NCBI GenBank assembly: GCA_017609985.1
Contig: JAFCCW010000009.1
Span: forward strand, 1-31,211
Direction: 5' to 3'
DNA from: Candidatus Iainarchaeum sp.
GTDB taxonomy: Archaea; Iainarchaeota; Iainarchaeia; Iainarchaeales; JAFCCW01
DNA: 31,211 nucleotides
The notes under the pieces were generated by a model that ran no database searches, was not told the DNA's origin, and saw nothing but the letters and a program-made list of their open reading frames with translations. Positions within the stretch are counted from its first letter, which is position 1. Each line of letters starts with the position of its first letter. Positions 1-31,211 of the stretch are shown piece by piece. The translations under genes and the position numbers were made by a program.

Positions 1-137
1 GAAAAAAGTTTTCCGCCAATGTTTTTGCGCACTCTGCAATTGCCTGCATTGCCTTCTTCAATCACGCAGGAGCGATTGCAGGCAGTACACTGGACTTTTT
101 TGTCCGAAAGGGATTTAAAAAAGACAGCTTCTTTCAT
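1..137 (-). CDS. amrS: AmmeMemoRadiSam system radical SAM enzyme, N-terminal fragment (runs off the window start)
   Basis: Manual translation from ATG at 137: MKEAVFFKSLSDKKVQCTACNRSCVIEEGNAGNCRVRKNIGGKLF. This matches the AmrS N-terminal CxxCxxxC...CRVRxN-GGKL pattern. Not in the ORF track. Confidence 0.8.
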   Translation of the reverse strand, partial: MKEAVFFKSLSDKKVQCTACNRSCVIEEGNAGNCRVRKNIGGKLF

Positions 138-202
138 AACATACTTTAAGCGGTTTGGTTATTTTAATTCATTAGGACTGGAATAAATCAAGGCGAAACA
201 AA

Positions 203-1477
203 ATGAAACAATTCAACGCAGATATGCATTTCCACGGACTGTACTCCGGCGGGGTAAGCAAGTTTATGAAGCTGGATGTCATAGCAGAGCAGGCAAGGCT
301 CAAAGGGCTTGATGTGATTGCAAGCTCGGACATACTGCACAAGGGCTGGTTTGAGCATGCAAAAAAAGAAATTATTGAAGATGGAAATGGATTGTTCAAG
401 CACAGAAAGCACGACACATTTATCATACTTCAGACAGAAGTAGAGTGCGATGACAGATTTCATCACTTGGTTTATTTTCCAGACTTTGCTTGTGCTGAAA
501 ACCTAAAAGAAAAATGGAAAGGAAAAGCAGTGTTTGACTCCTGGGGTTGCGGAAGACCACGTGTTAGAATGAGCGCAGAGAAGATTGCAGAAGAAGTTTT
601 TGATGCAGGGGGCTTAGTTGGGCCAGCTCATGCATTCACGCCATATTTTTCACCCTATGCACACTTTGATTCCGTGAAAAAAGCCTATGGACAAATGGGA
701 AAAAAAATTTCATTCATTGAACTTGGGTTAAGCGCTGATACATTCTTTGCAGACCAGATAAAAGAAAACCATGGCTATACTTTTTTGTCAAACAGCGACT
801 CGCACTCTCCCTGGCCTGTGCGAATTGGAAGAGAATTCAACAGAATCAAGATGAAAGAACCAAGCTTCAAAGAATTCAAACAAGCAATGGAAAGAAAGGG
901 AGAATCAAGAGTTGAAATGAATATTGGAATGGACCCAAGAGAAGGAAAATATCATTGCTCCGCCTGCAACCAGTGCTTTGAAAGACACTCCATGAAAGAA
1001 GCAGAGGAAAACAACTGGAGATGCTTGAACTGCGGTGGCATAGTAAAGAAAGGAGTTAGAGCAAGAATTGAAGAGCTTGCGGATTGTGAAGAAGGACAAC
1101 ACCCGGAGCACAGAGCAGAATACCTGCACACGATTCCGCTTGCAGAAATAATTGCAATTGCCCTGAATGTAAAGGGGGTTAACACGCAGAAAGTCCAGTG
1201 CGCCTGGAGAGACTTTGTGGACAGGTTTGACTCAGAAATAAACGTGCTTGTTGATGTTCCATTTCAAGAAATGCGAGAAGTGAATCAAGAAATTGCAGAA
1301 AAAGTCAACGCTTTCAGGCAAGGCTGGGTTCTTTACAAGCCAGGCGGAGGCGGAGAATATGGAGTGCCAATTATTTGCTCAAGCAAGGAAGAAACTGAAA
1401 AGAAAAGAAACGAGTTGGGGCAAGAACTAGAATGCAAAAGTTGTAATGCAGGACAAAAAAGATTGAAGGAATTTTGA
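203..1477 (+). CDS. Endonuclease Q / TIGR00375-family PHP-domain DNA repair nuclease
   Basis: DMHFH PHP motif, GPAHAFTP, ELGLSAD, SNSDSHSP, GREFN, GKYH plus Zn-finger cysteines (CNQC...CLNCG), GGGGEYG, and a C-terminal PIP-like QKRLKEF. Confidence 0.9.
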   Translation: MKQFNADMHFHGLYSGGVSKFMKLDVIAEQARLKGLDVIASSDILHKGWFEHAKKEIIEDGNGLFKHRKHDTFIILQTEVECDDRFHHLVYFPDFACAENLKEKWKGKAVFDSWGCGRPRVRMSAEKIAEEVFDAGGLVGPAHAFTPYFSPYAHFDSVKKAYGQMGKKISFIELGLSADTFFADQIKENHGYTFLSNSDSHSPWPVRIGREFNRIKMKEPSFKEFKQAMERKGESRVEMNIGMDPREGKYHCSACNQCFERHSMKEAEENNWRCLNCGGIVKKGVRARIEELADCEEGQHPEHRAEYLHTIPLAEIIAIALNVKGVNTQKVQCAWRDFVDRFDSEINVLVDVPFQEMREVNQEIAEKVNAFRQGWVLYKPGGGGEYGVPIICSSKEETEKKRNELGQELECKSCNAGQKRLKEF

Positions 1478-2263
1478 TGGAAATAATACACAATCTCAAA
1501 CGAAGGCTTGCTTCAAAAAAACGAAAGAGACTACGAGCAAAAAGAGATGACATAAAACAGGCAATAAGAGAGGATAGGGACAGAAGAAAACCAATAATAA
1601 GTCCAGAGTGGAGAACAGATGAGTCCATTAGGCTTGGAAAAGAAGGGGCAGAAATAGCAAGAAAAATTGAAATAGAAGCCAGAAAAAAAATAGGAAAAAA
1701 ATTAAGAATCAGATGCAGTGTTGTCGGAAGCGTTATGATTGGCAAAGCTCACAAAAAAAGTGATATTGATTTGATTGTTGTTTATTCAGGAAATAAAATA
1801 GAAAAAGAAGGCAAATTGAGAAAAGTAATAAGAGACAAAATTAAAGAAGAAGCAGGAAAAACAACAAGACTTGACCTTGAGCATGAAGGCGTGGTCAGAT
1901 TCATAAACACTGATGAACTTGCCAGAGGAATACAAGCTTATGCAAAAGGATGTGGGAAAAATAAAAGAATTGAAGCACCAAACTTTGTAGTTGGAATGAC
2001 GGCGGATCTTTTTATGCCAAGAACCAGCTTTTTAGAATTTAGAAAAAAAAATTTTGAGAGAAATTCAGAAAATTCCAGAAACAGACAGAGCCTATTTCTG
2101 GAGCAATGTGCAATCACACTGGAATCATTGGCTAAATCTTAAACTAAAAGAAACTTTTATGGCAAATGGAATGAGTGAAAAAGAAGCTGAACAGGAAATA
2201 GGAAAAAGACAAGAAAACGGATTAGCAGACTTTGAAACAGTTTGTAGAATATATGGAGTTTAA
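1474..2263 (+). pseudogene. Pol-beta superfamily nucleotidyltransferase with basic N-terminal extension, split by a frameshift at an A9 tract (ORFs 1474-2142 and 2054-2263)
   Basis: GSVMIGKAHKKSDIDLIVV (GS...DxD) motif. Removing one A from 2043-2051 joins both ORFs into 262 aa. Confidence 0.65.
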
Positions 2264-2280
2264 TTCTGAAAAGGAAACAA

Positions 2281-3063
2281 TCAACGAATATAGCTCAAGT
2301 CTTTTGTCGGAGTTTCTTCTTCTTCTTCAAGCGCTTCAATCTGCTGAGCTAACTGAGCAAAGGCCTTCTCAATGTTTTTTGCCTCTTTTTCAATCGAACT
2401 CATGTTAATGTCAAACTCGAATTTTTTAACAAGCATTTCAATAAGCTTTTTTGCAGAGCCATGATCTCCATAAACAAGTGAAGCATTTGTTTCACCCATA
2501 AGACAGGCACCAGCAATACTGTTTTCCTTTGCAACTCCCAATATCAAGCCTGCGGCTCCAGAAATAAGTCCTTCTTTTTTGTCAACTTTTGCGCCATTGC
2601 TTTTCCATTCTTCAATAACTTTCTCGCTAGTTCCTGCAACAATTATGCCTGGATCACGCTCTAGTCTTTTTTCTCCAATGTTTATTCCCGCAAGAGTAAC
2701 AATTTCTTTTACTCCAAGAGACTTTGCGGATTCAACAATTTTTGAAGCAAACTCATAATGTTCTTCGGAAGAACCAGACCTGTAATCAAGAGATGGTTGA
2801 ACAGGACCTGAAAGAAAAATAAATGTTTTTCCTTCTTTTTCAAAAGCATGCAATTCATCTTTTATGAGGGAGAGAACTCCTTTTTTTGTGTGCACGCTTG
2901 GAGGAAAAGAATCAGAAAACACTTCTCCAATTTTTTCAGTTTTAAGATGTTTAAGTAAATAATCAACAGTTATTTTTCCAACCAAGCCAATGCCCGGCAG
3001 TCCAGTGAACAGAACAGAGTCCTTGTATTTTTTTTCAGACAAAATATTTACAGTTGTAGGCAT
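2281..3063 (-). CDS. PAC2-family proteasome assembly chaperone homologue
   Basis: GLPGIGLVGKI, ISGAAGLILG and CLMGET motifs, C-terminal LSYIR, and the usual position downstream of aIF2-alpha. Start taken at ATG 3063. Confidence 0.9.
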   Translation of the reverse strand: MPTTVNILSEKKYKDSVLFTGLPGIGLVGKITVDYLLKHLKTEKIGEVFSDSFPPSVHTKKGVLSLIKDELHAFEKEGKTFIFLSGPVQPSLDYRSGSSEEHYEFASKIVESAKSLGVKEIVTLAGINIGEKRLERDPGIIVAGTSEKVIEEWKSNGAKVDKKEGLISGAAGLILGVAKENSIAGACLMGETNASLVYGDHGSAKKLIEMLVKKFEFDINMSSIEKEAKNIEKAFAQLAQQIEALEEEEETPTKDLSYIR

Positions 3064-3150
3064 AGGCACCAAAAACAATTGAGTTACAAAACATTAAAAA
3101 AGGCATAAGAGAGCAAAAGAAAAAACAAGAGTTTATTGCTTTCAACCACT

Positions 3151-3921
3151 TTATTCAAGTTTCTTGAAAGAAGCAGTGCCTCCAAGAGACTCTGTTTCTT
3201 TAATAATAGATTCAGAAACATCGTTAAGAATTTTTTCAGCATTCTTGAAGTCAAAGGAAACAACTGAAAGCATGTATTTTCCAGAACCAGCATAAAAAAC
3301 CTCTATTTCTTCTTTTTTGAATCCATCAAGAGACTTTTTGAATGCTTTTTTAATGCGCTCTACACCGTCAGAGGCATTGTTTGAAATAGAAAGTTCTCCC
3401 TTCACAGTCTTTTTTGGAACAACAACATTTTTTTCAACAAGGTCAACAAAACTGCCCCTCCATTTTTCAGGAAGATCTGAAGCAAATTCAATGCCCTGCA
3501 ATGAAATTTTTTCAAAAGCATCCTGAAGCGAACCATTTTTTTCAATTAAGGGTTCTGCAACAAGTTCCCAGACCTTGTCAAAATCTTCCTTAACTGAATC
3601 AGCAAAAATTTCAATAAGTTTCTTGTTTCTCTTAAAGCGCTTCCATTCCTCTATTCTTTTGCCCTGAACATTTGCAGGAACCTTTATGAGGGAAAGATCA
3701 ATCTGTCCCTTGTGAGAATCAATCGAAATAACCTTTGCAGCACGAATTTGACCCTCTTTAACATAGTTTCTGATATTCTTAACCCAGCGAGAAGCTACCT
3801 CTGAAATATGAATAAAGCCTCTGGCATCATCATATTCTAGAAGCTCAACAAAAGCACCGTATCCAAGCACTTTTTTGACACGGCAAACCGCAATCTCTCC
3901 AGGTTCAGGAAATTCAGTCAA
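3151..3921 (-). CDS. eif2a: Translation initiation factor aIF2 alpha subunit
   Basis: FPEPGE S1 domain, YGAFVELLEY, GFIHISEVASRWVKNIR, KGQIDLSL. TTG start abuts the rps27e stop. Confidence 0.95.
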   Translation of the reverse strand: MTEFPEPGEIAVCRVKKVLGYGAFVELLEYDDARGFIHISEVASRWVKNIRNYVKEGQIRAAKVISIDSHKGQIDLSLIKVPANVQGKRIEEWKRFKRNKKLIEIFADSVKEDFDKVWELVAEPLIEKNGSLQDAFEKISLQGIEFASDLPEKWRGSFVDLVEKNVVVPKKTVKGELSISNNASDGVERIKKAFKKSLDGFKKEEIEVFYAGSGKYMLSVVSFDFKNAEKILNDVSESIIKETESLGGTASFKKLE

Positions 3922-4116
3922 CTATTTCAGCTCCTTGACAGACTTTGCCTTAATGTCTCCCATTGAAGAAGAACTTTCAGCAAGCACATTGCCGCAAACA
4001 AGACACTTGACTGTTGAAGCAGGAGCAGTAAAAATATTCTGCTCGTTTCCGCATCCTTCACATTTTACTTTTACAAAGCCCTTGCTTGGCTTTGGAATAT
4101 GTTTTTTTTCATCCAT
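3922..4116 (-). CDS. rps27e: 30S ribosomal protein S27e
   Basis: IPKPSKGFVKVKCEGCGNEQNIF...VKCLVCGNVLA zinc ribbon; synteny with aIF2-alpha. Confidence 0.95.
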   Translation of the reverse strand: MDEKKHIPKPSKGFVKVKCEGCGNEQNIFTAPASTVKCLVCGNVLAESSSSMGDIKAKSVKELK

Positions 4117-4134
4117 AAAAAACCACCTTTTTCC

Positions 4135-4686
4135 TTATTGTTTGTTGGCAATCTTGCGTGACAAAAGAAGTTTTGCAACCTTTTCAGGAAGTTCAACAGA
4201 GTCATCCTTTGAAAACGGGCCATACTCCTTCATGTCAGCTCCAACAAAAGAAGGAACATCCTTTAAAATTCGCAGAGAAACCTTATTTAAATCTTTTCCT
4301 GAAGCTTTCTTTTTTGAATCAGCTTCAAAAAGCAGGTTAAGGCTTTCTTTGTGAGCCTCAATTATTTCAATAAGCTGCTTGAAAGTTTCCTTTTCAGAAG
4401 AAGAAAGACCTGTTTCATCAAAGTCTCCTGTTCTGGAAGAAATCAAAGCCTTGTTCAAAAGCTTTTTTTCACGAAGAGAAAAAATTTCTTCCACAATTCG
4501 CTTAAGATTTGAAAAATTTCTTGCCTTAATTGCTGAAAAATCGCGTAGAGAATCAAGATATGTTTTTTTTTCAGAGTCAACAAATTCCTTTACATCCTCA
4601 AAAAAAGAGTCATCTACTTCAACCATTCGAGAAGTATTTTTTTCAAGCCGGTAAATCCGTCTTAACTCGTCGTAACTAATTTCCAT
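4135..4686 (-). CDS. GINS complex subunit (Gins15/51 type)
   Basis: MEISYDELRRIYRLEK A domain and C-terminal B domain LRILKDVPSFVGADMKEYGPF..VELPEKVAKLL; directly downstream of priS. Start taken at ATG 4686. Confidence 0.85.
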   Translation of the reverse strand: MEISYDELRRIYRLEKNTSRMVEVDDSFFEDVKEFVDSEKKTYLDSLRDFSAIKARNFSNLKRIVEEIFSLREKKLLNKALISSRTGDFDETGLSSSEKETFKQLIEIIEAHKESLNLLFEADSKKKASGKDLNKVSLRILKDVPSFVGADMKEYGPFSKDDSVELPEKVAKLLLSRKIANKQ

Positions 4687-5923
4687 TTTCTCCACCAACA
4701 AAAGCATAGCCGCGAGCAACAAGATATGCTGCTGCGAATTCAGGCAACTCAACTTCCTCTTCTTCAAAAGGACCAAATGAAGTGCCTGCTAGGAAAATCT
4801 TTGGAACTTTCTTAATAAAAACCTTTACAGGCTTGTCAGAAAAGACAACAGCATCATCAAAAGGATGAAAATCGGAAAGATTCTCAAAAGAAACAGTCTT
4901 TGCAACCAACCCTGTTCCTCCGTGAATAGTATCAGGCACGCGAATGATTTTGTGCAAGTCAACCGAAGTCTGCCTGTCAATATCAAGAGAATTCTGTTCA
5001 ACAACATAAGTTATAAGAGAATCCCAAAAATCAGAATTTGTCTTGGGTCTGCCAGGAAAAGAATGAAGAACTCCTTTTTCAGAAATACCCTGAACAATTG
5101 ATTCCCTTGATTCAAAAAATTCAGAAACTTTTTTCTGAGACTGACCAGAGAGTGAAGAAACAAGCTCTTGATTTTCTCCTTCAAAAAGAGATAAAAGACC
5201 CTGAGCAATTTTCTTCTGCCAGCCAAAAGAAGAAGATGGTTTAGGGCAGAGAAGCATCTTGTTGTCCTGAATAAATCCAATCAGGCGAGGGTCAAGGCTA
5301 TTGCCAGTTAAATAATCAAGCAATTCAATTCGCGCCTCTCTTGAAAGAGAAAAAATTTTGTCAGAGCGAAGATGAACATGATAGCCAGCATTTCCTGAAA
5401 AATTTATTGAGAGCCCATCAGAAAAACCAAAATCGTTTTCAAGAAACTCGATAAGACTAAAGACTTGTTTTTTTGCTTCATCCATGCACTGCTTGCAAAA
5501 GAACTCGTGAACCTTAACAGAAGAACCGCACTTTGTGCAATTATCAATAGAACCCTTTCCTGTTGCACCGCACTCTTTGCTCAAGCAGACCCACCAATTG
5601 TGATTCTGCTGGCAGGGAATTCTGAAATCATCAGCATCAAATTCGTAAATAATGTCTGCCCCAATAAGACTCTTGGCAGACATGGGACGACGCGAAGGAA
5701 ACTTGTAACAGGCATTAGAATAAGAAATAAAAAGTGGAGCTGACTCCCGTAAAAAAGAATTAAACTCTTCCCCTGACTGAAACGAAAGATGACGCTGAGA
5801 AATCTTTCTGCCAAACTCACCTATTCCAAACTCTCTCTGCTCTGGTTTTGGAGGTGGCGCCACCTTGTTAACAGAATAGTAATTTTTGACAAGTGATTCA
5901 ATGAATTCCTGCTCCCCAGCCAT
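4676..5923 (-). CDS. priS: DNA primase catalytic (small) subunit
   Basis: REFG, EFDADD, FSGNAGYHVH and IDRQTSVDLHKIIRVPDTIHGGTG motifs; GINS-B-like C-terminal domain. Start taken at ATG 5923. Confidence 0.95.
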   Translation of the reverse strand: MAGEQEFIESLVKNYYSVNKVAPPPKPEQREFGIGEFGRKISQRHLSFQSGEEFNSFLRESAPLFISYSNACYKFPSRRPMSAKSLIGADIIYEFDADDFRIPCQQNHNWWVCLSKECGATGKGSIDNCTKCGSSVKVHEFFCKQCMDEAKKQVFSLIEFLENDFGFSDGLSINFSGNAGYHVHLRSDKIFSLSREARIELLDYLTGNSLDPRLIGFIQDNKMLLCPKPSSSFGWQKKIAQGLLSLFEGENQELVSSLSGQSQKKVSEFFESRESIVQGISEKGVLHSFPGRPKTNSDFWDSLITYVVEQNSLDIDRQTSVDLHKIIRVPDTIHGGTGLVAKTVSFENLSDFHPFDDAVVFSDKPVKVFIKKVPKIFLAGTSFGPFEEEEVELPEFAAAYLVARGYAFVGGENGN

Positions 5924-5975
5924 GAAAAAAAATGTGTTCAAAAAAGGTTAAAAGGAGAAAGAACAATAATAAAAC

Positions 5976-6896
5976 ATGGATTTTTCAGAATTGATTTTGT
6001 TAAACAAAGAATTAATTGTCACAGCATTGATGCCCTTGCTGGTTCTTATAGCAACCTTTTTTATCGCAAAAATAGTAAGTATTGTACTAAGCCAACATTT
6101 TTCAAGAATTTCCAAAAGAATGAGAGTAAATGAAACACAATTTGTTGTAATAAAACGACTCGCGGTTTTGTTTGTTTACTTTGTTGGAATAGTTATTGCA
6201 GCATACATGATTCCCGCACTTCAGGCAGCAAGCGTCTCCATTTTTGCCTCAGCAGGAATTCTTGCAATCGTAATCGGTTTTGCAACACAGAAGGCTCTTG
6301 GAAATGTAATAAGCGGAATATTTCTTGCATTCACACAACCGTTCAGAGTCGGAGACAAAGTATCTATTCAACAAGAGTATGGTTCAGTTGAAGACATTAC
6401 ATTAAGACACACAATCATCAGAACATGGGATGACAGGCGTGTGATAATTCCAAACAGCAAGGTAGACGAGGAAACAATAATCAACTACACTATTGGAGAT
6501 TCCCGCGTCCTGAAAACCATTAACATTGGAATAAGCTATGACTCAGACATAGATCTTGCAAGAAAAATAATGCTGGACGAAGCAGTAAAAAACGAGCACG
6601 TTATAGAAGGATTTGAAAAACATGACTTTGTAGGGGGAGGAAAAAAAGCAAAGGTAAGAGTTACAGAATGCGGAGACTTCAGCGTAAACATGCGCCTCTT
6701 GTTCTGGGCAAAAGACCAGCCAACCGGAGTCAAAGCAGGATTTGAATTAATAGAATCAGTAAAGAAAAGATTTGACAAAGAAGGAATAGAAATACCTTTC
6801 CCATACAGAACACTTGTTTACAAAAAAGACATTAAAAAACCAAAAAAAATAAGTGAACAAGAAAGAAAAAAAATTAAAGGAGGCGAAGAAAAATGA
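5976..6896 (+). CDS. mscS: Small-conductance mechanosensitive channel (MscS family)
   Basis: Three TM helices, GFATQKALGNVISG, PFRVGD, GSVEDITLRHT, IPNS, GIEIPFP. Confidence 0.92.
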   Translation: MDFSELILLNKELIVTALMPLLVLIATFFIAKIVSIVLSQHFSRISKRMRVNETQFVVIKRLAVLFVYFVGIVIAAYMIPALQAASVSIFASAGILAIVIGFATQKALGNVISGIFLAFTQPFRVGDKVSIQQEYGSVEDITLRHTIIRTWDDRRVIIPNSKVDEETIINYTIGDSRVLKTINIGISYDSDIDLARKIMLDEAVKNEHVIEGFEKHDFVGGGKKAKVRVTECGDFSVNMRLLFWAKDQPTGVKAGFELIESVKKRFDKEGIEIPFPYRTLVYKKDIKKPKKISEQERKKIKGGEEK

Positions 6897-7108
6897 TTGG
6901 TGAAGCAGCAGGAACAGCAGGCGCAGTTCTTACACTTGTGATTTCTGCATTAATCCTTGTGGTTCTCGGACTTGTTTTCTTCTTAGTGAACCTGTGGATT
7001 ATACAGTTTGCAGCAGAGCTTCTGAAACTACAGCCGGACGCAAGCATGGTTGTTTTAAGCGCGGCAATTCTATCAGCAGCATCAATGATTGGCTCAAAGC
7101 ACAATTAA
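6893..7108 (+). CDS. Small hypothetical membrane protein (2 TM)
   Basis: GGAGG RBS, 4-bp overlap with the mscS stop, hydrophobic 71 aa. Confidence 0.7.
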   Translation: MIGEAAGTAGAVLTLVISALILVVLGLVFFLVNLWIIQFAAELLKLQPDASMVVLSAAILSAASMIGSKHN

Positions 7109-7124
7109 TGCTTTAGCCAATTGC

Positions 7125-7164
7125 TTTTATTTTTTTGAATCTTTTTTTATTTTCATTTTTGTTT
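7125..7164 (+). terminator. Oligo-T tract, probable archaeal intrinsic terminator
   Basis: Several T4-T7 runs just after the 7108 stop, on a strand that is otherwise A-rich. Confidence 0.45.
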
Positions 7165-7219
7165 CTTGAAGCAAAGCAAACCAAATATTTAATAATTCTG
7201 AAAACATTCTCTTCTTGAA

Positions 7220-8182
7220 ATGTACTCAATACTAGTCTGCAAAGCAAACAAGCTTCTTGAATCAAAAATCGGAGCAGTAAACAAACTGCTTAAAGAAAAA
7301 GAAACAACAGTATGGATAGATATAGAAAAACCAGATGAAGAAGACAAAAAAATTTTATTAGAAGTCTTTGATTTTCATCCTCTTGCAATAGACGACTGCG
7401 CACACTTTACACATCTTCCAAAAGTTGACGACTTTGGAAACTATATTTTTGTGGTGTTTCACAGAATATTCTTTGACGAAAAAACAAAATCCTTCAAGCT
7501 TGTTGAACTAGACTTGTTTTTGGGAAAAAACTTTATTGTGACAGTGCACGGAGGGAACAGCCCGGGAATTGAAGAAGTAAAAGAAAAAGTAAAAAAATCA
7601 TGCGCATTGATGCAAAAAGGACCAGAATATGTTTTGCACGAAATACTTGAATTTAATACCCAAAACTATTTTCCGCTTTTAGAGCATCTTGACGAAAGAA
7701 TTGAAGCATTGGAAGAAAGAATACTGAAAGGAAACATAAAGGATGCAATAAGAGAAATAATTACCCTAAAAAAGCAGGTTTATGATTTGAAGAGAAGCCT
7801 GCTTCCGCAAAGAGATGTAGTAAACAGGCTTTCAAGAGGGGAGTTTCCAGCAATAAAAGAAAAAGCAAGCGTGTACTTCAGAGACATCTACGATCATATT
7901 CAGCGAGCCCTAACAGAGCTTGATGATTTCAGAGAGCTTTTAACAGGAGCATACGAGGCACACTTGTCAATCATGTCAAACAGAATGAACGAAATAATGA
8001 AAAAACTCACAATTGTTGCAACAATCTTTATTCCGCTTACATTCATCACCGGACTTTACGGAATGAACTTCAGGTTCATGCCCGAGCTTGAGATATGGTG
8101 GGCTTATCCATTAGTTTGGGGAATAATGATTGCGGTTGCATTTGCAATGCTTGTGTACTTCAAAAAAAAGAAATGGTTCTGA
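7220..8182 (+). CDS. corA: Magnesium/cobalt transporter CorA
   Basis: FHPLAIDD, YFRDIYDH, MNEIMKKLT and the GLYGMNF..MPEL signature. Confidence 0.95.
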   Translation: MYSILVCKANKLLESKIGAVNKLLKEKETTVWIDIEKPDEEDKKILLEVFDFHPLAIDDCAHFTHLPKVDDFGNYIFVVFHRIFFDEKTKSFKLVELDLFLGKNFIVTVHGGNSPGIEEVKEKVKKSCALMQKGPEYVLHEILEFNTQNYFPLLEHLDERIEALEERILKGNIKDAIREIITLKKQVYDLKRSLLPQRDVVNRLSRGEFPAIKEKASVYFRDIYDHIQRALTELDDFRELLTGAYEAHLSIMSNRMNEIMKKLTIVATIFIPLTFITGLYGMNFRFMPELEIWWAYPLVWGIMIAVAFAMLVYFKKKKWF

Positions 8183-8183
8183 A

Positions 8184-9203
8184 TCAAGAAGACTTTTTTT
8201 CCTGTTTCTTTTGCAAATCAAGCTCGCGCCTGTAAAACTGAAGAGGGTGCTTGACAGGGCACTTTGCAGTGCAGACATTATGGTCTTGAAGAGTGCGACA
8301 GGAAGCTGCGTTGTATTTTTTTCCCTTTACTCCTGCAATTCGTTCAACCTGATAGCGGGTTGTGCGCTCGTCAAAGTTTGCCTGCTTTTTGAAGAGCTCC
8401 ACAATCTGTTCAGACTGCATTCCAACTGCGGCAAGAAAAGAAGAAATATGATAACGAGCATAGTGAGGCAAGGGCGAGCCATTAAGAAGTTTTGTATAGA
8501 GTTCTGCCATACAGGGAGGAAAAGCATCAGGAGAAAGCTTTCCTGAAAAAGAATTTTCAAATTTTTTTTTTCTGATAGCAGTCACATGCCTTGAAACAGA
8601 GGGTGCTCTGTCAGCAAGCTGTTTGGGAATACTTTTAGTCGGAACAGGAAGAGAAGAAAGAATTAAAACAAAAACATGCTCTGAAATAAATCTGCAGAAG
8701 TCATTCACGTCAAGAAAAACTCTGCCCTGCTTCACTGGCTTATTAACAAGCTTTAAAAAATCTGAACGAAAAGAAATCTTGAGAAAATCACTTATTTCCA
8801 TTGAAGCAAAGAAAGGAGATTCAGAAAATTCAAAAGAAATCCCGAGTTCTTTTGCAAGCCTTAAAGCAGTGTCCTGCCTGTTTTTCTCACTTTCAAGATA
8901 TGAAAAACTTGAATCAGAAATCATTGAAGCAAACTGCCTGTAAAGGCGCTCGTGACCAGTAGCAGAAACAAGAATTTTCGCAACAGGAAATGCGAGAACC
9001 TCTTCTTCCAAAACCTCTGAATGACTTGTTCCCTGAAGAAGATACTGTTCAGAAGCAGCAGCCTTGGAAATCATAAAAAGAGCACGCTGAACAATCGAAT
9101 CTGGAATGCTCTCTGGAGAAATATTTAATTCTTTGACAATCTTTCTTGAAGTTTCAGAGAAAGGATAACGTTGCGCAAACAACAAAGTTTGAGAATCCAT
9201 CAT
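8184..9203 (-). CDS. priL: DNA primase large subunit
   Basis: RYPFS N-terminus, FPPCM, HYAR, YQVERI and Fe-S cysteines SCRTL..CTAKC..HPLQFY. Start 9203 or 9200 (GTG 9215 possible). Confidence 0.92.
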   Translation of the reverse strand: MMDSQTLLFAQRYPFSETSRKIVKELNISPESIPDSIVQRALFMISKAAASEQYLLQGTSHSEVLEEEVLAFPVAKILVSATGHERLYRQFASMISDSSFSYLESEKNRQDTALRLAKELGISFEFSESPFFASMEISDFLKISFRSDFLKLVNKPVKQGRVFLDVNDFCRFISEHVFVLILSSLPVPTKSIPKQLADRAPSVSRHVTAIRKKKFENSFSGKLSPDAFPPCMAELYTKLLNGSPLPHYARYHISSFLAAVGMQSEQIVELFKKQANFDERTTRYQVERIAGVKGKKYNAASCRTLQDHNVCTAKCPVKHPLQFYRRELDLQKKQEKKSS

Positions 9204-9211
9204 AAAAAAAC

Positions 9212-9934
9212 TCACAAAATCATGTGGGCAAGATAAAATGTTATAGAACTCTGACCAATAGGATAAGAAACCTTCATTGGAGAATCGCTCTTAATTTCAA
9301 GCTTTACTTTCTGGTCTGCATCAACCTCTTTTGCAATATTCTGTAAAAAATTAAGAGAATACTTGCCAACAACCTCTGCAGTGCTCTTAACCTTTACAAC
9401 CTTAGTCTGCTTTGCAGCAGTATTTAATGCACCTTGTGAACCACGCGCCTCAATTGAAAGCTGGCCATCCTTTACGCGCAAGACAACACTGCTTCCAAAC
9501 AAAGAAGCATCCTTTAAAGCCTCTTTAAGGATTCTTCCACCTATCTCAATTTCTGCATCAAAACTTGATTCCGGAAGCGAGACATCAGAGTCAGCAACAT
9601 CCATAAGAGGCAGGGAAAAAACTCGTTCAAGTTCGCCCTTAAAAGTAAGAATCATTTCTGAGTCAGTTAAGTCAAGCAATAACTTGTCTTTTGGAAGAGC
9701 TCGGTCAACAATCTTTGAAAGCTCCACAATGTCTATGCCAACAAAACTTGGCTCGATTTTGAAAGAATCAAAACTATTCTTTTCCATTAAGTAATCAACA
9801 AGAACAATCTGACTTGGGTCAATTGCCCGAAGAGAAATTCCCTTGTCATTAAAACGAAAGTTTCCCTCTGAAATAAAAGAGGAAATAGCAGAAATGCTTC
9901 TTCTCCATTCATCAACATTGTTTAATTCAATCAT
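9212..9934 (-). CDS. pcn: DNA sliding clamp PCNA, divergent paralogue
   Basis: LRAIDPSQIVLVD, FSLPLMD, LKEALKDASLF, KYSLNFL, PMKVSY, FYLAHMIL. 240 aa from ATG 9934. Confidence 0.9.
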   Translation of the reverse strand: MIELNNVDEWRRSISAISSFISEGNFRFNDKGISLRAIDPSQIVLVDYLMEKNSFDSFKIEPSFVGIDIVELSKIVDRALPKDKLLLDLTDSEMILTFKGELERVFSLPLMDVADSDVSLPESSFDAEIEIGGRILKEALKDASLFGSSVVLRVKDGQLSIEARGSQGALNTAAKQTKVVKVKSTAEVVGKYSLNFLQNIAKEVDADQKVKLEIKSDSPMKVSYPIGQSSITFYLAHMIL

Positions 9935-9962
9935 TGCAAAATAATAAGATGCATTAGTTATT

Positions 9963-10769
9963 TTAACTGTTTCTTGAAGCAAATGCAGCAGCGCCCACAG
10001 CACTGCCGAATCCAAAGTTTTTCGGAAACAATAATTCAACACCGTAATAGCCAGCTACTCTCTTCAGCTCTTTTCTGACAAATGAAAGAAGAGGAGTTTT
10101 TCCAATGAAAACAATTCTTTTTTGCGAAACAGAGCTGGCTGCAAAAACAGAGGCAACAGCAACAGACTCAGAAACAAGACGCGCTGTTGCTGCAGCAAGA
10201 TCCTGTTTTTTTCTGGAAGAAATTTTTGCAAAATTACTCGCAGTCGCATTTCCAGGAACAATGCCAATCCCAGAACCGATTGCTTCCCTGACTAATAAAT
10301 TAATTTTTTCAGGATTGCCCTTGCAAGCAAGAGAATTTATTTTTTCAGGAACCTGTGTTTCAATGAGAAGACTGGAAAGACCTGTTAGAGTTCCCCCTCC
10401 AATACCAGTACCCCCAATATGCAAATTTTTTCTTCCATTATGAAAAACAATGCAAGTGCCAGTACCCATAGAAACCACTGCACATTTTTTAAGATTGGAA
10501 AGCACTGCCCCTCCGAATCCGATTGCATCAATTTCGGAAACATGCGCTACTGGAATTCCCAAAAGAGAGGAAGAAATTTTTGAAGAATGACCGCCAGTGA
10601 CAGCAATCTTTTTTATTTTTGAAAGAGGGAAATTCAAATCAGGGCAGGAAATTTTTGATTCAATAGATTTGTTTGAAATTTTTGGAAAAGAAAAACTTTT
10701 CATAAGTTTTCCATTTGAAAAAAGAACAAAGTCAGTAGTGGTTGAACCAAAATCAATTCCAAGAATCAT
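9963..10769 (-). CDS. coaW: Type II pantothenate kinase (CoaW/Fumble-like, ASKHA fold)
   Basis: GIDFGSTTT, TGG, SEIDAIGFG, SMGTGT, GGTGIGGGTLTGL, ASNFAK, GAAAF; downstream of panC with a 4-bp overlap. Confidence 0.85.
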   Translation of the reverse strand: MILGIDFGSTTTDFVLFSNGKLMKSFSFPKISNKSIESKISCPDLNFPLSKIKKIAVTGGHSSKISSSLLGIPVAHVSEIDAIGFGGAVLSNLKKCAVVSMGTGTCIVFHNGRKNLHIGGTGIGGGTLTGLSSLLIETQVPEKINSLACKGNPEKINLLVREAIGSGIGIVPGNATASNFAKISSRKKQDLAAATARLVSESVAVASVFAASSVSQKRIVFIGKTPLLSFVRKELKRVAGYYGVELLFPKNFGFGSAVGAAAFASRNS

Positions 10770-11611
10770 GCTTTCACCAACATATTGTCAATCAGCCTTG
10801 TTTTTCCAAGTTTCGCAGAAACTAAAAGAATTGTTTTTCCAGAACATTTCTTAACAGGAGACAGATTGTCAGAATCTGCTACTTCAATATACTCTGGCTT
10901 TGCCAAAGGAAAGTCTGAGAAAACAGAATTCATTGAATTTTTTATTTTGGAGACATTTCTTTCCCCGGAAAAAATTAGTTTTTTTCCAGCAGACAGAGCA
11001 GAAAAAAGAGCAAGAGCATCCGCCCGCTCGGATTTGGAAAGATACTTGTTTCTGGAACTCAAAGCCAACCCATCTTTTTCGCGAACAATCGGACACATAA
11101 AAAGTTTAAGAGGCAGGTTCAGGTCAAAAACCATTTGTTTAAGGATAAGAAACTGTTGATAGTCTTTCTGTCCAAAGAAAGCAATTGAAGGATTCACAAT
11201 ATTGAAAAGCTTGCAACAGACAGTTGCAACTCCTGCAAAATGAGAAGGACGTGCTTTTCCCTCCAGAACAGTCGCGAGTTTTCCCGGAAAAACAGTTGAC
11301 TGAAATCCATTTGGATACATTGCAGAAGAAGAAGGATGAAAAATCAGAGAAACATCTTCTTGTCTACATAATGTTTTGTCTTCTTTAAAATTCCTTGGAT
11401 AGCAAGCAAGGTCTTCTCCCTTAGCAAACTGAGTCGGATTAACAAAAATGCTTACAATTGTTTCATCGCACAGACTCACTGATTTTTTTATCAAAGAAAG
11501 ATGACCCTTGTGCAAGGCACCCATTGTTGGAACAAAACCAATTTTTTTTCCAGACAAAGAAAGTTCGCTGGAAATTTTATGCATTTTTTTGGGACACTTG
11601 ATTACTTTCAT
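10766..11611 (-). CDS. panC: Pantoate--beta-alanine ligase (pantothenate synthetase)
   Basis: GFVPTMGALHKGH, SIFVNPTQF, RPSHFAGVATV, FGQKDYQQ, REKDGLALSSRN, TRLIDN. Confidence 0.97.
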   Translation of the reverse strand: MKVIKCPKKMHKISSELSLSGKKIGFVPTMGALHKGHLSLIKKSVSLCDETIVSIFVNPTQFAKGEDLACYPRNFKEDKTLCRQEDVSLIFHPSSSAMYPNGFQSTVFPGKLATVLEGKARPSHFAGVATVCCKLFNIVNPSIAFFGQKDYQQFLILKQMVFDLNLPLKLFMCPIVREKDGLALSSRNKYLSKSERADALALFSALSAGKKLIFSGERNVSKIKNSMNSVFSDFPLAKPEYIEVADSDNLSPVKKCSGKTILLVSAKLGKTRLIDNMLVKA

Positions 11612-11616
11612 AAACA

Positions 11617-12384
11617 TCACCTAAATGAATTTTTCTTTTTTGGAAACAAGGCTTTTTTTACATCAGAATCAAACTTCGAAGCAGAGTCTCCAGCAAGCTT
11701 TGAAAAATCAGAATATTTTTTTGCAAAACGCGGAGAGAAATCAGGATAAAGGCCAAGCAAATCATATGAAACAAGCACCTGCCCATCGCAAGAATTGCCG
11801 GCGCCGATTCCGATTGTTGGAATTGAAAGAGAGCAGGTTATTTCTTTTGCAAGAGAAGAAGGAATGCATTCAAGAACAAGAGCAAATGCTCCTGCTTGCT
11901 CAAGCTCGATTGCTGAAGAGACAATCTTTCTTGCCTCTTTCTCTGCTCTGCCCTTTACACAAAACTTTTTGAAAGACTGGGGAGTTAATCCAAGATGAGC
12001 AAGCACAGGAATCTTATTTTTGAGAAGAGCTCTAATGGAGATTGAAAGCGGACCTTCTGGCTTAACTGCTTTTGCCCCAGCACCCAAAAGTGAGTTTGCA
12101 TTCTTGACAGCTTTTGAAGGAGAAGAATAAGACTTGTAGGACAGGTCTGCAACAACAAATGATTTTGAGGTTCCTCTGGCCACAGCAGAAGTGTGACGAA
12201 GCATGTCAGCCATGGTTACAGAGCGAGTGTCCTTGTATCCGAGAACAGCCATTCCAAGAGAATCACCCACAAGAAAGCAGTCAACCTTGCCATCCATCGC
12301 CATGGCAAAGCTGTAATCATAGCAGGTGAGCATGGAAATCTTCTTTCCCTGCTTTTTGAAAGCCTTGAAATCAGAGAGTTTCAT
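11617..12384 (-). CDS. panB: 3-methyl-2-oxobutanoate hydroxymethyltransferase
   Basis: MLTCYDYSFA, LVGDSLGM, AHLGLTPQ, PTIGIGAG..CDGQVLV. True start is ATG 12384; the ORF-track extension is not homologous. Confidence 0.97.
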   Translation of the reverse strand: MKLSDFKAFKKQGKKISMLTCYDYSFAMAMDGKVDCFLVGDSLGMAVLGYKDTRSVTMADMLRHTSAVARGTSKSFVVADLSYKSYSSPSKAVKNANSLLGAGAKAVKPEGPLSISIRALLKNKIPVLAHLGLTPQSFKKFCVKGRAEKEARKIVSSAIELEQAGAFALVLECIPSSLAKEITCSLSIPTIGIGAGNSCDGQVLVSYDLLGLYPDFSPRFAKKYSDFSKLAGDSASKFDSDVKKALFPKKKNSFR

Positions 12385-12436
12385 TGCATATCTAATAGCA
12401 CGAAAAGCTTTTATTGCTCCACTCCAGAATACTATT

Positions 12437-13116
12437 GTGAGCAAAGCAGGAAGAAAAGAAATCAGAAAAGAACATTCTTCTCGGCTTCCGAGAAGAGGAA
12501 TGCAAAAGCTTGTTAGACAGTCAAGAGAAAGACGTGCTGAAAACCCAGGCCAAAGGCGTGTTAGCGAACCAAACCAGGCAACTGTAAGATTGTATTCCAA
12601 AAAAGAGAGCCATTTGAAATTATTATTGCGGGAAATCCAGTTCCAACCGGAAACAGAGTTGTTGACTCAGTAAGAACTCCTGAAATTGAAAGAAAAGGAG
12701 AAGTAGACTACGGAGGAGATGCATCAAAAGGACGTCTTGGACCAATAGCGCTGACTATGTCCACCCCGCCAGTAGTTGGTACACACGGCGTTCTGCCATT
12801 TCACGATATGAAGGAAGTATCTGAAACAATATGGATAGAATCAATCTCAGTTCCAGAGAGCTTACAGAACTCAGGAATTGGACGAAGAATGATGGGGAGA
12901 TTATTTCGCATAGCAAGAAGAAGAGGATATACAAGAATAAGGCTTAACTCAAGTGTAGATGTTCTAAGCTACAGGTTCTTTAAGAAAATGGGATTTCACA
13001 TGTACACTAAACCCGATAGAAACAGAGTAGTCGGAATGGAAAAACAGCTTAGACCTGCTCGCATGCAATCTAAAAATTACCGCCTTAGGGAAAAAATTGA
13101 AAAATATAATTATTAA
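12437..13116 (+). pseudogene. GNAT-family acetyltransferase (domain in ORF 12757-13116), probably the frameshifted 3' part of a longer gene starting at 12437 or 12500
   Basis: Motif A ISVPESLQNSGIGRRMM and YRFFKKMGF. The GNAT frame is open from 12565 and overlaps the upstream Arg-rich ORF across an A6 tract (12599-12604). Confidence 0.6.
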
Positions 13117-13156
13117 ATCTTCAAAAATAAGATTATTGAATCTTCAAACTTTAGAA

Positions 13157-13171
13157 TCAGTCGCTTTCGAT
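13157..13171 (-). repeat. Degenerate copy of the last five PCNA codons (ATC GAA AGC GAC TGA = IESD*)
   Basis: Reverse complement of tcagtcgctttcgat; directly abuts the 13172-13199 copy. Confidence 0.7.
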
Positions 13172-13172
13172 T

Positions 13173-13199
13173 TAATCACTTTCAATTCTCGGAGCAAGG
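13173..13199. repeat. 27-bp direct repeat, copy 1 (duplicate of the PCNA 3' end)
   Basis: taatcactttcaattctcggagcaagg, identical to 13925-13951. Confidence 0.95.
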
Positions 13200-13208
13200 G
13201 ACAGTTTG

Positions 13209-13236
13209 TTCTTACTTGTAAGAAAGTCTTATAAAT
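13209..13236 (+). promoter_or_regulatory. TA operon promoter: palindromic operator TTCTTAC-tt-GTAAGAA followed by BRE-like AGAAAG and TATA box TTATAAAT
   Basis: Perfect 7-bp inverted repeat at 13209-13224; TATA at 13229-13236, about 30 bp upstream of the ATG at 13265. Confidence 0.6.
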
Positions 13237-13264
13237 TGTTTTGGTGAATATTCTTATGGTTTTT

Positions 13265-13513
13265 ATGGAGCAGGTTATTGGAACTACAAGAATGTCAACA
13301 AAAGGACAGATAATAATCCCAAAAAAGACACGGGATTTTACTGAATCCAGAGAAGACACGATTTTTACTGTGTTTGCAGTGGACAGAAAAACCATTGTAT
13401 TGAAAAAGCTGAACACTAAAAAAATCATAAAAGAGTTTCGCGCCGTCAGAGAAAAAGTAAAGAACAAGGTCTCAGAGGGCGAAGCAAATGAAATTGTTCA
13501 CAAAGCACGATAG
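13265..13513 (+). CDS. AbrB/MazE/SpoVT-family DNA-binding protein (antitoxin)
   Basis: TTRMSTKGQIIIPKKTR swapped-hairpin signature; overlaps the PIN gene. Start 13265 or 13256. Confidence 0.88.
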   Translation: MEQVIGTTRMSTKGQIIIPKKTRDFTESREDTIFTVFAVDRKTIVLKKLNTKKIIKEFRAVREKVKNKVSEGEANEIVHKAR

Positions 13514-13922
13514 GACAAGAGTCGTGCTTGATACAAACATTATTATCTCTGCTTTAATTGCTAAAGAAGGAGCTCCGGCAAAAGTCTTTGAACAGCTCAT
13601 TCTAGGGGAATTTGAAAATTATACAAGCAATGGAATAATCCAGGAGCTCAAAGAAGTTCTTGAAAGAAAGGAAATCACAAAAAGAACAACCAGAAGAGCA
13701 AGACAATTCATATTCAAACACTATCTGAACAACTCAATACAAATAGCGCCAAAAACTAAAGTGTATGTTGTTGAGCACGAATCAGACAATAAATTCATCG
13801 AAGTGTGTTTGGAGGCAAACGCTGAATGCCTGATTAGTGGAGACAATCACTTGCTGAAATTAAAAGAATTTAAAGAAATCCAGATTCTAAGGGCAAAAGA
13901 GTTTATGGAAAAATTTCCCTAA
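13488..13922 (+). CDS. PIN-domain toxin (VapC-like, TIGR00305 type)
   Basis: VVLDTNIIISAL, EL.EVL.R, DNKFIEVC, ISGDNHLL. Confidence 0.92.
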   Translation: MKLFTKHDRTRVVLDTNIIISALIAKEGAPAKVFEQLILGEFENYTSNGIIQELKEVLERKEITKRTTRRARQFIFKHYLNNSIQIAPKTKVYVVEHESDNKFIEVCLEANAECLISGDNHLLKLKEFKEIQILRAKEFMEKFP

Positions 13923-13923
13923 C

Positions 13924-14670
13924 CTAATCACTTTCAATTCTCGGAGCAAGGAAATAGGTTATTTCTGCCCCACCGATTTTGTAAGAAAGTTTTACTGGAG
14001 CATTGCTCTTCATCTCAAGGCTTACCTCGTCTCCAGAAGAAGTTGCTTTCACCATATCCTGCAAATAGTCAAGCGGAAACATTGACTTGGTTTCAGACTT
14101 GACTTCAAGAGACTTAACAGACTTGTCTGATTTAAGTGTCTCACTGTTTACTGTGCCCTTGCTTGATTTAGCCTTTACATAAAAGCCCTCAGGGTCTGCT
14201 TCAAGAGAAACATGGTTTGTGATTAAGGCAGAATCCTTCAATGCATCCTGAAGAAGACCTGCTTGAAAAACCATGCTGGCATCAAACTCAATCTTTGGAT
14301 TTGGAATATCAGACGAAGAAATATCAATAACTGGCAAAGAAAAACTTCTTTTTGAAGAACCAATAAAAGAAACCTTGATAGAGCTCTTGTCATCTTCAAG
14401 AGACAATTCAAGAGCATCGCTTGCCTTTGCGCGAGACATAACCTGTGAAAGATAGGAAAGATCAAGACCAATTTTTGTTTCAGAGGAAACATCAAATTCC
14501 TTGAAAGAAGCTTTTGGAAGAGAAAAATCAACCATTGAAATCTGGCTGGGGTCAGTTGCCTTAATTGCCAGACCAGATTCATTCAAGACAAACTCTGCCT
14601 CATCAATCAGAACAGAAACAGCATCAATGCATCTTTTAAAATCAGATGCGTTTTCTAAAACAATTTTCAA
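13924..14670 (-). CDS. pcn: DNA sliding clamp PCNA (canonical copy)
   Basis: LIDEAEF, ATDPSQISMVD, FSLPVID, SMFPLDYL and canonical C-terminal YFLAPRIE; TTG start. Confidence 0.96.
   Translation of the reverse strand: MKIVLENASDFKRCIDAVSVLIDEAEFVLNESGLAIKATDPSQISMVDFSLPKASFKEFDVSSETKIGLDLSYLSQVMSRAKASDALELSLEDDKSSIKVSFIGSSKRSFSLPVIDISSSDIPNPKIEFDASMVFQAGLLQDALKDSALITNHVSLEADPEGFYVKAKSSKGTVNSETLKSDKSVKSLEVKSETKSMFPLDYLQDMVKATSSGDEVSLEMKSNAPVKLSYKIGGAEITYFLAPRIESD
13925..13951. repeat. 27-bp direct repeat, copy 2 (within the PCNA 3' end)
   Basis: Encodes LAPRIESD on the minus strand; identical to 13173-13199. Confidence 0.95.
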
Positions 14671-14692
14671 GCCCCAACACCAGAAAGATTAA

Positions 14693-15445
14693 TCAACAAA
14701 CGCCTTTAAAATCTTCTGGTAGTCTGCCTGTAAAAACAAGACTTGCAAGATTGTCAACAATCCAAATCTTTGCACAGCCAAGCAAGGGAATACTCGCAAT
14801 AACCCGCCCCTCTGTTTCAGCATGGTTTACGGGATAAAAATTTATGCAGTTTTTTTCAGGAAAACCCGCGACAATCCGGCCACAGTGCTGGTCCACAGTG
14901 TTGTTGAAAAGAGAATCTCCCTTTGTAAGATAGAAAAGACCATCTGCCCCCTTCAACTTTGCAATTGCTCTGTGAATTATTGGCTTGCGCTGCCATTCAG
15001 AATAATAAATAACTATAGGGCCCTGTTTTTCAATTAAAAGAGACTCATTGTTTGAGAACACTATTGACTTAAGTTGAGGAATAGCTTCACTTGAAAAATT
15101 AAACTCTTTTGCAAGAAAATAAAGCGGAGTTGATTCAAGAGATTGAGAAGAAAAATCAATTTCAGGCAAATTCTCTTGTTCAGGAGAAAAAGCCTGCATT
15201 ACCACAATGTCTCCCCTATGAAGAACTGGGTCCATAGAACCGCTCATTACAATAACCAGGGGGGATTGAGTTCCAAGCAGCAAGGAAAGAATAAACAAAA
15301 AAAGCCAGGCAAAAACAAAAGCACTCACAAAATAAATTGTTGTTCCAAGCAACTCATTGTTTCTAGGATTAATCTTTGGCATTAAAAAAAGATCAACATA
15401 GTGAAACGGATCAATCCATTTGAGTTTCTCTCTAAAACTGTGCAT
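14693..15445 (-). CDS. Signal peptidase I, archaeal/Sec11 type
   Basis: TM helix then VMSGSMDPVLHRGD, IIHRAI, TKGD. Start taken at ATG 15445. Confidence 0.88.
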   Translation of the reverse strand: MHSFREKLKWIDPFHYVDLFLMPKINPRNNELLGTTIYFVSAFVFAWLFLFILSLLLGTQSPLVIVMSGSMDPVLHRGDIVVMQAFSPEQENLPEIDFSSQSLESTPLYFLAKEFNFSSEAIPQLKSIVFSNNESLLIEKQGPIVIYYSEWQRKPIIHRAIAKLKGADGLFYLTKGDSLFNNTVDQHCGRIVAGFPEKNCINFYPVNHAETEGRVIASIPLLGCAKIWIVDNLASLVFTGRLPEDFKGVC

Positions 15446-15557
15446 TGCATTTTGAATTTTTTCAAACAACCGAAAACACCTGTTGTGAAGAAATTTCCTG
15501 ATTAAATAAGACAATAACTGCACGATTAATTATTTCCTAAAATTTATTCTCTGAAAA

Positions 15558-15833
15558 TTATTTGCCTGCTGAAGAAAAAGCAGACTTAAATTCCTTGAAA
15601 TCTTTCTCTAGCTGAGACAAAGCATCTTCCAAAGCTTTTTTTGCAGTCTTGCCCTTTGTTTTTAGGAAAAACTTTGAGTCAGCATCAAGAGGGTGCTCAA
15701 GTGTATAGGAAACAAACTCTACACTGGAATCTCTTGAAAGAACATCCTTCAAAAGACTTGGAAAAGAATGCCTTTCACCTTTAATCACAAACTCTGCGCT
15801 ATTTTTTTCTGACTCTAAAATCTCTATCTCCAA
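15558..15833 (-). CDS. rpoL: DNA-directed RNA polymerase subunit L (Rpo11)
   Basis: IKGERHSFPSLL, VEFVSYTLEHPL. TTG start at 15833 behind a GGGTGA RBS; downstream of csl4. Confidence 0.92.
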   Translation of the reverse strand: MEIEILESEKNSAEFVIKGERHSFPSLLKDVLSRDSSVEFVSYTLEHPLDADSKFFLKTKGKTAKKALEDALSQLEKDFKEFKSAFSSAGK

Positions 15834-15837
15834 AAAA

Positions 15838-16392
15838 TCACCCTCTAACCTGTTCTGCAATTTTTCTTTTTTCATTAGAACCGCAAGCAAGACACTTAAA
15901 TTCAGAACCTGCTTTCACAAGCTTTGACCTGCAGTTAGAACAATAACCTTCAACTACTCCAAGATCCTGCTCGTCAGTTCTTAAATCAATCCCGTATGGC
16001 TTGACACCGTCAACTTTTGCTCTGACAACATCACCTATTCTGAAAAATTCTCTTAAATTCTTGACATATTCTCTGCTAACGTTTCTCACAAGAATTGCAG
16101 CATAAGAACTTGTCATTGCAACTCGCTCGCCCTTCTTTGGTTCAGCACGAAGTAAGTCAATTCCAACCATGTTGTCTTTGACAATTGATACTCTGCCATA
16201 AACAATGTCTCCGCGTTTGAGCCTTCTTACATTCTTAAAGCCATTGACTGAAACATCTCTATTTTCTTTGCTATACTCTGAAGTTCCAAGAACAGAAGCA
16301 TATACCCCGCCATCAGCAGAATAAGACTTCTTTCCTTCAGCATATTCTTCTTCCGTGCTCAGGAATTCCCCTGGCAAAACAACTTTTTCCAT
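15838..16392 (-). CDS. csl4: Exosome RNA-binding subunit Csl4
   Basis: VLPGEFLSTEEEY, S1 domain FRIGDVVRAKV, LGVV..CSNC...CLACG.E.RKIA zinc ribbon. Confidence 0.95.
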   Translation of the reverse strand: MEKVVLPGEFLSTEEEYAEGKKSYSADGGVYASVLGTSEYSKENRDVSVNGFKNVRRLKRGDIVYGRVSIVKDNMVGIDLLRAEPKKGERVAMTSSYAAILVRNVSREYVKNLREFFRIGDVVRAKVDGVKPYGIDLRTDEQDLGVVEGYCSNCRSKLVKAGSEFKCLACGSNEKRKIAEQVRG

Positions 16393-16533
16393 TAAACCAC
16401 CAATTTCCCCAATATTTTCTTTAAATTTTCCTAAAAACTGCTTTTAAAACAAATATTAAAAAGAGAGAAAGCATACTCTATACATTCACAGTAAATAAAA
16501 GCCATGAAAAGATATTTAAATAAAGGTGTTTGG

Positions 16534-17499
16534 ATGGTTTTGGAATCACTCGTAAGCATTAACACTCTGATAAGAAAACCAGTGCTGATGCTGATAATAA
16601 CCTTTGTTGTAACAACAGCATCTGTCTTCATAGGCCACTCTGCTTTCCCAAGTGAACCAATGGTCACATCCCTGCTAATAGCGGTTGCCCTAGCCCCTAT
16701 GTTTCACTCAATGTTTGTAAAAACAGCAAAAAGTGAAGAAGAATGCAGGGGCTCACCAACAGGATTTTTCGGAAGACACTTTAATGTCATAATGATTTAC
16801 GCTTTTCTTTTCATCGGACTGATTGCAAGCTATGCAATTCTCTACGCAATCCTTCCTGCAGACATGTCCTCATCAGTTTTTGAAAAACAAGACAATACAG
16901 TAAAAGCAATAGAAAACATGCGAAACACAATAACCGGAAAAGTATCAGGAGGAATAACCTGCAAAGCAACAGACTTTGGGTGTGTTTTCAATTTTATTCT
17001 CGCAAACAACCTAGGAGTTATGACTTGGGCATGGATTTTCTCATTCCTCTATGGAGCGGGAGCAATATTTCTTATTTCTTGGAATGCATCCGTGCTGGGA
17101 GTAGTAATTGGAAAAGAGTTAATCATTGCAAAACAGGCATTTCTTTCAGGCAGTCTTGATTTCGGAGACAAGCTATTAGCAGCATTAATTAAACCGCTTG
17201 GATTTCTTCCCCACGGCATACCAGAAGCAATGGGTTACTTTTTTGGAGCAATTGGCGGAGCAATTCTCTCAGTAGCAATTTCTAAAAAAACCCATGGACA
17301 AGAACATCACCACACCAATATTATTGCAAAAGACTTTCTAGCGCTTGTGATAGTTTCAGTTATCTCAATTTCAATAGGAGCCTTGATTGAAACAGCATTA
17401 ATACTGGGAGACCAGGGCTCTGCACTGGCACTCTCAATACTCTACATCTTCCTGTTTACCTTGTTAATAGTGAGTGCAAGAAGAAGAATCAGATACTAG
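16534..17499 (+). CDS. SpoIIM (DUF95)-family integral membrane protein
   Basis: Multiple TM helices, NNLGV, WNASVLG, LPHGIPE. Start 16534 or 16504. Confidence 0.8.
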   Translation: MVLESLVSINTLIRKPVLMLIITFVVTTASVFIGHSAFPSEPMVTSLLIAVALAPMFHSMFVKTAKSEEECRGSPTGFFGRHFNVIMIYAFLFIGLIASYAILYAILPADMSSSVFEKQDNTVKAIENMRNTITGKVSGGITCKATDFGCVFNFILANNLGVMTWAWIFSFLYGAGAIFLISWNASVLGVVIGKELIIAKQAFLSGSLDFGDKLLAALIKPLGFLPHGIPEAMGYFFGAIGGAILSVAISKKTHGQEHHHTNIIAKDFLALVIVSVISISIGALIETALILGDQGSALALSILYIFLFTLLIVSARRRIRY

Positions 17500-17534
17500 T
17501 TTTTGAAACAGACAACTAGCCAACCAGTTCAATT

Positions 17535-18518
17535 CTAGTCATCTAGTTTAATTTTGTTTTTTCCCTCTTTCTTTTTTGCTTCGCTAACAGCATTGTTGAT
17601 GTAAGCCTTCAGAATTTCCTCGTACTTGCCCGAAATAGAACCCTCTGAAATTGAAGACTGTGAAAGCTTGCCTGAAACAGACTCTGCAAGACGTGAAAAC
17701 TCCATTGGAAAAATAAATTTAGTGCTCTTTCCCCTTGAAAGCTCTTCAAGAGCCTTCATGTAATAATAAGAGAGAGCCCTATCAGTAAGACCCTCTGAAG
17801 CTTCCTTAACTGCATCAATCTCTGCCTTGTGAGCATATGCTTTTTCAATTCTCGCAAGCTTTTCCTGAACAGCTGCTTTCTCAGCATGCATTGCATCAAT
17901 AACAATTCTGGGAATGTCAACATCCTTTAACTGAACTCCGTCCACGCTGATTCCCCAGCCCTCTGAAATTTTTTCAAGAAGACGTGTAAGCTCGTTGTTA
18001 ATTTCGTCAATGTTTGCAATAACAGAAGCAAGATTCATTGTGCCGATGACATCACGCAGGGAAGAAATCACATAGTTCTTGACAGCATGCTTGTAGTCTT
18101 CAACCTCCACAACAACGCTTGTCACAGACTTTGTATCCTTTTTAACGCGAAGATAAATCACGGCATCAACCTTGAGCTCGATTGAATCCTTTGTAATAAC
18201 ATCCTGTTTTGGAATGTCAATTGTTTGAACACGCAAGTCCACTAAGTCAAATGTTTCAATCGGAGGCAGGATAAACGCCCAGCCAGGACCCCCCACTCTA
18301 TTAATTTTTCCAAATCTGTAAATTACAGCGCGCTCAAACTCTTTCAGTGTAATGACAACATCCCAGCGCCAGGTCCAGTAAAGAAAAGCAGCAAGAAGAA
18401 TGAGAAAAGGAAGATATTTGAGAAAAAAATTAATGTTTGCAGCAAAAGCAATCAAAGAGCTTAAAATCACAAGAACAAGTGCAATGAAGACAACATATTT
18501 GAAGGACTCGCTTGCCAT
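17535..18518 (-). CDS. SPFH/stomatin (band 7) domain protein
   Basis: N-terminal TMs, ERAVIYRFG, VDLRVQTIDIPKQDVITKD, VDAVIY, WGISVDGVQLKDV, IFPME. Confidence 0.92.
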   Translation of the reverse strand: MASESFKYVVFIALVLVILSSLIAFAANINFFLKYLPFLILLAAFLYWTWRWDVVITLKEFERAVIYRFGKINRVGGPGWAFILPPIETFDLVDLRVQTIDIPKQDVITKDSIELKVDAVIYLRVKKDTKSVTSVVVEVEDYKHAVKNYVISSLRDVIGTMNLASVIANIDEINNELTRLLEKISEGWGISVDGVQLKDVDIPRIVIDAMHAEKAAVQEKLARIEKAYAHKAEIDAVKEASEGLTDRALSYYYMKALEELSRGKSTKFIFPMEFSRLAESVSGKLSQSSISEGSISGKYEEILKAYINNAVSEAKKKEGKNKIKLDD

Positions 18519-18649
18519 AGAAAAACCCGCTGCTGTTAATATTTATTAATAAAGTGTAATCATTAATATATAACTTTAACTATTAAAGAAGTGGGAAAAG
18601 ACCCACACACAATCAAAGAAGCAAAAGAAAAAAGAAGAGAAGCGAGAAC

Positions 18650-19876
18650 ATGGCTGAAGAAAAAAGACTGATGATATTGTGCGTTGACAGAGACGATGAT
18701 TTGGGAAGAAAAACCGGAATCAAAGGGCCCGTAATCGGAAGAGACGAGCTTGTAAAAGCAGCCACTGCTCTAGCAATAAAAGATCCAGGGGAAAGCGATG
18801 CAAACTGTTTTTTTGCAGCAGTCAAAAAATATGATGAACTAAAAAAAAGCTACAAAAACCTTGAAGTAGTTGGAATAACTGGTCAAGGAAAAGCAGGATT
18901 TAAAGCAGACAAGATAATTAATGAACAGATTGACAAAGTTCTTAAAAAATTTCCAAGCGAAGACTTTGTGCTTGTGACAGACGGGGCAGAAGACGACCAA
19001 GTTATTCCAATTCTTCAGTCAAGAGGCAGAATAATGTCAAAAGAAACCCTGATAATAAAGCAGGCACAGGCAGTTGAATCAACTTATTACACAATAAAGG
19101 AAGCACTCAAAGACCCTTTTCTTTCAAGAATATTTTTTGGAATTCCCGGAATAATTTTGCTGTTATACTTTGCAGTTGGAACACTCTCTTTTCAAATAAT
19201 TGCTTTTCTGCTGGGCGCATACCTCATAATGAAAGGATTTGGAATAGAAGACTGGCTTCTCAAAACAGGAAGAAGCCTTGCAAAAAGCATATCATTCCAG
19301 AGAACTTCTTTTCCGTTCTATATTGGAGCAGTTTTTGTGCTCGCATTCGGAGGATACACTGCATATGACAGTTTTATCAAAAGCAGTCTTATTGACCTAG
19401 TGCTAAAAACAGTTGGTTCAGCACAAACAGCATATCTTTTTGTAGTGATTTCCGCGCTTCTGGTAATAATGGGAAAAAGTCTGGATTTAGTGCACTTCAA
19501 AAAAGCATATATGCTGAACAAGCAGTTCATAATGGGGGTTGGAGTGCTGCTCTCTTGGTTTATTCTTGACAGTGGAACAGCAGTTATTCTCAGACTGGCA
19601 GACTTAAACCTGTTCATCATGAGCATTCTGGTTTCATTCATTGTAATGCTGGTAGCATTTAGAATTTCAGAGTCAATTGACATAAGAAAAAAGATTACAA
19701 AACTTCTTGTAGGGCTTCCAATATACGACAAAGAAGGAAATTATATGGGAAAGGTTGAAACAATTGACAAAAGAAGAGACTTGATAACTTACAAAGACAA
19801 AAAAGAAGAAAACAAGATTGTCAGAAAAAGAAACTTCGTATTGAAAGAAGGAAGAATAGTTGCCTCAAGTGCTTAA
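18650..19876 (+). CDS. DUF373-family membrane protein with C-terminal PRC-barrel-like segment
   Basis: LILCVDRDDDLGRKTG-type N-terminus, DPGESDAN, VTDGAEDD, KQAQAVESTYY, then TMs; tail LVGLPIYDKEGNYMGKVE. Confidence 0.85.
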   Translation: MAEEKRLMILCVDRDDDLGRKTGIKGPVIGRDELVKAATALAIKDPGESDANCFFAAVKKYDELKKSYKNLEVVGITGQGKAGFKADKIINEQIDKVLKKFPSEDFVLVTDGAEDDQVIPILQSRGRIMSKETLIIKQAQAVESTYYTIKEALKDPFLSRIFFGIPGIILLLYFAVGTLSFQIIAFLLGAYLIMKGFGIEDWLLKTGRSLAKSISFQRTSFPFYIGAVFVLAFGGYTAYDSFIKSSLIDLVLKTVGSAQTAYLFVVISALLVIMGKSLDLVHFKKAYMLNKQFIMGVGVLLSWFILDSGTAVILRLADLNLFIMSILVSFIVMLVAFRISESIDIRKKITKLLVGLPIYDKEGNYMGKVETIDKRRDLITYKDKKEENKIVRKRNFVLKEGRIVASSA

Positions 19877-19950
19877 GAAAACTAGTTATTTTGAGAAAAC
19901 TAATTAATTGAAGAAATCCAAGCCCAGAAAATTTAAATTAAAGAAACTAA

Positions 19951-21885
19951 TTAAGAAACTGTTTTTGAAACAGAGTGTTTTGGAAGAGCTCTGAGAAGCT
20001 TTGAAAGACCAGAAAGAAGTTTTTTTCTCTTTGGAGACTTGTTAAAAGCAGACTCTAAAACATCTGAAAGAGAAGAAGCAGGAATAATCTTGATTTTTTT
20101 AAGCTCCTGTTTTGGCAAAACAATGTCTTCCCTGTTTGCTCTTGGAACAATAACCTCTTTGAAGCCGGCAGTTATTGCAGCCTGAACCTTGGAAGTTACT
20201 CCCCCGACTGGAAGCACTTCGCCCCTGACTGAAAGCGAACCAGTCATTGCAACATCCTGCCTTACAGGAATCTTTTCAATCGCAGATATTACTGCTGTCG
20301 CAACACTTACTGAAGCAGAGTCACCTTCAACTCCCTCATAGGTTTGAAGAAACTGAATGTGAAGGTCATGCTTGTAAATATCTTTTCCAGAAATATTCTT
20401 GATGATTGCAGAAACATTCTGAACAGCTTCCTTTGCAATTTTTCCAAGCTTTCCTGTCGCAATAAGCTTGCCTTCTGCTCTGCTTGCAGCAGGAGCAACC
20501 TCTGCTTCAATAGGCAAAATCATGCCAGCAGAACCATCTCCGGAAACAGCCAAGCCATTGACTCTTCCAATTGCACTGCCCTTGCTTACATAAACCTCGT
20601 ACTCTTTCTTGTTTTCAATGCTTTTATCAACCATCTGCTGTTCAAGAGTTCGAGAAGAAATCTTTGCCTGATAAACATCCTCTGGCATAACCATCTTGTT
20701 GCCTTTTTCCTTTGCAATATCCCCAGCAGCTCTGATTAAGCCACCAAGTTCCCTTAGCTTGAGAGTTAACCTGTGCTTTTTGTCAGCGCGCTTTCTTGCT
20801 TCAAAAATAATTGATTCAACAGCGCCAGGAGAAAAGTGAGGAATTTTTTCATCCTTCTTGACTTCCTGAGCAATAAACCTGACAATTTTTTTCCTATTCT
20901 CAGGAGTATCAGGCATGTCAATATTCATGTAAATTTCATAACCATAGCCTCTGATTCTGGAGCGAAGAGCAGGATGAACTTTTTCAAGATCCTGGTAATT
21001 TCCTGCTGCTACAAGAACAAAGTTGCAGGGAACAGGGTCAGTTCTAGTCATTGCGCCAGAAGACATTTCGCTCTGACCAGTTATAGAATATTTTTTTTCC
21101 TGCATTGCAGTAAGAAGCTCCTGCTGTGCTTTGGGAGAAAGAGTTGCAATCTCGTCAATGAACAGGACACCGCCAGAGGAACGATGAATCATTCCAGGCT
21201 CTACACGCAGGTGCGGAGGTGTTCCAAGACCACCAGACTGAAGAGGATCATGACGAACATCCCCAAGCAAGGCTCCGGCTCTAGCACCAGTTGCTTCAAT
21301 GAAAGGGGCAATCTTCTTTTTTGCATTATCAATCAAAAGCTTCGGAGTGCGATTAGTATCCTTTGCCTTCATCTGAGAACCAAGAGCAAAGGCAACAACA
21401 AAGAATCCGCCAAGGATAAGCATTGCTGCAAAAACAACATCAGGCATCCAGCCAAGAGACCAGACAATATAAGTAATAATAAACCATGCGAGCGGAAGAA
21501 GCATCACAACCATTCGAGAATTAGCCTGTTCCTTCTCTGACTCAATCCTCTGCTCATCAAGAATTTTTTTTCCCTGCCCTGCTGAAACAAGCTTTACTTT
21601 TGGGTTATTGGAATCAGCATCGTTTGGATAAATCAAAACATCTTTGAGCTTTTGAACAGGCAGGATTTCTGCCATGGCAAGGGCAAGCATGCTTTTTCCA
21701 GTGCCAGGCAAGCCAACAAGAAGAACATTTCGCTTTTGAGCAGCAGCCTTCTTGATTATTTCACAAGAATCCTCCTGTCCAATAACCTGATCAATGACTC
21801 GGTCAGAAACAGGAATTTCAGAAGTATCCTTAAAGACAGATGGCTTAAACTGCTTTTTTGGTTTTTGCTTTTTTGAAATAGGCAT
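19951..21885 (-). CDS. lonB: Archaeal membrane-anchored ATP-dependent Lon protease (LonB)
   Basis: [15 protein letters not shown], two TM helices, [22 protein letters not shown] catalytic Ser, PVGGVTSK. Confidence 0.97.
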
Positions 21886-21899
21886 GGAAAACGATTTGA

Positions 21900-21912
21900 T
21901 TTATATATAAAA
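21900..21912. promoter_or_regulatory. TATA element between divergent lonB and rnz
   Basis: tttatatataaaa in the 73-bp divergent intergenic gap. Confidence 0.4.
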
Positions 21913-21958
21913 AGAGTTTAAAAGTGTTGCTAGGGCAAATCTGTAAAAGGTAATCAAA

Positions 21959-22870
21959 ATGAAACTCGTGCTGTTAGGAACAAGCTGTTCCAATCCAACA
22001 AAGGAAAGAAACCTGAGCTCTACTGCTCTAAAATATTCGGGAATCTGGCTGTTGTTTGACTGTCCAGAGGGTACGCAGAGACAGATTCTTTCCACAGATG
22101 TTTCTTACATGAAAATCAAGTATGTTTTCTTAAGCCATTTTCACGCAGACCATATTCTTGGAATTCCCGGATTGATTGCAACAATGAGCATTCACGACAG
22201 AGACACCCCGCTGACAATTTATGGGCCAAGAGGAGTGGAAAAAATTGTAGATGGATTGCTTAGAACAGGAATGGTTAAACCAAGCTTTGAAGTCAGAGCA
22301 AAAGAGGTTAAAACAGGAACAATCGTGAAAGAAGAAGGATTTGAAGTGAGAGCTTTTCCGCTAAAGCATGATGTTCCATGCTATGGATATGTATTCAAGG
22401 AAAAAGACAAAGAAGGAGAGTTCATGCGCGAGAAAGCAGAAAAGGAAATAGGAATTCCCCCCGGTCCGCTTTACAAAAATCTTGTCGCAGGCAAAACCAT
22501 CAAATGGAAAGGCAAGACAATTAAGCCAGAGCAAGTTATGGATTATTCAAAGGCAAGAAAGGGAAGAAAGATTAGTGTAGTAATGGACACGCTTCCAAGT
22601 GAAAGCTATCTGGACGAGATAGAGAAAAGCGATGTGCTAGTGCATGAATCATCATTTATTGAAAAGCATATTACTAGAGCAAGAGAAACAAAGCATTCGA
22701 CAGCCAAAGAAGCAGCAAGGCTTGCTGAAAAAGCAAGAGTGAAAAAATTGGTATTGACACATATTTCTCCAAGATACAAAAACAATGACTTGATTGAAAA
22801 TGAAGCAAGGCAGGAATTCGGAAACCTTGTCGTGGGACAGGACCTGCTTGAAATAAAAATAAAAAGGTGA
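21959..22870 (+). CDS. rnz: Ribonuclease Z
   Basis: LLGTS..P...RN, FDCPEGTQRQ, SHFHADH, GP-rich exosite arm GIPPGPLY, HES, HST, LTHISPRY. Confidence 0.96.
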   Translation: MKLVLLGTSCSNPTKERNLSSTALKYSGIWLLFDCPEGTQRQILSTDVSYMKIKYVFLSHFHADHILGIPGLIATMSIHDRDTPLTIYGPRGVEKIVDGLLRTGMVKPSFEVRAKEVKTGTIVKEEGFEVRAFPLKHDVPCYGYVFKEKDKEGEFMREKAEKEIGIPPGPLYKNLVAGKTIKWKGKTIKPEQVMDYSKARKGRKISVVMDTLPSESYLDEIEKSDVLVHESSFIEKHITRARETKHSTAKEAARLAEKARVKKLVLTHISPRYKNNDLIENEARQEFGNLVVGQDLLEIKIKR

Positions 22871-22874
22871 AAGC

Positions 22875-23558
22875 ATGAAGTGCGTTATTCTTGCAGCAGG
22901 AAAAGGAACAAGAATGCTGCCACTAACTGAGCACGCTCCGAAAGCACTAATTGAATATCAAGGCAAAGCACTGATAGAGCACGTGCTTGAAGAGTTTGCA
23001 GGAGCTGGTTTCAAAAAAGCAGGAATTGTCGTGGGCTATTTCGGAGAGCAGATAATGGAAAAGCTTGGTAGTGAGTTTAAAGGAATGAAACTAGAGTATC
23101 TGAAGCAGAAAGAACAGAAGGGCACGGGCGACGCAGTGCAGAGTGCAAGAGAATGGGTTAGAGAAACAGAATTTGTCTGTGGAAGCACAGATGTTATTGT
23201 TGGAAAAAAAGACTTGGGTTTGCTAGCAAAAGAAATGAGAGATTGTGAAGCAATAGTTCTTGGCAGAGAATCAAAAGAGCCATGGAGATACGGATGCCTG
23301 AAGATTGAAGAAAACAAGCTTGTGGAAATTGTTGAAAAACCTGAAAAAGGAGAAGCGCCAGGCAAGCTAGTGAATGCAGGAGCATACAAGTTTTCGAAAG
23401 AAATTTTTGAATCAATTGAAAAAACAAAAGAGAGCGAGAGAGGAGAGCTTGAAATAACTAATGCTATTAATTTGCTCGCAAGGCAAGGAAAAGCTTGTTT
23501 TGTGAAAGCAACAGAAACAGTGAAAGATATTGGGTCACTAGAAGATTTGAAAAAATAA
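22875..23558 (+). CDS. Sugar-phosphate nucleotidyltransferase (GlmU N-terminal/RmlA-like)
   Basis: ILAAGKGTRMLPLT..PKAL, QKEQKGTGDAV, EKP, VNAGAY, SERGELEIT. Confidence 0.9.
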   Translation: MKCVILAAGKGTRMLPLTEHAPKALIEYQGKALIEHVLEEFAGAGFKKAGIVVGYFGEQIMEKLGSEFKGMKLEYLKQKEQKGTGDAVQSAREWVRETEFVCGSTDVIVGKKDLGLLAKEMRDCEAIVLGRESKEPWRYGCLKIEENKLVEIVEKPEKGEAPGKLVNAGAYKFSKEIFESIEKTKESERGELEITNAINLLARQGKACFVKATETVKDIGSLEDLKK

Positions 23559-23576
23559 GTATTTTTTTGAATTAAA

Positions 23577-24269
23577 CTATTTATTGAACTCAATTGTCTG
23601 GCCGGGTTTCATGACTTCAACTTTTGTTTTGAGCACGCTTTTTTCAATGCGTTTTCTGAACTCGTGCGGGTCCTGCTTGATAACAGGAAAAGTATTGTAA
23701 TGCATTGGGATTGCAAGAGAGGGTTTGATTATTTTTGTTGCACGCACAGCATCAACAACATCCATTGTCATGTTTCCGCCAATTGGAAGAAGAGCAATGT
23801 CTGCATTGATTTCCTTAAATCTGTTAAGCAAGTCTGTGTCCCCAGCATGATAAGCTACTGTGTTGTCGTCCCCAACTAAAAAACCAACCGGGCAAAAGGA
23901 CTGGCGATGTTGGGCTGGAACCGCAGAAATAGTCAAATTACGAAGCTTGGCAGTTTTGCCAACCTCAAGAGCACGCTTCATATTGTTTGGAAGAGAAACA
24001 TCATCCAGAATGCTTGGATGTGCAACAACAAGAGAATTATTTTTCAAAGCAATGTCCTGAATAGCTTTTTTATCAAAATGATCAAAATGATCATGAGAAA
24101 TTAAAATTAAGGCAATGTCCGTCAAGTCCTTGTCCTTAACTTTGCAGGGCAGGACAGGTTTGAGATTGTCTGGAACAGAAGAATAGTCCATGAACGGATC
24201 GATAATTACATTGCTCTTGGGAAATGCGAGCTTAAAGAAAGAGTGGCCGAAATAGCTCAATTTTACCAT
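23577..24269 (-). CDS. Metallo-beta-lactamase-fold metal-dependent hydrolase (UPF0173-like)
   Basis: YFGHSFF, IDPF, SHDHFDH, YHAGDT, LLPIGG..TM, IPMHYNTFP. Confidence 0.92.
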   Translation of the reverse strand: MVKLSYFGHSFFKLAFPKSNVIIDPFMDYSSVPDNLKPVLPCKVKDKDLTDIALILISHDHFDHFDKKAIQDIALKNNSLVVAHPSILDDVSLPNNMKRALEVGKTAKLRNLTISAVPAQHRQSFCPVGFLVGDDNTVAYHAGDTDLLNRFKEINADIALLPIGGNMTMDVVDAVRATKIIKPSLAIPMHYNTFPVIKQDPHEFRKRIEKSVLKTKVEVMKPGQTIEFNK

Positions 24270-24559
24270 TACATTAGAGATAAGTTTCTTCTGAATTTAA
24301 ACCTACTTATCACAAAATAGGATTAATGAATTAATTTGGTCGCGAGCAATGGATTGAGCAAAAAATTGACAAAAAAGAAAGAAAATTAGCAAACAAAGAA
24401 GGAAAATCAAAAAACAGAGAAGAAAAACCATGAAACAAAAAGAAAAAGAACTGACAAACAAAAAGGAAAGAGAGCCAACAAACAAAAAAGACAATCCTCA
24501 AAAAAAGAAAGCAATCAAAAACTATTTATTGAAGAAAGTTCATAGAATATCTGATTAAA

Positions 24560-25366
24560 ATGAAAGAAAAAATTATTCTTTGCACAATAATTCTGCTTTT
24601 AATCGGAACTGGATTTTCACAAATCTATGAAATTTCATCACAAAAAATTATAGTGGAAGTAAACAAGAACGGAGAAGCAAGCATTCAGGAAAAATTTTAT
24701 CTTACTTTTCCAAATACTTACCAGGTTGAAAAATTTCGAGAAGAAAGTAAGGAACTGGGTTCTTCCCTTGACGCTTGGAGAAATTTTGACAGCAGTTTTT
24801 ATCCACATATTGGAACAGCTTCAGAAATAACAAGTGGAATAGTTAACCCTACTCTGGAGCGAGATGGCGCATTCTACTATTTTGAACTAACATACGATCT
24901 TAGCTCTCCAATAATGCACAAAACAGATGAAACAAGCAGAATGATAACTTACGTGCTTGAAGAAAGAGCAATAAGTGAATTTTTCTCAGGAAACCTTGTT
25001 GTAATACCAAAAGGAACAACAATAAGTTTTGTACTGCCACAGTCAACAGAGATAAGAAAAGTTCCCCAACCAGAAGCAACAACTTGGATAAGAGAAGACG
25101 GAAAAAAAGTCGTGAACTGGACAGGTTACAAAAGTGCAAACGCGTTTATCTTAGAATATGCTTACTGGAAACAGATTGCCCCATCACTTGAAATTTCAAT
25201 GCTTTTTTATTCTCTTATGACAAGCGAGGGACTGCCCCCGATACTTGGATTGCTGATTCTTCTCGCACTCGCAGTTTACTGGAAAAAAAAGGAAATCGGA
25301 TCAAGACTTGAAAACTACATAATAGACCATTCAGATATGGAAAAAACAAGAGAAGATAACGAGTAA
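24560..25366 (+). CDS. Hypothetical surface protein (signal peptide, beta-rich ectodomain, C-terminal TM anchor)
   Basis: MKEKIILCTIILLLIGTGFS signal-like start; C-terminal hydrophobic helix followed by WKKK. Confidence 0.8.
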   Translation: MKEKIILCTIILLLIGTGFSQIYEISSQKIIVEVNKNGEASIQEKFYLTFPNTYQVEKFREESKELGSSLDAWRNFDSSFYPHIGTASEITSGIVNPTLERDGAFYYFELTYDLSSPIMHKTDETSRMITYVLEERAISEFFSGNLVVIPKGTTISFVLPQSTEIRKVPQPEATTWIREDGKKVVNWTGYKSANAFILEYAYWKQIAPSLEISMLFYSLMTSEGLPPILGLLILLALAVYWKKKEIGSRLENYIIDHSDMEKTREDNE

Positions 25367-25394
25367 CTGTTTTTCTTCAGCATGACTAAGAATC

Positions 25395-25580
25395 CTAAAC
25401 ACCCATCGTAGTGAAAGTAACTTCACATGCAACCATTAGAAACAAAATGCAAAGACCGATTGGAGAAAGAATTAATTCTGCAACAAAATCAATGCCAAGA
25501 GCAACTGAAAGATAGAACGCAGTAGCCATTAGGAAAAAGATGAGAAGAATCAAATTCAGTTTTTCTGAAAAAGAAATCAT
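25395..25580 (-). CDS. Small hypothetical membrane protein
   Basis: 61 aa with two hydrophobic helices; starts 2 bp after the previous stop with a GGTG RBS-like motif. Confidence 0.6.
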   Translation of the reverse strand: MISFSEKLNLILLIFFLMATAFYLSVALGIDFVAELILSPIGLCILFLMVACEVTFTTMGV

Positions 25581-25582
25581 GT

Positions 25583-25942
25583 TTACACCAGAACCAAATT
25601 GTAAACTGCAATGAGTAGATAACCCTGAATTGAACTAAGCAAAATAAGCTTGTTCTGAAGAGACGGAGTATTTTCACCAATAAGGATGACCATCAGCTTA
25701 GTAGTGTAATGAAGGAACAAAAATCCTGCAGAAAACACAGTCAAACCAGTGAGTATTTCAAAGTCAACGAAAACAAAAATCAGAAGAATAAACAAAAGAA
25801 ATCCCTTGATAACCTTTTGACCATCCTGAAAAAAGTGCATCAGAGCATAAAACATGAAAAACCAGTGAAGGTTAAACAGAAGCCAGCCTACAAGTTTGCC
25901 CAGGTCCAGAGACAAGACTAACACTAGAAAATCAAGAAACAT
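25583..25942 (-). CDS. Hypothetical membrane protein
   Basis: 119 aa with about 4 hydrophobic helices; AT-rich TATA-like region upstream. Confidence 0.7.
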   Translation of the reverse strand: MFLDFLVLVLSLDLGKLVGWLLFNLHWFFMFYALMHFFQDGQKVIKGFLLFILLIFVFVDFEILTGLTVFSAGFLFLHYTTKLMVILIGENTPSLQNKLILLSSIQGYLLIAVYNLVLV

Positions 25943-26009
25943 AGCAGTTCATACATATAAGCGGATTCAGAGTATAAAAACATATCATTCTTTAACTAAA
26001 CTACGTTAA

Positions 26010-26426
26010 TTAACATTGTTTTTGTTTCTTCTTAAGAGAACGTGCTTTACATATTCTACCGTGAATTACGCCAGAAAACTGGATTTTAAGCAGTTTGAGA
26101 AAATTTTGCAAAGAATAGTCATCTGTTACTACTTCAAATTTCTTGTGCTTTTCCCTTAACTCCATTGCAAGAGCAAGAATTGAGATATCTGCCTTGCTTA
26201 TTTCAAAGCCATGTTTTTCAACCATCTGCTCTGCTTTTTCAGAAAACTGCTTTTCTGGTTCAATTATTTTCAGGGTTTCCCTTTGCAAAGCATTGTCTGC
26301 AAGATTGCGGGAACGCATGTCTTTTAGTTCTGCAAAAACAGCTGAAGTAACAACATATTGATTGCCAAGAATGAAAGAAAAAGAAAAATCATTCAATATT
26401 GCGGAAGCATCAAGAACGTAAAGCAT
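26010..26426 (-). CDS. Nob1-like PIN-domain endonuclease (no zinc ribbon)
   Basis: YVLDASAIL, V.AELKD, ISKADISILALA, VTDDYSLQN. Confidence 0.85.
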   Translation of the reverse strand: MLYVLDASAILNDFSFSFILGNQYVVTSAVFAELKDMRSRNLADNALQRETLKIIEPEKQFSEKAEQMVEKHGFEISKADISILALAMELREKHKKFEVVTDDYSLQNFLKLLKIQFSGVIHGRICKARSLKKKQKQC

Positions 26427-26490
26427 TTAACTACTTTCTGAAGAAAACTCTTTTATAAGGGAATTGTGTTAATGAAAAAAAGGGATTACT

Positions 26491-27978
26491 ATGAATTTTG
26501 AAAGAACAGCAAAAGCACTCAGCGAAATTGAAAGAAAAACATTGGAAGTTTTAGCTGATGAAAAAGAAAAAGGAATTTTGGATATTTCAAAAGAAAGTGA
26601 GCTCGACAAAGACTCTGTGAGAAGAGCAGTTGGCTGGCTCGCAGAAAAAAAACTAATCGAGTTGAAAGAAAACAAAGCAGAAAATCTTGTTCTATCCCCC
26701 AAAGGGAAAGAAGCTTTTGAAAAAGGACTTCCAGAACAAAGAATGATGAAAGCACTTCACAAACTTGGAAGCAAAGCAGGTTTTGGAAAAGTGATGAAAG
26801 AAGCATGTTTGGAAAAAACAGAATTTAATGCAGCACTTGGAAAAAACAAGAGAAAAGCTTTTGTCTTCATAATTAAAGAAAAAGAACCAATGATTGAACT
26901 AACCGAAGTCGGATTGGAATTTCTAGAAAAAACACCTGAAGAAAAAATCGTGCTTGACTCAATTGAAAACAAACAGGTCTCAACAGAGACTGCTGAAGAA
27001 AAAGAAACAGAAATAATCACTGAATTAATTGAACGGGGACTTGCGGAAAAAAAAGAAAGCACTGAAAGACTGGCAAGAATAAAAGAAGACGGAAAAAAAG
27101 CAGTTTCTCTGCTTGAAAAATCAGGCGGGAAAAGAGCATACAATATTCACGACCCAGCACCAACAATTTTCATTGGAAAAAAACAACCCTATATTCAGTT
27201 TCTCCAACAAATAAGAAGAAAGCTAACCGAACTCGGATTTAAGGAAATGGAAACCAATTTAATTGAATTAGAATTCTATAATTTTGATGTATTGTTCCAA
27301 CCCCAGAACCATCCTGCAAGAAGCTGGACAGACACTTATCAATTAAAGGGCTTGAAAAAAGGGAATCTGCCTGACAAGAAAATTGTAAAGCTAATAAAGG
27401 AGGCTCATGAATTTGGAGGCAAGACCGGAAGCAAAGGCTGGGGCTATGATTGGAGCGCAGGAATTGCTTCAAGATTGATGCCAGCAGCACACGGAACAGC
27501 AGCAAGCGCTAGACAGCTGGTTAAGGGAGTTGAAGTTCCAGGAAAATATTTTGCAGTTGCAAGATGTTACAGACCAGATGTTATTGATGCAACACACTTA
27601 AGCGAATTCAACCAGATGGAAGGATTTATTGTAGACAAATCATTCAACTTCAGACACTTGCTTGGAATGCTGAAACAGTTTGCAGTAGAGATTGCCGGAG
27701 CAGAAGACGTCAAGTTTTATCCAGACTATTATCCGTTTACAGAGCCAAGCGTTCAGCTAAGCGCAAAGCATCCTCAACTTGGGTGGATAGAATTCGGAGG
27801 CGCAGGAATCTTCAGACCAGAAATGACAGAGCAACTTGGAATTGAAGGAAAATGCCTCGCATGGGGCCTTGGGATTGACAGACTGGCAATGTTCAAGCTC
27901 GGAATAAAAGACATAAGGCACTTGTTTAGTTCCTCTCTAAACTGGTTGAGAGAAGAACCATTGGTGAACATGGAGTGA
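26491..27978 (+). CDS. pheS: Phenylalanine--tRNA ligase alpha subunit
   Basis: N-terminal winged helices, NFDVLFQPQNHPAR, RCYRPD..DATHLSEFNQ, YYPFTEPS, GAGIFRPE, AWGLGIDR. Confidence 0.97.
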   Translation: MNFERTAKALSEIERKTLEVLADEKEKGILDISKESELDKDSVRRAVGWLAEKKLIELKENKAENLVLSPKGKEAFEKGLPEQRMMKALHKLGSKAGFGKVMKEACLEKTEFNAALGKNKRKAFVFIIKEKEPMIELTEVGLEFLEKTPEEKIVLDSIENKQVSTETAEEKETEIITELIERGLAEKKESTERLARIKEDGKKAVSLLEKSGGKRAYNIHDPAPTIFIGKKQPYIQFLQQIRRKLTELGFKEMETNLIELEFYNFDVLFQPQNHPARSWTDTYQLKGLKKGNLPDKKIVKLIKEAHEFGGKTGSKGWGYDWSAGIASRLMPAAHGTAASARQLVKGVEVPGKYFAVARCYRPDVIDATHLSEFNQMEGFIVDKSFNFRHLLGMLKQFAVEIAGAEDVKFYPDYYPFTEPSVQLSAKHPQLGWIEFGGAGIFRPEMTEQLGIEGKCLAWGLGIDRLAMFKLGIKDIRHLFSSSLNWLREEPLVNME

Positions 27979-27983
27979 TTAAA

Positions 27984-29627
27984 ATGCCAACGCTTGAAGC
28001 AAACAAAAAAGACCTGGAAACGCTTATAGGAAAGAAATTCAAGTCAAGAGCAGAACTTGAAGAAGCTTTAATGTATGCAAAGGCAGAGCTTGACGGGCTG
28101 GAAGGAGATGAACTAAAGATTGACGTCAAAGACACAAACCGGCCAGACTTATGGAGCATCGAAGGAATAGCGAGAGAAATAAAAGGAAGAATTGGAAAAG
28201 AAAAAGGAATTCCTGTTTACAAAGTGGGAAAAAGCAAAGTAAAGGCAAAAATTGAGAAAGGACTGGAAAATATAAGGCCGAAAGCAGCTTACGCAGTAGC
28301 AAAAAATATCATGGTTACGGATGAACTGATAAGACAGATGGTTCAATTACAGGAAAAAATCTGCCAGAGCTTTGGCGGAAAAAGAGAGCAGGTGGCAATA
28401 GGAATATTTGATTTTGACAAGATAAAGGGAAATGTGCGATACTATGCGGCAGACCCTGAATTTGAATTTGTTCCTCTTGGATACAGAGTTAAAATGAACC
28501 TAGCAGAGATTCTCGAAGAGCATCCTAAAGGAATAGAGTATGGAAAACTGCTCAAAAAGTTCAAGAAATATCCTCTGCTTGTAGATGAAGAAGAAGGTGT
28601 TCTTAGTATGCCTCCAATCATCAATTCAGAGGAAAGCGGAAAAATAACTGAAAAAACAAGAAATTTGTTTATTGACATAACCGGCTTTGATCAAGAAAAA
28701 ATAAACGTGGCCTTGAGAATTGTGTGCTGTGCTCTTGCAGACAGAGGAGCAAAAATTGAAAGCGTTGAACTACAGTATCCAAACGGGAAAAAACTTGTTA
28801 CTCCGAATTTCAAGAATAAAAAATTTAAGATAAGAAAAGAATATGCCGGGGAATTAAGCGGACTTGACAAGACAGACAAACAGTTTGAGACTTTGTTAAA
28901 ACAAGCCAGATACAATGTGAAAAACAATGGAGTAAATTTTGAGATAGAATATCCTTCGTACAGACAAGACATTCTGCACGAAGTTGATGTCATAGAAGAC
29001 ATAATTATTTCAGAGGGATTTAATTCAATTGAACCAGCTACAGTCAGCGTCTCAACAATTGGAAATGAATTATGTGAAGTAAAAGACAATGATGTTTTAA
29101 GAGACTGTTGTATTGGAATCGGGTTACAAGAAGTTCTTACTTTTACACTTACTTCCAGAGAAAAACAGGAAAGAAAAATGTGCACGGAAGAACAAAATTT
29201 TGTTGAAATAGAAAACCCTGTTTCAGAAAACTGGAGTGTTTACAGAAAATCAATTCTTCCAGAGCTTTTGGAATTCCTGGGGATGAACAAACACGCAGTT
29301 TATCCTCAAAGAATTTTTGAAATCGGAAAAACCGTGCATTTCAACAAAAAATCAGACACAGGAGTTACAGAAAAAAACAAGCTGTGCTTAGTGCTTGCTT
29401 CAAGAGAAGCAAACTTCACACACGCAAAAAGCGCTTTGCAAGCAGTCTGCAATGCAAGAAAATGGAAATTTTCCCTGACTGAAAAAGATGATCCGCGATT
29501 CGAAAAAGGAAGATGCGCAGAAATAAGCATCGGCAAGAGAAAAGGAATAGTTGGAGAAATAAACAAAAAAGTTCTCAGCAACTTCGGAATTGAAATGCCT
29601 GTTGCAGCGGTAGAGATAGAACTCTGA
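27984..29627 (+). CDS. pheT: Phenylalanine--tRNA ligase beta subunit
   Basis: MPTLE start, DTNRPDLWSIEG, LSMPPIINS, YRQDILHEVDVIED, IENPVSE, PQRIFEIG. Confidence 0.97.
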   Translation: MPTLEANKKDLETLIGKKFKSRAELEEALMYAKAELDGLEGDELKIDVKDTNRPDLWSIEGIAREIKGRIGKEKGIPVYKVGKSKVKAKIEKGLENIRPKAAYAVAKNIMVTDELIRQMVQLQEKICQSFGGKREQVAIGIFDFDKIKGNVRYYAADPEFEFVPLGYRVKMNLAEILEEHPKGIEYGKLLKKFKKYPLLVDEEEGVLSMPPIINSEESGKITEKTRNLFIDITGFDQEKINVALRIVCCALADRGAKIESVELQYPNGKKLVTPNFKNKKFKIRKEYAGELSGLDKTDKQFETLLKQARYNVKNNGVNFEIEYPSYRQDILHEVDVIEDIIISEGFNSIEPATVSVSTIGNELCEVKDNDVLRDCCIGIGLQEVLTFTLTSREKQERKMCTEEQNFVEIENPVSENWSVYRKSILPELLEFLGMNKHAVYPQRIFEIGKTVHFNKKSDTGVTEKNKLCLVLASREANFTHAKSALQAVCNARKWKFSLTEKDDPRFEKGRCAEISIGKRKGIVGEINKKVLSNFGIEMPVAAVEIEL

Positions 29628-31082
29628 TTAAAAAAGAGTTGTCTGATTTTTTTGTTCTTCAGAACCTATGTTTTCATCCTTTTCACCATTCTTTGATTCA
29701 GCGTCTTCTTTAACGATTTCAATAGACTGCTTTTCAAAATCAGTCAAAGAGGATTCTTCAACTGCAGCCAAAGGCTTTCTCTTTGCAGCAATCTGGTCAG
29801 CAATTAATTGCCGAGCTTGCTCCACTGTCTTTTGAACCTTTTTGGTTTCAGGCTTACTGCCCATTAAAAAAGCAACTTCTTTTTCATCAAGAGAGAATGC
29901 TGCTGCAAGCTGAACAGCTTTTTCTTTGTCTTTGAAAAGCATTTTGAAAAAAACAAGGTCTTCAGAAATAACTGTACGCGAACTAGAATGAGTTTTTTTT
30001 CCGATTTTTTTTGCAATCGCCTGCTTGAAGTGTCTCTTAGACATGTTTGAAGAAAGTTTTCTTAGAATGCCCGGAAACTGGTATCTAGACCAACCAGCGT
30101 ACTCGCGAGAACGAGAAAGTGAAACACCAGTAGTGGATAATTCAGAACTGTAACGACGCAATCCATAATATTGTTTTCTAAAAATTCTCCCCTCAAATCT
30201 GTCGGCCCTGCTGAGCATATCAAAAGCTCTTGCAATGTCTTCCTGTTCAGAGAACTCTATTGGAATGTTTTCCTCAAACCATTTTGAAAGCATTCCTGCA
30301 TCAAGGTCTGATTTGAATCTTGCTTCACGAGCTTCTTTGAAAGTTTTTGCCCTAAAAATTTTCCCCATTGTTTTGAAAATATCTTCTTCTCGTTCACGAA
30401 AACCAAGAGAAGCAACAGAATCAATCGAGATGCTTTTGCTTACTGCAAGTGACTGTGTGTCAAGCAATGCTGCTCTAAAGTCACCGCCTGAATCCTTCGC
30501 AAGCTCTTTTACTGCGTCTTCATCATAGACAATTTGCCCAGTGCCAAGAAGTTCCCTTAATCTTTTTGCAATACTCAGATAATTTATTTTCTTAAACTGC
30601 AAAGTTTCCGAAGAAGCGCGAAGAGCAGCAAACGTGTTTCTAAGAGAACCCTGCGGATACAAATCATTCGCAGTTAAGATTATTGGCTGTCGAGCTTCTT
30701 TCATAATCTTTACAAGAGCTGCCCCCCCTCCTGAATCAGACCTTCCTTGTATTCCATCAACTTCGTCAATCAAGACCAGTCTTCGCTTGCCAGAAAAAGA
30801 AGAAAACTGTGAAGCAGAACCAGCAACTTTTTCAATGATGTCTTTTGTACGAAAGTCAGAAGCATTCAATTCAAACAAATCCCAGCCATTGAGTTGAGCT
30901 GTAAGAATTGCAAGGCAAGTCTTGCCAGCTCCAGAGTGGCCATGGAAGAGAAGAGGTTTTTGTTTTTCTCCAGAATTCCAGGCAGAAGACCATTTTTTAA
31001 CAAAATCAACTATCTCGGTGTTGCCGATGAATTCCTCAAAGGAAGAAGGAAAAAACTTGTCAGTCCAGAGGCTTGATTGCAT
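29628..31082 (-). CDS. rfcL: Replication factor C large subunit
   Basis: WTDKFFP, GHSGAGKT, ELNASDFR, IDEVDG, PIILTAND, GDFRAA, LSRADRF and C-terminal PIP-like QTTLF. Start ATG 31082. Confidence 0.95.
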   Translation of the reverse strand: MQSSLWTDKFFPSSFEEFIGNTEIVDFVKKWSSAWNSGEKQKPLLFHGHSGAGKTCLAILTAQLNGWDLFELNASDFRTKDIIEKVAGSASQFSSFSGKRRLVLIDEVDGIQGRSDSGGGAALVKIMKEARQPIILTANDLYPQGSLRNTFAALRASSETLQFKKINYLSIAKRLRELLGTGQIVYDEDAVKELAKDSGGDFRAALLDTQSLAVSKSISIDSVASLGFREREEDIFKTMGKIFRAKTFKEAREARFKSDLDAGMLSKWFEENIPIEFSEQEDIARAFDMLSRADRFEGRIFRKQYYGLRRYSSELSTTGVSLSRSREYAGWSRYQFPGILRKLSSNMSKRHFKQAIAKKIGKKTHSSSRTVISEDLVFFKMLFKDKEKAVQLAAAFSLDEKEVAFLMGSKPETKKVQKTVEQARQLIADQIAAKRKPLAAVEESSLTDFEKQSIEIVKEDAESKNGEKDENIGSEEQKNQTTLF

Positions 31083-31211
31083 AGAAAGAAATTGAACCAA
31101 AACCAATAAAATGAGTTTGAGGTGAAATTAAATAATGCAAATTGGAGTTGTTGGGATTAATTCTTAATTTCTAGTCAAATCACCCAAACTTCACAGGAAA
31201 CCCACTGTTTC

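What the first reader, a model, noticed from the sequence alone, without database searches (positions are those of the whole stretch)
13173..13951. Integrase-less toxin-antitoxin mini-element that targets and restores the 3' end of the PCNA gene
Seen: the 27-mer taatcactttcaattctcggagcaagg occurs at 13173-13199 and 13925-13951. It is the coding end of pcn (LAPRIESD), followed by TAG in the gene and TAA in the displaced copy. The 725 bp between the copies hold only an operator/promoter, an AbrB antitoxin and a PIN toxin whose stop lies 1 bp from the pcn stop. Established: duplication of a target gene's 3' end is the attL/attR signature of site-specific integration, and also resembles the long target duplications of casposons. 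Inference: this is a non-autonomous cassette (752-bp unit) mobilised in trans, or the addiction-stabilised remnant of a larger element, using an essential replication gene instead of a tRNA as its target.
Basis: partly seen in the sequence, partly recalled or inferred. Interest (0 to 1): 0.85.

Follow-up and report, generated by a model that had tools for sequence, protein, structure and literature searches.

The report
Toxin-antitoxin cassette inserted in PCNA's end
A small self-contained toxin-antitoxin gene pair has been slotted into the last 27 bases of an archaeal sliding-clamp (PCNA) gene with that gene end copied on both sides, and the same footprint with other cargo recurs in related archaea, pointing to a recurrent, integrase-free way of gaining genes at this spot.

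Summary
An exact 27-nt direct repeat (13173-13199, 13925-13951) is the coding end of pcn (LAPRIESD). It brackets 725 nt holding one compact AbrB-like/PIN_3 toxin-antitoxin unit. The PIN stop lies 1 nt from the pcn stop.

New here:
- The unit, from promoter/operator to PIN stop, is conserved in 11 other loci in unrelated contexts. It fills the space between the repeats to within 10 and 2 nt.
- A third relic, IESD-TGA (13157-13171), abuts the displaced copy and differs only at silent positions.
- The footprint recurs in the order (probably Iainarchaeales, DPANN). G125 has a HicBA cassette between 19-nt exact repeats. G111 has a 2.3-kb low-GC glycosyltransferase cargo between 33-nt repeats. G013 has tandem cargo-less relics. 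All repeats end at the pcn stop codon.
- No cargo encodes a recombinase, and none lay near 122 pcn loci.

Best reading: a foreign, non-autonomous cassette carrying its own copy of the pcn end recombined with the gene end, Campbell-type. The enzyme is unknown. No reads, empty site of a close relative or circular form could be obtained.

It is closest to 'insertion with long target duplication' of restriction-modification units and to archaeal integration into 3'-distal gene regions. Earlier notes of this scan report PCNA-end repeats on other DNA.

The parts
13924..14670 (-). pcn (PCNA paralogue 1), 248 aa, stop TAG at 13924-13926
   Evidence: ORF. PCNA_N 9.8e-15 and PCNA_C 4.7e-10. Orthologues in 41 of 41 genomes, best 62% identity.
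13925..13951 (-). Repeat copy 2: the functional last 8 codons of pcn (LAPRIESD) plus TA of the stop
13173..13199 (-). Repeat copy 1: the displaced pcn end (LAPRIESD). Its stop TAA is completed at 13172. By analogy with G125 this is probably the original host end.
   Evidence: Analogy.
13157..13171 (-). Older relic ATC GAA AGC GAC TGA (IESD-stop), in frame and with no gap after the displaced TAA. It differs from the repeat at 4 silent transition sites.
   Evidence: The chance of IESD-stop at one given place is 3.9e-7. The chance that 4 transitions are all silent is 0.011.
13210..13240 (+). Conserved promoter/operator of the TA unit: palindrome CTTAC-TT-GTAAG, purine-rich stretch and TATA-like CTTATAAAT
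   Evidence: The motif TCTTACTTGTAAGAAA(A/G)TCTTATATA is present upstream of all 11 homologous cassettes displayed. Its function as promoter/operator is inferred.
13265..13513 (+). Antitoxin, 82 aa, AbrB/SpoVT-like (sub-threshold). It overlaps the toxin gene by 26 nt.
   Evidence: The start at 13265 is chosen by alignment with 82-aa homologues.
13488..13922 (+). PIN_3 toxin, 144 aa. The acidic residues D15, E53, D100 and D119 are invariant.
   Evidence: Pfam PF13470 1.5e-20. TIGR00305 3.8e-21. Alignment A1.
13200..13209 (.). 10-nt junction between repeat copy 1 and the conserved TA unit. At the other junction, 13923-13924 (cc) lie between the PIN stop and repeat copy 2.

Best explanation
A foreign, self-contained type II toxin-antitoxin unit (own promoter/operator, AbrB-like antitoxin, PIN_3 toxin; about 713 nt) entered the chromosome as DNA that carried its own copy of the last ~27 nt of pcn. 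One reciprocal recombination (Campbell-type) took place between that copy and the resident gene end. This joined the body of pcn to the incoming end (now ...GAT TAG) and pushed the resident end (…GAT TAA) to the far side of the cargo, so the essential gene stays intact and the cargo is bracketed by direct repeats.

The recombining segment is the conserved C-terminal block of PCNA (YFLAPRIE-x-x-stop). It plays the role a tRNA 3' end plays for classical integrative elements. The cassette encodes no recombinase. The step is therefore done either by a recombinase supplied in trans or by host homologous recombination on short homology.

Shown: the repeat; the cassette's exact limits; its foreign, patchy distribution; recurrence at the same site with other cargo; incoming pcn ends of foreign origin.

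Inferred: the circular intermediate, which copy is the incoming one in this window, and the enzyme.
For: 1. The repeat is exact and unique.

2. The unit conserved among 11 homologous loci starts at about 13210 and stops at the PIN stop. Flanks beyond that are unrelated between loci. The insert is therefore the TA unit plus 10 and 2 nt.

3. PIN_3 homologues occur in 49 of 196 genomes of the order, never next to pcn elsewhere. The best identity is 72%, while the far more conserved PCNA reaches at most 62%.

4. The same architecture occurs in other families of the order.
- G125: a 19-nt exact repeat (28 of 34 when extended) ending in TAA brackets a HicB/HicA pair. The displaced stop lies 2 nt from the convergent neighbour's stop in the ancestral pcn-rpiB-pcn2 synteny. 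Same-genus G124, G127 and G129 lack the cassette.
- G111: a 33-nt repeat (32 of 33) brackets a GT2-like gene and a 502-aa gene. Cargo GC is 38.8% against 52.5% for pcn.
- G013: pcn end LAPRIEGD-stop, 1 nt, then relic LAPRIEHG-stop.

5. All repeats end at the stop codon and begin 6-10 codons upstream.

6. Two relics have diverged in a way that keeps the coding. G013 has 4 differences in 18 nt that keep LAPRIE (P about 0.003). This window's IESD-TGA has 4 silent transitions (P 0.011). So at least some incoming DNA brought a pcn end that had evolved as a real gene end elsewhere. A simple target duplication does not predict this.

7. No recombinase lies in any cargo. Extra tyrosine integrases are present in G000, G125, G111 and G013.
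Against: - No free or circular cassette, no empty allele and no junction reads were obtained.
- None of 91 other PIN_3 loci (423 kb) carries a pcn-end segment next to the TA unit; there was 1 chance-like hit. This TA family is therefore not a dedicated pcn-targeting element.
- The three cargo-bearing repeats are identical or nearly so. This also fits a plain duplication of the host's own target.
- No conserved arm sequences are visible by eye beside the repeats in the three cases.
- The event is rare: 4 genomes among about 157 with a recognisable pcn end.
- No homologue of G000's three tyrosine recombinases lies within about 8 kb downstream of pcn in 122 loci.
- The link to any integrase is only co-occurrence in a handful of genomes.
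Confidence: 0.45

Rival explanations
1. Insertion with long target duplication. The TA unit, without any pcn segment of its own, was inserted by an illegitimate, break-repair or template-switch event inside the stop codon of pcn. The host's own last 27 nt were copied to both sides, as described for restriction-modification units in bacteria.
For: - The repeats around cargo are 27 of 27, 32 of 33 and 19 of 19 identical.
- There is no recombinase in cis and no arm-like sequences, and only 10 and 2 nt of extra DNA.
- The mode is documented for other post-segregational-killing gene units, with repeats often spanning a stop site (Furuta 2010, PMC2853133, passages read).
- Homologous TA cassettes elsewhere are bracketed by other 14-22-nt repeats in 3 of 11 loci.
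Against: - All three cargo-bearing repeats end within 1 nt of the stop codon, although nothing forbids a longer duplication.
- All start 6-10 codons upstream.
- The relics in G013 and at 13157-13171 differ from the functional end only in coding-preserving ways, which in-place decay of a duplicate does not predict.
- Recurrence at one gene end in four families is not expected of random insertion.
Confidence: 0.27
2. Homology-facilitated illegitimate recombination with linear DNA from a relative. A donor fragment 'pcn 3' part plus downstream TA' recombined by homology inside pcn. Its far end was joined illegitimately 27 nt before the resident stop, leaving the resident gene end as a relic.
For: It explains foreign-looking pcn ends, the absence of a recombinase, and cargo-less tandem relics that abut a stop codon (G013; 13157-13171).
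Against: - It needs donors with the cargo directly after pcn and no repeat. None of 120 surveyed pcn loci has a homologue of these TA genes downstream except the repeat-flanked case G125.
- Random illegitimate joints should leave relics of any length, yet all five relics are 15-34 nt.
Confidence: 0.12
3. Addiction-stabilised remnant. A larger integrase-bearing element integrated site-specifically at the pcn end and later lost everything but the TA pair.
For: - att-like repeats and gene-end restoration as in archaeal iMGEs (Krupovic 2019, PMC6563490, sections 6-8 read).
- TA modules resist loss (general knowledge).
- In G111 further low-GC DNA with a UPF0175/PIN pair follows the displaced copy.
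Against: - The deletion would have had to stop 10 nt from the repeat on one side and exactly at the upstream edge of the conserved TA promoter on the other.
- The same near-perfect trimming would have to have happened independently in G125.
- No integrase-bearing occupant of the site was seen in 122 loci.
Confidence: 0.1
4. Assembly artefact or chimera: the TA segment was looped into the contig at a shared 27-mer.
For: The genome is a 37-contig, 86.6%-complete assembly. No reads of the source sample could be laid.
Against: - Independent assemblies (G125, G111) show the same architecture.
- A loop in the assembly graph would itself require a TA molecule bounded by the 27-mer.
- The stop codons differ (TAG and TAA), and the relic at 13157-13171 fits a real history.
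Confidence: 0.04

Closest known systems
Insertion with long target duplication of restriction-modification gene units (Nobusato et al. 2000, recalled and cited in the next paper, not read; Furuta et al. 2010, PMC2853133, passages read)
   Same: A small selfish (post-segregational killing) gene unit, with no transposase or integrase, is bracketed by a direct duplication of the target. The duplication often spans a stop site so that the target gene survives. The mechanism is unknown.
   Different: - The published cases are RM systems in bacteria, with repeats above 30 bp up to hundreds of bp at varied sites. The authors state that no archaeal case survived their screen.
- Here the cargo is TA pairs (or glycosyltransferase genes) in DPANN archaea.
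- The repeats are 19-33 nt, always the last codons of one gene, and end at its stop codon.
- Some relics look like foreign gene ends.
[quoted passage not shown] 2019, PMC6563490, sections 6-8 read)
   Same: att-like direct repeats formed from the end of a protein gene. The element supplies a replacement end and stop codon. Arrays form by re-use of one site.
   Different: Those elements carry an integrase or Cas1 and are kilobases long. Their listed targets (EF-2, AsnC regulator, dihydroxy-acid dehydratase and others) do not include PCNA, and the word does not occur in the text. Here there is no recombinase in cis and the cargo is 0.55-2.3 kb.
CIMEs, cis-mobilisable elements of streptococci (recalled, no paper read)
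   Same: Non-autonomous DNA flanked by attL/attR of an integrative element and lacking recombination genes, thought to be moved by a helper's integrase.
   Different: CIMEs share att sites with a known helper ICE at the same locus. No helper using the pcn end was found here.
Integron gene cassettes (recalled)
   Same: Small, cargo-agnostic cassettes, often TA pairs, inserted one after another at one platform by a recombinase encoded elsewhere.
   Different: Integron cassettes end in a folded attC of 60-140 nt and usually lack promoters. Here there is no room for attC (2 nt and 10 nt of spare DNA) and the cassette has its own promoter. No integron integrase was identified.
Casposons at the EF-2 gene end (as summarised in PMC6563490 section 8)
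   Same: An essential information-processing gene's 3' end serves as target, with target duplication and tandem re-use.
   Different: Casposons carry Cas1 and terminal inverted repeats. Neither is present.

Membership tests
Type II toxin-antitoxin, VapBC-like (PIN toxin with AbrB/SpoVT antitoxin) | Toxin is a PIN-domain protein with the four conserved acidic residues | tested here: met
   PF13470 1.5e-20. TIGR00305 3.8e-21. D15, E53, D100 and D119 are invariant in 12 sequences.
Type II toxin-antitoxin, VapBC-like (PIN toxin with AbrB/SpoVT antitoxin) | Small upstream antitoxin with an AbrB/SpoVT (looped-hinge helix) DNA-binding domain | tested here: inconclusive
   TIGR01439 E 5.2e-5, but 22.9 bits is below the 28.3 cut-off. 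The window's own protein has no Pfam hit, and 2 of 12 homologues hit PF04014. The only PDB profile hit is an unnamed 92-aa protein, E 0.0013.
Type II toxin-antitoxin, VapBC-like (PIN toxin with AbrB/SpoVT antitoxin) | Overlapping two-gene operon behind a palindromic operator | tested here: met
   26-nt overlap. The CTTAC-NN-GTAAG palindrome beside a TATA-like box is conserved in all 11 homologous loci displayed. Binding itself is inferred.
Type II toxin-antitoxin, VapBC-like (PIN toxin with AbrB/SpoVT antitoxin) | Toxin arrests growth and antitoxin neutralises it | not testable with these tools
   Needs expression tests.
Integrase-borne integrative element (iMGE) at a gene's 3' end | Direct repeats (attL/attR) made of the target's 3' end, with the gene restored | tested here: met
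Integrase-borne integrative element (iMGE) at a gene's 3' end | Integrase (tyrosine or serine recombinase) encoded between the repeats | tested here: not met
   Only the two TA ORFs lie between the repeats. The same holds for G125 and G111.
Integrase-borne integrative element (iMGE) at a gene's 3' end | Empty site in related genomes, or an excised circular form | tested here: inconclusive
   No close relative of G000 is held and no informative reads exist. For the analogous G125 case, same-genus genomes lack the cassette, but at only 67-77% nt identity.
Non-autonomous element mobilised in trans (CIME-like) | A helper element or integrase that uses the same att sequence | tested here: not met
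   The 27-mer has no third copy in the genome. The integrases on C35 and C37 run off contig ends, so their att sites are unknown. The genome is 86.6% complete, so absence is not shown.
Insertion with long target duplication | Inserted unit without mobility genes, flanked by a direct duplication that aligns once with an empty site | tested here: inconclusive
   The first half is met. No empty site is available for G000. The repeat length of 27 nt is below the 30-bp criterion used by Furuta 2010.
Casposon | Cas1 integrase and terminal inverted repeats | tested here: not met
   There is no PF01867 match in the genome. None of the 25 inverted pairs listed of 26 found joins the cassette ends.
Xer-dependent element (IMEX-like) | dif-like site: two about 11-nt inverted arms around a short spacer | tested here: not met
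   The best 11-nt arm pairing in the pcn ends of G000, G125 and G111 is 6-7 of 11, no better than shuffles (fraction reaching the observed value 0.59-0.97).
Tn7-like transposon at a conserved gene end | TniQ/TnsD and DDE transposase | tested here: not met
   No PF06527 or PF00665 match in the genome.

The most novel reading that the evidence does not exclude
The conserved last ~30 nt of pcn is a dedicated cassette-capture site in Iainarchaeales-like DPANN archaea. An as yet unidentified recombinase (perhaps the non-Xer tyrosine integrases seen in every affected genome) would insert and exchange small, promoter-bearing, cargo-agnostic circles at this site. Cargo includes TA pairs and surface-glycan genes. 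Each circle carries a short pcn-end mimic. This would be an integron-like platform without attC hairpins, in which the 'attI' is the end of an essential replication gene.
Probability: 0.18. Interest if true: 0.8.

Novelty: new variant of a known kind. Interest (0 to 1): 0.6.

Why it matters
How genes without any mobility function of their own (TA pairs, defence and surface genes) move between the tiny genomes of DPANN archaea is poorly known.

This window and its three counterparts give a concrete, repeatable footprint. The last 6-10 codons of PCNA are duplicated around small self-sufficient cassettes. Relics show that foreign copies of the gene end came in with the DNA.

If this is a site-specific or short-homology capture process, it extends to archaea and to TA modules the unexplained 'insertion with long target duplication' seen for restriction-modification genes in bacteria. 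It also names a testable substrate (a 27-33-nt sequence) and adds a replication gene to the list of conserved integration targets.

If it is only sporadic illegitimate recombination, it remains a clean example of how an essential gene survives an insertion into its own coding end.

Tried and rejected
1. **Extension of the displaced copy.** The 15-of-16 match of 13216-13231 to pcn 13979-13994 (KLSYK) first looked like a longer relic. It is rejected: the same motif is the conserved promoter/operator of all 11 homologous cassettes displayed, none of which lies on its genome's pcn contig.

2. **Further relics.** Between GNAT and panB (12370-12770) and in 13117-13172, local alignment scores were within the shuffled null.

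3. **Close relatives or empty sites.**
- Metagenome scans with PCNA and with PIN found no relative.
- An exact 27-mer search in viral contigs gave 0.
- The PIN profile in viral contigs gave only 24-29% identical hits.
- Genome contigs gave nothing closer than 72%.

4. **Sequencing runs.** Only two runs held small shares (0.07, 0.05).
- Laid, X1 gave short contigs, the longest with 5-17 differing letters over 153-197 nt, on pcn only from 13954 rightwards.
- X2 gave a 195-nt contig with 5 differences on 13431-13625.
- No contig bridges either junction and no joints were reported.
- Nothing about excision, habitat or assembly correctness follows from this.

5. **Extra LAPRIE-coding hits.** Those in G087, G175 and G012 lie inside other genes or frames, and G097/G109 hits belong to another conserved protein. 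G023 and G047 stay uncertain. G090 and G029 hits lie inside other genes with weak nt similarity. None of these is counted.

6. **G197.** The two identical pcn ends on two contigs are strain variants. One has a methyltransferase cassette about 250 nt downstream, which is not a pcn-end duplication.

7. **Genome-wide repeats in G000.** There are 42 exact repeat pairs of at least 20 nt. I inspected 5 regions. The C35 pairs are C/D-box-like or tRNA-like RNA paralogues, and C25/C27 are tRNA genes. No second cassette bracketed by a protein-gene end was seen among those inspected.

8. **dif-like palindromy** of the site: none.

9. **Rfam** on the window: 0 families.

10. **tRNA genes** in the window: 0.

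The cited preprint has 0 mentions of PCNA, and the genome has no TniQ or rve match.
Full report
**Observation**

The window is a whole 31,211-nt contig (C17) of a 1.16-Mb, 37-contig, 86.6%-complete genome.

The repeat:
- The repeat finder reports one exact 27-nt direct repeat at 13173-13199 and 13925-13951, spacing 752.
- With up to 3 mismatches the 27-mer matches only these two places in the window. None of 100 dinucleotide-preserving shuffles gave two matches.
- It also matches only these two places in the whole genome.

What it encodes:
- On the minus strand it encodes LAPRIESD, the last eight residues of the 248-aa ORF 13924..14670. That ORF has PCNA_N and PCNA_C domains.
- The gene copy is followed by G (stop TAG) and the displaced copy by A (stop TAA).

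What lies between the copies (725 nt):
- An 82-aa ORF at 13265..13513. The start is chosen by alignment with 82-aa homologues.
- A 144-aa PIN_3 ORF at 13488..13922 (PF13470 1.5e-20; TIGR00305 3.8e-21).
- The PIN stop (13920-13922) and the pcn stop (13924-13926) are one base apart.

The only softer point is the 'AbrB' label:
- TIGR01439 gives E 5.2e-5 but scores below its cut-off.
- The window's protein has no Pfam hit. 2 of 12 aligned homologues hit PF04014 MazE/SpoVT-AbrB.

**The cassette is a discrete unit**

PIN_3 homologues at E of 1e-8 or better occur in 49 of 196 genomes of the order, on contigs other than the pcn contig.

I displayed the flanks of the 11 best loci.
- All share an upstream block, TCTTACTTGTAAGAAA(A/G)TCTTATATA. 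It holds a CTTAC-NN-GTAAG palindrome followed by a TATA-like box. I read this as operator plus archaeal promoter (inferred).
- Similarity begins there and ends at the PIN stop codon. Beyond these points the loci are unrelated.

In the window this block starts at about 13210.
- The inserted DNA is therefore the TA transcription unit plus 10 nt on one side and 2 nt on the other.
- This corrected an idea of my own. The 15-of-16 match between 13216-13231 and pcn codons KLSYK is the cassette's promoter, not a longer pcn relic.

Other properties of the unit:
- The toxin's acidic residues D15, E53, D100 and D119 are invariant.
- The best PIN identity (72%, also 69% in G025) exceeds the best PCNA identity to any genome (62%; 58% to G025). 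For a fast-evolving TA gene this argues for horizontal spread.
- Cassette GC is 35.4% against 38.8% for the genome. This is a weak signal.

**A third relic**

Directly after the displaced TAA, in frame and with no gap, lies ATC GAA AGC GAC TGA, i.e. IESD-stop (13157-13171).
- The chance of IESD-stop at one given place is 3.9e-7. About 0.9 such strings are expected anywhere in the six frames of the genome, and this is the only one besides the two repeat copies.
- It differs from the repeat at four positions. All are transitions and all are silent (P 0.011 if four transition sites were drawn at random).

**Recurrence in relatives**

No close relative is held. All 40 other genomes in the relatives search are 'same order', and PCNA identity is at most 62%.
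- Record titles of the closest PIN loci in genome contigs read 'Candidatus Iainarchaeum archaeon'. The lineage is therefore probably Iainarchaeales (DPANN).
- The PCNA C-terminus YFLAPRIE-x-x is conserved across the order.

Pattern scan. I scanned 196 genomes of the order for DNA encoding LAPRIE.
- 157 genomes have a match.
- The reversed-pattern control gave 5 hits in all.
- Only 150 of 182 matches were listed. I re-queried five genomes with two hits and three of the 19 additional genomes of the class.
- Second copies near pcn were found in G111 and G013.

Approximate search. I fetched about 8 kb downstream of pcn for 120 further genomes whose coordinates were listed.
- 101 of them have at least 3 kb of downstream sequence.
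- 17 of the 18 genomes of family f30 and a few others were not surveyed, because their coordinates were cut from the listing.
- I searched for approximate copies of each genome's own pcn end. This found G125.
- Hits in G020 (L162, 5 mismatches in 24), G090 and G029 were discarded as chance.
- An earlier look at 19 loci with 1.5 kb downstream found nothing.

The cases:

| Genome | Repeat | Between the copies |
|---|---|---|
| G125 | 19 nt exact incl. TAA (28/34 extended), spacing 575 | HicB (PF15919 1.3e-7) and HicA (PF07927 2.8e-15) |
| G111 | 33 nt (32/33, the mismatch silent) incl. TAA, spacing 2335 | GT2-like 210-aa gene and 502-aa gene of no family |
| G013 | none around cargo | pcn ends LAPRIEGD-stop; after 1 nt a relic LAPRIEHG-stop; then a partial third LAP |

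Further details:
- G125: the displaced stop lies 2 nt from the stop of a convergent 114-aa gene, followed by rpiB and the second PCNA gene. This is the synteny seen in other genomes. Same-genus G124, G127 and G129 lack the cassette (blastn identity 67-77%). There the displaced copy adjoins the ancestral neighbour, so the copy joined to pcn came in with the cargo.
- G111: cargo GC is 38.8% against 52.5% for pcn. A UPF0175/PIN pair follows the displaced copy before the contig ends.
- G013: the four differences in the 18 nt coding LAPRIE all keep the peptide (P about 0.003 for four random changes).

In all cases the repeated segment ends at the pcn stop codon (within 1 nt) and starts 6-10 codons upstream. 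This is the extent of the conserved C-terminal block.

**Recombinases**

In cis or nearby:
- No cargo encodes one.
- tblastn with G000's three tyrosine recombinases found none in the 122 pcn loci.

In the G000 genome:
- A XerA-like gene and two paralogous (44% identical) tyrosine integrases. Both paralogues run off contig ends.
- No serine recombinase, Cas1, TniQ or rve match. The genome is incomplete, so absence is not proven.

In other genomes and at the site itself:
- G125, G111 and G013 also have non-Xer integrases. G127 (empty site) has only the Xer-like one and G124 has one or two. This is co-occurrence in five genomes, not a test.
- The site has no dif-like palindromy.
- No inverted repeat joins the cassette ends.

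**Interpretation**

The cargo differs: two unrelated TA families, glycosyltransferase genes, or none. The site and the geometry are the same. Whatever moves the DNA is therefore cargo-independent and tied to the pcn end.

Two relics (G013 and 13157-13171) have diverged only in coding-preserving ways.
- In-place decay of a duplicated host segment does not predict this.
- It shows that a pcn end which had evolved as a working gene end elsewhere was brought in.

The most economical model is incoming DNA that carries a short pcn-end segment and recombines with the resident end, Campbell-type.
- This restores the gene and displaces the old end.
- Recombination between the repeats could release a circle able to repeat the cycle in another host with a matching pcn end.
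- Whether the crossover is made by a trans-acting recombinase or by host homologous recombination on about 20-30 nt cannot be decided here.

The main rival is 'insertion with long target duplication'.
- It is described for restriction-modification units in bacteria, with repeats often spanning stop sites and no known mechanism (Furuta 2010, PMC2853133, passages read).
- It fits the near-identity of the three cargo-bearing repeat pairs.
- It does not fit the fixed end at the stop codon, nor the foreign-looking relics.

Other rivals:
- One-sided homologous recombination with a donor fragment explains the relics. However, it needs donors with the cargo after pcn, which the survey did not find, and it predicts relics of any length.
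- A trimmed larger element is unlikely given the 10-nt and 2-nt margins.
- An assembly artefact is unlikely given the independent assemblies with the same layout.

**What argues against my reading**

- No circle, empty allele or junction read was obtained.
- None of 91 other PIN_3 loci has a pcn-end segment beside the TA unit.
- The phenomenon is rare: 4 genomes.
- No shared arm motif is visible.

**Comparison with what is known**

- Integration into 3'-distal regions of protein genes, with the element supplying a new stop codon, is documented for 14 of 68 thaumarchaeal elements. Those carry integrases or Cas1, and their targets do not include PCNA (PMC6563490, sections 6-8 read).
- Phrase searches for the PCNA gene as an insertion target returned 8 papers, none on prokaryotic integration.
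- Searches on DPANN/Iainarchaeota mobile elements and on TA cassettes flanked by repeats gave listings only, none describing this.
- Supplementary files could not be read.
- Earlier notes of this scan (AI notes, not evidence) report direct repeats of a PCNA 3' end around cassettes in an Asgard archaeon and in a giant virus, and point to the Kobayashi-lab literature. I followed that lead to PMC2853133. The Tn7 preprint they cite does not mention PCNA.

**Verdict**

The mode of mobilisation is open, and the casposon and 'remnant' variants are disfavoured.

It is a new variant of known kinds, not a new category. Those kinds are long-target-duplication insertion and gene-end integration. Interest 0.6.

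Noticed in passing
window 9212-10042 (-) and 13924-14670 (-): There are two PCNA paralogues 4 kb apart. Both are kept in 40 of 41 genomes searched in the order, often as neighbours.
   Followed up: partly
window 12562-13116 (+): The GNAT acetyltransferase frame is open from about 12562 but has no ATG/GTG/TTG before 12757. In the relative G015, panB follows pcn after 48 nt with no GNAT. The GNAT may therefore be an older, decaying insertion at the same spot.
   Followed up: partly
window 13092-13137: A 23-nt tandem repeat (78% identical) spans the GNAT stop. An AATCTT...AAGATT hairpin lies just downstream.
   Followed up: no
L031 (G087:C15) 3008-3107: A run of 100 N begins immediately after the last pcn codon. 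Contigs of G150 and G152 end 47 and 33 nt after the pcn stop. Assemblies tend to break at this site, but the enrichment was not tested.
   Followed up: no
L054 and L055 (G197:C49, C69): Two strain variants are present in one MAG. One has a roughly 2-kb DNA methyltransferase plus 402-aa gene cassette inserted about 250 nt downstream of pcn.
   Followed up: partly
L041 (G095:C10) 200, 1128, 1940; L045 (G093): The homologous AbrB-like/PIN_3 cassette sits in an array whose units are separated by copies of a palindromic GGCAATTGCC-GAAAATT motif.
   Followed up: no
L043 (G025:C49) 1024-1180: tRNA-Ser is followed 55 nt later by a 17-nt exact copy of its 3' end. The homologous TA cassette's promoter starts about 30 nt after that copy.
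   Followed up: partly
L040 (G104) 1104/1949; L048 (G013:C8) 180/1918: Other copies of this TA family are bracketed by 14-nt (22 nt with 2 mismatches) and 22-nt direct repeats. The latter includes the PIN stop codon.
   Followed up: no
own genome C11 630-10891: An N-terminal fragment of an integrase of the C35/C37 family (709..933) lies beside a 20-nt repeat (630 and 10872) and a 39-nt repeat (8681 and 10849). This looks like an integrated element.
   Followed up: no
own genome C35 21170-21225 and 21870-21925: Two C/D-box-like small RNA paralogues share a 25-nt stretch. They explain one of the genome's long direct repeats. The label is from motif recall, not from a model search.
   Followed up: no
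window 13431-13625: A sludge-metagenome run (X2) holds a 195-nt contig with 5 differences to the antitoxin/toxin junction but nothing laid on pcn. Too little to interpret.
   Followed up: no
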